Shown here in pieces: positions 1 to 64,000 of a DNA stretch of 64,000 nucleotides (position 1 is the first letter of the stretch; each line of letters starts with the position of its first letter). Below the pieces are notes generated by a model. It was not told where the DNA came from, did no database searches, and was given only the letters and a program-made list of their open reading frames with translations. The DNA lies in assembly GCA_965206445.1 (NCBI GenBank), contig CBDBJR010000002.1:2488280-2552279 (forward strand), in the 5' to 3' direction. Made by a program: the position numbers and the translations under genes. Source of the DNA: Candidatus Poriferihabitaceae bacterium. GTDB lineage: Bacteria; Pseudomonadota; Gammaproteobacteria; Arenicellales; Poriferihabitantaceae.

Positions 1-241
1 CGCGGCCGGGCTTTCGGTGCGTCTGGAAGACGGCTTTACTGTGATTGATGAGCCGCTGCCGGGGACGCCCTTCTTTAACACCATTGGTACTATTTTTGAT
101 TTCTATGCTGATACGCCGGTGCATATTGCGGATCTTCACCAGCCGACACAGCGGCCGCCGAAAGAAATATTTTACCTGCCGGCACTGCTGTTGCTGAGTT
201 TGGTTTTATGGCGTCAGTATCGGCGGCTTAAGGTGGTCTGA
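1..241 (+). CDS. C-terminal end of a TRAP transporter fused 4TM/12TM permease (DUF3394-type tail), partial
   Basis: Open frame ending RPPKEIFYLPALLLLSLVLWRQYRR, typical of fused TRAP permease C-termini; the 5' part lies outside the window. Confidence 0.6.
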   Translation, partial: AAGLSVRLEDGFTVIDEPLPGTPFFNTIGTIFDFYADTPVHIADLHQPTQRPPKEIFYLPALLLLSLVLWRQYRRLKVV

Positions 242-324
242 AAGGAGCACTTTAGCCTGAGTGGTGGGGGGTTGGTCGGCAAGGGGAAATCTGCCTGGGT
301 GAAGTGGTTCAGTATTGGTTTTAA

Positions 325-351
325 CCCCCCCAACCCCCCTTGTCAGGGGGG
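325..351. repeat. C/G-rich REP-like hairpin (CCCCCCCAACCCCCCTTGTCAGGGGGG)
   Basis: C-run/G-run stem seen directly; a degenerate inverted partner GGGGGGTTGG lies near 266-275. Confidence 0.5.
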
Positions 352-402
352 AGATTTAAGGGCGGTTATATGCGCTGTATTGGCTTAATGTTGTATTGAC
401 TT

Positions 403-897
403 ATGCCATATTGGCCTATGTTACAACCATATCACGACAGGGTAGAGGAGCGTTTTCTCACTATGGTTACACCGAATCCCACAGGGAATGAGTCTCGTAG
501 CGCGCCGAATGAAATCACCGATCTGTTTGGGTGGGACCGTGCGACTCAGGAGTCGCTTGCTAATGCGCTGACCGAGCTTGAAGAGTTGGACGACTATGCG
601 ACAGAAAGCGGGCTTACGCCACCCGCGCCGGTCGCGAAAAAATTCGCCCGTGAAATTCTTGGGGTTCTTGCTGCCAGAGCACCGCGCCATTATTCGGTCT
701 CTTTGTGGGAAGGGGGTGACGTGGTGGTTTATTCCGGGAATACGGAATGGCGTGTCAGCATCTACTGCAGGGCAGACGGCGGGGCGGCCTGCTACGTTAG
801 TTCCCCCAATAATCATGACCATGATAGTGCGTATCAATGCGCACAAGATATGCCGGTAAACCCGATCATTGACGCGCTGAACCTGATTCCGGCGTGA
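403..897 (+). CDS. Hypothetical protein, possibly the antitoxin-like partner of a two-gene module (start may be 463)
   Basis: 164-aa ORF, lower GC than its neighbours; L..L..L.DY...G.TPP...A...A..IL followed by a beta-rich segment; its TGA overlaps an ATG at 897. Confidence 0.5.
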   Translation: MPYWPMLQPYHDRVEERFLTMVTPNPTGNESRSAPNEITDLFGWDRATQESLANALTELEELDDYATESGLTPPAPVAKKFAREILGVLAARAPRHYSVSLWEGGDVVVYSGNTEWRVSIYCRADGGAACYVSSPNNHDHDSAYQCAQDMPVNPIIDALNLIPA

Positions 898-1083
898 TGC
901 CTTCCTATGTCAGTGGGGCCATCGTTTATTCTGGACTGCGCACCGGACAAGACATTAACAAAAATCGGCGATAGCATGGCACAACAGCGCGCCGGAAATC
1001 GTTCATTCTATGGCTGGGCGGAAATGCCGGTTGCCGGTGTCGGCACAGACAATCGAGAAGTCCGCGCTACGCCGCAACCTGGT
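897..1083 (+). pseudogene. Truncated remnant of a putative toxin-like protein
   Basis: Frame 907 reads LDCAPDKTLTKIGDSMAQQRAGNRSFYGWAEMPVAGVGTDNREVRATP and then runs into a REP; the coupled ATG at 897 is in another frame and stops early. Confidence 0.35.
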
Positions 1084-1086
1084 AAA

Positions 1087-1114
1087 GGAGCACGGGCATT
1101 CCTGCCCGTGCTCC
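1087..1114. repeat. GGAG-type REP hairpin (perfect 12-bp stem, TTCC loop)
   Basis: GGAGCACGGGCA-TTCC-TGCCCGTGCTCC. Confidence 0.85.
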
Positions 1115-1184
1115 GTTGGATTTGCCGATCCGGGATAATCAATGCTACATTGCGCACACATCTATCGCCTGACCGAGGTATCCC

Positions 1185-2591
1185 ATGTCGCAAACCGCAT
1201 TATCACCCGATTTTCAGCAAGTCTGGCAGCAGGATAAGGACCACCACGTCCACCCCTGGACCCACTTCCCCACGTTCAAACAAACCGGCTCATTGATCTT
1301 GAACCGGGCCGAGGGCGCGTATGTTTATGACGCGCAGGGCAACCGGTATCTCGACGGCATCGGCGGTTTGTGGTGCGTCAACGTCGGCTATGGCCGCAAG
1401 GAAATCGCTCAGGCGATGGCCGAGCAGGCGGAAAACATGGTGTATTACTCGTCATTCGGCCCCCATACTTCGGTGCCGGCGGCGCAGCTGGCGCATAAAC
1501 TGGCGACCCTGGCGCCGGATGGGCTGAATCATATTCAGTTCGGTACCGGCGGTTCGATGGCCAATGATACCGCTATCCGCATGGTGCATTATTATTTCAA
1601 TCGGCTGGGGAAAAAATCTAAAAAGAAAATTATCACGCGGCACGACGGCTATCACGGCAGCACCTACCTGGCGATGTCGCTTACCGGCGTCGCATTCGAC
1701 CATCAGGGGTTCGATATTATTGACGACGGGTTGATTCACCGGATCGCCTCGCCGAATTGTTATCGCCGCCCCGACGGCATGTCGCTGGAGGCCTTCTGCG
1801 ATCAGCTGGTGGGCGAGTTCGAGCACAAGATTGCGCAGTTGGGCGCCGAAAACGTGGCTGCGTTTATCGCCGAGCCGATTATGGGGGCGGGCGGGGTGAT
1901 TGTCGCCCCGCCGGGGTACCACGCCCGGATGCTGGCGGTGTGCCGCCAATACGAGGTGTTGTATATCGCCGACGAGGTGGTGACCGCATTTGGCCGTCTG
2001 GGGCATTTCTTTGCGTCGCAGTCGGTGTTCGATATGGTGCCGGATATCATCACCAGCGCGAAGGGCCTGTCTTCCGCCTATGCGCCGCTGTCGGCGACGA
2101 TTTTGTCTGATCGATTTTATGACGTTATCAGCACGCCGGAATCGGAAGGGACGGTGCTGACCCACGGCTTTACGTATTCCGGCCACCCGGTTTGCTGCGC
2201 CGCCGGGCTGAAGAATATCGAGATACTGGAGCGCGAGGATATCTGCGGTCACGTGCGCGCAATCGGGCCGTACTTCCAGCAGCAGCTCGACCGCCTCGGC
2301 GAGCTTGACCTGGTCGGTGACGTGCGCGGCAGTCACTTTATGCTGTGCGTGGAAAACGTCGCCAACCAGCACACCAAGGCGCTGTTATCGCCCGACCTCA
2401 AGGTGGGCGACAGGATTGCCGCGGCGGCGCAAAAACGCGGGGTGCTGGTGCGCCCGATTGGCCACCTCAATGTGCTGTCGCCGCCGCTGATTCTCGACCG
2501 GGCGCAGATCGATACGCTGGTATCGGTGCTGCGGGAATCAATCGTTGAGGTGATGGATGATCTGATGCGGGAAGGTGTCTGGCATGCGTGA
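1185..2591 (+). CDS. Class III PLP aminotransferase (omega-amine/polyamine:pyruvate, SpuC-like)
   Basis: LDGIGGLWCVNVGYGR, AFIAEPIMGAGG, IADEVVTAFGRLG, TSAKGL (PLP lysine), HGFTYSGHP. Confidence 0.92.
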   Translation: MSQTALSPDFQQVWQQDKDHHVHPWTHFPTFKQTGSLILNRAEGAYVYDAQGNRYLDGIGGLWCVNVGYGRKEIAQAMAEQAENMVYYSSFGPHTSVPAAQLAHKLATLAPDGLNHIQFGTGGSMANDTAIRMVHYYFNRLGKKSKKKIITRHDGYHGSTYLAMSLTGVAFDHQGFDIIDDGLIHRIASPNCYRRPDGMSLEAFCDQLVGEFEHKIAQLGAENVAAFIAEPIMGAGGVIVAPPGYHARMLAVCRQYEVLYIADEVVTAFGRLGHFFASQSVFDMVPDIITSAKGLSSAYAPLSATILSDRFYDVISTPESEGTVLTHGFTYSGHPVCCAAGLKNIEILEREDICGHVRAIGPYFQQQLDRLGELDLVGDVRGSHFMLCVENVANQHTKALLSPDLKVGDRIAAAAQKRGVLVRPIGHLNVLSPPLILDRAQIDTLVSVLRESIVEVMDDLMREGVWHA

Positions 2592-2696
2592 CGCCGGCGG
2601 CTGACCGCGGTCGGCCACCGTCAACCGCCGCATTTCCCGCCGCGGTGAACGCCCGGCCAGCGCGATACCCTGTCACCACAGCCAACTGACCATCGC

Positions 2697-4049
2697 ATGA
2701 ATCCGTTCGAGTGCTATCTCAACACCCATCCGCAGACCCGTTATCTGGATGTTTTTTGCGCCGATCTGGCCGGGGTCATCCGCGGCAAGCGCTATCCGGT
2801 GTCGGCTGCCGGCAAGGTGTTCGAGTCGGGTATGATGCTGCCGGGCGGCTGTTTTTTGCTGGCGGCGAACGGCGAATCGATGGACCCGGAGGGCATGGGG
2901 TTTTCCGACGGCGACCCGGACGAGGTCGGCCTGCCGCTGCCGGCAACGCTGGTGCCCGCACCCTGGGCGCAGCTGCCCACCGCTCAGGTGATGGTCAGCC
3001 TGCACAGCCTGGCCGGGGTGCCGTATTATTTCGAGCCGCGCAATGTGCTCAGGCGGGTGCTGGAGCGGTTTGGCGAATTGAATCTGCGCCCGGTGGTGGC
3101 CTTCGAGCTGGAGTTTTTCCTGCTCGCCGCGCGCGACTCCCCTGCTCCGCCGGGTGCGCCCGAGCCGCTGCTGGCCGGGCGGGCGAACGACAGCCCGCAG
3201 GTCTATAGCCTGCAAGAGATCGAACACCACAGCCGACTGCTGGATGAGATCGTCTGCGCCTGCGAGACCCAGCAGATTGCCACCGGGGCGATCTCGGCTG
3301 AATACGCGCCGGGGCAATTCGAGATTAATTTGCAGCACAGCGATCAACTGCTGCAAGCGGCCGACCATTGCGTGATGTTCAAACACGCGGTACAAAGCAT
3401 CGCCCGCAAACACGGGTTACAGGCGACCTTTATGCCCAAACCGGTTGCCGAGCTGAGCGGCAGCGGTTTGCACCTGCATCTCAGCCTGCTCGACCGGCAG
3501 CAGCGCAACGCCTTCGACGGCGGCGGGGTGTACCCGGCCCCGGCCTGCGGCAGCGAATTGCTGTATCATGCGATCGGCGGCTTGCAGCACACTATGGGAG
3601 ATTTTATGGCGGTTTTCGCACCTTCGATCAATTCCTACCGGCGCTTTATGCCGAACCGGTATGTGCCGGTCTCGCGCAGCTGGGGGTTTGAAAATCGCTC
3701 GGTTGCGATCCGCATCCCCGCCGCCGCCGGCAACGCCCGGCGCATCGAGCACCGCGTCGCAGGCGCCGACGCCAACCCCTATCTGGCGCTGGCGGCGCTG
3801 CTGTCCGGCATCCACTATGGCATCAGCCGAAAAATCGCCGCCGACAGCCCGAGCCGGGGGAATGCCGGCGCCCACCGCGACGCGACGCTGCCATTCGAGG
3901 CCGAGCCGGCGTTTCGTGCCTGCCGCGACAGCGCCACCGCCGCCGCGTATTTTGGCGAGCGGTATATCCGCGCCTATACCAGCTGCAAATTGAACGAATA
4001 CCGGGCCGTGGTCGAACGCGGCCTGCCCGATACCGCCTGGTATCTATAG
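2697..4049 (+). CDS. Glutamine synthetase-family gamma-glutamyl-amine ligase (PuuA/SpuI-like)
   Basis: DLAGVIRGKR, GDPD, AFELEFFL, EYAPGQFEINL, ATFMPKP, GSGLHLHLS, ENRSVAIR, IEHRVAGADANPY. Confidence 0.9.
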   Translation: MNPFECYLNTHPQTRYLDVFCADLAGVIRGKRYPVSAAGKVFESGMMLPGGCFLLAANGESMDPEGMGFSDGDPDEVGLPLPATLVPAPWAQLPTAQVMVSLHSLAGVPYYFEPRNVLRRVLERFGELNLRPVVAFELEFFLLAARDSPAPPGAPEPLLAGRANDSPQVYSLQEIEHHSRLLDEIVCACETQQIATGAISAEYAPGQFEINLQHSDQLLQAADHCVMFKHAVQSIARKHGLQATFMPKPVAELSGSGLHLHLSLLDRQQRNAFDGGGVYPAPACGSELLYHAIGGLQHTMGDFMAVFAPSINSYRRFMPNRYVPVSRSWGFENRSVAIRIPAAAGNARRIEHRVAGADANPYLALAALLSGIHYGISRKIAADSPSRGNAGAHRDATLPFEAEPAFRACRDSATAAAYFGERYIRAYTSCKLNEYRAVVERGLPDTAWYL

Positions 4050-4101
4050 CCGCATCGGTCGAGCCCGCGATGCGTTAATCCACCCACCCGGATGCACAGC
4101 C

Positions 4102-6186
4102 ATGAATGATTCCGCCAACCGCTACGCGATTTTGTTTGAACCGGTGCAAATCGGCCCGGTGACGGCCAAGAACCGTTTCTACCAGGTGCCGCACTGCAAC
4201 GGCATGGGGCATCTGTACCCCAAAGCGGTCGCCGCCAGCCGCGGGGTGAAAGCCGAAGGCGGCTGGGCGGTGATTGCCACCGAGGAATGCGAGATCCATC
4301 CGGGCAGCGATCTGTCGCCGTACATCGAAACGCGGCTGTGGGACCAGCAGGATATGCGCCATTTGCAGCTCAGCGTCGACGCGGTGCACGCCCATGGTGC
4401 GCTGGCGGCGATCGAGCTGGTGCACAACGGCCACTACGCCGGCAACCGCTACAGTCGACTGCCGGTGATGGGGGTCAGCGATCTGATGGGCAACACCTAC
4501 GACCCGATGCAGGCCTACGCGATGAGCAAGCGCGACATTGCCAACGTGATCAAAATGCACCGCCAGGCGGCCCTGCGCGCGCGCGACATCGGCTTTGATA
4601 TTGTCTATGTGTACGCGGCCCACAACGCCACGCTGCCGTTCCATTTTCTCAATCCGCGCTGCAATCGACGCAGCGATGAGTACGGCGGCAGTCTGGAAAA
4701 CCGGGTGCGGCTATTGAAGGAGCTGTTGATCGACACCAAAGAAGCGGTCGGCGACCGCTGCGGCGTCGCCATCCGCCTGGCGGTGGATGAGTTGCTCGGC
4801 GACGACGGCATCTGCGCCGGGCAGGAAGGCCGGGAAATCGTGGCCATGCTGGCCGAGCTGCCGGATTTGTGGGATGTCAACGTGTCGAACTGGGAAAACG
4901 ACTCGCTGTCCTCGCGGTTTGGCGAGGAGGGCGCGCAGGAGCAGTACACCCGCTTCGTCAAACCGCTGACCAGCAAACCGGTGGTCGGCGTCGGGCGCTT
5001 CACGTCGCCCGACGCGATGGTGGCACAAATCAAACGCGGCGTGCTGGATCTGATCGGCGCCGCCCGACCGTCTATCGCCGACCCGTTTCTGCCGAAAAAA
5101 ATCGAGAGCGGTCAGCTGGACGATATCCGCGAGTGCATCGGCTGCAACATCTGCGCCGCCAGCGACAACGTCATCCACCCGCTGCGCTGCACGCAAAACC
5201 CGACCACCGCCGAAGAATTCCGGCGCAACTGGCACCCGGAGCGCATCAGCAAAAAATCCGCCGACGCGCATATTCTGGTGGTCGGCGGCGGCCCGGCCGG
5301 GCTGGAGGCCGCCATGTCGCTTGGCCGGCGCGGCTACGACGTCACGCTGGTCGAAGCGGGCGCGGCGCTGGGCGGCCGCGTGCTGACCGAAAGCCGGCTG
5401 CCCGGGCTGGCCGCCTGGAAGCGGGTCGCCGACTACCGTACCGGCCAGCTCGACAAACTGCCCAATGTCACCGTGCATCTGCACAGCGAGCTGAACGCGC
5501 AGCAGATCCGCGAGTTCTGTGCCGAGATGCAGATCCGCGACGTGGTGCTGGCCACCGGCAGCCGGTGGCGCACCGACGGCCTGGGCTATGAACACGAGTG
5601 GCCGATTGAGACCGATGGCAGTGTCTGCATCCTGACGCCGGATGATCTGATGGCCGATGACAGCCGGCTCGAGCGGCTGGAGAGCGTGGTGGTTTATGAC
5701 GACGATCATTACTACATGGCCGCCGCATTGGCGGAAAAGCTGGCCACCGCCGGCAAATCGGTCACCCTGGTCACCCCCGCCGCCGAGCCGGCGGAATGGA
5801 GCGACAACACGCTGGAACAGGAGCACACCGAGAAACGGCTGTTTGCGCTGGGGGTGGAGATCATCGCCAAGCACACCATCGACTACATCGAAGACGGCCA
5901 GCTGTATCTGGAGCGCGTCAACAGTGAAACGGTAACCGCCATCGTCGCCGACGCCTGCGTGATGGTGACCTCGCGGCAGGCGAACAATCAAACCTATCAT
6001 GATTTGGTGGACGAATTCGACCAGCCCCGGCACAGTGAGTTGCGCACGGTAACGCGGGTCGGCGATGCGTTGGCACCCGCCACCATCGCCGCTGCGGTTT
6101 ACCATGGTCACCGTTATGCGCAGGAGTTTGGGAGTCCGCCGGACGTGCTCGAGGTGCCGTTCAAGCGCGAATATATTGCGATTTAG
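4102..6186 (+). CDS. Trimethylamine/histamine dehydrogenase-family iron-sulfur flavoprotein
   Basis: NRFYQVPHCNG (Cys for covalent FMN), YVYAAH, 4Fe-4S motif ECIGCNIC...CTQNP, GGGPAG Rossmann motif. Confidence 0.9.
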   Translation: MNDSANRYAILFEPVQIGPVTAKNRFYQVPHCNGMGHLYPKAVAASRGVKAEGGWAVIATEECEIHPGSDLSPYIETRLWDQQDMRHLQLSVDAVHAHGALAAIELVHNGHYAGNRYSRLPVMGVSDLMGNTYDPMQAYAMSKRDIANVIKMHRQAALRARDIGFDIVYVYAAHNATLPFHFLNPRCNRRSDEYGGSLENRVRLLKELLIDTKEAVGDRCGVAIRLAVDELLGDDGICAGQEGREIVAMLAELPDLWDVNVSNWENDSLSSRFGEEGAQEQYTRFVKPLTSKPVVGVGRFTSPDAMVAQIKRGVLDLIGAARPSIADPFLPKKIESGQLDDIRECIGCNICAASDNVIHPLRCTQNPTTAEEFRRNWHPERISKKSADAHILVVGGGPAGLEAAMSLGRRGYDVTLVEAGAALGGRVLTESRLPGLAAWKRVADYRTGQLDKLPNVTVHLHSELNAQQIREFCAEMQIRDVVLATGSRWRTDGLGYEHEWPIETDGSVCILTPDDLMADDSRLERLESVVVYDDDHYYMAAALAEKLATAGKSVTLVTPAAEPAEWSDNTLEQEHTEKRLFALGVEIIAKHTIDYIEDGQLYLERVNSETVTAIVADACVMVTSRQANNQTYHDLVDEFDQPRHSELRTVTRVGDALAPATIAAAVYHGHRYAQEFGSPPDVLEVPFKREYIAI

Positions 6187-6191
6187 CGGGT

Positions 6192-6261
6192 GGAACAGGA
6201 GCACGGACATTCCTGTCCGTGTTTTCAAAATAAACGGGTTGGAAAACCCGTTCTCCTTTCC
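6192..6261. repeat. 70-bp inverted GGAG-REP doublet, copy 1
   Basis: GGAG-CACGGACA-TTCC-TGTCCGTG, an AT spacer, then an inverted GGAG-AACGGGTT-TTCC-AACCCGTT; 69/70 identical to 7017-7086. Confidence 0.9.
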
Positions 6262-6316
6262 TGCAGAATGCCGGCCCCTGATTACCACCTTTATATGGTG
6301 TTAAAGTATCGTTCTA

Positions 6317-6859
6317 TCACCACTTTATCATCGGTACTGGATTATTGAATGGATGCTTCATGATACATTTAATAACCATCTTACCCGCGTTTTTATGAAA
6401 GTCGGCATTTGGGAATTGAGCTTTAACTTGCTTTATATGGGTTTTAGGTATGCCGGACTTAAATAAACCAAGGGAAGCATCCACCCGATCGGCTTTGCGG
6501 AAGGCTTCAACAAGTGGATAGGGTGGGTCTTTGTGCTGTGTAATCTTATGATGCTGAGTGATCATTAGCTCTATTTCCTCTGACCATGCTTCCAGATTTT
6601 TCTTTTTTAAGTATTCCATTGCCAGCGATACGGATGGAGGAAGGTAATCGAGCGTATTTTCGACCCATGCTCCGAGGTCGTGGAAGGCACCTGCAATAAT
6701 TAGTTTTTCTCTCTCTTCCTCACTGCAATCTTTAAGTATAAGACAAAAATTAACTGTGCGGTACACGTGATTTTTATAGCCTTCGTAAACAACTCCGAGG
6801 GGCTTCTTCCAACTCGCCAATATTTCTTCGAGTAAAGCAAACTGTTTTTCAACGATCAT
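6317..6859 (-). CDS. HD-domain metal-dependent phosphohydrolase-like protein (AT-rich, foreign-looking)
   Basis: YKNHVYR, AGAFHDLG, ITQHH, FRKADRVD; AGGAG ribosome-binding site upstream of the ATG at 6859. Confidence 0.8.
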   Translation of the reverse strand: MIVEKQFALLEEILASWKKPLGVVYEGYKNHVYRTVNFCLILKDCSEEEREKLIIAGAFHDLGAWVENTLDYLPPSVSLAMEYLKKKNLEAWSEEIELMITQHHKITQHKDPPYPLVEAFRKADRVDASLGLFKSGIPKTHIKQVKAQFPNADFHKNAGKMVIKCIMKHPFNNPVPMIKW

Positions 6860-6943
6860 TGTCACTTCTCCTTGCTGTAGAACTCTAGTAGAAGGTAACG
6901 TATTTTGCAGTTGTTTTCCATCACTACTCATCCCGTTCCCGCC

Positions 6944-6973
6944 TTGACGCAACATGGGAGGGAAGCCCATAAT
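6944..6973 (+). promoter_or_regulatory. Sigma70-like promoter upstream of the tRNA fragment
   Basis: TTGACG (6944-6949), 18 bp, CATAAT (6968-6973); lies 14 bp before the tRNA 5' end. Confidence 0.55.
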
Positions 6974-6987
6974 CCCCTCTATCCCGT

Positions 6988-7018
6988 GCCGACGTGGCGG
7001 AATGGCAGACGCGCCAGG
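6988..7018 (+). tRNA. 5' half of a tRNA-Leu (truncated pseudo-tRNA)
   Basis: GCCGACG-TG-GCGGAATGGCAGACGC-G-CCAGG matches the acceptor 5' strand, Leu-type D-arm and 5' anticodon stem; the anticodon and 3' half are absent. Confidence 0.75.
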
Positions 7019-7086
7019 AACAGGAGCACGGACATTCCTGTCCGTGTTTTTAAAATAAACGGGTTGGAAAACCCGTTCTCCTTTCC
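7017..7086. repeat. 70-bp inverted GGAG-REP doublet, copy 2
   Basis: Direct repeat of 6192-6261 with one mismatch in the spacer. Confidence 0.9.
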
Positions 7087-7087
7087 A

Positions 7088-10000
7088 TCAGGGCGCCGGC
7101 TCGATGCGAAAAAACAGCGCGTACAACGCCGGCACCACTACCAGCGTCAGCACCGTGGCGAAGCTCAAACCAAACACCAGCACCACCGCCATCGATTGGA
7201 AAAATGCGTCGAAAAACAGCGGCGCTACGCCCAGCACCGTGGTCAGCGTGCCCATCATCACCGGGCGCACACGGCTGATTACCGAGTCTATCACCGCGGC
7301 ATGGCCGGGTTTGCCGCGGTCGGTTTCAACCCGCATCTGATCGACCAGCACAATCGCGTTTTTCAGCAGCAGGCCCGACAGCGAGAGTACGCCCAGAATG
7401 CTCATAAACTCCATTGGCGTGTCGGTCGCCAGCAGGCCGGCTACGACGCCAATCAACGCCAGTGGCACCACCAGCCAGATGACCACCGGTTGGCGGACGG
7501 TGCCGAACAGGACAAACACCACCAGCACCATCGCCAGCAATCCGAGCGGGATGGTCGAGGCCAGGTTTGCATTCGATTCTTTGGCATTGCCATGTTCGCC
7601 GTCCCATTCGAGCGTGTAGCCGGCGGGTAATTCGATCGCTTCTATCGCCGGTCTGATGCGCGCAAACAAATCCGCCGCCAATGCCTGCGGGTAGGGGTCG
7701 CTTTGCGCTTTAATCGTCCAGACGCGGTCTTCACGCCGTAAAAGACTGTCGCGCCAGACGGTTCTAAAGCCGTCGGTCACCTGGCGAATGGGCACCACGT
7801 TGCCGGTCGCGGAGCTTAATACCTGGATGTTTTCGATGTTCTCGACGCTGTGCCGTTCTTGAATCGGGGCGCGCGAGATGATCGGCAGCAGGTCGTCGCC
7901 TTCGCGGTATACCCCGACGGTTTTGCCGGAAAAACCGGTCTGCAACGCAGCCGCCAGATCCTCTCTGGAAACCCCGGCGCGCAGCCCCTTGCCGGCGGCG
8001 TAGATCGGCTCGATCACGCTCACCGGCTGGCGCCAGTCATCTTTGACCGACAGCGCGCCGCCGTCGGCGAGCATGATTGCCTTGGCCTGATTGGCCAGGC
8101 GGCGCAATACCGCCGGCGCCGGCCCCTTGAACACCGCCTCGATTTTCGAGCCGCCGCCGGGGCCGAGGACAAAGCGCCACACCTTGGCCTGCGCGTTGGG
8201 GTAATGGTCGCGAATATGGCGCTGGATCTGCGGCAGCAGGTGCTCAATTTGTCGGTAATCGTCAACCCGGGCGAGAATCTGCCCGTAAGCCGGGTTCGAC
8301 GATTCGGGCGAATAGATCAGCATGTAGCGCAGCCCGCCGCCGCCAATCAGCGTCTGCACCGCGTTAACGCCGTCGAGCGCGGCGACGAATTGCTCGACCT
8401 GTTTCAGGTCGGCTTGCGTACGGGCGATCGAGGTGCCCTGCGGCAGCCAGTAGTCGACCGCCAGCTGCGGCGTGGTGGAGGCCGGGAAAAAACCCGGCGT
8501 GACGAATTGAAACCCCCAGACCGACACGCCAAACAGCACCACCACGGCGCCGACAACCCCCTTGCGCGCGCGCAGCGTGTGATGCAGCAACCGCCGGCAG
8601 GCGGTTAAAAACCACGGCTCGCGCCCGGCGCCGGCGGCGTGTGGCGCGGCGTCTTTGAATAGCCAGTAGCAAAACAGCGGCGCCAGCGTCAGCGCGAATA
8701 CCCAGCTGAACAGCAGCGAGATCAAAACCACCCAGAACAGATGCCCGGTATATTCCGCCGTATCGCCCGGCGCAAAGCCGATCGGGGCGAACGCGATGAT
8801 GCCGACCAGCGTGCCGCCCAGCAGCGGCCATTTGGTCTGCGCAACGACCTCACGGGCGATGTCGATTTTGCCTCTGCCCTGCTGCACGCCGACGAGGATG
8901 CCCTCGGTGACGACAATCGCATTGTCCACCATCATGCCGAGCGCAATAATCAGCGCGCCGAGGGAGACGCGGTGCATCGGAATATCGGCGAGTTGCATCG
9001 TCGCCAGCGTGGCCAGGATGGTCAGCAGCAAAACCGCCCCGATCACGAGCGCCGAGCGCAGCCCCATAAAGATCAGCAGCGTCACCAGCACAATCACCAG
9101 CGTGGCAATCACGTTGAGCACGAAGTTGCCCACCGCGGCATCGACGATCCGACCCTGGTGGTAGTACTCATGCAGCTCGATGCCGAGCGGCCGGCGGCGC
9201 TGCGACTCGGCAATTTTGCTATCGACCGCCTGCCCGGTTTTGACCACGTTGCCGCCCTGTACCGCGGCCACCCCGAGCGCAATGGCCGGCTTGCCGTTGT
9301 AGCGAATCAATTGCTGCGGCGGCGTTTCGTAGCCCCGCCATACGGTGGCAATGTCTTTCAGGTAAACGATTTTCCCACCGGCCGCGCCCGCCACCAGCAG
9401 ATTCTGGATCGCCGCAACCGAGTCGATCGCCCCGGACGGGTCAATCACGACGGTTTGCTCGCCAATGTCGACGCTGCCGGCGGCAATGACCGCATTTTGC
9501 TGTTCGAGTATGCGGTAAATCTGGTTGACCGATACGCCCAGGGTCACCGCGCGCGCCTGCGCAATTTCAATAAATATGGCCTCGCGCAATTCCCCCGCCA
9601 GGCTGACCTTGGCGACGCCGGCGACTTGCAGCAGCTCGCTTTGCAGTTGCCGGGCATAGCGGCGCAGCTCGGCCGGCGTATAGCCGTCGCCGGTGATGAA
9701 GTAATAGGTGCCGTAGACGTCGCCAAAATCGTCATGCACGATCGGCGACGCGGCCCCCGGCGGCAGCATGCGCTCGGCATCTTTGATTTTGTTGCGCAGC
9801 TTGCTCCAGACAATCTGCAAATCGGCCTTGCTCGGGGAAAAGCCGTATTTTATTTCGACGTTGAGCTGCGATACGCCGGCCGAGGAGACCGACTTCACCA
9901 CCTCCACTTCCTGCAACTGCTGGATTGCCCGCTCCAACGGCGCCGTCACCTCCTCGGCCACCTCCAGCGGACTCGCGCCCGGATAGGCGGTAAATACCTG

Positions 10001-10138
10001 GGCGATGCGGATGGTAAATTCCGGGTCCTCAAACCGCGCCATGTCCCGATACGCCGTCCACCCGCCGACGACGACAAGCGCTATCGCAATGATGCTGAGT
10101 ACGGTGTTTTTGATTGTGAATTCGGCAATGCTAACCAA
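7088..10138 (-). CDS. RND efflux transporter permease subunit (AcrB/AcrD/AcrF family)
   Basis: 1016 aa; EDPEFTIR, YPGASP, ALGMMVDNAIVV, KNAIVLVD, RVRPVMMG. Confidence 0.93.
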   Translation of the reverse strand: MVSIAEFTIKNTVLSIIAIALVVVGGWTAYRDMARFEDPEFTIRIAQVFTAYPGASPLEVAEEVTAPLERAIQQLQEVEVVKSVSSAGVSQLNVEIKYGFSPSKADLQIVWSKLRNKIKDAERMLPPGAASPIVHDDFGDVYGTYYFITGDGYTPAELRRYARQLQSELLQVAGVAKVSLAGELREAIFIEIAQARAVTLGVSVNQIYRILEQQNAVIAAGSVDIGEQTVVIDPSGAIDSVAAIQNLLVAGAAGGKIVYLKDIATVWRGYETPPQQLIRYNGKPAIALGVAAVQGGNVVKTGQAVDSKIAESQRRRPLGIELHEYYHQGRIVDAAVGNFVLNVIATLVIVLVTLLIFMGLRSALVIGAVLLLTILATLATMQLADIPMHRVSLGALIIALGMMVDNAIVVTEGILVGVQQGRGKIDIAREVVAQTKWPLLGGTLVGIIAFAPIGFAPGDTAEYTGHLFWVVLISLLFSWVFALTLAPLFCYWLFKDAAPHAAGAGREPWFLTACRRLLHHTLRARKGVVGAVVVLFGVSVWGFQFVTPGFFPASTTPQLAVDYWLPQGTSIARTQADLKQVEQFVAALDGVNAVQTLIGGGGLRYMLIYSPESSNPAYGQILARVDDYRQIEHLLPQIQRHIRDHYPNAQAKVWRFVLGPGGGSKIEAVFKGPAPAVLRRLANQAKAIMLADGGALSVKDDWRQPVSVIEPIYAAGKGLRAGVSREDLAAALQTGFSGKTVGVYREGDDLLPIISRAPIQERHSVENIENIQVLSSATGNVVPIRQVTDGFRTVWRDSLLRREDRVWTIKAQSDPYPQALAADLFARIRPAIEAIELPAGYTLEWDGEHGNAKESNANLASTIPLGLLAMVLVVFVLFGTVRQPVVIWLVVPLALIGVVAGLLATDTPMEFMSILGVLSLSGLLLKNAIVLVDQMRVETDRGKPGHAAVIDSVISRVRPVMMGTLTTVLGVAPLFFDAFFQSMAVVLVFGLSFATVLTLVVVPALYALFFRIEPAP

Positions 10139-10212
10139 GACCGCGCCTCGATTGACCGCCCGGCGCGACGCAGGCCCACCGGCCGGTTGACAGGATGGGC
10201 AGGGGCATCAGT

Positions 10213-11298
10213 TCAGGGCGCCCAGCGTCGCACCGGCATCCCTTCCGCCAGATACGCCGCGCCGGCACCGACGATGGTTTCCCCCGGGCGCAGGCCGGCG
10301 GTGACGACGACGGTTTCCCCGATGCCGTCGCGAATGGTCACGGCGCGGCGCGCCACCTGCATGCGCTCGGTATCGACCACCCACAGATATTGCTGCTCGC
10401 CGTCGCTGATAATCGCCGCCAGCGGAACCGCAACGGCGCCGTGGTCGGCCGCGGCCTCACCCCCCGATAGCGTCAGCACCACGGTCGCGGTCATGCCGGG
10501 CAGGATCGCCAGGTCGGGCGGCGGTGCGAAGGTAAACGTCACCGCATAGGTTTGTGAAACCGCGTCGGCTTCCAGCACGGCGGCTTTGTATTCTGCCGGG
10601 ATGCGGAGGTGCGGCGCGGCATCCAGTAATATCAACGCGCTGCGATTGGGGTGCGTCGGCGCCGTGGCAACCACGCTGGCCGGCAGGTCGATGGTGGCCT
10701 CCAGTTTGTCCAGCGGGCTGATAATCGTGGCCACCGGCTCGCCGGCACCGACGGTTTGCTGCGCTTTGACCGCAACCCGGGCAACGATGCCGGTAAACGG
10801 CGCTTTGAGCACCGTATCACTCAGCGATTTTTGCGCCGAGTCCAACTGCGCCCGGGCAATGTCGCGCTGCGATTTCAGTTTTTCGAACTCGCTTTTGGAC
10901 ACCACGCGCTGTTTGAGCAACTGCGCCATGCGCTGGAAATCCTGCTCCAGATTCTCGAAGCGCACCTTGGCCGTGGTCAGTTGATTGCGATAATCGCGCT
11001 GCTCCAATTCCGCTATCACCGCCCCCGCTTCGACCGCTTGCGCCTCTTTGACCGGCAACTTCCGGATCAAACCGCCGACCTGAAAGCTCAAAGCGGACGA
11101 TTGCGCCGCGTCTATCACGGCCGGGTAGCGGCCCGGCCGGTCTGCGGTTGATGCTTCAACGGTAAGCAGTTTAACCGGCCGGACCGCCGGCTCCCCGGCG
11201 GCGGGCTGAGCGCCCTCCTCCGCGCAGGCGCCCAGCAGCAGGACGACAGCGACGACAATAGCATATCGACCGGTGGGCGGTTGGCGAGGGGTGCGCAT
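10213..11298 (-). CDS. RND periplasmic adaptor (membrane fusion) lipoprotein
   Basis: Lipobox LLGAC, RPVKL, LSFQVGG, LKAPFTG, LPGMTA; adjacent to the RND permease. Confidence 0.9.
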   Translation of the reverse strand: MRTPRQPPTGRYAIVVAVVLLLGACAEEGAQPAAGEPAVRPVKLLTVEASTADRPGRYPAVIDAAQSSALSFQVGGLIRKLPVKEAQAVEAGAVIAELEQRDYRNQLTTAKVRFENLEQDFQRMAQLLKQRVVSKSEFEKLKSQRDIARAQLDSAQKSLSDTVLKAPFTGIVARVAVKAQQTVGAGEPVATIISPLDKLEATIDLPASVVATAPTHPNRSALILLDAAPHLRIPAEYKAAVLEADAVSQTYAVTFTFAPPPDLAILPGMTATVVLTLSGGEAAADHGAVAVPLAAIISDGEQQYLWVVDTERMQVARRAVTIRDGIGETVVVTAGLRPGETIVGAGAAYLAEGMPVRRWAP

Positions 11299-11632
11299 GG
11301 TGTTTTTGCTTTGGTCGGTTTTGCCCGGGATGAAAAAAGCGGATGCCGTCGACCTCAATTCGGCTCAGGTCGGCGGGGTTATTGGCGGGTCAACGACATC
11401 GGCCGGTATTGTAACAGGCAACCGAGCGGTCTTGTCGAGCAGACGGCGTAAACCGGCGCGGGGGATCGGGTGATCAGCGCACAGCAACAAACACAGCCTG
11501 CCCGCAGTCGGCTATCCCGACTTCCGGTCACGTCGCGGCCGCGCGTCATCAATGGCGCCATTGCCGGAGGCGCGCGCCGATCGCCCGGCCCGTGTTTCCC
11601 GATAACCCCGTTTTCTCTACAATGGAGGCACG

Positions 11633-13687
11633 ATGAAGCGCCCCGGAAAAACCCCGTCACCGCCGCCGGCGCCCTTGCTGCCGGTTTTGCAGCCGCTGCG
11701 CCCGCGCCTCGACCTGCCGGCATTGGCGCTGCTGTTCGTCGCCGCGCTGCTGCTGTATGCGCTCTCCACCCCGCGCACGGTGATGCTGGAGGACGACGGC
11801 TCGTTCATCACCGCCGCCTGGTTCGCCGGCACCGCCCACCCGCCGGGCTATCCTTTCTACATCCTGCTCGGCTGGCTCAGCTCGCATCTGCTGCCATTTG
11901 GCAGCGTCGCCTGGCGGGTGCATGCGCTGAGCGGCCTGATGGGCGCGCTCACCTGCACCTGCATCGCCTGGCTGGTGCTGCGCCGGACCGGCAGCCGGCC
12001 GGCCGCGTGGATTGCCGGGGCGGCGTTTGCGGTGTCCGACCACTTCTGGTCGCAGGCCATCATCGCCGACGTCTATACCACCAACACCGCGGTCTTGTTT
12101 CTGACCCTGGCGCTGGTGCAGGAGGCGGCGGCGCGGCGCTGTACGCGGTTGTGGCTCGCCGCCGCCGCGGTATACGGGCTGGGGCTGGCCAATCACTACC
12201 CGTTGTTGATTCTGGGCAGCCCGCTACTGCTCGCCTGCATCCTGGCGGCCCGGCGGGATTTGTGGCGGCGGGCGGCCGGTTTGCTGGCGGTCGTCGTGCT
12301 GGTGCCGGCGCTGTTATACGGCTGGATGGTCTGGCGCTCGCAGCAGGCGCTGCCGGTGAGTTTTCTCGGGCCGATAGACACCTGGGGAGACGTTATCCGC
12401 TACCTCAACCGCGGCCGATACGCGCATACCGACAGCAGTGTCAACGCCGGTGTGCGCGACAAACTGCTGTTCCTGCGCTACTTCCTTGGCCAGGCGCTGT
12501 GGCAGTTCAGCCCGCTCGGTTTTGCCCTCGCCCTGTGGGGCGGGGTGGCCGCATGGCGGCGCGGTCGGCGTATGGAGACCGGGTGCGAGTTGCTGGCACT
12601 GTGCGCCAGCAGCGTGCTGCTGATTGCCCTGCTCGGTTTTGATTATGAATATCTGCGCCTCGCCATCCTGCGCCCCTACCTGCTGGTGGCGTATGCCGTA
12701 TTGGCGCTGTGGCTGGGCTACGGGGTGCATGCCCTCGGCGCAACACGGCGCGCACGGCAGCCGCCCGGGGCGCCGCTGTCGGCCCGGGTCGCACTGCCCG
12801 CATTCTATGGCGCCTGCGCCGTTATCATTATTGCGCTCGGGGTATACGGTGGCCGGACAAACTACCGGCCGCACGACGATTTCGCCCGCCAACAGGCGCT
12901 GGCACTGCTCGATATGGCGGCGCCGAACGCGGTGCTGGTGGTCGAGGGCGATGCGCTGCTGTTCCCGGCCGCCTATCTGCACACCATCGAGAATGTGCGC
13001 CCGGACCTCGACCTGCTGCACGCTTATGGTCTGGTGTTCGCGCGCAGAGTGGTCCGCTCGCCGTGGAACCGAGCGCGCAAAAACGCCGCCTGGGCGCAGT
13101 ATTTCAAACAGCTCTCCAGGCCCGCCTATCTGACCGGTAATTATCCGAAGTTTGCCGATACCGGGTATAGCAACGTCGGTTTTCTGAAACGGGGCGATCG
13201 GTCGATACCCAGGGGCGCAATCCGGGTCAAGCCGAACGAGCAGGCCAAACAGCTGTTCATCAAACTGGCCGCGATGCCGCCGCCGAAAGACACCTGGATT
13301 GCCGTCAACCGGCACAACCTGATGCGCCGATACGGCTTGTATCTGGGCCTCGGCCTGCTGTCCGACAGCCCGGAAGTCCATGCCCACATTGCCGACCTGC
13401 TGCCGCTGGCCGAGGGCAATTACTGGTCGCTGGTCGGCATTGCTTTCATGTTGCAGCACGCCCCCGGTCAGCGGGCACAAGCCGATGCCTACATGCAACA
13501 AGCGGTGCCACTGGCCACAGCGGAGCGCAGCAAACAGGAGGTCGCGTTCGCGCTCTTTGTGCAGGGCTGGATCGAACAAACCAACGGCAATGCCGCGGCC
13601 GCCCGGCACTTGTTCCGCGAATCCCTCCGCCACGACCGCAGCGATACCAACGCGGCCCACCGCAAGCTGAAGGAGCTTGACGGGTAA
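11633..13687 (+). CDS. DUF2723/TMEM260-like membrane glycosyltransferase with a C-terminal TPR-like region
   Basis: EDDGSFITAA...AHPPGYPFY, FWSQAIIADVY, GLGLANH, many TM segments, RPDL, helical tail. Confidence 0.8.
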   Translation: MKRPGKTPSPPPAPLLPVLQPLRPRLDLPALALLFVAALLLYALSTPRTVMLEDDGSFITAAWFAGTAHPPGYPFYILLGWLSSHLLPFGSVAWRVHALSGLMGALTCTCIAWLVLRRTGSRPAAWIAGAAFAVSDHFWSQAIIADVYTTNTAVLFLTLALVQEAAARRCTRLWLAAAAVYGLGLANHYPLLILGSPLLLACILAARRDLWRRAAGLLAVVVLVPALLYGWMVWRSQQALPVSFLGPIDTWGDVIRYLNRGRYAHTDSSVNAGVRDKLLFLRYFLGQALWQFSPLGFALALWGGVAAWRRGRRMETGCELLALCASSVLLIALLGFDYEYLRLAILRPYLLVAYAVLALWLGYGVHALGATRRARQPPGAPLSARVALPAFYGACAVIIIALGVYGGRTNYRPHDDFARQQALALLDMAAPNAVLVVEGDALLFPAAYLHTIENVRPDLDLLHAYGLVFARRVVRSPWNRARKNAAWAQYFKQLSRPAYLTGNYPKFADTGYSNVGFLKRGDRSIPRGAIRVKPNEQAKQLFIKLAAMPPPKDTWIAVNRHNLMRRYGLYLGLGLLSDSPEVHAHIADLLPLAEGNYWSLVGIAFMLQHAPGQRAQADAYMQQAVPLATAERSKQEVAFALFVQGWIEQTNGNAAAARHLFRESLRHDRSDTNAAHRKLKELDG

Positions 13688-13793
13688 CGGTACGATACCG
13701 GCGTTATGCGTGCGGGGGCAATCCGTTCGGGGGTTGTTGGCGGCCTGTAATGGCATGTTCATGTTGTTATGGGATGGTAACCTTTTGCCGCCT

Positions 13794-13901
13794 GCCCTCA
13801 CCCAACCCTCTCCCAAAGGGAGAGGGCTAAAGCCGACAACCGCCTTCTCCCCGGGATAACCGGAAACCCCTCTCCCTCTGGGAGAGGGCCGGGGTGAGGG
13901 C
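13794..13901. repeat. Inverted CCCTCACCC/CCCTCTCCC-type REP doublet
   Basis: GCCCTCACCCAACCCTCTCCCAAAGGGAGAGGGC ... CCCCTCTCCCTCTGGGAGAGGGCCGGGGTGAGGGC. Confidence 0.85.
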
Positions 13902-13916
13902 CGCCGCACGGCCCAA

Positions 13917-14305
13917 TCACCGCCCCGGAATCACCTTCCCAGCAGCAATGTTTGGTTTTACTTCGATACCCAGGGCGTTTTTTACACAAACAAGAGAGGC
14001 CGGGAGACAACCCCCTAAAGCCAATATTACTTTCACATCTTTTTCGCATTGTTCAGGTGAGCTATATACCTTTATCATTGCTTCCATCACGGCTTTATAT
14101 TTTACGCATTGGAAAAGTCCTCTCCGAATATCGTCTTCGTCAGATATTTCTGATTTAACTTCAACCCCAATCCAATGTTTTCTGTTTGTAAATGAAACAT
14201 CCACAGAATCACCAGACGGCAGCTTTTTCTCTGTTTCAGACTTCACTCCAAAATTAATGCCAACAACGTCAGGATGATTTTTTATGTAGTCTTTCAGTGT
14301 TTTAT
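13917..14305 (-). pseudogene. Orphan 3' copy (nuclease domain) of 14504-15376
   Basis: Differs from the full gene at 5 sites by my count; an in-frame stop lies upstream and only an internal GTG (14246) could start it. Confidence 0.8.
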
Positions 14306-14377
14306 TTCGTTCGGGGGCTGTTGGCGGCCCGTAATGGCATGTTCATGTGGTTATGGGATGGTGAAATTTTTCCGCCC

Positions 14378-14487
14378 GCCCTCACCCATACCCTCTCCCA
14401 AAGGGAGAGGGCTAAAGCCGACAACCGCCTTCTCCCCGGGATAACCGGAAACCCCCTCTCCCTCTGGGAGAGGGCCGGGGTGAGGGC
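14378..14487. repeat. Second CCCTCACCC-type REP doublet
   Basis: Near-identical to 13794-13901. Confidence 0.85.
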
Positions 14488-14503
14488 ACGCCGCACGGCC
14501 CAA

Positions 14504-15376
14504 TCACCGCCCCGGAATCACCTTCCCATCAGCAATGTTTGGTTTTACTTCGATACCCAGGGCGTTTTTTACACAAACAAGAGAGGCCGGGAGACAACCC
14601 CCTAAAGCCAATATTACTTTCACATCTTTTTCGCATTGTTCAGGTGAGCTATATACCTTTATCATTGCTTCCATCACTGCTTTATATTTTACGCATTGGA
14701 AAAGTCCTCTCCGAATATCGTCTTCGTTAGATATTTCTGATTTAACTTCAACCCCAATCCAATGTTTTTTGTTTGTAAATGAAACATCCACAGAATCACC
14801 AGACGGCAGCTTTTTCTCTGTTTCAGACTTCACTCCAAAATTAATGCCAACAACATCAGGATGATTTTTTATGTAGTCTTTCAGTGTTTTATGTTGTGGC
14901 CCTTCTCCACCTGCTTTCCCTCCCGGCGAAACACGCGACCAATCTGGCTCAGGAATGAGGGCGGGTTGCAATTCAAGACTACTTAATACTGCATCCCAAT
15001 TATCATATCTGAATATTTCTTGCAAATAGTCCTCACTGCTTTCTTGCTTCTTTTTTTCACTGAGTTCTGCAAAGCCTTTCTCCATAAACCCGCCAATTCC
15101 CTCTCCCGGGTAACTCGTATTTTTATTTACGACCAGACATTGAATACTCGGGATATCCTGGCCGCTTCGTTTGCGGGCCTCTTTTAGTTCCCTGCCGATT
15201 GAACCGAGAGAGTAGTTTAGGTTTCGATGGTGTATATTAACTTCTTGTGCCAGGTCGCCATAGCGTATCGGTTCTTTCAACTTTGCCTGGCGCACTAATA
15301 TAGGCAATATTTCTCGCGCTTTTATTTGATATGGCTTGTCGCCTTTAATACCGGATGCTTTTTCAGATGTAGCCAT
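14504..15376 (-). CDS. Putative PD-(D/E)XK endonuclease with an N-terminal winged-HTH-like domain (AT-rich)
   Basis: N-terminal IRYGDLAQEV...LGSI...LVVNKNTSYPGEG; C-terminal EKKLPSGDSVDV...VEVKS...RGLFQCVKY. Confidence 0.7.
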   Translation of the reverse strand: MATSEKASGIKGDKPYQIKAREILPILVRQAKLKEPIRYGDLAQEVNIHHRNLNYSLGSIGRELKEARKRSGQDIPSIQCLVVNKNTSYPGEGIGGFMEKGFAELSEKKKQESSEDYLQEIFRYDNWDAVLSSLELQPALIPEPDWSRVSPGGKAGGEGPQHKTLKDYIKNHPDVVGINFGVKSETEKKLPSGDSVDVSFTNKKHWIGVEVKSEISNEDDIRRGLFQCVKYKAVMEAMIKVYSSPEQCEKDVKVILALGGCLPASLVCVKNALGIEVKPNIADGKVIPGR

Positions 15377-15551
15377 CGTTTCACTCCGTACAACTATTGG
15401 TTATAAGATTTACAGGAAACAGCGTAGGCTATCGACAATATTGCCATGCACATTTCCTCTGAAGAACCGCCTGTAAACACTATCGTTTGCTGCCAACGCG
15501 ATACGCCTTAAAATGAGCTTGTCGCAACGGATGCACACCGTACCACATCCA

Positions 15552-16193
15552 CTAGCGCACGATACACAGCAGCTTAGCGGTTATCTGCTGCTGCGTGAGG
15601 TATTCAATCTCACAGATGGATTCCACCCGAAAATGGTGGCGGCGCGCCTGCTCGGCCAACTGCGGTGCCAGGTTTTTTTGCTGCCAGGCGGCGCCATTGA
15701 CCGTCACCAGGCAATCGCCGCCCGGTTTGACAGTGGACACGGCGTGATGCAGGTGTTCCAGATGCGGCGGGCCAAATCCAAATACCCCGACACATATCAG
15801 CAGGTCATAGTCCTGCAACGGCGGTTGATGGTGGATGACATCGTATTCAACCACCCGATCGTAGGCCCCGCAGCGGGCTGCCAGCCGGCGCATTTGTGCG
15901 GAAAAATCGGCGCCGTCGATGCGGCTGAAGCCGTGCCGTCGCAACGCTCTGCCCGCCAGCCCGGTGCCGCAGCCGAGGTCCAGAATCGCACTCTCCCGCG
16001 CCGGCTGTCGGGCCAATGCCGCCGCCACCACGCGCTCATGCGCGACGTAGCCGAGGCGGCCAAGCAAATCCGCTTCATAGGTCGCCGCCCAGTCGTCGTA
16101 TTCGGCCTGCTTGTCGCCGCCGGAGCGGTAGATGCGCTGCAACTGGCGGTCAAACGCGGCGGTATCGACCGGCGGGTCGTCGCTGGCGGTCAT
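15552..16193 (-). CDS. Class I SAM-dependent methyltransferase
   Basis: YDDWAATYE, ILDLGCGTGLAG, IDGADFS. Confidence 0.88.
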   Translation of the reverse strand: MTASDDPPVDTAAFDRQLQRIYRSGGDKQAEYDDWAATYEADLLGRLGYVAHERVVAAALARQPARESAILDLGCGTGLAGRALRRHGFSRIDGADFSAQMRRLAARCGAYDRVVEYDVIHHQPPLQDYDLLICVGVFGFGPPHLEHLHHAVSTVKPGGDCLVTVNGAAWQQKNLAPQLAEQARRHHFRVESICEIEYLTQQQITAKLLCIVR

Positions 16194-17548
16194 GCGGGCG
16201 TGGCTCCGGCGACCGGCGGGCGCTTGCAGGCGATCACCAGATCCATGACATTGGTTGCGGTTGGCCGCGAGACAAACAGCGCCCCGACGGCGTCCAGATA
16301 GGTGCCGGCATCGGCCGCATCGAGCGCGGCCTGCGCCGAGCGCAGATCGCGCACCGTCTGGCCGTTGACCAGGCCACCGGCGGCGTCGGTCGGGCCGTCG
16401 ACGCCGTCGGTCGCCGCCGCGATAACGTCGATCGCGCGGTGGCCGCGAATCCCGCAGGCAATCGCCAGCGCCAGCGTCTGGTTGCGCCCGCCCCGCCCCG
16501 GCCGCGGCGGCAGCACCACGGTCGGCTCGCCGCCCCAGATATACACCCCCGGCGGGCCGGCCAGCAATCGTTCGACCACCTGCGCCGCGGCGGCGCGGAC
16601 GTCCTGATGCAGCGTTTGTTGATTTTCCACCACCCGCAGCCCCCGCCGGCGAATAAAATCGGCCGCCGCCGTCCGCGCATGGCGATTCGACGCGATGATC
16701 CGCACCTCGGCATTGCCGTCACCGGGCACTGCGCCGTCGCCCACTGCAACCGGCAATGTCAGCCGCGCCGCCAGCGTCGGCGACACATCGAGCCAGGCGG
16801 GCAGGTCGAGCGCGGCGGCGGCAACCGGATACGGACAGCCGATGCCCGAGCCGATGGTTTCAATCGCGGCACCCGGCGCATCGCCCGGCACATCGCCCAG
16901 CGCGTCGTCCGGCGCATCGCCCGGCACATCGGAGATCGCCAGAATCGTCTTTCGCAGCTGCGGGTGCCGACCCAACAACCGACCGCCTTTGATCGCAGAC
17001 AACCGAATCCGCAGCCGGCTAATCTGCCCAATATCCCAGCCGTAGGCCATCAACCGACGGTTGATAGCTTGCAGGTCGTCAAGAGTCACGCCGTCAATCA
17101 GCACCTCAACCAGCGCCGATGCGCCACCGGACACCAGCACCAGCAAATGCCCCTGCGGCGGCACCGCAGCGACAAAACGCCGCACCCGCGCCCCCGCCAG
17201 CAAGCTGTTCTGATCCGGCACCGGATGCGCCGCCTGGATCACCTCAACCCCCGGATACGAACCAAGCGCCGCCGGCAACCGCCCATAGCGCGCGACCACC
17301 AATGCCGGACAGTCCCGCTCGATCCACTCCAACGCACCGAGGCACATCGCAGCCGCCGCCTTACCGATAGCCAACACAGCGTCAATCCGCTCGCACCCGG
17401 GCCGCCCGATTGCCGCCAGCGCACGGCGCGTAGTTGCACGCCCGGCAACCCGACGAACGCCGCACCACCAGGCCTGCTGCAACAACGCCGCCACCCCGAC
17501 CGATTCGTCCCCCACTGCACCCTCAACCTGCCCGTCCACGTTCACCAT
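16190..17548 (-). CDS. Glycerate kinase / hydroxypyruvate reductase (DUF4147 + MOFRL), start approximate
   Basis: IGKAAAAM, AAHPVPD, SGGASAL, SAIKGG, GGEPTV, GGRNQ, TDGVDGPTDAAG, TNVMD. Confidence 0.88.
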   Translation of the reverse strand: MVNVDGQVEGAVGDESVGVAALLQQAWWCGVRRVAGRATTRRALAAIGRPGCERIDAVLAIGKAAAAMCLGALEWIERDCPALVVARYGRLPAALGSYPGVEVIQAAHPVPDQNSLLAGARVRRFVAAVPPQGHLLVLVSGGASALVEVLIDGVTLDDLQAINRRLMAYGWDIGQISRLRIRLSAIKGGRLLGRHPQLRKTILAISDVPGDAPDDALGDVPGDAPGAAIETIGSGIGCPYPVAAAALDLPAWLDVSPTLAARLTLPVAVGDGAVPGDGNAEVRIIASNRHARTAAADFIRRRGLRVVENQQTLHQDVRAAAAQVVERLLAGPPGVYIWGGEPTVVLPPRPGRGGRNQTLALAIACGIRGHRAIDVIAAATDGVDGPTDAAGGLVNGQTVRDLRSAQAALDAADAGTYLDAVGALFVSRPTATNVMDLVIACKRPPVAGATPA

Positions 17549-17729
17549 CACCCTATTCTGCCACAAAGCCCCCATCGATTCAGCGTCAACGCCGATCAGT
17601 AGCCGCAACAACATCAACCCAACCCACCGCCACCACCAAAGCACATCACCCAAAAACAGTTAGCACCGCACCCACCAGAGTAACCGATGTGCCAAACATC
17701 AACTTCCGACATTCCCGCCCCCCTGACCA

Positions 17730-18048
17730 TTCCTAATTCCTAATTCCTAATTCTTAATTCCTAATTCCCGCCGTAGGCGGCATAATTCCCGCCGAAGGCG
17801 GACTTCCCAATTCCTAATTCCTAATTCCTAATTCCTAATTCCCGCCGCAGGCGGCATACTTCCCAATTCCTAATTCCTAATTCCTAATTCCTAATTCCTA
17901 ATTCCCGCCGTAGGCGGCATAATTCCCGCCGAAGGCGGCATAATTCCTAATTCCTAATTCCTAATTCCTAATTCCTAATTCCTAATTCCTAATTCCTAAT
18001 TCCTAATTCCTAATTCCTAATTCCTAATTCCCGCCGTAGGCGGCATAT
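17730..18048. repeat. Composite array of ~28 TTCCYAA heptamers with six CCGCC-GNA-GGCGG mini-hairpins
   Basis: Read directly; lies between the divergent glycerate kinase and ivd genes. Confidence 0.95.
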
Positions 18049-18102
18049 TGACGCCACCCCCCCCATCAGGTACTTTCCCACCTCCACCACAAAACAAACC
18101 CC

Positions 18103-19263
18103 ATGCCCGACCTCCACCTCCCGTTCGACCTGCCGGAAACGCTGCAATTGCTGCGCACCGCGGTGCGGCAGTTTGCCGACGCTGAAATTGCCCCCCGGGC
18201 GCAGGCGATTGACGCCGACAATCTGTTCCCGAACGCGCTGTGGCCACGGCTGGGCGAGCTGGGCCTGCTCGGGATTACCGTGCCGGAGGAATACGGCGGC
18301 AGCGGCATGGGCTATCTGGCGCACACCATCGCGATGGAGGAAATCAGCCGGGCGTCGGCGTCGGTCGGGTTGAGCTATGGGGCGCACTCGAATCTGTGCG
18401 TCAACCAGATTTACCGCAACGGCACGCCGGCGCAACAGCAGCGCTACCTGCCGGCACTGGTCCGCGGTGAACATATCGGGGCGCTGGCCATGTCGGAGGC
18501 GGAATCCGGCTCGGACGTCGTCAGCATGCGCCTGCGGGCGCGGCGGAAAAACGGCGGCTACGTGCTCGACGGCCGGAAAATGTGGATCACCAACGGGCCG
18601 GATGCCGACATCATCGTCGTCTATGCGAAAACCGAACCCGAGCTGAAACAGCATGGCATCACGGCATTTATCATCGAGCGCGGCTTTAACGTCAAGCGCG
18701 GCGAGAAGCTCGACAAGCTGGGGATGCGCGGCTCCAACACCGGTGAGTTGATCTTCGATCAGGTCAAGGTGCCGGAAGAAAACATCCTCGGCCACCACAA
18801 CGGCGGCGTCAAGGTGCTGATGAGCGGGCTGGATTTTGAGCGGGTAGTGCTGGCCGGCGGGCCGCTGGGGATTATGCGCGCCTGCCTGGACATCGTGCTG
18901 CCGTACGTTCATCAACGCCGTCAATTCGGTCAATCGATCGGTGAATTTCAATTGATTCAGGCCAAATTGGCGGACATGTACACGACTCTGAACGCCTGCT
19001 GCGCGTACGTCTATGCGGTTGCGCACGCCGGCGACCGCGACACCATCGCGCGCCGCGATGCGGCCGGGGCGATTTTATACAGCGCCGAGAAAGCCACTGC
19101 GATGGCGCTCGATACCATTCAAATCCTCGGCGGCAACGGCTACACCAACGAGTACGCCGCCGGCCGCCTGCTGCGCGACGCCAAACTGTATGAAATCGGC
19201 GCCGGCACCTCGGAAATCCGGCGCATGCTGATCGGCCGCGAGCTGTTCGAGCAGAGCCGATAA
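18103..19263 (+). CDS. ivd: Isovaleryl-CoA dehydrogenase
   Basis: [53 protein letters not shown]. Confidence 0.93.
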
Positions 19264-19267
19264 CCGC

Positions 19268-20491
<1,224 letters not shown>

Positions 20492-20636
20492 CCGCTATCG
20501 CCATGCCGCTCAATCCGGCTTTGCCGCAGCGTCGCACGACCGGCGCCGTTGCGGTGCGCACAACAGAGCGGCCAGCAACCACCGTGCACGACCCACAGCG
20601 CCCGGCGGCCACCCGGCACCACGACGGCCTGACAGC

Positions 20637-22259
20637 ATGCCCGTAATTGCCAACACCCTGCGGGTAGAAACCGACCAGTTTGCCGCCAATCGGCAGTATC
20701 AGGACGCCCTGTGCGCGACGCTGCAAACCCGGGTGCGGCAGATCGCTCAGGGCGGCAGCGACGCGGCCCGGCGCAAGCACACCGCACGCGGCAAACTGCT
20801 GGCAAGAGAGCGCATTGAGGCCCTGCTGGACCCCGGCAGCGCGTTCCTCGAGCTGTCACAGTTGGCGGCCTGGGAGGTCTACGCCGATGCCGTTCCCGCC
20901 GCCGGCATCATCACCGGGGTCGGCCGCATCCGGCAGCAGGAATGTATGATTGTCGCCAACGACGCCACGGTCAAAGGCGGGACCTACTACCCGCTGACGG
21001 TAAAAAAGCATCTGCGGGCGCAGGAAATCGCCGCCCAGAATCACCTGCCGTGCCTGTATCTGGTGGACTCGGGCGGGGCGTTTCTGCCGCAGCAGGACGA
21101 GGTGTTCCCCGACCGCACGCATTTCGGGCGGATTTTTTATCATCAGGCCACCCTCTCGGCACTGGGGATTCCGCAGATTGCCGTGGTCATGGGCGCCTGC
21201 ACCGCCGGCGGCGCCTACATACCGGCGATGGCCGACGAGTCGATCATCGTGCGCAATCAAGGGACGATTTTCCTCGGCGGGCCACCGCTGGTCAAAGCGG
21301 CCACCGGGGAGCAGGTCAGCGCCGAAGAGCTGGGCGGGGCGGCGATGCACTCCCGCATTTCCGGCGTCACCGACCACCTGGCCGAAAACGACGCGCATGC
21401 GCTGGCGATTGCCCGGCAGATCGTCGGCAGCCTGAATCGCCGCAAACCGGACTCGCTCGACCGCAGACCGCCGCAACCGCCGCAGTGGGACCCGGCCGAG
21501 CTGCGCGGCGTGGTGCCGGCCGACCGGCGAAAATCGTTTGACATCAAACAGGTGATTGCCCGCATCGTCGACCACAGCGAGCTGGACGAATTCAAGCAGC
21601 AATACGGCGCCACACTGGTCTGCGGCTTTGCCCACCTGCACGGCTATCCGGTCGGCGTGGTCGCCAACAATGGCATTTTGTTCGCCGAATCGGCGCTCAA
21701 GGGCGCGCACTTTGTGCAGCTGTGCGCGCAGCGCGGCATACCGCTGATATTTCTGCAAAACATCAGCGGGTTCATGGTCGGCAAGCAAGCGGAAAATCAG
21801 GGCATTGCCAAACACGGCGCGAAAATGGTCACCGCCGTCGCCTGCGCGCGCGTGCCCAAACTGACCGTCATCGTCGGCGGCAGCTTTGGCGCCGGCAACT
21901 ACGCCATGTGCGGCCGGGCGTACGACCCACGGTTTCTGTGGATGTGGCCGAATGCGCGCATTTCGGTCATGGGCGGCGAACAGGCCGCCGGTGTGCTCAG
22001 CACAATCAAACACGACGCCGCGCTGGCCGCCGCCCAATCATCGCAGGCCGAGCCCTGGCCGGCGGCGGAGCGCACCGCCTTTGAGCAGAAAATCCGGCAA
22101 CAATACGAGCGGCAGGGCAGCCCCTATTACGCCAGCGCCCGGTTGTGGGATGACGGCGTGATCGATCCGGTTGACACACGCCAGGTGCTGACGCTGGGGC
22201 TGGCCGCCAGTTTGAACGCGCCGATTGAAGCCACCCGCTTCGGCGTATTCAGGATGTAG
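20637..22259 (+). CDS. liuB: 3-methylcrotonyl-CoA carboxylase carboxyltransferase subunit
   Basis: [35 protein letters not shown]-terminal FGVFRM; ATG at 20637. Confidence 0.92.
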
Positions 22260-22264
22260 CCGCG

Positions 22265-24262
22265 ATGTTCGACACCATTCTGATTGCCAATCGCGGCGAG
22301 ATTGCCTGCCGGATTGCGCGCACCGCCGGGCGCATGGGGATCGATACCGTGGCCGTCTATGCCGACGCCGACCGTGACAGCCTGCACGTGCGCAGCTGCC
22401 ATCAGGCGGTGCATATCGGCGCGGCGGCGGTCGCCGACAGCTATCTGAATATCGAGAAAATCATTGCGGCGGCGCGGCAAACCGCGGCGCAGGCGGTGCA
22501 TCCGGGCTATGGCCTGCTGTCGGAAAACCCGCTATTGGCGGACGCCTGCGTGGCCGCCGGGCTGGTTTTCATCGGCCCCGACGCCGCGTCGATGCGGGCG
22601 ATGGGCGCCAAAAACCAGGCGAAAAACCTCATGCAGCAGCACGCGGTACCGGTGCTCGGCGGCTATCAGGGCGACGACCAATCTGCGGCGCGGCTGCGGC
22701 AGGCGGCCGAACAAACCGGCTACCCGATATTGCTCAAAGCGATCGCCGGCGGCGGCGGCAAAGGCCTGCGGGCGGTGCACGCCGAGCCCGATTTTGCGTC
22801 CGCGCTGGCCGCGGTAAAACGCGAAGCCGCGGCGTCGTTTGCCGATGATCGCGTGCTGATAGAGCCGTATCTGCCGCGCGCCCGGCATGTCGAGGTGCAG
22901 ATCTTTGCCGACCGGCACGGCGGCATCGTCCATCTGTTCGAGCGCGACTGCTCGCTGCAGCGGCGCCATCAAAAAGTGATTGAAGAATCACCGGCACCCG
23001 GGCTGAGCGAATCCACCCGGCGGGCACTGCACCGGGCGGCGATCGATGCCGCGCGCGCGATCGCGTATGTCGGCGCCGGCACGGTGGAGTTTCTGCTCAC
23101 GCCGGATGGGCGGTTTTACTTCATGGAAATGAATACCCGCTTGCAGGTGGAGCACCCGGTGACCGAAATGATCAGCGGCCAGGACCTGGTCGAGTGGCAA
23201 ATCCGGGTGGCCGCCGGTGAGCCGCTGCCGGCCACGCAGGCGGAGTTGCAGTGTCGCGGCCACGCGATCGAGGCGCGGATTTGTGCCGAGTCGCCGGCCA
23301 ACGGCTTTATGCCGGCGGTGGGCCGCCTGCAGATCTACCGGCCGCCGGCGGCGGAGCATATTCGCATCGACAGCGGCGTGGCGCAGGGCGATGCCGTCTC
23401 GCCTTATTACGATTCGCTGCTGGCCAAGCTGATTGTCGTCGCGCCCGACCGCAAGCAGGCGCGCCGGCGGCTGCTTGCGGCCCTGTCCGGGTTCGACATC
23501 GTCGGCGTCGAGACCAACCTGTACTTTTTGCGCCTGCTGTGCCGCCTGCCGCCGTTTGCCGACGACACGCTTGACGACCTGCACACCGAAACCATCGCCG
23601 AGTATCAGGCCGACCTGCTGCGCGAACCGCCGGCGCCGCCCGACGACGCCTGGGTTGCCGCGGCGGTATACCGCCTCCATCGATGGACCGCCCCACTCGC
23701 CCGCTCCGCCTGGGCGCGACCCGGCCTGCCGGGCTGGCGCCTGCATCTGCCGGCGCAGCAAAAGGTGACTTTGCGCTGCCGGGATGAAGAACAAACCTGG
23801 TCGTTTGGCTGTGTTGACGATGGCCTGCATCTGGTCGACGACCCCGACGCACCGGTGCGCTTGCGCAAGCTGCGCGGCGCACTCCACCAACTGGATTTTC
23901 GTGGCCGGCAGCGCCACTTGCGGCTGTATCACACCCCGGTCGGCATCCACGTCCACCACGCGGGAGCGGCCTGGCTGTTTACCATCGGCACCGCCATGCC
24001 GTCAGCCGCGCCGGCCCCGGCGGAAGAAACCGGCCTGTGCGCACCGCTGCCCGGCAGCGTGGCGGCGGTTCAGGTCGAACCGGGGCAGGCCGTCAAGCGG
24101 GGCGAGGTGCTGGTGATTATCGAGGCGATGAAAATGGAGCACGTTGTCACCGCCGCCTGTGACGGCGTGGTCGAGCGGATATTCTATCAACCGGGCGATC
24201 AGGTGGCGCAGGGCGCGCCGCTGCTGCGGTTGGTGGCAGCGGATCAGCCGGTACAATCCTGA
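22265..24262 (+). CDS. liuD: 3-methylcrotonyl-CoA carboxylase biotin carboxylase/biotin-carrier subunit
   Basis: ILIANRGEIACR, ERDCSLQRRHQK, EMNTRLQVEHPV, EAMKME. Confidence 0.9.
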   Translation: MFDTILIANRGEIACRIARTAGRMGIDTVAVYADADRDSLHVRSCHQAVHIGAAAVADSYLNIEKIIAAARQTAAQAVHPGYGLLSENPLLADACVAAGLVFIGPDAASMRAMGAKNQAKNLMQQHAVPVLGGYQGDDQSAARLRQAAEQTGYPILLKAIAGGGGKGLRAVHAEPDFASALAAVKREAAASFADDRVLIEPYLPRARHVEVQIFADRHGGIVHLFERDCSLQRRHQKVIEESPAPGLSESTRRALHRAAIDAARAIAYVGAGTVEFLLTPDGRFYFMEMNTRLQVEHPVTEMISGQDLVEWQIRVAAGEPLPATQAELQCRGHAIEARICAESPANGFMPAVGRLQIYRPPAAEHIRIDSGVAQGDAVSPYYDSLLAKLIVVAPDRKQARRRLLAALSGFDIVGVETNLYFLRLLCRLPPFADDTLDDLHTETIAEYQADLLREPPAPPDDAWVAAAVYRLHRWTAPLARSAWARPGLPGWRLHLPAQQKVTLRCRDEEQTWSFGCVDDGLHLVDDPDAPVRLRKLRGALHQLDFRGRQRHLRLYHTPVGIHVHHAGAAWLFTIGTAMPSAAPAPAEETGLCAPLPGSVAAVQVEPGQAVKRGEVLVIIEAMKMEHVVTAACDGVVERIFYQPGDQVAQGAPLLRLVAADQPVQS

Positions 24263-24388
24263 GGTCGGGTGGGGGGTGTTTATCAGCAACCATGCACTTT
24301 TTGTGCCCTCCAACCTTCACCGGGCTGGTTGCTCCTGTCAAGCCGCTTCACTGCACAATGCGCGTCGGGCGAATGAAAGTGAGCGCGC

Positions 24389-24850
24389 TTAATCTGCCTC
24401 GTTGGACGTGCTGTTTAACCTGCCTTCGATGGCCTCTTGTATGTCAGGTGTACACTTTTTACCTTTGACTGCGGTCTCAACCATGCCCATTGTCACGCCA
24501 TGCAATAAACCGACAAATGCCACTTGCTTATCACTTAAGCCATTATGACGCGCTGCTTTTGTCACTTTATAATAGTTCTGCTTCCAATCCAGGCCGCACC
24601 AGTTCGCCAGGCTGGAGATCTCACCGGCAACGATCACTCTTGCCGCATTTTCTTCGGTGATCGGCAACGTCATTCTTTCTTTCTCTGAATCAGGCTGTAC
24701 ATAAGTGCCGTCACTTAGCCTTGCCTGGCCCCAGAAATTATTCATTGCAAGCTTTATGACGGAATCATACATCTCGTTTGGAATCACTCCGGCATAACAA
24801 TAAGCACTGAATAGCATTGCTGTAATCATTGAGAATATATATTTAGTCAT
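24389..24850 (-). CDS. Hypothetical exported protein (AT-rich, foreign-looking)
   Basis: Signal-like MTKYIFSMITAMLFSAYCYAG; 153 aa with two further Cys; composition differs from the flanks. Confidence 0.65.
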   Translation of the reverse strand: MTKYIFSMITAMLFSAYCYAGVIPNEMYDSVIKLAMNNFWGQARLSDGTYVQPDSEKERMTLPITEENAARVIVAGEISSLANWCGLDWKQNYYKVTKAARHNGLSDKQVAFVGLLHGVTMGMVETAVKGKKCTPDIQEAIEGRLNSTSNEAD

Positions 24851-24961
24851 GCGTATATGAGGGCGGTCGGGTTGCAACAGCTGGTAATGATGGAGGTACC
24901 CGGCTACAGAAGCAATAGCAGCGCCGGCCTGATTCAAAACGGCCGACAGCCAGGTCGCGGC

Positions 24962-25030
24962 GAACAGGAGCGCGGGCTTCCCAGCCCGCGAAATATAAAT
25001 AAACACAGGCAGGAATGCCTGTGCTCCTTT
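24962..25030. repeat. Inverted GGAG-REP doublet with variant stems
   Basis: GGAG-CGCGGGCT-TCCC-AGCCCGCG, an AT spacer, then an inverted GGAG-CACAGGCA-TTCC-TGCCTGTG; same GAACAGGAG/CTCCTTT ends as the 6192 element. Confidence 0.85.
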
Positions 25031-25216
25031 AAAAAGGCAGCGGGGATATAAGGAGGAGGCGCCGGTATCGACCGCAAAAAACCGTTCGGCGGATTGAAAA
25101 ATCGGCCAATCGAACCCATTAAGAACGCGACTCGGTTAAAATTCATTGACCGCTGACTGCGCCTGAGCGAACCGCCGCAGACGCACTGACTTGACATCTA
25201 CCCGGATAAACCGCAA

Positions 25217-26590
25217 GTGAATACCAGTATGCCGACAAAAGCCCTTCAGGACGCCGCTACCGCCGCAGATGACGCTACCGCCACGGATGACGCTACCGCC
25301 ACGGACGCCACAACCGCCGCGGATGCCGCTACCGCCGCGGATGCCGCTACCGCCGCGGACGACGCTACCGACACGGACGACGCTACCGCCACGGATGCCG
25401 CTACCGCCACGGACGACGCTACCGCCACGGACGACGCCACCGCCACGGACGACGCTACCGACACGGATGCCGCTACCACCACGGACGACGCCACCGACAC
25501 GGACGCCACAACCGACACGGATGCCGCCACCGCCACGGACGACGCCACCGCCACGGACGACGCCACCACCACGGACGCCACCACCGCCACAGACGCCGCC
25601 ACCCGGCCGGACGACCCGCTGCGGGAGAAATTTCACCGCGCCCACGAGCGCTTGCAGCAGCAGGTGATCGGCCAGCCGTATCTGACCGAGCGGCTGCTGA
25701 TTGCGCTGCTGGCGGACGGGCATTTGCTGGTTGAGGGCGCCCCCGGGCTGGCCAAAACCCGGGCGGTCAAATCACTGGCGGCGTTGATCGACGCCGATTT
25801 CCACCGCATTCAGTTCACCCCCGACCTGCTGCCGACCGACCTCACCGGCACCGACATCTACCAGCCGCAGACCACGCGGTTCGTGTTCCAGCCGGGGCCG
25901 ATTTTTCACCAGATTCTGCTGGCCGACGAGATCAACCGGGCGCCGGCAAAGGTGCAGTCGGCGCTGCTGGAGGCGATGTCGGAGCGCCAGATTACAATCG
26001 GCCACACCACCCACCCGCTGCCGCCGTTGTTTATGGTGATGGCAACCCAGAACCCGATTGAGCAGGAGGGTACGTACCCGCTGCCGGAGGCGCAGCTCGA
26101 CCGCTTCCTGATGCAGGTGATCATCTCCTACCCGGCGGTGGAGAGCGAGTACCGCGTGCTGGCGCTGGCCCGCCGTGAGGCGGCGGCCGAGTTGACGGCA
26201 CCGGCGGCGGCGCAACAGGCAGCGCCGGTGCTGCACCCGAACGACGTGATGCAGGCGCGCCGGGCGGTGCTGGAAATTCATTTGTCGGCGGCGATGGAGG
26301 AATATATCGTGCAGTTGGTGCTCGCCACCCGGCAGCCCGAGGCCTACGGCGATGCGCTGTCCGGGATGCTGGAATTCGGCGCCAGCCCGCGCGGCTCGAT
26401 CGGCCTGGAACGGGCGGCGCGCGCGCATGCGTGGTTGAACGGCCGCGATTATGTGTCGCCCGATGACGTGCAGAAGCTGGCGCACGACGTGCTGCGGCAT
26501 CGGGTTTTATTGTCGTTTTCGGCTGAAGCCGACGGCATTACCAGCGACCGGTTTATCGACCGCCTGCTGGAAGTCGTGCCGGTGCCTTGA
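25217..26590 (+). CDS. moxR: MoxR-family AAA+ ATPase with a repetitive N-terminal extension
   Basis: EGAPGLAKT, RIQFTPDLLP, LADEINRA, ATQNPIEQEGTYPLPEAQLDRF. Confidence 0.92.
   Translation: MNTSMPTKALQDAATAADDATATDDATATDATTAADAATAADAATAADDATDTDDATATDAATATDDATATDDATATDDATDTDAATTTDDATDTDATTDTDAATATDDATATDDATTTDATTATDAATRPDDPLREKFHRAHERLQQQVIGQPYLTERLLIALLADGHLLVEGAPGLAKTRAVKSLAALIDADFHRIQFTPDLLPTDLTGTDIYQPQTTRFVFQPGPIFHQILLADEINRAPAKVQSALLEAMSERQITIGHTTHPLPPLFMVMATQNPIEQEGTYPLPEAQLDRFLMQVIISYPAVESEYRVLALARREAAAELTAPAAAQQAAPVLHPNDVMQARRAVLEIHLSAAMEEYIVQLVLATRQPEAYGDALSGMLEFGASPRGSIGLERAARAHAWLNGRDYVSPDDVQKLAHDVLRHRVLLSFSAEADGITSDRFIDRLLEVVPVP
25250..25603 (+). repeat. ~18-bp coding tandem repeat (DDATAT-like units)
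   Basis: About 19-20 degenerate GACGACGCTACCGCCACG units, some 15-bp variants. Confidence 0.9.
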
Positions 26591-27588
26591 TGCGCCGACC
26601 CGCCGACAGGGGCGATGGCGCCGCGCCGCAGCCGGGGCTGGTGGCCGATCAGCTGGCGTTGATCCGGCTGGCGCAGCAGGCGCACGCGATCAGACTGCCG
26701 GTGGCCGGGGTGCGCTCGGCGCTGACCGGGCTACAGGCTTCGCGCTTTCGCGGCCGCGGGATGGATTATTCCGAATCGCGCCGCTACCAGCCGGGCGACG
26801 ACGTGCGGCGGATCGACTGGCGGGTGACCGCGCGCACCAACAAAACGCATACCAAGATTTACACCGAAGAAAAGGAGCGGCCGGTGTTTATACTCGCCGA
26901 TTACAGCGCCAGCCTGTTTTTCGGCACGCGCAAAAATCTCAAATCGGTGACGCTGGCCGAAGTCGGCGCACTGCTGACCTGGGCGGCGGTCACCCAGGGC
27001 GAACGGGTGGGCGGCGTCATCACCGGCCGACACGGCGTGCAACTGCTCAAACCCCGCGCCGGGCGCACCGGCGCGCTGTCGATTATCCATGCGCTGAGTG
27101 CGGCCAGCCGGCAACTGCCGACCGGCAGCCTCGACCCGCAGCCGACGAGCTGCCTGGCAACCGGGTTGGAGCAGTCATCGCGGATCATTCACCCCGGCAG
27201 TCTGGTGATTCTGCTGAGCGATTTCTATGCGCTGGATGACCGCTGCGAAAAACACCTGCGGCAACTGCGGGCGCACAACGACCTGATCGCCGGCGAGATC
27301 ATCGACCCGCTGGAGCAGCGCGCCCCCGGGCCGGGCCGGTATGCGCTGACCGATGGCCGGCAAACCACGCTGATCGACATCCGCGATGCGGCGTCACGGC
27401 AGCGCTATCTGCAGCAATTCACCCGCAAGCAGCAGCGGTTGCAGCGCCTGACCCGGCAACTGTCGATAGCCGCCTTTAGCGTGCTCAACGGTACCGACAC
27501 GGCGGCCGCGGTGCAGCGTGTGTTTGCCGTCGGCCGGCACACCGGACGCCGCCGGGTGCAGCGCCCGGCGATGCGGGCCGGCACTTGA
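26590..27588 (+). CDS. DUF58 protein
   Basis: RGRGMDYSESRRYQPGDDVRRIDWRVTAR, LLSDF; follows moxR. Confidence 0.9.
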   Translation: MRRPADRGDGAAPQPGLVADQLALIRLAQQAHAIRLPVAGVRSALTGLQASRFRGRGMDYSESRRYQPGDDVRRIDWRVTARTNKTHTKIYTEEKERPVFILADYSASLFFGTRKNLKSVTLAEVGALLTWAAVTQGERVGGVITGRHGVQLLKPRAGRTGALSIIHALSAASRQLPTGSLDPQPTSCLATGLEQSSRIIHPGSLVILLSDFYALDDRCEKHLRQLRAHNDLIAGEIIDPLEQRAPGPGRYALTDGRQTTLIDIRDAASRQRYLQQFTRKQQRLQRLTRQLSIAAFSVLNGTDTAAAVQRVFAVGRHTGRRRVQRPAMRAGT

Positions 27589-27607
27589 CCCGGCACGGAC
27601 CACCGGG

Positions 27608-28120
27608 ATGCAGCCGAATATCGATCCGCTGGCCGCACTGCGCGATATCGCCCTGCCGGCAGCGCCGCCGTGGTGGCCGCCGGCAGTCGGCTGGTGGCTG
27701 GTGCTGGCCATGGCGCTGCTGGTAGTCGGCGGCGGTGTGGTCTGGGTCTACCGGTGGATACGGCAGGGTCGGGCCAGACGCGCCGCCATCGCGTCGTTGC
27801 GGCGGCTCGACGTGCACGTTGACGCCGCGCGGACGCCTGCCTGCCTGCAACAGATGTCGCGCGTGATCCGCCGGCTGGCGATAGCGGAGTTTGGCCGGCG
27901 GCGGGTGGCCGGGCTGTCCGGCGAGGGCTGGCTGCACTTTCTGGAGCACAGCGGCCGCTGCCAGGGGGCATTCGTCAGCGGCGTCGGACGCCATCTGATC
28001 AGCGGGCCATACCAGCCGCAGCCCGAGGTCGATCTGCCGGGCCTGCAAAACCTGCTGATTCAATGGTGCCGCCAAACCCGCAATCGCGCCGCCCGGCGAC
28101 CAGCGCAGCCGACGGCATGA
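27608..28120 (+). CDS. DUF4381 protein
   Basis: LRDIALP...WWPPAVGWW, GLSGEGWLHFL. Confidence 0.85.
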   Translation: MQPNIDPLAALRDIALPAAPPWWPPAVGWWLVLAMALLVVGGGVVWVYRWIRQGRARRAAIASLRRLDVHVDAARTPACLQQMSRVIRRLAIAEFGRRRVAGLSGEGWLHFLEHSGRCQGAFVSGVGRHLISGPYQPQPEVDLPGLQNLLIQWCRQTRNRAARRPAQPTA

Positions 28121-29142
28121 TCCAGCTCGCCTGGCCATGGGTGTTTTTCCTGCTGCCGCTGCCGCTGCTGGCGAGAGCGCTGCTGGCGCCGACCGACAGC
28201 CATCGGGCGGCGTTGAAAGTGCCGTTTTACGCCGACCTGAAACAGGCCGGGCAGCACGGACGCACCGGCGGCAGTCGGCTGCGCTGGCTGCTGCTGAGTG
28301 CGATCTGGCTTTGCCTGGTGGCCGCGGCGGCCCGCCCGCAGCAGCTCGGTGAGCTGGTCGATATCCCGGTCAGCGGTCGGGATCTGATGCTGGCGGTCGA
28401 CATTTCCGCCAGTATGCGGGCCGGCGACATGCTGCATAACCGACAGCTGCAAACCCGGCTGGACGCGGTCAAGCGGGTTGCCGGTGACTTTATCCAGCGG
28501 CGCACCGGCGATCGCATCGGCCTGATCCTGTTCGGCACGCGGGCCTATTTGCAGTCGCCGCTGAGCCAGGATCGAAAAACCGTGAAGCAGTTTCTGGACG
28601 AGGCGGAGATCGGCATTGCCGGCGAAAAAACCGCGATCGGCGATGCCATCGGGCTGACCATCAAACGGCTGGAAAAGTCCGCCGGGCGGGACAAGGTATT
28701 GCTGCTGCTGACCGACGGCAGCAACACCGCCGGTGCAACCGCGCCGGATAAAGCCGCCCAGCTGGCCGCCGCTACCGGGCTGAAAATTCACGCAATTGGC
28801 ATCGGCTCGGCCCACCAGGCGGGCAGCGGCCTGCTCAGCCTGCGCCGCGGCAGTCCGGTCGGCGACCTGGACGAGGCGCTGCTTAAACGGATTGCGGCCA
28901 ACAGCGGCGGCGCGTACTTTCGGGCGACCGATGCCGATGCGCTGGAGGAGATTTACCGGCTGATCGACCAGCTGGAGCCGGTCGAGCGGAGCAACTATCT
29001 GCGCCCCAACCGGGAGGTCTTTTTCTGGCCGCTGGGGGCGGCGCTGCTGCTGTTTCTCGGGGCGGCGGGCGTGATGCTGGTACGGGCGCTGCTGCCGGTG
29101 TCCGCGGCCGATGAAACCACCCCGTCGATCAGGGCGGTCTAG
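28117..29142 (+). CDS. VWA-domain protein (BatA-like)
   Basis: MIDAS VDISASM, GDRIGLILFG, TAIGDAIG, LLTDG. Confidence 0.9.
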   Translation: MIQLAWPWVFFLLPLPLLARALLAPTDSHRAALKVPFYADLKQAGQHGRTGGSRLRWLLLSAIWLCLVAAAARPQQLGELVDIPVSGRDLMLAVDISASMRAGDMLHNRQLQTRLDAVKRVAGDFIQRRTGDRIGLILFGTRAYLQSPLSQDRKTVKQFLDEAEIGIAGEKTAIGDAIGLTIKRLEKSAGRDKVLLLLTDGSNTAGATAPDKAAQLAAATGLKIHAIGIGSAHQAGSGLLSLRRGSPVGDLDEALLKRIAANSGGAYFRATDADALEEIYRLIDQLEPVERSNYLRPNREVFFWPLGAALLLFLGAAGVMLVRALLPVSAADETTPSIRAV

Positions 29143-29145
29143 GCG

Positions 29146-31017
29146 ATGTCGGGCGATTTGTCGGAATGGCATTTTCTGCGGCCGCAGTGGCTGCTGGCGC
29201 TGCCGCTGGGGCTCGCGCTGATCGGCCTGTGCTGGCATTATCTGGCGCCGCGATCGAATTGGGATCGGCTCTGCGATGCGCACCTGCTGCGCTATCTGAC
29301 GGTCGGGCAAAATCGACCCGGCGGCCGGCGGCCGCTGGGGGCACTGCTGGTCGGCTATTTGCTCGCCGTAGTGGCCGCCGCCGGGCCGAGCTGGGAACAA
29401 CAGCCGCAGCCGGCGTACCGCACTGCGCAGGGACGGGTGCTGGTCTACGACCTGTCGAGCTCGATGGACAGTATCGATCTGGCGCCGTCGCGCCTGACCC
29501 GGGCGCGGTTCAAATTGACCGATTTGATCGCCGCCGGTCAGGGACGACAGCAGGGGCTGGTGGTGTTTGCCGGCGATGCGTTTGTCGTCGCCCCGCTGAC
29601 CGATGATATTGAAACGCTGCATAACCTGATCCCGTCGCTGACTACCGCCAGCGTCCCGGTGCAGGGCAGCCGCGCCGACCTGGGCCTGAAACTGGCCGCC
29701 GAACTGCTCGACAATGCCGGCTATACGCACGGCGAGGTTATTTTGATCGCCGACGGCGTGAGCGCCGACAGTGCGGCGGTGGCGGCCGACCTGGCGCGGC
29801 GCAATTACCCGGTGTCGGTGCTGGCGGTGGGCAGCGGGCAAGGGGCGCCGATACCGCTGGCCGATGGCGGGCTGCTGAAAGATGCCGCCGGCAATATCGT
29901 GCTGGCCGGGGTGCGCTTTGCCGAGCTGCAACAGGTGGCCGCCAGCGGTCAGGGGGTATACAGTCAAATCCAGGTTGACGACCGCGATATCCGGGTACTC
30001 AACAGCGCGGCAGCCGGGCCGGCGGTGGCGGCGAGTGCGACCGACGACGACCCGTTTGCCGATGCACTGTGGCTGGACCGCGGCGCATGGCTGCTGCTGC
30101 CGCTGCTGCTGCTGGCCAGCACCGGCTTTCGGCGCGGCTGGCTGCTGGTGTTGGTGCTGGCCACGCCGTCGCTGATGCCGACCAGGGCAATCGCATTCGA
30201 CTGGGCCGACCTGTGGCTGCGGCCGGAACAGCAGGCCGCGCAGGCCCTCGACCGCGAGGATTTCACCACCTTGTCAACCAGTCCGCTGCCGGGCTGGCAG
30301 GGCGCCGGGCACTACCGGCAGAACCACCATGCGCAGGCGGTCGAGGCCTTTGCCCAGCAGCCCGGCGCGCGCGGCTGGTATAACCGCGGCAACGCGCTGG
30401 CCCACTCGGGGGCGCTGGAAGCGGCGCTCGAGGCGTACAATCAGGCACTCGAATTGGACGCCGAATTCGACGATGCGAGATTCAATCGTGAGCTGGTCTG
30501 GCAACTGCTCGAACAGGCGGCGCAATCCGGCCAGACGGGCGGCGACCCGTCGCAGCAGGGCGACGACGATCAGGCCGGGCAGCAGCAAACCGGACAGCAG
30601 GCCGACGACGATCAGGCCGGGCAGCAGCAAACCGGGCAGCAGGGCGACGACGATCAGGCCGGACAGCAGCAAGCCGGGCAGCAGGCCGACGACGATCAGG
30701 CCGGGCAGCAGCAAGCCGGACAGCAGGCCGACGACGATCAGGCCGAGCAGCCGGAGGACACGGCTGATCAGGCCCAGTCGACCGCCGTGGCGGATGATCA
30801 AGCTCCGGCCGACCCGGCTGACGATGACGCCGAGCGCGCAACCACGTCATCGGCCGACCCAGACCAGACCGATGAGCAGCAGCTCACGGCGCAGCAATAC
30901 CAGGCGTTGCAGTATTGGCTGCGGCAGATACCCGATGATCCCGGTGGATTGCTGCGGCGCAAATTCGCCCATCAATACCGGCAGCGCCCGCAGCAGAAAG
31001 AGGCGCAGAAATGGTAG
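29146..31017 (+). CDS. VWA + TPR protein (BatB/C-like)
   Basis: HFLRPQWL, DLSSSM, PLTDD, YNRGNALA TPR, Q/D-rich linker, IPDDPGGLLRRKF. Confidence 0.88.
   Translation: MSGDLSEWHFLRPQWLLALPLGLALIGLCWHYLAPRSNWDRLCDAHLLRYLTVGQNRPGGRRPLGALLVGYLLAVVAAAGPSWEQQPQPAYRTAQGRVLVYDLSSSMDSIDLAPSRLTRARFKLTDLIAAGQGRQQGLVVFAGDAFVVAPLTDDIETLHNLIPSLTTASVPVQGSRADLGLKLAAELLDNAGYTHGEVILIADGVSADSAAVAADLARRNYPVSVLAVGSGQGAPIPLADGGLLKDAAGNIVLAGVRFAELQQVAASGQGVYSQIQVDDRDIRVLNSAAAGPAVAASATDDDPFADALWLDRGAWLLLPLLLLASTGFRRGWLLVLVLATPSLMPTRAIAFDWADLWLRPEQQAAQALDREDFTTLSTSPLPGWQGAGHYRQNHHAQAVEAFAQQPGARGWYNRGNALAHSGALEAALEAYNQALELDAEFDDARFNRELVWQLLEQAAQSGQTGGDPSQQGDDDQAGQQQTGQQADDDQAGQQQTGQQGDDDQAGQQQAGQQADDDQAGQQQAGQQADDDQAEQPEDTADQAQSTAVADDQAPADPADDDAERATTSSADPDQTDEQQLTAQQYQALQYWLRQIPDDPGGLLRRKFAHQYRQRPQQKEAQKW
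30553..30750 (+). repeat. 42-bp coding tandem repeat (QQxDDDQAGQQQxG), ~4.7 copies
   Basis: Read directly from the sequence. Confidence 0.9.
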
Positions 31018-32762
31018 CGAGGCCACGTTTGCGCTCCGCTGCGGCGGCATTTTGTTTACTGCTCGGGGTGGTTGCGGGTGCGCCGCCGGCCGCCGCCGAC
31101 ACCCGGGCAACGCTGGATCGCGACCGCATTCACGCCGATGAAACCGTGCGTCTGGTGATTCAAACCGACGGGCAGGATCAGGGCGCTCAACCCGACCTGC
31201 GCGCATTGGAAGCCAACTTCGAGCTGCTGAGCAGCAGCAGTCAGCGCAACATTTCGATCACCAACGGGCAGCAGCAATCCAGCCGCCAATGGCTGATTGA
31301 GCTGGCACCCAAAACCACCGGCAGCATTGTCATTGCGCCGATTCGGGTCGGCGCGGCGGTCACCAACCCGCTGACCCTGACCGTGCTGCCGCCGCGCAAC
31401 CAAACGGCGACGGACGCACAGCCGGTGTTTGTCGAGGTCGACGTCATGCCCCGGCAAGCCTATGTACAGCAGCAGATCGACTTGATCATCAAGCTGTATA
31501 TCGCCATTACCGGACAGATCACCGGCACACTGAGCGAGCCGCAGCACAACGATGTCAACGTGCAAAGAATCGGCGCCGACACCCAGTACGGTCAGACCCG
31601 GCAAGGCCAGCAATATCGGATAATCGAACGGCGGTACGTGCTGTTTGCACAAAAAAGCGGCCTGATTCCCCTGCCGCCGATCCGGTTTGAAGGCCGGTTG
31701 CAATCGAGCGGCCAATCGAACCAGGGCGCGTTTAACAACCTTTTCAATCAGGGTCAGCCCATCCGGGCCCGCTCGGGCGCCATCCGGCTCGACGTGCTGC
31801 CGCCCAATCCGCAGTACACCGGCAGCCCGTGGCTGCCGGCAGAGCAACTGCAAATAACCGAGCTGGCCCAGCCGTCCGCACCGTCGGACATCACCGTGGG
31901 GCAGCCGATCAACCGGCAAATCCGAATCCAGGCGAACGGCCTCACGGCGGAACAACTGGCCGAGATCAGCCTGCCCGCCTCCGAACAGTACAAAGCCTAT
32001 GCCGATCGGCCGGAGCGGACGACCACCACCGATAACGGCAAAATGGCCGCCCAGCTGACCCAGAGCTTTGCGCTGATACCGACCCGCGCCGGCACATTGA
32101 CGCTGCCGGAAATCAAAATCGACTGGTGGGATACCCGCGAAAATCGGCAGCGAGCCGCCGTTTTACCGGCGCAGCAGATCACCGTCAGCCCGGCGGTCGC
32201 CGCCCCGCAGCCCGGGCAAACCGCCACGCCGGCCGACCCGGCGCTGACAGCGGCCGGAGCAGACGGCGAGCAGCCGGTATCGACGGCAGCCGGCAACGCG
32301 CAGCGGCGCTGGCAACTGGTCAGCGCCGTGCTGCTGGCATTGTGGCTGGCGACGCTGGCAATCCTGGCGCCACGCTGGCGCCGCCGGTCGCAGCGCGCCC
32401 CGCCCGCCGCCGACCAGCGCCCCGGGCAGCCCGATGCCGGGCAAGCGCTGAAAGCACTGCGGCAGGCCTGTACGGGTGGTCAACCGGCGAAAATCCGCCG
32501 CGCGCTGCTGCACTGGGCGGCGGCCACCTGGCCGCGCACGGCGCCGCAAACGCTCTCGGATATCACCGCATTGACCACCGAAGCGGCGTTAAATGACCAC
32601 ATCCGACAACTGGACGCGGCGCTGTATGCCAGCCACGACAGCGACTGGAGTGCGGGTCGGCTGTGGCATCTGGTCAACGACTACGCCCGCCGCCATGCTG
32701 CCGACCCGGCCGCCCCCGAACCGGCGGCAGCGGCCGGGTTGCCGGCGCTGTATCCGTTATGA
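31011..32762 (+). CDS. BatD-family protein
   Basis: Signal peptide, ATLDRDRI, YVQQQI, WLPAEQL, IDWWDT, late TM segment; last gene of the moxR/VWA operon. Confidence 0.85.
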   Translation: MVARPRLRSAAAAFCLLLGVVAGAPPAAADTRATLDRDRIHADETVRLVIQTDGQDQGAQPDLRALEANFELLSSSSQRNISITNGQQQSSRQWLIELAPKTTGSIVIAPIRVGAAVTNPLTLTVLPPRNQTATDAQPVFVEVDVMPRQAYVQQQIDLIIKLYIAITGQITGTLSEPQHNDVNVQRIGADTQYGQTRQGQQYRIIERRYVLFAQKSGLIPLPPIRFEGRLQSSGQSNQGAFNNLFNQGQPIRARSGAIRLDVLPPNPQYTGSPWLPAEQLQITELAQPSAPSDITVGQPINRQIRIQANGLTAEQLAEISLPASEQYKAYADRPERTTTTDNGKMAAQLTQSFALIPTRAGTLTLPEIKIDWWDTRENRQRAAVLPAQQITVSPAVAAPQPGQTATPADPALTAAGADGEQPVSTAAGNAQRRWQLVSAVLLALWLATLAILAPRWRRRSQRAPPAADQRPGQPDAGQALKALRQACTGGQPAKIRRALLHWAAATWPRTAPQTLSDITALTTEAALNDHIRQLDAALYASHDSDWSAGRLWHLVNDYARRHAADPAAPEPAAAAGLPALYPL

Positions 32763-32772
32763 TCCCCGGCGG

Positions 32773-33618
32773 CTACCGGGGTGGCATCGGGCGGGCTATC
32801 TGCGCGAATGCAGAATGGTTGTGGATCGATTCAAAGTTTTCCACGGTGACCGTATAGGCGCCGATGCGCTCGTCCCGATTGCAGCACTGAGCGACATCGC
32901 GCACCAGATCCTCGACAAATTTGGGGTTGTCGTAGGCCTGTTCGGTGAGAAATTTTTCATCGCTGCGCTTGAGCAAGCCATACAATTGCGCGCTGGCCTG
33001 CGATTCGACCATGGCCACGAGCGCTTCGATCGAGAGCACGGCGCGGTCGTTGGCCGGGGCGGCTTCGAGCGTCACATGCGCGCGTTGATTGTGCGCGCCA
33101 TAATCCGATATGGCTTTCGAGCACGGGCACAGGCTGGTCACCGGGATGACGATTTTGAGTATGCTCGGGTGCGCATCAGGCCCAATCTCGCCAATAAAGC
33201 TGGTCTGATAATCAAGCAGGCTGGCAATCCCGCTGACCGGCGCGGTCTTCGAGATAAAGTAGGGAAAAGTCATCTCGATGCGCCCGCTACGGGCGTCCAG
33301 CCGGTCGCACATGCGCGTCAGCCACTCAGCAAAGGACGCCATAGTCCAACACCGGTCGCCGCCGAGCAAGTCGATAAAGCGCGACATGTGCGTACCTCTG
33401 ACGTCCGCCGCCAGGCCGACACTCATACTAAAGCAAGCCACCGTTGACTGCGCCGCACCCCGATCCTGCACCACCACCGGATAGCGCAGCCGACGAATGC
33501 CAACCTGATTGATTGCCAGATTGCGACCATCGGCACGGCTTTGCACATCCGCCAGCGCGAGCGCATCCCGACCGGAGGCGGCGCCGGATGGCGGCGCCGA
33601 TTGACGCTGGCTAGACAT
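32773..33618 (-). CDS. folE2: GTP cyclohydrolase IB
   Basis: RGTHMSRF, VTSLCPCSK, GAHNQR, NPKFVED, ENFESIHNHSA. Confidence 0.93.
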   Translation of the reverse strand: MSSQRQSAPPSGAASGRDALALADVQSRADGRNLAINQVGIRRLRYPVVVQDRGAAQSTVACFSMSVGLAADVRGTHMSRFIDLLGGDRCWTMASFAEWLTRMCDRLDARSGRIEMTFPYFISKTAPVSGIASLLDYQTSFIGEIGPDAHPSILKIVIPVTSLCPCSKAISDYGAHNQRAHVTLEAAPANDRAVLSIEALVAMVESQASAQLYGLLKRSDEKFLTEQAYDNPKFVEDLVRDVAQCCNRDERIGAYTVTVENFESIHNHSAFAQIARPMPPR

Positions 33619-33716
33619 GGTCTTATCAACTCCGACAGTAGATCGCATCAACACATTTTACCTTGATTAGCCAGCAATAGCGCATCGCCCCCACCCGCCA
33701 AATCCCCAATTGAACA

Positions 33717-33899
33717 TCCCCAATTCCCAATTCCCAATTCCCAATTCCCAATTCCCAATTCCCAATTCCCAATTCCCAATTCCCAATTCCCAATTCCCAA
33801 TTCCCAATTCCCAATTCCCAATTCCCAATTCCCAATTCCTAATTCCTAATTCCTAATTCCTAATTCCCGCCGCAGGCGGATTTCCCGCCGAAGGCGGAT
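33717..33899. repeat. (TTCCCAA)16(TTCCTAA)4 array plus two CCGCC-GNA-GGCGG hairpins
   Basis: Read directly; overlaps the dxs 3' end. Confidence 0.95.
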
Positions 33900-35769
33900 C
33901 TTCCAGCCGCTGTAAAATCCGCCGCTGCACACTGGCCGCATCCAGCCCGCACTCGGCCAGTTGCTGCTCGCGGCTGCCCTGCTCGATATGCCGGTCGGGA
34001 ATCCCCAGATTGAGCACCTCGACGGCGCGCCGATTGGCCGCCAGCACTTCGTTAACCGCCGACCCAGCCCCCCCCATCAGCACATGATCCTCGAGCGTGA
34101 CCAGCAATGCACCGCTATCCGCCAGCTGCAAAATCAAGGCCTCATCCAGCGGCTTGACGAACCGCATATTGACCAGCGTACACGCCAGCTGTTCGGCCAC
34201 CGGCTCGGCCAGCGCGACCAGCGCGCCAAACGCCAGAATGGCAACCTCCCGGCCCGGCCCGGCCGCCTGCCGGCGAATTTCGGCTTTGCCCAGCGGCAGC
34301 GCCGTCATGGCCGCGACTTCCGCCACCCCCGGACCGCTGCCGCGCGGGTAGCGCACCGCAGCCGGCCCCGGGTGGTGATACGCGGTATGCAGCATATCCC
34401 GGCACTCGCGCTCGTCCGCCGGCGCCATGACCACCATGCCGGGGATGCAGCGCAAAAAAGCATAATCATAATTGCCCGCATGCGTCGCCCCATCCGCACC
34501 AACCAGGCCGGCGCGGTCAATCGCCAGCGTCACGTCCAGTTCCTGAATCGCAATATCGTGGATCAATTGGTCGTAGGCGCGCTGCAAAAAAGTCGCGTAG
34601 ATCGCCACCACCGGCTTATAGCCCTCGCACACCAGCCCGGCGGCAAACGTCAGCGCATGCTGTTCGGCGATGCCGACGTCGAAGTAGCGGTCGGGATAGT
34701 CCTGCGAAAACCGCACCAGGCCGGAGCCCTCGCGCATCGCCGGGGTAATGCCGATCAGGCGCTCGTCCTGCGCCGCCGTATCACACAGCCAATCGCCAAA
34801 CACGCCGGTGTAGGTACGCGCCCGGCTTCGGCTTTCCATTTTCCCGGTGCCCGGGTTGAACGGGGTGACGCCGTGAAAAATACACGGGTCACCCTCGGCC
34901 GGCTGGAATCCTTTGCCCTTTTGGGTGACGACATGCAAAAAGCGCGGCCCCTTGATCTCCAGCATATTGCGCAAGGTGGCGACCAGGGTATGCAGATTAT
35001 GCCCGTCAATCGGGCCGATATAATAAAACCCCAGCTCCTCGAACAGCGTGCTCGGCATCACCATGCCCTTCATGTGCTCTTCCCAGCGGCGCGCGAGATT
35101 TTTGACCGACGGCGGCAGCGTGCTGAGCACGGTCTTGCTGCCTTCGCGCACACTGGTATACGCTTTGCCGGATAAAATGCGCGCCAGATAATTTGACACC
35201 GCGCCGACATTGGGCGAGATCGACATTTCGTTGTCGTTCAGGATGACCAGCAGGTTGGCGTCCAGATCGCCGGCATTATTCAACGCCTCAAACGCCATGC
35301 CGCCGGTCAGCGCGCCGTCGCCGATAACCGCCACCACTTCGCTGGCCTGGTGCGCCAGCTGCATCGCCACCGCCATCCCGAGCGCGGCGCTGATCGAGGT
35401 GCTCGCGTGGCCGGCGCCAAAGGTATCGAATTCGCTCTCACTGCGCCGCAAAAAACCGGACAACCCGCGATGCTGGCGGATACTGTGCAGGCCGTCGCGC
35501 CGACCGGTCAGAATTTTGTGCGGATACGCCTGATGGCCAATGTCCCAGACCAGCCGATCGGTCGGGGTGTCGAGCACATAGTGCAGCGCCAGAGTCAGCT
35601 CGACCGCGCCCAGACCGGGCGCCAAATGGCCGCCGGTCTGCGAGGTCACCGCAATCAGATACTGCCGCAGCTCCGCCGCCAGCTGCGGCAACCGGCGCGC
35701 TTCCAGCTGCCGCAGTTGCGCGGGGTGATCGATGCTGAATAACAGCGGGTATGGGCTACTGTCCGGCAT
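33853..35769 (-). CDS. dxs: 1-deoxy-D-xylulose-5-phosphate synthase
   Basis: [47 protein letters not shown]. Confidence 0.96.
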
Positions 35770-35771
35770 GC

Positions 35772-36674
35772 CTAGTGGCTCCGATGGCGCACAAAATGAA
35801 CCAGTTCAATCAAAAACCCGGCATTATCCCCTAAATCCTGCACCGATTCGATAGCCTGCCGACAAACTTTGTCGGCTTGCCGGCGGGCTTTTTCCAACCC
35901 AAAAAACGACACATAGGTTGATTTGTCGTGCTGCCGGTCGGTGCCGGCCGCCTTGCCCAGCACCTCGGCGGTCGAAGTCGCATCCAGCAGATCATCGACA
36001 ATTTGAAACGCCAGCCCGAGATAGCCGGCATACCGGTCCAACTGCGTCACCAGCCGGTCGGTTGCCGTCTCACTGCTCAACGCCCCCAGCTGGGCCGCCG
36101 CCCGCATCAGCGCACCGGTTTTCAACCGGTGCATCCGCTGCAGCTGCGCCAGGCTGATCTGCGCCGCCGTCGCCTGCATATCGAGCTGCTGGCCGCCGAC
36201 CATGCCGCCGCTGGCGCGCGCGAACAGGTGCAGCATGCGCAGGCGTCTGGCGGCATTGACGGTCAGCCCGGGGTCGCCGGCCAGCAACTCAAACGCCAGC
36301 GCCTGCAACGCGTCGCCCACCAGCACCGCGGTGGCCTCGTCAAATTGAATATGGCAGGCGGCGCGATCACGCCGCAGCGCGTCGTCGTCCATCGCCGGCA
36401 AATCATCGTGGGTCAGCGAATACGCATGCACCATCTCAACCGCCGCGGCGGCGGCATCCAGCTGCGCGATTTCAGCGCCCGCCAATTGCCCGCAGGCGTA
36501 GACCAGCATCGCCCGAATGCGCTTGCCGCCGCCCAGGCAGACATACCGCATCGCCTCATACAGCGGTGCCAGATCAGCCGAGTCGGTTGCCAATCCGGCT
36601 TGCAGCGCCTGCTCGCAGCGCCGACGGTAGCCGGCCGAAGTCAATTCAAATGACGACAAGGCGCTCCATCCCAA
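35772..36674 (-). CDS. ispA: Farnesyl diphosphate synthase (start uncertain)
   Basis: [34 protein letters not shown]; xseB-ispA-dxs order. Confidence 0.92.
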
Positions 36675-36695
36675 CCGCGCATCCGACCCGGCGCA

Positions 36696-36995
36696 TCATG
36701 CCTCGCGGTGGTCTTCGATTGCGCCATCCGTTTCCTCCCCCGCATCTGTTTCCTCCCCTGTGGGCGACAGCGGCTCGAGCACATATTCACCGTCTTTTTT
36801 AACCAGCCGGTCAACCCGCTGCTGCGCCTGATCGAGGCTGATGCGGCATTCGCGGGCCAGCGCCATGCCGTGTTCAAAATCTTTCAGCATGCGATCCAGC
36901 GCTTGATCGCCCTGCTCCATGCGGCTGACGATTTTCTCCAGTTCGGCCAGCGATTGCTCAAATGCCGGACGGGTGTCCCGGTTTGCTTTAGACAT
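36696..36995 (-). CDS. xseB: Exodeoxyribonuclease VII small subunit
   Basis: FEQSLAELEKIVSRMEQG...FEHGMAL; synteny with ispA. Confidence 0.9.
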   Translation of the reverse strand: MSKANRDTRPAFEQSLAELEKIVSRMEQGDQALDRMLKDFEHGMALARECRISLDQAQQRVDRLVKKDGEYVLEPLSPTGEETDAGEETDGAIEDHREA

Positions 36996-37187
36996 ACAAT
37001 TGGATTCGGCGATATAACGACGGCAGGGCCGCCCGACAGTAAACGGGTGTTTGCGCCGGCAGGCGCATATACCCCCGTATGCTACCAGATTCCGACCGCC
37101 GAGCGCAGCCGAATCGGTCGCCGGATGATGCCCAATCGGTGGCCGATTGGGCTATGATCGCCCTCCCTGCAACCACCCCGAACCACG

Positions 37188-39083
37188 ATGAATCACCGCT
37201 ATACTGCCGCTGCAATTGAAGTCCTGACCGGGCTGGAACCGGTTCGCAAACGGCCCGGGATGTATACCCAGACCGAACGTCCAAACCACCTGGCGCACGA
37301 GGTCATCGACAACAGCGTGGATGAAGTGCTGGCCGGGCACGCGGATTTGATTGAGGTCTGCCTGCATACCGACGGCTCGTTGAGCGTGGCCGACAACGGC
37401 CGCGGCATGCCGGTGGATATCCACCGCGAGCAGGGCATCAGCGGCGTCGAGCTGCTCCTGACCCGGCTGCACGCCGGCGGCAAATTTTCCTCGGACCACT
37501 ACCGGTTTGCGGGCGGACTGCACGGGGTCGGGGTATCGGTCGTCAACGCCCTGTCGCAGTGGCTGCACGTCTGGGTCAAACGCGACGGCGGACGCTACCG
37601 GATGGCGTTTGCCAACGGCGACAAGCAATCCGAGCTCGAGCGCATCGGCAGCGTGAACCGCAACGACACCGGCACCCTGCTGCGGTTTTTACCCGACCCG
37701 CAGTTCTTTGACACAGCCGCATTCAACCTGCCGCAAATCAAGCGCACCCTGCACGCCAAAGCGGTGCTGTGCCCCGGGTTGCAGCTTCGCCTGACCGACG
37801 AGAACAACGCCGACAACAATGCCGTCTGGCAATACGAAAAGGGGCTGGGCGAATACCTGAGTGCCGCGCTCGAGCAGGCGGAGTCGGTGCCGGTCGAGCC
37901 GTTCTGCGAGCAGCAGTCGACCGACGACGGCGAGGTGCACTGGGCGGTTGCCTGGGTGGCGGACGGCGGCCCGTGCGTCACCGAAAGCTATGTCAACCTC
38001 ATCCCCACCGGCCTCGGCGGCACCCATGTCAACGGCTTTCGCAGCGGCCTCACCGAAGCGCTGCGGGAATTCTGCGAATTTCACACCCTGCTGCCGCGCA
38101 CGCTCAAACTGGCGCCGGAGGATGTGTGGAAAAGCTGCACCTATGTGTTATCGGTGCGCATCAAGGAGCCGCAGTTCAGCGGCCAGACCAAAGACCGGCT
38201 GTCGTCGCGTGAAACCGCCGGCCTGGTGCAGGCGGCGGTCAAGGATGCGTTCAGTCTGTGGTTGAACCGGCATATCGAGGTGGCGGAAAAAATCGCGCGC
38301 ATCGTCATCGACCACGCCCATCAGCGGCAGCGGGCCGGCCGGCACGTCAAACGCAAAAAAATCACCACCGGCCCGGCTCTGCCCGGCAAACTGGCGGATT
38401 GCAGCAGCGATGATCCGGAATTGACCGAGTTATTTCTGGTCGAAGGCGATTCGGCCGGCGGGTCGGCAAAACAGGCGCGCGACCGCACTTTCCAGGCCAT
38501 CCTGCCGCTGCGCGGGAAAATTCTCAATACCTGGGAGGTCGATTCGGCCGAAGTCCTCGGCTCGCAGGAAGTGCACGATATTGCGGTGGCCCTCGGGGTT
38601 GACCCCGGCTCGACCGATTTGTCCGCCGTGCGCTATGGCCGGGTCTGCATTCTGGCCGATGCGGATTCGGACGGGGCACATATTGCCGCGCTGCTGTGCG
38701 CGCTGTTTATGCGGCATTTCCCGGCGTTGGTGGAAAACGAGCGCGTCTGCGTGGCCATGCCGCCGTTATATCGCATTGATGTGGCAAAACGGGTTTTTTA
38801 TGCGCTCGATGACGGCGAGCGGGAACACATTCTCAAGCGCATCGAGCGCGAGAAAATTCCGGGCACAATCGCGGTGCAGCGCTTCAAGGGGCTGGGCGAG
38901 ATGAACCCGCCGCAACTGCGCGAAACCACGATGAACCCGGCCACCCGGCGCCTGGTGCAGCTGCAACTCGGTCACAGCGGCGACACGTTCAAGATGATGG
39001 ATATGCTGCTGGCAAAAAAGCGCGCCGCGGACAGAAAATCATGGATCACCCGCAAAGGCAATCAGGTCGAGCTTGACGGCTAA
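37188..39083 (+). CDS. parE: DNA topoisomerase IV subunit B
   Basis: RKRPGMY, EVIDNSVDE, LVEGDSAGGSAKQARD, ILNTWEV, ADADSDG; 631 aa. Confidence 0.95.
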   Translation: MNHRYTAAAIEVLTGLEPVRKRPGMYTQTERPNHLAHEVIDNSVDEVLAGHADLIEVCLHTDGSLSVADNGRGMPVDIHREQGISGVELLLTRLHAGGKFSSDHYRFAGGLHGVGVSVVNALSQWLHVWVKRDGGRYRMAFANGDKQSELERIGSVNRNDTGTLLRFLPDPQFFDTAAFNLPQIKRTLHAKAVLCPGLQLRLTDENNADNNAVWQYEKGLGEYLSAALEQAESVPVEPFCEQQSTDDGEVHWAVAWVADGGPCVTESYVNLIPTGLGGTHVNGFRSGLTEALREFCEFHTLLPRTLKLAPEDVWKSCTYVLSVRIKEPQFSGQTKDRLSSRETAGLVQAAVKDAFSLWLNRHIEVAEKIARIVIDHAHQRQRAGRHVKRKKITTGPALPGKLADCSSDDPELTELFLVEGDSAGGSAKQARDRTFQAILPLRGKILNTWEVDSAEVLGSQEVHDIAVALGVDPGSTDLSAVRYGRVCILADADSDGAHIAALLCALFMRHFPALVENERVCVAMPPLYRIDVAKRVFYALDDGEREHILKRIEREKIPGTIAVQRFKGLGEMNPPQLRETTMNPATRRLVQLQLGHSGDTFKMMDMLLAKKRAADRKSWITRKGNQVELDG

Positions 39084-39104
39084 GCGGCCGCCCGCCGGGG
39101 CGTG

Positions 39105-40409
<1,305 letters not shown>

Positions 40410-40555
40410 TTCAGTTCACCCGACGGCATTAAAGGATGGTGCACCCGCATGGACGGGCACTTCGCCGAGCGCTTCGCCCCGGCTGCTGATGCCGTGCGGG
40501 CGTGCATTGCACGGCCAACCTGCAATCAGGCGGCTGACGCCGCCGGGCAGCGCGA

Positions 40556-40756
40556 TCAGCGTTTGTATCTGGCCTGGAATTTACTGATCCGACCGGCCGT
40601 ATCGACCAGCTTTTGTTTGCCGGTATAAAACGCATGGCAGGCCGAACACACCTCGACCTGCAGATCGTCCTTCAGCGTGGATTTGGTGATAAAGCGGTTA
40701 CCGCAGACACACGCCACGTTGAGATCGTGATAGTCTGGATGGATACCTGATTTCAT
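40556..40756 (-). CDS. rpmE: 50S ribosomal protein L31 (zinc-binding type)
   Basis: [26 protein letters not shown]. Confidence 0.95.
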
Positions 40757-40917
40757 AGCATACTCGCGGGCAATTGGGCGACCGAGCGGATCGACCGGGT
40801 GGCAAAAACGGGAGCGCTATCTTATTGCAAAACCCCGATCGGATCAAGACCACGCGTTAACCGTGTGGATGCAAGCAACGCGGCTTGCAGGCCGCTGCCG
40901 GGTTGGTAGATTTCGAC

Positions 40918-41607
40918 TCAGACCACTGTGCAGCGCAAGTCGCCGATGTCATCGATATGCCCTTCGAGCACATCGCCGCGTTTGACCGGACCGACACCGG
41001 CGGGCGTCCCGGACAGAATCACGTCTCCCGGCGCGAGGGTGAACAGCCCGGACAGGTGGGCAACCATCTCCGGTACTTTCCATATCATCTGGTTCAGGTC
41101 GCCCTGCTGGCAAATTTTTCCGTTCCGCTTGAGCCAGATCGCACCCGCCGTCGGATGGCCGATTTCACTGGTCGGCACCAGATCGGAGGCGGGAGCGGAA
41201 TGCTCAAACGCCTTACCGATTTCCCATGGACGCCCGGCTTGCTTGCAGGCACCCTGCAGATCGCGGCGCGTCATGTCAAGGGCCACGCCATATCCCCAGA
41301 TGCAATCCAATGCGGATTCGAGCGGAATATTGCGACCGCCCTGGTACAAAGCGACCATCATTTCGATTTCATGGTGCACATCGCCGGACTTGTCAGGATA
41401 AGGGAAGTCGGCGCCACCGCTCAAAAGGTTGTCGGGGTTTTTTTGGAAAAAGAACGGCTCTTCCCGCTCCGGGTCGCCGCCCATTTCGATGCTGTGGGCA
41501 GCGTAGTTGCGGCCAACACAGTAAACGCGGCGCACTGGAAAGCGCTGATCGGAGCCGCGCACCGGCAGACTGGCCGGTACAGCCGGAGCAATGATGTATT
41601 TTGTCAT
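40918..41607 (-). CDS. Fumarylacetoacetate hydrolase-family protein
   Basis: VYCVGRNYAAH, HHEIEM, DMTRRDLQ, GDVILSGTPAGVG. Confidence 0.9.
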   Translation of the reverse strand: MTKYIIAPAVPASLPVRGSDQRFPVRRVYCVGRNYAAHSIEMGGDPEREEPFFFQKNPDNLLSGGADFPYPDKSGDVHHEIEMMVALYQGGRNIPLESALDCIWGYGVALDMTRRDLQGACKQAGRPWEIGKAFEHSAPASDLVPTSEIGHPTAGAIWLKRNGKICQQGDLNQMIWKVPEMVAHLSGLFTLAPGDVILSGTPAGVGPVKRGDVLEGHIDDIGDLRCTVV

Positions 41608-41816
41608 TCGTGTCTCCAACGACCAGTGGGGCATGATTGCCTATCGGGTGTCGATAGAACAGCGCCCGGCGGTGGTTGAGCACAGAACCCGGGGCATCGG
41701 TGCGGCGCCGGTCAGGACTGGCCCCGATAAACCGGGCGCGCAATCCGAACCGCAACAGCAGCCGGGGTTCGGTGGCGGACGCGCCCCGGCGGACGCGCGG
41801 CGCCCGGCTTCGCGTG

Positions 41817-43898
41817 TTACCGGGCCTGACGGTTTTCGACTTCCTTGATGACGACGTCGGCGATATTTTTCGGGCACGGCAGATAGTGGGAGAATTCCAT
41901 CGAGAACTGCCCGCGGCCCGAGGTCATCGTGCGCAGGTCGCCGATATAGCCGAACATCTCGCCCAGCGGCACATCCGCTTTGATGCGCACGCCCATCGCG
42001 TCGGTGTCCTGCGCCCGGATCATGCCGCGGCGGCGATTGAGATCGCCGATCACATCGCCGACGTGGCCCTCCGGGGTGAACGCATCGACTTTCATAATCG
42101 GCTCGAGCAATTGCGGGCCGGTCTTGATCATGGATTGTCGGTAGGCCGATTTGGCGGCGATCTCAAACGCCACTGCGGACGAATCAACCGCATGAAACGC
42201 GCCGTCCAGCAGCGTCACCTTGACATCCAGACACGGATATCCGGCCAGGATGCCGACCTGCATCATGTCCTTGAAGCCCTTGTCAATCGCCTGCCAGAAT
42301 TCACGCGGCACATTGCCGCCGGTGACTTTCGACGCGAACTGATAGCCGGAGCCGGTTTCGCCCGGCTCGATAACGTAGTCGATTTTGGCAAACTGCCCCG
42401 AGCCGCCGGTTTGCTTCTTGTGGGTGTAGGTGTCCTCGACCCGCCGGGTAATGGTTTCCCGGTAGGCGACCTGCGGTTTGCCGACCACGACCTCAACGCC
42501 GTGGGTGCGCTTCAGGATATCGACCTTGATATCGAGGTGCAGCTCGCCCATGCCCTTGAGTATGATTTCGCCGCTGTCCCGGTCGGTTTCAACATGAAAC
42601 GAGGGGTCCTCGGAAATCATTTTACCGAGCGCGATGCCCAGTTTCTCCGACGCGGTTTTGTCTTTCGGCGACGCCGACATGAAAATAACCGGGTCGGGAA
42701 ACACCATCGGCTCCAGCGTCGCCGGCTGTTTCGGGTCGCACAGGGTATGGCCGGTCTGCACACTTTTCATCCCCAGCACGGCGACAATGTCGCCCGCCTG
42801 AGCGGCCGCCAGCTCCTGACGGGAATTGGCGTGCATCTGCACAATTCGGCCGATGCGCTCGGTCTTGCCGGTGGTGGTATTGAGCACCATCGTGCCCTTC
42901 TCCAGGCGGCCCGAGTACATGCGGATAAACGTCAGCGCGCCAAACCGGTCATCCATAATCTTGAAGGCCAGCGCACGCAGCGGCTTATTTGCATCGACGA
43001 GGGCGAACTGGCCGGTTTCGATGCCGTTCAAATCGACCTCCGGCTGCGGCTTGACTTCCGTCGGGCTGGGCAGGTAATCGACCACGGCATCCAACACCAG
43101 CTGGACGCCCTTGTTCTTGAACGCCGAACCGCACAGGGTCGGGAAGAAATCCAGGCCAATCGTGCCTTTGCGAATACAGGCTTTGATGGTGTCGATATCC
43201 GGCTGCTCGCCGTCGAGGTATTTTTCCATCGCCACGTCGTCCTGCTCCAGCACCGTTTCCACCAGCTGCTCGCGGTATTCTTCCACCCGCTGCTGCATAT
43301 CCGCCGGCACGTCGTCGAGATGATAGTTCATCGGGTCGCTCGAGCCGTCCCAGATCCAGGCCTTGCGGGTCACCAGATCGACCACGCCGGAAAAGGCGTC
43401 TTCGATCCCGATCGGCAGCGTCAGCACCAGCGGCTCGGCGGCGAGAATGCTTTTAATCTGGGCCAGGACGCGGTAAAAATCCGCCCCGACGCGGTCCAGC
43501 TTGTTGACAAAGATGATGCGCGCCACTTCGGAGTCGTTGGCATAACGCCAGTTGGTTTCCGACTGCGGCTCAACCCCGCCCGAGCCGCAGAAGACGCCGA
43601 TGCCGCCGTCCAGCACCTTCAACGATCGGTACACCTCGATAGTAAAGTCGACATGGCCGGGGGTGTCGATAATATTCAGGCGATGCTCCGCCCATTCGCA
43701 GCTGGTGGCCGCGGACTGAATGGTAATGCCGCGTTCGCGCTCCTGATCCATGAAGTCGGTCGTCGCCTCGCCGTCGTGTACTTCGCCGATTTTATGGATT
43801 TTCCCGGTCAAGCTGAGAATGCGTTCGGTGGTGGTGGTTTTGCCCGCATCAACGTGGGCGAATATCCCGATATTTCGGTATCTTGACAGGTCGGTCAT
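41817..43898 (-). CDS. fusA: Elongation factor G (stand-alone paralog)
   Basis: [30 protein letters not shown]; not flanked by rpsG/tuf. Confidence 0.93.
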
Positions 43899-44103
43899 GA
43901 GGTCAATTTATGGATTTGAAGGTATACTGATGAAAAAATCATCCCGTGCTCCGGTGCGGCTTTTAGCGTCCTCGGAAAGGCGCGAGATGATACAGCAATC
44001 AGCGCCAAAAAACAGGCCGACAGGCCGGAAAATACACTGCAAACGGCAAATTGGCATACCAGACGCGTACATCACCGGCGTAAACCGCCGCCGCCGCCTG
44101 TCT

Positions 44104-44186
44104 GCCAATGGGCAGGCGCCCGTGAGCAGGCGTCAATGCGTAGCGCCAATGAGTAGATGCCAATGAGTAGACGCCAATGAGTAGAC
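44104..44186 (+). repeat. 14-bp tandem repeat GCCAATGAGTAGAY (3 clean and 3 degenerate copies)
   Basis: Clean copies at 44145, 44159 and 44173; the last contains the start codon of the next gene. Confidence 0.85.
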
Positions 44187-44497
44187 GTGTCTTCGATACC
44201 TATCACGCTTCGGCAGAGGAGATTGCCGGTGTCAAGCAAGCGCTCGACGCCGACGGCATCGCATACTACGAAACCCACAAAGGCATCTGGGGGGTCGGCT
44301 CGGCGGCCATCTGGTTGCCAGACGCCGGCGATTACCCGGCTGCGCGTCGGGCGATTGCCGAATTTCAACAGCAGTGGCGCCGTCAGGTGCGCGCGCACCC
44401 GCCACCGACCGGCATCTACTGGCCGCGGCTGCCGCTGCTGCTGCTGGTCGCCGGGCTGGTGCTGTATCTCAACCTGTATTGGTTTTTTATTGATTGA
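44177..44497 (+). CDS. DUF6164-like small membrane protein
   Basis: GIAYYETHKGIWGVGSAAIWL and a C-terminal TM helix. Confidence 0.7.
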   Translation: MSRRVFDTYHASAEEIAGVKQALDADGIAYYETHKGIWGVGSAAIWLPDAGDYPAARRAIAEFQQQWRRQVRAHPPPTGIYWPRLPLLLLVAGLVLYLNLYWFFID

Positions 44498-44514
44498 GCC
44501 TGCGGCCGGCGCAA

Positions 44515-44841
44515 TCAATCGCGCCGCCGCTCGGACGCCATGCCGCCCAGACAGGCGGGCGAGCTCAGCCGGGCCGGGTCGGTTTGCCGCCATTCGTCCG
44601 GCGTCAGCGTATGCAGGGCCAGCGCATGCACGCCGGCTGCGAGCTCGGCGGATAACAGCGCGTTTATCATGCGGTGCCGGGCCAGCAGGCCCTGCCCCAC
44701 AAACCGCTCCGACACGACGATGACCTTGAAATGCGACTCGGCGCCGGGCGCGACATTGTGCTGATTGCTTTCGTTGATTACCTGTACATGCGTCGGCGCC
44801 AGCTGGTTTAGTCTGGCGGCAATGCGAAGCTGGGTTGACAT
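44515..44841 (-). CDS. bolA: BolA-family protein
   Basis: NESNQH, SHFKVIVVS, RHRMI, GVHALAL, SPACLGG. Confidence 0.9.
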   Translation of the reverse strand: MSTQLRIAARLNQLAPTHVQVINESNQHNVAPGAESHFKVIVVSERFVGQGLLARHRMINALLSAELAAGVHALALHTLTPDEWRQTDPARLSSPACLGGMASERRRD

Positions 44842-44947
44842 GGCAAAATGACCTGCGCGTTCGATATTGACAGTGCTCTGTAGCGTAAGCCCGGTCAACG
44901 TCGGTTTCAAGTGTTTTTAAGCGGCGCAGCGGTTGCCGCCGCCCGAA

Positions 44948-45886
44948 TCAGACCGGCGCCGGCGCCGGATGCACTGCGGTGCTGCGCCGGCGTGCGACCA
45001 GGGTTTCCCGGTGAATGGTATATAGGCCACTGCTCAGGATGATGCCGACGCCAAGCAGGGTCAGCCGACTGGGCACCTCAGACCAGACCAGATACCCCAA
45101 TATGCCGCCGAGCACAATCGACAGATATTTGAGCGGCGAAATCAGGCCGACCTCGGCATAGCGAAAACTCTGCGTCATCGCGTATTGTGCGATGCCGCCC
45201 ACCAGCCCGACGCCCATCAACAGCAGCAGACCGAACCGGTCGGGCGTTTTCCAGCCAAGCAGCCAGCAGGCCGTACCGGCCAGCACAACACCGCTGGCGG
45301 TAAAATAAAACGTAATGCTGACCGGGTGTTCGGTGCGGCTCAATTTGCGAATCAGATTGGTTGTCAGGCCGACCAGTATCGCCGCCGCCAACATATAGAC
45401 CCCGCCTTGACTAAACACCTCACCCCCCGGCCGGGCGACGATCAACGCGCCCATCAACCCGGCCAGCACCGCGCTCCAGCGTCTGACGCCGACCCGTTCG
45501 CCCAGCAGGGGAACGGAAAATGCCACGGCCAGCAACGGGGCGGTATAAAAAACCGAGGCGGCGTCGGCCAGCTGCATCACGGAAAAGCCGTGAAAGGCGC
45601 ACCCCATGGCGCTGACGCCGAGCAGTGAGCGCAGCAGGTGCAGGCCCGGCCGGCGGCTTTTCAGGACCGGGAGGCCGCCCGCCTGGTGCAAAAACACCAG
45701 AATCGGCAGTAGCGCCACGGTACAGCGAAAAAACATGATTTGCTGTACCGGATAATCCGCACCCAGCCATTTCACGCCCGCATCCATCAGCGAAAACAGC
45801 ATAATCGCCCACAATGCGGCGGCCACGCCGAGCGCCGGATTATCATGCGACCAGGCCGGTACGGCCGAAGGGGAGGTAATCGTCAT
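44948..45886 (-). CDS. DMT/EamA-family transporter
   Basis: About 10 TM segments, LLGERVGVRRW, IVARPG. Confidence 0.9.
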   Translation of the reverse strand: MTITSPSAVPAWSHDNPALGVAAALWAIMLFSLMDAGVKWLGADYPVQQIMFFRCTVALLPILVFLHQAGGLPVLKSRRPGLHLLRSLLGVSAMGCAFHGFSVMQLADAASVFYTAPLLAVAFSVPLLGERVGVRRWSAVLAGLMGALIVARPGGEVFSQGGVYMLAAAILVGLTTNLIRKLSRTEHPVSITFYFTASGVVLAGTACWLLGWKTPDRFGLLLLMGVGLVGGIAQYAMTQSFRYAEVGLISPLKYLSIVLGGILGYLVWSEVPSRLTLLGVGIILSSGLYTIHRETLVARRRSTAVHPAPAPV

Positions 45887-46122
45887 TGTTTAACGCCGCA
45901 AAGCGGCACCATTATGCCTGTTTTTCACGCTGGAACCGGCCGCCGGCGGGCAGCAAAGACCCCGGCTGGTGTACCACCCCGCAGAGTTAACCAATCAGTA
46001 TCCGCTATCGCCCGCCAGCGGTCAAGCGCAGGTACCGGGCTGGCGCCGCGCCGCTGCGGCCTGCAAACTCCGATACAATTCGGCTTCCAACAACTGCCGC
46101 AGTGCCAAAGGTATTGGACTCA

Positions 46123-46190
46123 TACATTTACTGTACTTTTACATTTACCGTACTTTTACATTTACCGTACTTTTACATTTACTGTACTTT
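46123..46190. repeat. 17-bp tandem repeat TACATTTACYGTACTTT x4
   Basis: Copies at 46123, 46140, 46157 and 46174 in a divergent promoter region. Confidence 0.92.
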
Positions 46191-46268
46191 GATGCGATTT
46201 TTTGTCATCATTCGCACTGGAAAAATATCTTTCAACCGTACACACACTCATCTTATAGGCCAAACGAC

Positions 46269-47456
46269 ATGTTTCAACAATTCGAACCCACGCCGGAAGA
46301 CCCGATTATCAAGCTGATTGGGCTGTGCCGGGCCGACCCGCGGGAGCATAAAATCGACGTCGGGGTGGGCGTATTCAAAGACGCCAACGGCCACACGCCG
46401 ATTATGCGCGCGGTCAAACAGGCCGAGGCCGCGCTGCATCAGCAGCAACAATCCAAAGCCTATGTCGGTCTGGCGGGGGATGAAAAGTTCAACGCGGCGA
46501 TGGCCGGGCTGGTGTTTGGCGATAGCCGGTCCATCGATCGCGTTCGCGCCGTGCAGGCGCCCGGCGGGTGCGGGGCGCTGAGTCTGCTGTTCGGTCTGCT
46601 GGCGCGCATCGCCGAGGGCAAGACCTGCTGGGTAAGCGATCCGACCTGGGGCAACCATTATCCGATTTTGCGCCAGAGCCGATTCAAGGTGGACACCTAT
46701 CCGTATTTCAATCGGCAGAGCAAAACCGTTGATGAGGAGGCGGTGCTGGCCGGGCTCAGCCGCCTGGGCAAGCAGGACATCGTGCTGCTGCACGCCTGCT
46801 GCCACAACCCCACCGGCGCCGAACTGAGCCCGGCGGCATGGGACGAGATCGCCCGCCTCAGCGCCAAAAACGGCTTTCTGCCCTTTTTCGATCTGGCCTA
46901 TCAGGGTTTCGGCGACGACTTGCAGCAGGACGTCTACAGCATCCGCAAAATGGCCGAATCGGTCGAGTCGATGCTGGTCGCCACCTCCTGTTCCAAAAAC
47001 TTCGGCCTGTATCGCGACCGGGTGGGCTGCGCGATGCTCATGGCCAACACGCCGACAGCGGCCGACATTACCCGCACGCATACGCTCAGCGTTGCCCGCA
47101 GCGTCTACTCCATGCCGCCCGATCATGGCGCCGCCATCGTCGGCATGATTTTGAATGACGCCGCTTTGCGGGCCGAATGGGAGGGCGAGCTGACCGAGAT
47201 GCGCCAGCGCATATTGACGCTGCGCCAACAGCTGAGCGATCGGTTGCGGGACAAAACCGGCGATTCGAAATGGGATTTTATTGCCGACCACCGTGGCATG
47301 TTCTCCACGCTGATGCTGGAGCAGGAGCAGACAAAACGGCTGATCGACGAGTACGCGATTTATGTGGTGACCGGCGGGCGCATCAATATTGCCGGGCTGC
47401 GCAACGACCGACAGCTAAACCGTTTTGCCGACGCCCTGCTGACCGTTACCGGTTGA
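46269..47456 (+). CDS. Aspartate/aromatic amino acid aminotransferase (AspC/TyrB family)
   Basis: DPIIKL, PTWGNH, HACCHNPTG, DLAYQGFG, SCSKNFGLYRDR. Confidence 0.93.
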   Translation: MFQQFEPTPEDPIIKLIGLCRADPREHKIDVGVGVFKDANGHTPIMRAVKQAEAALHQQQQSKAYVGLAGDEKFNAAMAGLVFGDSRSIDRVRAVQAPGGCGALSLLFGLLARIAEGKTCWVSDPTWGNHYPILRQSRFKVDTYPYFNRQSKTVDEEAVLAGLSRLGKQDIVLLHACCHNPTGAELSPAAWDEIARLSAKNGFLPFFDLAYQGFGDDLQQDVYSIRKMAESVESMLVATSCSKNFGLYRDRVGCAMLMANTPTAADITRTHTLSVARSVYSMPPDHGAAIVGMILNDAALRAEWEGELTEMRQRILTLRQQLSDRLRDKTGDSKWDFIADHRGMFSTLMLEQEQTKRLIDEYAIYVVTGGRINIAGLRNDRQLNRFADALLTVTG

Positions 47457-47516
47457 GTCGCCGATATTCGCCATCGCCGACCCCAGCAACCCTTAGCCAT
47501 CGCGGAAGATCAGCCA

Positions 47517-47849
47517 GTGGCCACTCTAATCAAAAACGCGAAATTTCAAATCGGTCAAATCGTACGCCATAAAATACATGATTTTCGGGGCCTCATCTAT
47601 GATATCGACCCCGAATTCAACAATACCGAAGAGTGGTACCTGTCGATTCCGGAAAAACTGCGGCCAGCCAAAAAGCAGCCGTTTTATTATCTGTTTGCGG
47701 AAAATGCCGAAAACCGGTATGAAGCCTACGTGTCGGAGCAGAATCTGATAGAGGATAGTTCAGGCGAGCCGCTGCATCACCCAAAAATCGACACCCTGTT
47801 CGTCCGTGAACCCAGCGGGGTCTACCGGGTAAAAAAGGGTTCAAACTGA
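47517..47849 (+). CDS. hspQ: Heat shock protein HspQ (YccV-like)
   Basis: AKFQIGQIVRH, DIDPEF, QPFY, AYVSEQNL. Confidence 0.88.
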   Translation: MATLIKNAKFQIGQIVRHKIHDFRGLIYDIDPEFNNTEEWYLSIPEKLRPAKKQPFYYLFAENAENRYEAYVSEQNLIEDSSGEPLHHPKIDTLFVREPSGVYRVKKGSN

Positions 47850-48059
47850 CCCGCACGACGGCGCCAACAGCCGATTGACAACCAACCCGATCTGACCATC
47901 ACACCGGATAACCCCCGCTAACCGGCCGACGCCGACGGCAATCGGCGGGGCGGGGAGCCGGTGGCCTGATCGCCGCCCCGTTGACGCCGTCAACCCGACT
48001 GCGAATGGTGCATACTATACCGACCCGATACGATTCCCCGACGACATTTTAAGCAGCAG

Positions 48060-49577
48060 ATGGAGAGCGCCGATACCATATTGAAAGCGATTTTGAACGC
48101 GCGCGTCTATGAGGTCGCGCGCGAGACGGCGCTTGACCGGGCCCGGCTGCTGTCCGACCGGCTGGACAATCACATTTGGATAAAACGCGAAGATCAGCAA
48201 TCGATTTTCTGCTACAAAATTCGCGGCGCCTACAACAAAATGGCGCAATTGAGCACCGCCGAGCGAAAACGCGGCGTGGTGGTCGCGTCTGCCGGCAACC
48301 ACGCCCAGGGCGTCGCGATGAGCGCGCATCGACTCGGCTGCACCGCGATTGTGGTGATGCCGGTGACGACCCCGACGGTCAAGCTCGAGGCGGTTAAACG
48401 CTGGGGCGCACGGGTTGAGCTGGTCGGCGACAGCTTTGATGAGGCCTACGAATTTGCGGTCGAGATAGGCCACCGCGGTCGGCATATATTTGTGCACCCG
48501 TTCGACGACCCGGCCATCATTGCCGGCCAGGGCACGGTCGGACAGGAAATATTGAAACAGCATCGCGGCATCTTGCACGCGGTCTTCATTCCGGTCGGCG
48601 GCGGCGGTTTGATCGCCGGCGTCGCGGCCTACATCAAACAGATTCGCCCCGAGGTCAAAATTATCGGGGTGGAGCCGGTCGAATCCGACGCCATGCGCCA
48701 GTCGCTGGCCGCCGGTCGGCGGATCCGGCTTCGGCGGGTGGGTATTTTTGCCGACGGCGTGGCGGTCAAGCAGGTGGGCCGGCTGAATTTCAAGTTGTGC
48801 CGGCAGTTTGTCGATGCCATGGTCACGGTGTCGACCGATGAGATTTGTGCCGCGATCAAGGACGTCTGTGAAGATACCCGCACGCTGCTCGAGCCTTCCG
48901 GCGCCCTCGGCATCGCCGGTCTGAAAAAATGGCTGCACGGCAACCGTGTGAGCGGGCAGAATCTGGTTGCCATCGCTTCCGGGGCGAACATGAATTTCGA
49001 CCGCCTGCGCCATGTTTCAGAGCGCGCCGAGATCGGCGAAAAGCGGGAGGCCATTCTGGCGGTGACAATCCCGGAAAAACCGGGCAGCTATCGGCGCTTT
49101 ATCGGTGCGCTCGGCAACCGCAGCGTTTCCGAGTTTAATTATCGCTATTCGGGCACCGAGCAGGCGCATATTTTTGTCGGGGTGCAGATTAGCCATGCCG
49201 AAGAAATCGGGCGGCTGATTGCGCGGCTGGAAAAAGGCGGCTACAAAACCGTCGATCTGACCGACAACGAGATCGCGAAAATTCACGCCCGTCATCTGGT
49301 TGGCGGGCGGGCGGCGGGCCTGGAGCACGAGCGGTTGTTCAGCTTTGAATTCCCGGAAAAACCCGGGGCATTGAAAAATTTTCTCGATCAAATCGGCAGC
49401 ACCTGGAACATTACGCTGTTCCATTACCGCAACCACGGCTCTGATTTTGGCCGGGTGCTGTGCGGCATACAGGTGCCGGTCGGGCTGCGCAGCCGGTTCG
49501 ACCGCTTCCTCAAGCAATTGAGCTATCCCCACCATGAAGAAACCGAGAACCCGGTGTACACACTCTTTTTGTCCTGA
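48060..49577 (+). CDS. ilvA: Threonine ammonia-lyase, biosynthetic
   Basis: KIRGAYNK, SAGNHAQG, VGGGGL, SGANMNF, two regulatory domains, FHYRNHG. Confidence 0.95.
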   Translation: MESADTILKAILNARVYEVARETALDRARLLSDRLDNHIWIKREDQQSIFCYKIRGAYNKMAQLSTAERKRGVVVASAGNHAQGVAMSAHRLGCTAIVVMPVTTPTVKLEAVKRWGARVELVGDSFDEAYEFAVEIGHRGRHIFVHPFDDPAIIAGQGTVGQEILKQHRGILHAVFIPVGGGGLIAGVAAYIKQIRPEVKIIGVEPVESDAMRQSLAAGRRIRLRRVGIFADGVAVKQVGRLNFKLCRQFVDAMVTVSTDEICAAIKDVCEDTRTLLEPSGALGIAGLKKWLHGNRVSGQNLVAIASGANMNFDRLRHVSERAEIGEKREAILAVTIPEKPGSYRRFIGALGNRSVSEFNYRYSGTEQAHIFVGVQISHAEEIGRLIARLEKGGYKTVDLTDNEIAKIHARHLVGGRAAGLEHERLFSFEFPEKPGALKNFLDQIGSTWNITLFHYRNHGSDFGRVLCGIQVPVGLRSRFDRFLKQLSYPHHEETENPVYTLFLS

Positions 49578-49603
49578 CGCGCGCGCCGCCCGGATGAGCC
49601 GCA

Positions 49604-50482
49604 GTGGGTTTGGTTTGTCAGTGCGGCCAACAGACGCACGCGCCGGTGCGGCCGCTGAGTAATCGCCTCGCCTGCTATCCGGCGGACTGGCCGCTGCGGC
49701 GCATGCCGCCGTGCTTGTCGGCGCGGCAAATACACCTGTGCGTCGTCGATCTGTCTTTGCTGCTGCCGGCCTCCGCGGAGCTGACCGCGGCCGAACACCG
49801 CCGCGCCGCGCGGTATCGCAACCCGCAACAGCGGGCATTGTATCTCGGCGGGCGCATCGGCCTGCGCCGGCTGCTGCGCCACTACAGCGGCATCGACAAT
49901 CACCGCCTGGATTTTGTCTATGGCGCGCGCGGCAAGCCCCGACTGAATGCCCGCCTGACGCGCGGACAACTGGATTTCAATTATGCGTTGTCGCGCACAA
50001 CCGGCCTGTATGCGTTTGCCTGGAACCGCCGGCTTGGCGTCGATCTGGAGACCTTTCCACGCGCGCTCGGGGCCGACAGAATGGCGCAGCGCAAGCTGAG
50101 CGAAGAGGAGCGTCGGGCGTGGTATGCCCTGCCCGCCCGGGCCCGGCCGCAGGCCATGCTCAGCTGCTGGACGCGCAAGGAAGCCTATGGCAAAACACTC
50201 GGGGTCGGGATTCGCTACCACTTACAGCGGGTGGAGTTGTTTCGTGACCTGCACCGCTATCAATGGCAGACCCGGGTTGCCGGGCTGTTCGAGCACGCGG
50301 GCGATCGGTCGCTGCCGGAGGTGGTGCACGGCTTGCAGCTGCGGCTGCCGTTCGCCGGCGCCGCGGCGATGATGTATGACGGTGAGCCGATAACCGACCT
50401 CAGCCGCGAACTGGTGACCTATACGTATGCGAGCGGGCGCTCTGTTCACGCTGCGGGTGGCATCGCCGACGCCGACCACTAA
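49604..50482 (+). CDS. Sfp-type 4'-phosphopantetheinyl transferase (start uncertain)
   Basis: GKPRL, FNYALS, LGVDLE, WTRKEAYGK. Confidence 0.85.
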   Translation: MGLVCQCGQQTHAPVRPLSNRLACYPADWPLRRMPPCLSARQIHLCVVDLSLLLPASAELTAAEHRRAARYRNPQQRALYLGGRIGLRRLLRHYSGIDNHRLDFVYGARGKPRLNARLTRGQLDFNYALSRTTGLYAFAWNRRLGVDLETFPRALGADRMAQRKLSEEERRAWYALPARARPQAMLSCWTRKEAYGKTLGVGIRYHLQRVELFRDLHRYQWQTRVAGLFEHAGDRSLPEVVHGLQLRLPFAGAAAMMYDGEPITDLSRELVTYTYASGRSVHAAGGIADADH

Positions 50483-50560
50483 CGGCGGCCTGATGCATCG
50501 GCCCATGTGCGGATGCGACGCGCTCCTGTGTGCGCACCGGATGCCAGCCGGCGCGGCGGC

Positions 50561-51679
50561 TCAATTCGGCTCGGGTGCCAGCGTCATACGGCAGTCCCTG
50601 CCAATCATCCGGACATCGACATAGCGCAGCCGGGTTTTGTTTTCCATCGCCGTCACCCCGGGCAGCCGGAACATGCCGTGCGCATCACTGCCGAGCAGGT
50701 CCGGCGACTGATACACCACGACTTCATTTACCCAGCCCTGGCGCAGCATCGCACCGCTTAGCGTGGCGCCCGCTTCGAGCATGAGATCGTTGATTGCGCG
50801 CCGGCCCAGCTCCCGCATCACCCTGCCGAGATCAAGGCCGTCCGGATGCGCGGCAATGCGCATGATTTCAACGTTGCCATAGCGGTAATCCCGCAGCCGG
50901 CTGGCAGGCACCTCCGCTTCGCCGGCAACCAGCAGCAGCACCTCTCCGGGCGCATGCAAGATACGCGCCTGCGGCGGGGTGCGCAAATGCCGGTCCAGGA
51001 TAACCCGCAGCGGCTGTCGAACCACGCCCTCGAGTCTTGCCGTCATCTGCGGGTCGTCGCACAGCACGGTGCCGATACCGGTCATGATCGCCGCGCTGCC
51101 GGCACGCAGTTTGTGCGCATCCTGTCTGGCGGGTGGTGCGGTAATCCAGCGACTGTTGCCGTTACGGAGTGCGGTTTTGCCATCCAGACTGACCGCCGTT
51201 TTCAACACCACCCACGGCACGCCACAGGCCAGGCGATGAAAGAATCCGCGATTCAACCGTTGCGCGTCAGCGCGGCAGACACCGACGCTGACCTCAATCC
51301 CGGCCTGCTGCAACTCGGCAATCCCGCGACGATTGACCTGCGGGCTTGGATCTTCTACCGCGATCACAACCCGGGCGACACCGGCCTTGATCAACGCCCG
51401 GCTGCACGGCGGCGTACGGCCATGGTGACAACAGGGCTCCAGCGTGACGTAGACGGTCGCCCCGTCGGCGTCGCGGCCGGCCTGCTGCAACGCGATTATT
51501 TCGGCGTGCGCCTGACCCGCCTGTTGATGCCAGCCTGTACCGATGATCTTTCCCCGCCGGACAATCACACAGCCGACGCGCGGATTGGGCGGCGTGGTAT
51601 ACCAGCCACGGCGCGCCAGTTTGAGCGCGCGCGCCATCAACCGACCGTCCTCTGTCGCTCGCTCGGACTGCACGGTCAA
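50561..51679 (-). CDS. ribD: Riboflavin biosynthesis deaminase/reductase
   Basis: PNPRVGCV, HAE, LEPCCHHGRTPPC, SLDGK, EAGATL. Confidence 0.95.
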   Translation of the reverse strand: MTVQSERATEDGRLMARALKLARRGWYTTPPNPRVGCVIVRRGKIIGTGWHQQAGQAHAEIIALQQAGRDADGATVYVTLEPCCHHGRTPPCSRALIKAGVARVVIAVEDPSPQVNRRGIAELQQAGIEVSVGVCRADAQRLNRGFFHRLACGVPWVVLKTAVSLDGKTALRNGNSRWITAPPARQDAHKLRAGSAAIMTGIGTVLCDDPQMTARLEGVVRQPLRVILDRHLRTPPQARILHAPGEVLLLVAGEAEVPASRLRDYRYGNVEIMRIAAHPDGLDLGRVMRELGRRAINDLMLEAGATLSGAMLRQGWVNEVVVYQSPDLLGSDAHGMFRLPGVTAMENKTRLRYVDVRMIGRDCRMTLAPEPN

Positions 51680-51711
51680 ACCCGACGCGCTATGCCGGCA
51701 TCAAGGCCGGA

Positions 51712-52755
51712 TCAGGGCAGCTCGGCCTCCGCTTCGGCGCCTTCTTTGACCACCGGCAGCATATCCGCACGGGTGACGCCGAGCATCAGCACGGCCGGAC
51801 TGGCGACAAAAATCGACGAGTAGGTACCGACCAGAACCCCGACCAACAGCGCAATAGAAAAGCCGCGAATCACTTCACCGCCAAAGATCAACAGGCTAAG
51901 CACAACCATCAACGTCGTCAGCGAGGTCAATACGGTGCGCGGCAACGTCTGGTTGATCGAATTGTTTAACACGGTAATGACTTCACTCTTGCGCATTTTA
52001 CGGAAGTTCTCGCGGATGCGATCAAACACCACGATGGTGTCGTTGAGCGAATAGCCGATGACCGCCAATAGCGCCGCCAATACCGCCAGTGAAAATTCAA
52101 ACTGAAACAGCGAAAACGCACCCACGGTGATAGTAATGTCGTGCACCAGCGCGACAATAGAGCCGATCGCAAACTGCCAGCGGAACCGCAGCGTAATGTA
52201 GATCAAAATCCCGGCCAGCGCGTACAGCATCGCCAGCCCGCCTTTATTGGTCAACTCATCGCCCACCTGCGGGCCGACAAATTCCACGCGGCGCACCTGC
52301 ACGGTGCAGGTCTGCGTACGCTGCTCGACCGTGCATTGCTGATCGCCGGGTTTGGCATCGACGCTTTCCAGCGGGGTTTCATTCTCCGATTGATGCAATA
52401 CGTCCATCACGCTATTGCTCAGCTGCGCCGAGGTAACCGGTCGGGCTGGCGCCTCACCGAGGTCGGGTTGAGAGCGGGTCGGCAGGCGTACCAATATGTC
52501 TTTGGCGGTGCCAAAATGCTGCACTACCGCGTCGCCGAATCCGGCCTGCGTCAACGACGACCGGATGCCTTCGATCTCGACCGGCTGCTGATACCGGATT
52601 TCCAATAACGTGCCGCCGGTAAAATCGATGCCAAAGTTCAACCCGCGCACAACCAGAGAAGCCAGGCTGGCGGTGATCAAGAGCACCGACAACACCAGCG
52701 CCGCTTGGCGCCGACCCAGAAAATCAATATTGGATTTACCGCTGATAATTTCCAC
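51712..52755 (-). CDS. secF: Protein translocase subunit SecF
   Basis: GIDFTGG, VGPQVG, IGYSLNDTIVVFDRIREN. Confidence 0.96.
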   Translation of the reverse strand: MEIISGKSNIDFLGRRQAALVLSVLLITASLASLVVRGLNFGIDFTGGTLLEIRYQQPVEIEGIRSSLTQAGFGDAVVQHFGTAKDILVRLPTRSQPDLGEAPARPVTSAQLSNSVMDVLHQSENETPLESVDAKPGDQQCTVEQRTQTCTVQVRRVEFVGPQVGDELTNKGGLAMLYALAGILIYITLRFRWQFAIGSIVALVHDITITVGAFSLFQFEFSLAVLAALLAVIGYSLNDTIVVFDRIRENFRKMRKSEVITVLNNSINQTLPRTVLTSLTTLMVVLSLLIFGGEVIRGFSIALLVGVLVGTYSSIFVASPAVLMLGVTRADMLPVVKEGAEAEAELP

Positions 52756-52766
52756 GTCGCCGTCCT

Positions 52767-54644
52767 TTAGATCGAAAGTTGTTTAACCGCTTTACCGCCA
52801 TACAGCCAGTTGATCAGGATCCGCGTGATCATAATCGCGGTAAACATGGAGGTTAAAATGCCAATGCTGAGGGTGACCGCAAAGCCCTTGATCGGGCCGG
52901 TGCCAAAATTAAACAGCACGAGCGCGGCAATCAACGTCGTCACGTTGGCATCGACAATCGTCCCCAGCGCCTTGTCGTAACCGAGATGGATGCTTGCCTG
53001 CGGTGAATTGCCGTTGCGAATTTCTTCGCGGATGCGCTCGAAAATCAACACGTTGGCGTCCACCGCCATGCCGACCGTCAGCACGATGCCGGCCACCCCC
53101 GGCAGCGTCAAGGTGGCCTGAAACATCGACAGCACGGCGACCACAAAGACCAGATTCAGCGACAATGCAACGTTGGCCGCAAACCCAAAGGCGCGGTAAT
53201 AGATCAGCATAAAAATCAGCACCAGGATAAAACCCGCCATCACGGAGGCAAACCCCTGGCTGATATTCGCCTGCCCGAGGCTGGGCCCGATAGTGCGCTC
53301 CTCGATGATTTCAATCGGTGCGGCCAGCGCGCCCGAACGCAGCATCAGCGCCAGATCGCGCGCCTCCTCAACCGAGCCGACACCCTCGATCTGAAACCGT
53401 TTGCCCAGCTGATCGCGTATCACCGGCGCGGTCAACACCTCTTCGATTTCCTGTCGAACGCGCACCGGCGAGCCCTGCTGATCGAGTACCACCTCACCGT
53501 CCGCGTCTTTTTTTATCTCCGAGGCGAGCTCGCGATACACCACCGCCATGCGCCGGTTGATATTCTGGCCGGTAATATCCTGGTTGATGCGCGCGCCGAC
53601 GGCGTCCAGGGTAATGCTGACGATAGGCGAGCCGGTCTGCGTATCCAGGCTGGCGGCGGCGTCAATAATATTGTCGCCGGAATAAATCGTGCGCGTCTTC
53701 AGCAGGACGCGGCGGCCGTCGCGAAAGCGAAACAATCGGGTGCCGGGCGGCGCCTGACCGCTCTGCTCGGCCTGCTGCGTGTGCTCCTCGTCCACCAGAT
53801 ACATCGTCAGTGTGGCGGCACGCCCCAAAATACGCTTGGCCCGCGCTGTATCCTGCACGCCGGGCAATTGGATAACGATGCGCTGATCGCCCTGCCGCTG
53901 CACCACCGGTTCGGCCACCCCGAGCTGATCGACCCGATTGCGCAAGGCGGTGATGTTTTGCTCCAGCGCAAACTCCTTGATCTCGTCAATCTGCGCCGGT
54001 GACAAATCGACCGTCACCGTATCGGGGGCGGTATCGGCAGCCGCTTCCAGCTCCGGCAGCCCCTGCGATAAAATACGCAGCGCCTCCGGCTTTTGTTCCG
54101 CATTGGACAGCACGACCGTTATCCCGACCGGCGACTCCCGCACGCTGCGATAGCGTATTTTGCTCTCGCGCAGCGCGTCTTTAATGTCATCCGCATAATT
54201 CTGGCGCGCCCGCTCAATCGCGCTTTGCATATCCACTTGCAGCAGAAAATGCGCACCGCCGCGCAGGTCGAGCCCCAGATGCATCGGGCTCGCCCCGGTC
54301 GCGCTCAGCCACGCGGGGGCGCCGGACAGCAGCGTAAACGCCGCAGTATAGCCGTTGCCCAGTTCGGCCTCGATCAGGTCACGCGCCTGCAGCTGGCTTT
54401 CGCCGTCATGGAAGCGAACATAAATACCCCGCTCATCCTGCACCAGAGATTTGCTGTCAATCGATTCGCTCGCCAGCAGCGCCTCCACCCGCTGCAGCAC
54501 GCTGCGGTCGACATCACCGCCGCGCACGCCGCGTATCTGAATGCCCGCATCGGTGCCGAAAACATTCGGCAGCGCATAAAACATGCCGCCGGCGCACAAC
54601 GCCGCAGCGACCAGGTACTTCCACCAAATGGTTCTATTCAACAT
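52767..54644 (-). CDS. secD: Protein translocase subunit SecD
   Basis: LGLDLRGG, LGVAEP, IGPSLG, GMAVDANVLIFERIREE. Confidence 0.96.
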   Translation of the reverse strand: MLNRTIWWKYLVAAALCAGGMFYALPNVFGTDAGIQIRGVRGGDVDRSVLQRVEALLASESIDSKSLVQDERGIYVRFHDGESQLQARDLIEAELGNGYTAAFTLLSGAPAWLSATGASPMHLGLDLRGGAHFLLQVDMQSAIERARQNYADDIKDALRESKIRYRSVRESPVGITVVLSNAEQKPEALRILSQGLPELEAAADTAPDTVTVDLSPAQIDEIKEFALEQNITALRNRVDQLGVAEPVVQRQGDQRIVIQLPGVQDTARAKRILGRAATLTMYLVDEEHTQQAEQSGQAPPGTRLFRFRDGRRVLLKTRTIYSGDNIIDAAASLDTQTGSPIVSITLDAVGARINQDITGQNINRRMAVVYRELASEIKKDADGEVVLDQQGSPVRVRQEIEEVLTAPVIRDQLGKRFQIEGVGSVEEARDLALMLRSGALAAPIEIIEERTIGPSLGQANISQGFASVMAGFILVLIFMLIYYRAFGFAANVALSLNLVFVVAVLSMFQATLTLPGVAGIVLTVGMAVDANVLIFERIREEIRNGNSPQASIHLGYDKALGTIVDANVTTLIAALVLFNFGTGPIKGFAVTLSIGILTSMFTAIMITRILINWLYGGKAVKQLSI

Positions 54645-54763
54645 GCTCGGTTCAATTTATGCTCACAATGGCAGGCCGGGCGCCGACGGCGACCGGGTCG
54701 GCAGCACCCCAACCGATCGCAGGCCCGCCTGCACAGGCGCGAATCGGCCGCTGCCGGCCAGGG

Positions 54764-55090
54764 TTATTTTGACGGCTTTATCGTCCCTCGGGGCATCATC
54801 TGGGCAATCGCCATGCGCTGCACTTTAATCTGCACCCCGTCGGTCACTTCGACGCCAACAAAGTTTTCATCGACTGCGGTTATTTTCCCCAGCACCCCGC
54901 CGTTGGTCACCACCTCGTCGCCTTTTGCCAGCTCGGCCACCATGTTGCGGTGCTCTTTGGCGCGTTTCTGCTGCGGTCGGATCATCAAAAAGTAGAACAC
55001 GACAAAAATCAATATCATCGGCAGCAGCGTAAAAAACTGATTGGAACCGCCGGAGCTTTGTGCCCAGGCATTGGCAATAAAAAAATCCAT
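54764..55090 (-). CDS. yajC: Preprotein translocase subunit YajC
   Basis: FYFLMIRPQQKR, GDEVVTNGG; upstream of secD. Confidence 0.95.
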   Translation of the reverse strand: MDFFIANAWAQSSGGSNQFFTLLPMILIFVVFYFLMIRPQQKRAKEHRNMVAELAKGDEVVTNGGVLGKITAVDENFVGVEVTDGVQIKVQRMAIAQMMPRGTIKPSK

Positions 55091-55255
55091 AATACCGTCC
55101 TGCAAAAAATAGGGTGATTGCGGTGGCGTCGTCAGCCGGAAAAATCCGCGGGTAATTATGCCATATCCGCCGCACGAATGGCAGACTTTTCAACCCGCAG
55201 CGGGCGCGCAGCGGAATTTAATCGCCGGCCGACAACACCGCATCGAACCGCGCGC

Positions 55256-55966
55256 TCAACGCACGGCGGCAGGCGACTGAAACAACTCGGCAACCTGGGC
55301 CAGCGAATGCACCGTATGATTTGGCCGGGTCTGCCAGGGGTCGAAGGCCACCGCCCGATTGCGCTGCACCCAGACCGCCTGCATGCCGACCTGCCGGGCA
55401 CCGCAGACATCGAACGCATTGCTCGAAATCAGCCAGCACTCCGCCAGCGCACACTGCGCCTGCTCGGCAAAATACCGGTAGACAATCGGGTCGGGTTTGA
55501 AGCTGCGCATGGCGTCTACACTGACGATCCGGTCAAAAAAGTCGCGGATGCCGGCGTGGCGCAACAGCGATTCCAGATCCGCCGGTACGCCGTTGGAAAA
55601 GGCGGACAGGCTGACCTCCGCCGCCTGCAACCGCCGCAAGCCATCGACCACGTCGTCGAATACCGGCAGCGTCAGATAATTTTGCAGCAGCCGCGCCCGC
55701 TGCGCCGAATCGAGCTCAACCGCCCATTGCGCGCAGCAAAATTCCAGCGCCTGCTGCGTACAGTGGCGAAAATCCTGGTAGGCGTCCATCAGGCTGTAGC
55801 GCCAGGTATATTCCAATTGTTTTTGCCGCCAGGCATCGGAAAATGCGGCCGCCCGCTCACCAATCATCTGCTGCAGCGCCGCGGTTACGCCGGCAGTATC
55901 AATCAGCGTGCCGTAAACATCGAAGGCCAGCGCTTTGCTCGCGGCTTTGGTTACAGCTTGGGTCAT
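55256..55966 (-). CDS. Haloacid dehalogenase type II
   Basis: AFDVYGTL, WRQKQLEY, FSNG, FKPDP, SSNAFDVCGA. Confidence 0.88.
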   Translation of the reverse strand: MTQAVTKAASKALAFDVYGTLIDTAGVTAALQQMIGERAAAFSDAWRQKQLEYTWRYSLMDAYQDFRHCTQQALEFCCAQWAVELDSAQRARLLQNYLTLPVFDDVVDGLRRLQAAEVSLSAFSNGVPADLESLLRHAGIRDFFDRIVSVDAMRSFKPDPIVYRYFAEQAQCALAECWLISSNAFDVCGARQVGMQAVWVQRNRAVAFDPWQTRPNHTVHSLAQVAELFQSPAAVR

Positions 55967-55998
55967 GGCCCGATCACCCGTGCTAAAATTATGCGCCT

Positions 55999-57936
55999 CT
56001 AGTGCGCCTGGTACATCCGCTCAATCGCGGCGGCAAACCGCTGATGCAGCACCGGCCGCTTGATTTTCAACGTCGGCGTCAACGTGCCGTCATCGACCGT
56101 CCACGGTCGCGTCGTCAAGTGCACCTTATAGATGGCCGCATAACCGGGAAAATCCTTCAGCTGGGCCGCGATTTTTTCCAATATCGGCGTCTGCACCGAC
56201 GCACCCTGCAATGCCGTGTCATCATCCGGCTCGACCCCCAGCGCGCGCGCCCGGGCCGGCCAGGCATCCGGGTTCAACACCACCACGGCACTCAAAAACG
56301 GCCGGCCCTCGCCCAGCACCATCACCTGCTCAAACAGCGGGTCGTTGCAGACCGCCGCCTCGATATCCGCCGGCGGCACCTTTTCACCGGTCGCCATGAC
56401 GATAATATCTTTAATCCGCCCGGTAATGCGGATGAAACCCTGCGCATCCAGGGTCGCAATGTCACCGGTTTTCAGCCAGCCGTCCGGCGTAAACATCGCC
56501 GCGGTCGCCTCCGGGTTGCGCCAGTAGCCCAGCATGATCGATGGGCTGCTGGCCTGCAATTCGCCCTGTTTTCCCAGCCGAATCCGGGTGCCGGCGAGCG
56601 GCAGCCCGATACTGTCCGGCTGATTTTTATCCAGTGTATTGACGCTCAATACCGGGCTGGTTTCGGTCAGGCCGTAGCCCTGGACAATCTCGATATCCAA
56701 ACCGATAAACAATCTGGCAATGTTGCGCCCCAGTGGCGCGCCGCCGCTGATCACAAACCGCAGCGCACCGCCGAAGCGGCGCTTGACCTTGTCGGCAACC
56801 AGCGCGTTCAACAGCGGCCAGAAAATCTGATCGATCGACCAGACAGCCCGCCGCTGCCGGATTTCAAACCGCCGCCAGCCAATCTCGACCGCCCGCTCGA
56901 ATAACCACCGCCGCACCGCGGAGCCGGCCTCGGCCTGCGCCTTGATGCGGGCATGCGCCCGCTCAAAGATGCGCGGCACGGTAATCATCACGGTAGGGCG
57001 AATCGCCGCCATGTCCTCCGGCAGCTCGGGAATAGAGCGGTTAAACGCCACGCAGGCGCCGGCCATCATCGTCAGATAATACCCCGCCGTGCGCTCGAAC
57101 ATGTGGGACAGCGGCAGAAAAGACAAAAACCGATCGCTCGGAAAAACCGCCACACTGCGCAGCCCGGCATACGCCGTCTCCAATATATTGCGGTGCGACA
57201 GCATCACCCCCTTGGGGCGCCCGGTGGTGCCGGACGTATAGACAATGGTCGCCAGCGCCTCGGGCGCCAGTGCAACCGGCTGCCGGGCCGCCGACGCCGC
57301 CTCGCCGCGGCGCAGCCAGTGCGATAGCGGCACCAGCCGCTCGTCGCCGGCCGCACAACACGCCAGGGTCGCCGCCGCATCCGCCGCATCGACCACAACC
57401 ACCCGCTGCAAGCTGTCGAGCGCGTGCGCGGCGGGCATTTGCTGCCATTGCTCAAGCGATTCGACCATCAGCAAGCGGCTCTCGGTCTGCTCGATGATGT
57501 ACGCGACATTGTCCGGTCGGTCGTCGCAATAGACCGGCACCACCACCAGCCCGCCGGCCAGCACCGCTTGATCGCAGAGGATCCATTCCAGCCGATTCGA
57601 CATCCGCACGGCAACCCGCTCACCGGCAGCGAGATTTTCCACCGCCAGCGCATCGCTCCAGCAGTCGGTCTGCTGCGCCACGCGCTCCCAGGAATAGCCC
57701 ACCCAGTCTTTCTCGGCGGCATCGTACTGCCGGTAAGCGGTGCGCGGGCCGCTGCGCTCAACCCGGCAGCGAAACAAGCCGGGCAGCGAAACCGCCTGCT
57801 GCGGCGCAATCACCTCCATCCCCGGCATTGACGTCAGCGCATCATCCGGATACACCTGCGCCAGTTGCCACCCGGCCTCATCGGGCTGATTGGCCGCGTC
57901 AACCTGATGCGGCTTATCGTCGGTCGATTCAGACAT
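55999..57936 (-). CDS. Long-chain fatty acid--CoA ligase
   Basis: YTSGTTGRPKG, LPLSHMFER, GYGLTETSP, TGD, LTPTLKIKR. Confidence 0.92.
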   Translation of the reverse strand: MSESTDDKPHQVDAANQPDEAGWQLAQVYPDDALTSMPGMEVIAPQQAVSLPGLFRCRVERSGPRTAYRQYDAAEKDWVGYSWERVAQQTDCWSDALAVENLAAGERVAVRMSNRLEWILCDQAVLAGGLVVVPVYCDDRPDNVAYIIEQTESRLLMVESLEQWQQMPAAHALDSLQRVVVVDAADAAATLACCAAGDERLVPLSHWLRRGEAASAARQPVALAPEALATIVYTSGTTGRPKGVMLSHRNILETAYAGLRSVAVFPSDRFLSFLPLSHMFERTAGYYLTMMAGACVAFNRSIPELPEDMAAIRPTVMITVPRIFERAHARIKAQAEAGSAVRRWLFERAVEIGWRRFEIRQRRAVWSIDQIFWPLLNALVADKVKRRFGGALRFVISGGAPLGRNIARLFIGLDIEIVQGYGLTETSPVLSVNTLDKNQPDSIGLPLAGTRIRLGKQGELQASSPSIMLGYWRNPEATAAMFTPDGWLKTGDIATLDAQGFIRITGRIKDIIVMATGEKVPPADIEAAVCNDPLFEQVMVLGEGRPFLSAVVVLNPDAWPARARALGVEPDDDTALQGASVQTPILEKIAAQLKDFPGYAAIYKVHLTTRPWTVDDGTLTPTLKIKRPVLHQRFAAAIERMYQAH

Positions 57937-60400
57937 GTGGATTGCCCCCACTCAAACCCGATGGTGCCGACGGCTCCGACGGCCTGTTTTCCGGCTCGAA
58001 ATCATCGACCCGGATCACGTTGCCGACCATCTCGCGGGTACGCGACAGCAGCGCCGCCTCGTCCGTCGTCAGCGATTTTTCCGTCACCAGCCGGTTCAGC
58101 CAGTCCTCGAACCCGATATCGGCGGTCAGCTCGATGCCCGCCTTTTTCAGGCGCCGTCGCAGCGGCCGACTCTCCGCCATCAGCGCAAACGCCGCCTCAA
58201 TCTGCGCCGTGATCTCGGTTTCCACGTCGGTGGCGATATACATATATTCGGTCAGCCGGTCGCGCACCGGGCCGGCTGTTTGCAGCAGCGTCGACACCCG
58301 CCGATTCAGCGCATCGTCCGGCATCTGCAAATAACGCCCGGACGGAAATACCACCGCGCGCAGCAGCACACCCAGCCAGCGCAGCGGATAATTGCGCAGC
58401 ACCCCGTCGAGCGCCTGCTGCACGTGGAACAGCGAATATCTGCACGCCCAGTTCAGCAGCGGCTGCTCTGCTTCCGGCTGCCCATGATCGGAAAACCGTT
58501 TCAGGCTCGCGGAGGCCAGATACAGATGGCTCAACGCATCGGCAAATCGACCCGACAGCATCTCCCTGCGCTTCAAATCGCCGCCCAGAATAAACAGCGT
58601 GATATCGGCCAGATAGGCAAACGCGGCGCTCAGATGCGCGATTTGCTGCGTGAACTTTTTGCCGGCGTCGATCTCGCCGCCATAAGCCAGCCTGCCGCGG
58701 CCCAAACCATACACAAAGGCGCGCAGCTTATTCTCGACAATATGCCCGATGTGCTGCCGCATCGCCCGATCGAACTCATCCATACCGGCCGTTTCATCCT
58801 GCATCGACACCGCCTGCACCTCCTTGAGCAGGTAGGGATGGCAGCGCATCGCGCCCTGACCGAAGATGATCATGCTGCGCGTCAATATATTTGCGCCCTC
58901 GACGGTAATGCCAATCGGAATCTGCTGATACGCGCGCGCCAGATAATTGCCGCGGCCCATACAGATGCCTTTGCCGCCATGCAGGTCCATCGCATCATTG
59001 ACCACGATGCGCGACAGGTCGGTGCACTGCTGCTTGACGATGGCCGACATCACCGCCGGCTTCTCGCCCAGCGCCAGGGCACTCGCCATCAACAGACGCC
59101 CGCTATCGAGCAAATAGGTCAGCCCGCCAATCCGCGCCAGCACCTCTTCGATGCCTTCGAATTTGCCGATCTCGATGCCAAACTGTTCGCGTATGCAGGC
59201 GTAAGCACCGCTGGTGCGCGCCGCCACTTTGGCCGCACCGGCGCCGGCGGCGGGCAATGAAATACCGCGCCCGGCAGCCAGCGACTCCATCAGCATGCGC
59301 CAGCCCTGACCGACCCGCTCCTGACCGCCGATCACCCAGTGCATCGGGATAAAGACATCTTTGCCCCAGTTCGGGCCGTTTTGAAACGCCGAATTCAGCG
59401 GCAGATGCCGCCGGCCGATCGACACCCCTTTGGTCGTGGTGGGAATCAGCGCACAGGTAATGCCGAGGTCATACTGCTCGCCCAGCAAGCCGTCCGGGTC
59501 GTAGGTCTTGAACGCCAGCCCCAGCAGGGTCGCCACCGGGCCGAGGGTAATGTAGCGCTTCTCCCAATTGACGCGAAACCCCAGCACCTCTTCGCCGTCG
59601 TAGACGTCCCGGCACACCACCCCGCTATCCGGCATACCGCCAGCGTCCGAGCCGGCCCAGGGGTTGGTCAACCCGAAGCACGGCACTTCCTTGCCGGCCA
59701 CCAGCCGCGGCAGATAGTGGTCTTTCTGCTCCTGCGTGCCGTAGTGATACAGCAACTCCGCCGGGCCGAGCGAATTGGGCACCATCACCGTAACCGCCAG
59801 CGTGCCGCTGCGGGTGGCCAGCTTTTGCACGATGCACGACTGCGCATAGCCGGAAAACCCCAGACCGCCGTACTCGGCCGGCACATTCAAGCCGAAGAAT
59901 TTATTCGCCTTGATAAAATCCCAGAGTGAGGCCGGCAAATCATTCAGCTGGTGCGTGATCTTCCAGTCATCGGCCAGTGCACACAGCTGCTCGGTCGGGC
60001 CGTCAATGAACGCCTGCTCGGCCTCACTGAGCGCCGGCTTGCTGACGGCAAACAGCTTGTTCCAGTTCGGCTTGCCGGAAAACAGCTCGGCATCCCACCA
60101 GACGGTGCCGGCCTCGATGGCCTGCTGTTCGGTCGGCGAAATCGGCGGCATAACCCGCTTGACCAGATTGAACAACGGGACCGTCAGGCAGATTCGCCGC
60201 AGGCCCGGCAAATAATACAGCAGCAGCGTCAACGACACCCACACCAGCAGCAGCAATGCCGCCGGCACCGGGCTGGCAAAACCGGTCACCAGGGCGACAA
60301 AAAACACACCGCAGCCGACCAGCAGCCAGGTTTTCAGCGTCATATGCAGCCAGGCAAACGCGACCGCCAGCCCTATCAGCAGCAACACAGATATCATCAT
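57929..60400 (-). CDS. fadE: Acyl-CoA dehydrogenase FadE
   Basis: 823 aa; N-terminal TMs, MVPNSLGP, AGSDAG, ITVEGANILTR. Confidence 0.93.
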   Translation of the reverse strand: MMISVLLLIGLAVAFAWLHMTLKTWLLVGCGVFFVALVTGFASPVPAALLLLVWVSLTLLLYYLPGLRRICLTVPLFNLVKRVMPPISPTEQQAIEAGTVWWDAELFSGKPNWNKLFAVSKPALSEAEQAFIDGPTEQLCALADDWKITHQLNDLPASLWDFIKANKFFGLNVPAEYGGLGFSGYAQSCIVQKLATRSGTLAVTVMVPNSLGPAELLYHYGTQEQKDHYLPRLVAGKEVPCFGLTNPWAGSDAGGMPDSGVVCRDVYDGEEVLGFRVNWEKRYITLGPVATLLGLAFKTYDPDGLLGEQYDLGITCALIPTTTKGVSIGRRHLPLNSAFQNGPNWGKDVFIPMHWVIGGQERVGQGWRMLMESLAAGRGISLPAAGAGAAKVAARTSGAYACIREQFGIEIGKFEGIEEVLARIGGLTYLLDSGRLLMASALALGEKPAVMSAIVKQQCTDLSRIVVNDAMDLHGGKGICMGRGNYLARAYQQIPIGITVEGANILTRSMIIFGQGAMRCHPYLLKEVQAVSMQDETAGMDEFDRAMRQHIGHIVENKLRAFVYGLGRGRLAYGGEIDAGKKFTQQIAHLSAAFAYLADITLFILGGDLKRREMLSGRFADALSHLYLASASLKRFSDHGQPEAEQPLLNWACRYSLFHVQQALDGVLRNYPLRWLGVLLRAVVFPSGRYLQMPDDALNRRVSTLLQTAGPVRDRLTEYMYIATDVETEITAQIEAAFALMAESRPLRRRLKKAGIELTADIGFEDWLNRLVTEKSLTTDEAALLSRTREMVGNVIRVDDFEPENRPSEPSAPSGLSGGNPHV

Positions 60401-60470
60401 GCAATCCCCCGATTAACGCACCAAACACCGCTGTGCGGACAGCGCAGAACCGCGCGACCGCAGCGCACAA

Positions 60471-62426
60471 TCAACCCGCCCGCGCACCGGCGAGCGGGGC
60501 CAAAAACGCCGTCTCTTTGGCCAGCGAATCGATCCGGGTTTGCGCCTGACGGAAACCGTGCCCTTCGCCGGCATACTCGTGATACGCATAGCGCAAACCG
60601 TTGGCTTCCAGCGCCGCCGCCATTTCCCGCGACACCGCCGGTGGCACCACCCGATCGTCCAGCCCCTGAAACAAAATCAGCGGACTGCGCAGCGACGACA
60701 GGCTGAAAATCGGCGAACGCTGCCGGTACAGGCTGTCCGGCAGCGTGGCCGTCCGCCGGTCAAACGCCTCGCCGACCAGGCGCTCGGTATATCTCGCCTC
60801 GAACTTGTGGGTCACTTCCGCCAGCGTAATCAAATTGCCAATCCCGTAATACGACACGCCGGCGGCGAACTGCTGCGGGTAGCGCGTCAGTGCGCACAGC
60901 ACCACATACCCGCCCGCACTGCCGCCGCGGATGAACACCTTGTCGGCCTCCACCCAGCCCTGATCGACGACGAAACGCACGCCGTCGGCAATATCATTCA
61001 CATCCAGCTCGCCCCACTGCCCGAGCAGCCGCTGCCGATAAGCGCGGCCATAGCCGGTACTGCCGCGATGATTGACATCCAGCACCGCACAGCCCAGCGA
61101 AACAAAATACTGCTTCAGCAGGTGCAGCTCGGCGGTGGCGCGACCGGTAGGCCCGCCGTGGACAAACACCATCAGCGGCGACCGGCGGTCGGTGCGGCGC
61201 GGCGCATAATAAAACGCATGCACCGCTGCGCCATCGCGGGCCGGAAACGTAATCGCCTCCGGCGGTCGATACGCGCCTTGCCGGCCTCGACCAGCCTCCG
61301 ACGTGCGCCAGATGCAGGTCAACTTACCCGTGTCCGCACCGACAGTCAAGACCGCCGGGGCGCGGTCGGGATAGCCGGCCACCAACAGACACTGCGCCTC
61401 ATCGCCCCCCTGCAGGCGGCGCAATTGACTGCAAGCGGCGAACCCCGAGCCCAACGTCGTGGCGACCGGCGGCGCGCCGTCAACCCGCCAGTCGAGCAAC
61501 ACCAGACTGTCGCCCTGCCGGTCGGTCGCCACCGCCACCAGCCGGCGCTGATCGACCGGCTGCCAGCGCTGCTGCCCAAACACCCAGTGCGCCTCGCCGT
61601 ATTCCACCTGATCCGCCGTCAGTTGCCGCACCGTGCCGGCCTGCCAGACGAAAAAATTCCAGTAGCCGGAATCCTTTTCACTAATGAAGACCAGACTGTT
61701 GTCCGGCATAAAACCCGGCTGGCATACCGCCACATCCGGGTAGTCGAACACGGCGCTGATGTGCCGCAAGGCACCGCCGCCGTCCTCGTCCGCCCACTGC
61801 GCCCGCATCAACCGCGACTGATCCCAGGGCATGTAGGGGTGATCCCACTCGAACCAGGCCACCTGGGTTTGATCGTCGCTGATGCACAGCCCGGCGTAGA
61901 AATCCGCCCCGCTGGCCAGCACCACCGGCGGCGCCCCAGCCGCGCGCAGGCTGACGGCGACCAGCAGGTTTTCATTCTCCCGCCCCGGGCGCCGGCGCTC
62001 GGCCACCGCCAGCAGCCAGTGTTTATCCGGCGTCGCCACCAGGTCGGCAAAGCCGACAAATTGCCTGTCCGCGTTATCCAGCAACACCGTCGGCGCCGCC
62101 GAGCCGTCGAGCGGCTGCCGGTACAAGCCGCCGTCCGCAAACCGGCTAAAGAGGATCTGATCGTCCAGCCGGCAAAAGCAGCAGCCGCCGTACTCATGCA
62201 CCCGGGTGCGGATATTGAAGCCCTCCGGCGTGCGGCATACGGCCGATTGCGCGGCCACCTGCATCAACGCCGTGCGCCCCGCCTGCTGCGGCAGCGCTTG
62301 CAGAAAATAATACCGCCCGGCATGTGCAAACGGATACATCGGCGCCGAAGGCTGCGAGAACAACCCGGCGATATCCAGGTCGCTCTGCCAGAAGTCGGCA
62401 TTTGGCTGCGTGTTTTTTTGCATCAT
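60471..62426 (-). CDS. S9-family peptidase
   Basis: TRVHEYGG, HGGPT, GGSAGG, QGLDD, EGHGFR. Confidence 0.92.
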   Translation of the reverse strand: MMQKNTQPNADFWQSDLDIAGLFSQPSAPMYPFAHAGRYYFLQALPQQAGRTALMQVAAQSAVCRTPEGFNIRTRVHEYGGCCFCRLDDQILFSRFADGGLYRQPLDGSAAPTVLLDNADRQFVGFADLVATPDKHWLLAVAERRRPGRENENLLVAVSLRAAGAPPVVLASGADFYAGLCISDDQTQVAWFEWDHPYMPWDQSRLMRAQWADEDGGGALRHISAVFDYPDVAVCQPGFMPDNSLVFISEKDSGYWNFFVWQAGTVRQLTADQVEYGEAHWVFGQQRWQPVDQRRLVAVATDRQGDSLVLLDWRVDGAPPVATTLGSGFAACSQLRRLQGGDEAQCLLVAGYPDRAPAVLTVGADTGKLTCIWRTSEAGRGRQGAYRPPEAITFPARDGAAVHAFYYAPRRTDRRSPLMVFVHGGPTGRATAELHLLKQYFVSLGCAVLDVNHRGSTGYGRAYRQRLLGQWGELDVNDIADGVRFVVDQGWVEADKVFIRGGSAGGYVVLCALTRYPQQFAAGVSYYGIGNLITLAEVTHKFEARYTERLVGEAFDRRTATLPDSLYRQRSPIFSLSSLRSPLILFQGLDDRVVPPAVSREMAAALEANGLRYAYHEYAGEGHGFRQAQTRIDSLAKETAFLAPLAGARAG

Positions 62427-62439
62427 CGGCCCGCGTCGC

Positions 62440-62958
62440 CTATGGCAGCGACCCCACCATCAGCCGCGTCGCACCGTCCACCAGACCGTGCCGCTGAAAA
62501 AACCCGACCGGCGCCTCGAGCGCGTATTGAAACGGCACCCCCGGCCCGTACAGCGGCCGATGGTCGCCGCTGTACGTCCGCATCACCATCGAGCGCATCA
62601 GCATACCGTCACTGTCAAAAAAACCAATCTCCAGCGGCGCCCGCACGTTGTTCATGTGAAAGCGCCCCGACACCGCCTCGGCATAGCGGAACAACATGGT
62701 CGTGCGGGCGATGACGTCGGGGCAGATGTACTGATAGCCGGCGGCCCGCTGCTGCGGGTCATTGGCAATCATCGTCTCAATCGGAATGGTTTTGCCGTAC
62801 TGATTCTCCATCCGAATGGTCGCATCGCGCATCCGCTCCATACTCGGCGTGGACGGCGAGCAGACCGCCTGCGCCTGTACCGTCAGCGACAATAACCACC
62901 CCAATAAACCGCACAGCCGGCAGATCGCAGCGCAGTGGGTTGGCATCGGAATTGGCAT
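62440..62958 (-). CDS. DUF192 exported protein (start approximate)
   Basis: IANDPQQRAAG, MLFRY, FHMNNVRAPLEIGF, YALEAPVGFF. Confidence 0.8.
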   Translation of the reverse strand: MPIPMPTHCAAICRLCGLLGWLLSLTVQAQAVCSPSTPSMERMRDATIRMENQYGKTIPIETMIANDPQQRAAGYQYICPDVIARTTMLFRYAEAVSGRFHMNNVRAPLEIGFFDSDGMLMRSMVMRTYSGDHRPLYGPGVPFQYALEAPVGFFQRHGLVDGATRLMVGSLP

Positions 62959-63097
62959 TATTGGGTTGGGTGGTGGAGATGTGGCTACCATAGCCGAAAG
63001 CGGCAAAAAATTCCAGCATCTGTATGGGCGGCTGCGGGGCGCCATCGGTCAGGCCGTTTTATGGTATATTTCCTGGGTTCCCAGCCCAAGATCGACA

Positions 63098-64000
63098 ATG
63101 AGTTTACAAGCAACCCTTGACCAGATCATACAATTATTGCGGCGAGGGCGATTCACCTCCGAGGCAGATGTATCCCAGGGCATTGTTTTGCAGGTACTAC
63201 GCGACTTGGAATGGGACACCGGCAATATCGAAATCGTCATACCCGAATACACTGCCGGACGAGGACGGGTTGACTTTGCGTTGTGCCCCGCTCCTGGCAA
63301 AAAACCAGTTATATTCATCGAAGTCAAGAAGCCCGCCTTAGATGAGGGCGCCGAACAATTGCTGGAGTATGCTTTCAAGCACGGTGGCGTTCCCATGGCG
63401 GTGCTGACCAACGGACAGGTCAGCAGATTTTATCTTCCGGGGGAGCTCGGCGATTTCCAGGAGCGGCAATTCTACAACCTGGATTTATTACAGCGCAGTG
63501 TCGATGAAGCCGTAGAGGTCTTTTCCCGCTTCCTGCACCGTGACCGGGTCGTTTCCGGCGCTGCTCTGGAACAGGCAAAAAAAGAGCTGGCGGGAAAGAC
63601 GAAAAACAAGACAATCATGCACACCCTGCCACAAGCGTGGCACGCTCTATTGGAAGAACCGGATGGCCTGCTTTGCGATCTGTTGATTGACAAAACCGAG
63701 TCGCTGTGCGGCTACGCACCGACGCCTCAAGCTGTTGCAGATTTTCTGCAACAGCAGCATCAATCACCGCAAATACCGCCGGCACCAGCAGTCACTCTTC
63801 GGGCTGCGGAAAACAGCAGTCCCTATGAACCAGTAAAAATACCGTCATCCAAAACCAAAATAATCGGCTATGAACTCGATGGCAGCCGACACACGAATTT
63901 AATTGGCAGCACTACCATTATGGCGATCTTCGATGAATTCCAGCGTCGAGACGACACTTTCCTCCCTCGTTTGCAAGCTCGAACCAGCCAGAAACGCCCA
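63098..64000 (+). CDS. HsdR-N-like PD-(D/E)XK restriction endonuclease-domain protein, partial (runs off the window)
   Basis: Translated by hand because it is absent from the ORF track: SEADVSQGIV...LEWD...PEY...RVDFAL...FIEVK...EQLLEYAF...AVLTNG; open to the window end. Confidence 0.8.
   Translation, partial: MSLQATLDQIIQLLRRGRFTSEADVSQGIVLQVLRDLEWDTGNIEIVIPEYTAGRGRVDFALCPAPGKKPVIFIEVKKPALDEGAEQLLEYAFKHGGVPMAVLTNGQVSRFYLPGELGDFQERQFYNLDLLQRSVDEAVEVFSRFLHRDRVVSGAALEQAKKELAGKTKNKTIMHTLPQAWHALLEEPDGLLCDLLIDKTESLCGYAPTPQAVADFLQQQHQSPQIPPAPAVTLRAAENSSPYEPVKIPSSKTKIIGYELDGSRHTNLIGSTTIMAIFDEFQRRDDTFLPRLQARTSQKRP

Follow-up and report, generated by a model that had tools for sequence, protein, structure and literature searches.

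The locus considered here raises the question of how a single foreign gene, together with its upstream region, came to be framed by two nearly identical copies of a structured repeat between two host genes. It lies in the genome of a Candidatus Poriferihabitaceae bacterium (Gammaproteobacteria; assembly GCA_965206445.1), within a stretch of 64,000 nucleotides of contig CBDBJR010000002.1 (positions 2,488,280 to 2,552,279) that is termed the window.

Layout of the locus and its cargo

Two direct repeats, at 6192-6261 and 7017-7086, share 69/70 identity, differ by a single C/T mismatch at repeat position 35 and start 825 bp apart. The 755 bp between them (6262-7016) have a GC content of about 41%, and values in 200-bp windows range from 0.385 to 0.48, compared with 0.59-0.72 in the flanks. 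The left repeat begins 5 bp after the stop codon of the left host gene and the right repeat ends 1 bp before that of the right one; between the two stop codons no intergenic DNA other than the repeats and the insert is left. A sequence-only reading had described the repeat pair, the ~755 bp of low-GC DNA and the convergent host genes, and all of these were reproduced. In the following list, positions are those of the window, C1 and C2 are contigs of this genome, and L014 and L015 are loci in two other genomes.

4102-6186, plus strand: left host gene, a 694-aa FMN/FAD oxidoreductase (Pfam Oxidored_FMN and Pyr_redox_2), stop codon at 6184-6186
6192-6261, plus strand: left copy of the REP doublet, with C at position 35; three other copies in the genome have exactly this sequence
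6262-7016, no strand: foreign module, 755 bp, GC ~0.41, identity 97.5% to L014 and 97.0% to L015
6317-6859, minus strand: intact HD-domain hydrolase gene, 180 aa (Pfam HD, PF01966)
6868-6873, minus strand: ribosome-binding site AAGGAG, 8 nt ahead of the HD-gene ATG
6944-6973, plus strand: promoter-like TTGACG-18-CATAAT (10/12 match), divergent from the HD gene and facing the tRNA piece
6988-7016, plus strand: 5' piece (29 nt) of a tRNA-Leu(CAG)-type gene, which breaks off at the right doublet
7017-7086, plus strand: right copy of the REP doublet, with T at position 35; the copy at C2:942574 has the same sequence
7088-10138, minus strand: right host gene, an AcrB-family efflux pump, stop codon at 7088-7090, convergent with the oxidoreductase gene
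7152-7343, no strand: part of the pump gene with a 97% copy elsewhere (C2:1548051-1548242), which abuts the core border of another doublet

The promoter that the sequence-only reading had placed in the insert was recovered, whereas the tRNA-Leu piece next to it, reported as 31 nt, measures 29 nt and is ~90% identical over this length to the tRNA-Leu(CAG) of the genome itself. ARAGORN found no whole tRNA in the window and none in loci L014-L020, and a search of 5900-7400 against Rfam, with E-values up to 1, gave no family. The HD frame was searched with Pfam, and the other insert-overlapping frames of at least 40 aa (6546-6668, 6700-6852, 6905-7630 and 6317-6970, the last with the longer start) were judged by reading; no recombinase was seen in any of them. 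An IS or a composite transposon was considered and rejected: the only family-matched frame of the insert is the HD gene, and the flanking repeat measures 70 bp here, 361 bp at L015 and is missing at L014.

The HD gene is intact and preceded by its ribosome-binding site, as had been claimed. Its product matches the Pfam HD family (E 2.1e-6; 28.5 bits, cut-off 22) and has 213 relatives of about 179 aa each in gammaproteobacterial and cyanobacterial records. Six residues (H31, H60, D61, H103, H104 and D124) are invariant in 30 sequences of this family. The predicted model reaches a pLDDT of 91.6, and the solved folds closest to it are chains of the yeast cyanamide hydratase Ddi2 (TM 0.64-0.69; E-values from 0.017 to 0.04; 12-15% sequence identity), the top one with TM 0.68 and E 0.017; other HD hydrolases rank next. 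Sequence searches against the PDB, with the protein alone and as a profile, gave no significant match, and PADLOC assigned no family. The metal-binding H...HD...D motif of the superfamily and the all-helical HD fold of the model characterize the protein as an HD-type metal hydrolase. Among the three copies of the gene, pN/pS is 0.43-1.16, a value derived from only 8-11 differences, which are too few to judge selection.

Counterparts of the module in distant genomes

Relatives of the HD protein with 97% and 96% identity are encoded at L014 (OZ242192.1, Gammaproteobacteria) and L015 (OZ242209.1, Dehalococcoidia), both of which are MAG chromosomes. The DNA of the module matches L014 along 749 bp with 97.5% identity and L015 along 757 bp with 97.0%, and the matches span window positions 6262-7009 and 6262-7017, respectively, i.e., the insert and nothing beyond. 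The presence of 97% copies in two unrelated genomes bears out the earlier proposal that the insert is foreign. Neither locus has a REP doublet beside the module. On the left, the module of the window stops 14 bp inside an end that L014 and L015 have in common, beyond which these two diverge. On the right, the tRNA piece breaks off after about 22 positions at L014, 29 in the present genome and 50 at L015. A hairpin next to the module at L014 was tried as a member of a REP family and rejected, as it is unique in G041, the genome of L014.

Besides the module and the tRNA piece, the insert at L015 has 318 extra bases, and it is bracketed by a 361-bp direct duplication that consists of the 3' end of a dehydrogenase-like host gene and its downstream region. 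Its two copies differ by 12 mismatches, 11 of which fall within 77 of the 361 bp. Since the duplicated DNA is ordinary host DNA, a flanking duplication does not need a REP. The last 90 of the 318 extra bases consist of short repeats that are multi-copy in G041 and in the genome studied here, and are not found in the genome of L015 itself. At L014, no flanking duplication of at least 20 bp is present.

G041 also contains a doublet with 96% identity, located in the hsdR-doublet-RAYT region described below, and many copies of another 35-bp repeat that are 97-100% identical to repeats of the present genome. The three genomes clearly exchange small DNA.

The sequence-only reading had raised the question of whether the HD gene of the donor lies divergent from a complete tRNA-Leu, and no such donor was found among the 35-mer loci, the plasmid and phage collections or the viral contigs. 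G041 was rejected as donor because its own tRNA-Leu is intact elsewhere, differs from that of the module and is not accompanied by an HD gene. Among genome contigs, a 20-mer taken from the promoter retrieved only the two MAGs; it retrieved nothing among viral contigs, and one chance match among metagenome contigs, which on reading proved unrelated. A 35-mer from the tRNA piece matched at least 118 stretches, and an HD relative or the promoter was present at 0 of the 80 loci examined. The plasmid and phage collections, searched in distant mode, gave no match. All three module-bearing genomes thus look like recipients.

Attachment elements of the integrase type are known to carry 3' parts of tRNA genes. 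The piece found here consists of a promoter and a 5' tRNA part, and is cut at three different places in the three genomes; an integrase-type tRNA attachment site was therefore rejected. The module of ~0.76 kb travels between distant bacteria as an apparently recombinase-free unit. Its occurrence at 97% identity in three distant genomes, twice with long target duplications, points to a transfer route that ordinary searches for mobile elements miss.

The REP doublets, a RAYT-like gene and further joints

With 18 near-full copies on C2 and 5 on C1, the doublet family has 23 members in the genome, and these are 94-100% alike. The repeat pair is therefore no chance match; nor is it a unique pair. 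On each strand, the doublet starts with GGAG, which is followed by one arm of an 8-bp stem, a TTCC loop and the second arm; two such GGAG units face each other in inverted orientation across a short T/A spacer, and the whole element is closed by an outer stem. As single-stranded DNA, the doublet has a folding energy of -21.6 kcal/mol (z -5.65), which none of 200 shuffled sequences equalled. The two REPs have different stems and, unlike in a classical REPIN, do not pair along their length. When hairpins of the form tag-stem8-TTCC-stem8 were collected from the genome with any four-base tag, 95 of 133 carried GGAG and the runner-up tag had 16. The GGAG hairpins fall into several stem families whose stems covary among subfamilies; at positions 1087 and 25004 of the window, related single hairpins show compensating stem changes. 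The earlier identification of the repeats as REPs was thus correct: by copy number, tag, inverted folding unit and a RAYT-like gene flanked by it, the 70-mer is a REP doublet within a REP population.

The family lies mostly outside genes, with the exception of the copies at C2:637791 and C2:641925, which are within hsdR reading frames; the 5' flank of these two recurs at a third copy, C2:777454. The GC content is below 0.50 in 12 of the 46 doublet flanks, which are not mutually independent, compared with 10% of all 300-bp windows. The two doublets that bracket the module differ at the main polymorphic site of the family, where the left one agrees with three other copies and the right one with one other. 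No doublet matches were listed among 40 related genomes. In its position between convergent genes, the doublet looks like a two-way terminator.

The genome contains one clear Y1-transposase match, at C2:637223-637531. It scores 25.7 bits with Pfam Y1_Tnp (cut-off 23) and 74.7-79 bits with NCBIfam NF047646 (REP-associated tyrosine transposase), which is below the cut-off of 80; H-V-H and Y..NP motifs are visible by eye in the translation. The match lies inside an open frame of 1212 aa that otherwise encodes a type I restriction R subunit, hsdR (TIGR00348, E 1.5e-133), with HSDR_N at residues 5-203 and the motor domain from about residue 500. The setting is unusual: the reading frame runs through the doublet at C2:637791 immediately ahead of the Y1 part, a lone REP1-like hairpin lies 3' of that part, and the RAYT-like region has no start codon of its own. 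A second Y1 copy is cut off after the H-V-H motif, which brings the total to one full and one cut copy. The search for a Y1_Tnp gene next to GGAG REPs that the sequence-only reading had suggested thus led to a RAYT-like gene flanked by a doublet in hsdR.

In both MAGs, 2.2 kb are 91-92% identical to this hsdR-doublet-RAYT region; the RAYT-like gene moves between unrelated bacteria within hsdR. REPIN/RAYT systems consist of REP doublets and a REP-associated tyrosine transposase, and RAYTs are inherited vertically, according to the abstracts of the respective studies (PMC3337134; 10.1101/2021.07.10.451892). The system described here resembles them in having two inverted tagged hairpins per unit, tens of copies mostly between genes, and a Y1/HUH gene flanked by the same REPs, and it belongs to the known REP/RAYT kind. 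It differs in its tag, which is GGAG instead of GTAG or CGTC, and in the two hairpins being enclosed by an outer stem. The RAYT-like gene differs in lying in frame in hsdR and in having counterparts of 91-92% identity in two unrelated genomes. The RAYTs of the cited abstracts are single-copy and vertically inherited, but a full and a cut copy are present here. The abstracts hold nothing on a doublet duplicated around a foreign gene. In the main text of the full-text articles covered, no published case was found in which a duplicated REP doublet flanks a foreign gene that has been captured; GGAG classes may be listed in supplements.

At four further sites in the genome, duplicated DNA adjoins a doublet border:

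C2:942320-942988: 255-bp duplication around a doublet and 90 bp
C2:766530-767127: pieces of 339 bp and 180 bp joined through a doublet, the originals being in reverse order at C2:768293-768889
C1:471043-472477: three doublets and a DUF480 gene enclosed by a 25-bp duplication
C2:1548242: 192-bp copy (97%) of the pump-gene part at 7152-7343 of the window, ending exactly at a doublet core

At the joints examined, the added DNA comes to within a few nt of a GGAG tag, on its 5' side. The source of the copied pump-gene fragment ends right after a hairpin with the REP2 stem (CGGGTT..AACCCG). The doublet-bracketed DUF480 gene was tried as a second shared cassette and rejected, as its best relative has 55% aa identity; the gene was not found in G041 or G042. 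A single genome combines a doublet duplicated around a foreign gene, further joints at doublet borders and a mobile RAYT-like gene borne by hsdR. The idea that REP doublets serve as entry points for foreign DNA can thereby be tested directly.

Origin of the flanking doublets

The explanation that is given the most weight, at a probability of about 0.45, is that a stall or break occurred at the one doublet then resident at the site and that the module was joined in there, as a one-off event without a recombinase, with the doublet copied onto both sides. In the ancestor, one doublet alone would have stood between the two convergent genes, and a module of ~0.76 kb, comprising the HD gene and its upstream region into the neighbouring tRNA-Leu gene, would have entered from another organism. 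The doublet would have acted as a structure-prone stall or break site, at which the nascent strand or the broken ends may have taken up foreign DNA as filler. Re-entry upstream of the doublet would then have copied it twice and produced the target-insert-target layout. Possible routes include template switching at the hairpins, or staggered breakage at both borders combined with fill-in.

The duplicated unit is exactly the 70-bp unit of the family and no other intergenic DNA is present, which points to one resident doublet that now stands on both sides. The ends of the module itself are nearly the same as at L014 and L015, and they were therefore joined straight to the doublet borders. This direct joining makes it unlikely that two doublets were inserted later. 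No Ku gene was found in the genome, which is 96% complete; classical end joining is thus unlikely, and copying or strand transfer is favoured. The strong folding of the doublet supports a stall or break, and microhomology at the joints fits weakly: donor and host match in register at 7/14 positions at each joint, in a patchy manner, and by our estimate chance alone gives a 7/14 match in roughly 4-9% of registers. That the layout recurs at L015 and at other sites of the genome suggests a general process of repair at structured sites with foreign DNA. Template switching at quasipalindromes has reportedly been studied by the Lovett laboratory, and REPs are said to act as join-points of duplications (Shyamala et al. 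1990). Such joints resemble the present locus in the hairpin repeats at the joints and in the target-insert-target layout, but the known cases are within one genome, whereas the filler here comes from another organism.

Contigs of four runs from four studies (X1, X5, X6 and X8) were compared with window positions 5000-8600; contigs hide rare forms, and the best-matching run may be the source sample of this assembly. Left-gene contigs of X1 and X6 are ~99% identical to the window (7 and 16 differences over about 1190 nt) and leave it at 6193 and 6190, respectively, the X1 contig continuing with 1057 unlike bases. An X5 contig, which covers the gene only from 6089, has the same loose end at the edge of the left doublet (6190-6193). 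These departures at 6190-6193 in X1, X5 and X6, i.e., in three studies, are counted in favour of a stall or break at the doublet. A 92-nt contig of X1 spans the joint between doublet and module (6227-6319) with 0 mismatches and 1 gap; it includes three sites at which the window differs from the MAG copies, and it carries the window variants. Most module contigs have MAG-type variants (X1, X6 and X8; X5 at three of four variant sites).

The two forms that the sequence-only reading had expected, an empty site with a single doublet and an excised circle, did not appear: no single-doublet site was seen in the 40 relatives or in the contigs of the four runs, and neither a circle nor a skipping joint was seen in these contigs, which cannot show rare forms. 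The missing single-doublet site, the weak microhomology and the lack of a flanking duplication at L014 count against the stall or break. The allele difference between the two doublets also does, because fresh copies should be identical; a later change or conversion of one doublet must then be assumed. The clustered mismatches of the L015 duplication look more like two alleles than like slow divergence, and they favour homologous recombination.

A homologous single crossover of the Campbell type is accordingly a possible, although not a probable, alternative. A circular or tandem module with a doublet, derived from another strain or locus, would have recombined with the resident doublet, and the 70 bp would have served as portable homology. 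This accommodates the two doublets as different family alleles, each identical to copies elsewhere, and the mismatch cluster at L015, which is expected if one host copy arrived with the insert. The doublet and its RAYT gene are shared between this genome and the two MAGs at 91-96%, which indicates that doublet-bearing DNA moves between these organisms. The X1 contig that spans the doublet-module joint, together with the X1 left-gene contig that does not enter the doublet, also counts in favour of a crossover. REPs are already published as hot spots of recombination and transposition (PMC1525189). Still, an earlier event would be needed to join both module ends exactly to the doublet borders, the module copies at L014 and L015 have no doublet beside them, and the left joint shows 7-9/14 matches to locus-unique sequence, which a ready-made circle does not predict. 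As outlined by Tobes and Pareja 2006 (PMC1525189), REP/BIME elements are insertion hot spots for IS and are linked to strain-specific DNA. The likeness to the present locus is that a REP between convergent genes marks the landing of foreign or mobile DNA at a site that varies among strains; the difference is that there an IS with its transposase splits the REP, whereas here a whole doublet stands on both sides and no transposase is seen.

Capture driven by the RAYT, as proposed by the sequence-only reading, is unlikely. In this model, the nuclease would cut 5' of GGAG on each strand and join foreign DNA, fill-in would duplicate the doublet, and the resulting cassettes would leave as circles. 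The layout does fit one resident doublet that now stands on both sides, the genome has a RAYT-like gene flanked by a doublet (Y1_Tnp, 25.7 bits; NF047646, 74.7-79 bits), and no Ku gene was found in it. Both strands of the doublet begin with GGAG and a hairpin, new DNA abuts a few nt 5' of GGAG, and the copied pump-gene fragment ends just after the REP2-stem hairpin. Against this, cutting or joining by the nuclease at this locus is pure conjecture, the module is integrated away from any doublet in two other genomes, the duplication at L015 is 361 bp of host DNA, and the contigs contain no circle or skipping joint. The nuclease is below its NCBIfam cut-off and embedded in hsdR without a start codon of its own, and the two flanking doublets are not identical.

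New CRISPR spacers are integrated by staggered attack at the repeat borders, which leaves the palindromic repeat duplicated on both sides of the new foreign piece. The likeness to the doublets does not go beyond the layout: the present locus lacks cas genes and an array, and the insert is a whole 755-bp gene module. Integron cassettes consist of a single small gene with structured repeats (attC) and exit as circles. The present locus likewise has one small gene bracketed by similar structured repeats, and a circular exit has been imagined for it; it differs in its own promoter and tRNA piece, in repeats that are scattered singly around the genome, and in the doublet 70-mer, where GTTRRRY core sites are absent from both strands by eye. 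For REPIN-RAYT systems, a preprint mentions a proposed CRISPR-like role and reports no REP circles (10.1101/2024.07.17.603846). By analogy with spacer uptake, it is conceivable, with a small chance of being right, that doublets cut at both GGAG borders by a RAYT-type HUH nuclease would be landing pads for arbitrary DNA that are duplicated like a CRISPR repeat and give rise to REP-bracketed cassettes capable of excision. In that case, the HD module and the other four joints would be products of a system that travels between phyla in a type I restriction gene.

Two separate insertions of a doublet, one on each side of a module that was already present, are very unlikely. The family has spread recently, as judged from 23 copies at 94-100%, and the flanking copies are different alleles; yet this requires two hits precisely at the joints between module and host, only 5 bp and 1 bp from the stop codons, with no host intergenic DNA left over. 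An assembly artefact, either a chimeric join at the repeat or contamination from a co-sampled organism, is hardly credible: the genome is rich in repeats and module contigs of X1, X6 and X8 carry variants of the other genomes (those of X5 at three of four sites), but the window copy differs by ~3% from the MAG copies, and the independent X1 contig covers the doublet-module joint with the window's own variants.

Sequence junctions at REP doublets

Each of X1, X5 and X6, the contig sets of sequencing runs from three studies, has one contig that departs from the window precisely where the left REP doublet has its left edge (window 6190-6193). The departing contigs of X1 and X6 cover the left gene, an FMN/FAD oxidoreductase gene, at ~99% identity. 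In the genome of the window (G000), similar sequence occurs at one site alone, C2:498745, where another doublet lies 30 bp away.

A 192-bp piece of the AcrB-family pump gene (window 7152-7343), which ends just past a hairpin with the REP2 stem, is present as a 97% copy in another intergenic region of G000 (C2:1548051-1548242), and the end of this copy coincides exactly with the core border of another doublet. Direct duplications of 255 bp (C2:942320-942988), 339 bp (C2:766530-768889) and 25 bp (C1:471043-472477) each bracket an insert that starts with a doublet. The C1 locus contains a tandem repeat of the doublet plus ~91 bp, located beside a low-GC DUF480 gene.

Doublets and RAYT-like domains in hsdR genes

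Two copies of hsdR, encoding the type I restriction R-subunit, carry a doublet on contig C2 of G000, within the locus L027:

C2:634871-638509 (L027:872-4510), minus strand: hsdR with an in-frame insertion
C2:641111-642667 (L027:7112-8668): second copy, comprising the hsdR N-terminus, a doublet and the start of RAYT

The in-frame insertion is made up of a RAYT-like Y1 domain with a REP doublet on its 5' side and a lone REP on its 3' side, and the insertion point has the nuclease domain on one side and the motor domain on the other. The 2.2-kb hsdR-doublet-RAYT-like region shares 91-92% identity with two unrelated MAG chromosomes. The second copy ends after the H-V-H motif, where it is joined to an HsdS-like fragment; it also adjoins putative defence genes.

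Surroundings of the module in two MAGs

In G041 (L014:953-2790), a restriction-modification gene pair directly adjoins the module, the 755-bp HD-gene insert, on its tRNA side. At L015, the module locus of another MAG chromosome, 361 bp of host sequence are duplicated (2460-2820 and 3917-4277); the two copies differ by 12 mismatches, 11 of which fall inside 77 bp, a clustering that looks as if two alleles were being compared.

Single hairpins and a 35-bp repeat

Single GGAG-tagged hairpins, both with compensating stem changes relative to REP1, occur in the window at:

1087-1110: single GGAG-tagged hairpin
25004-25027: single GGAG-tagged hairpin

Across the G000 genome, the stems of such hairpins form at least five subfamilies. 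A 35-bp repeat of G000 (locus L031:12373-12407) recurs dozens of times in G041 at 97-100% identity, including a run of copies at G041 C1:77462-77948 spaced by ~91 bp.
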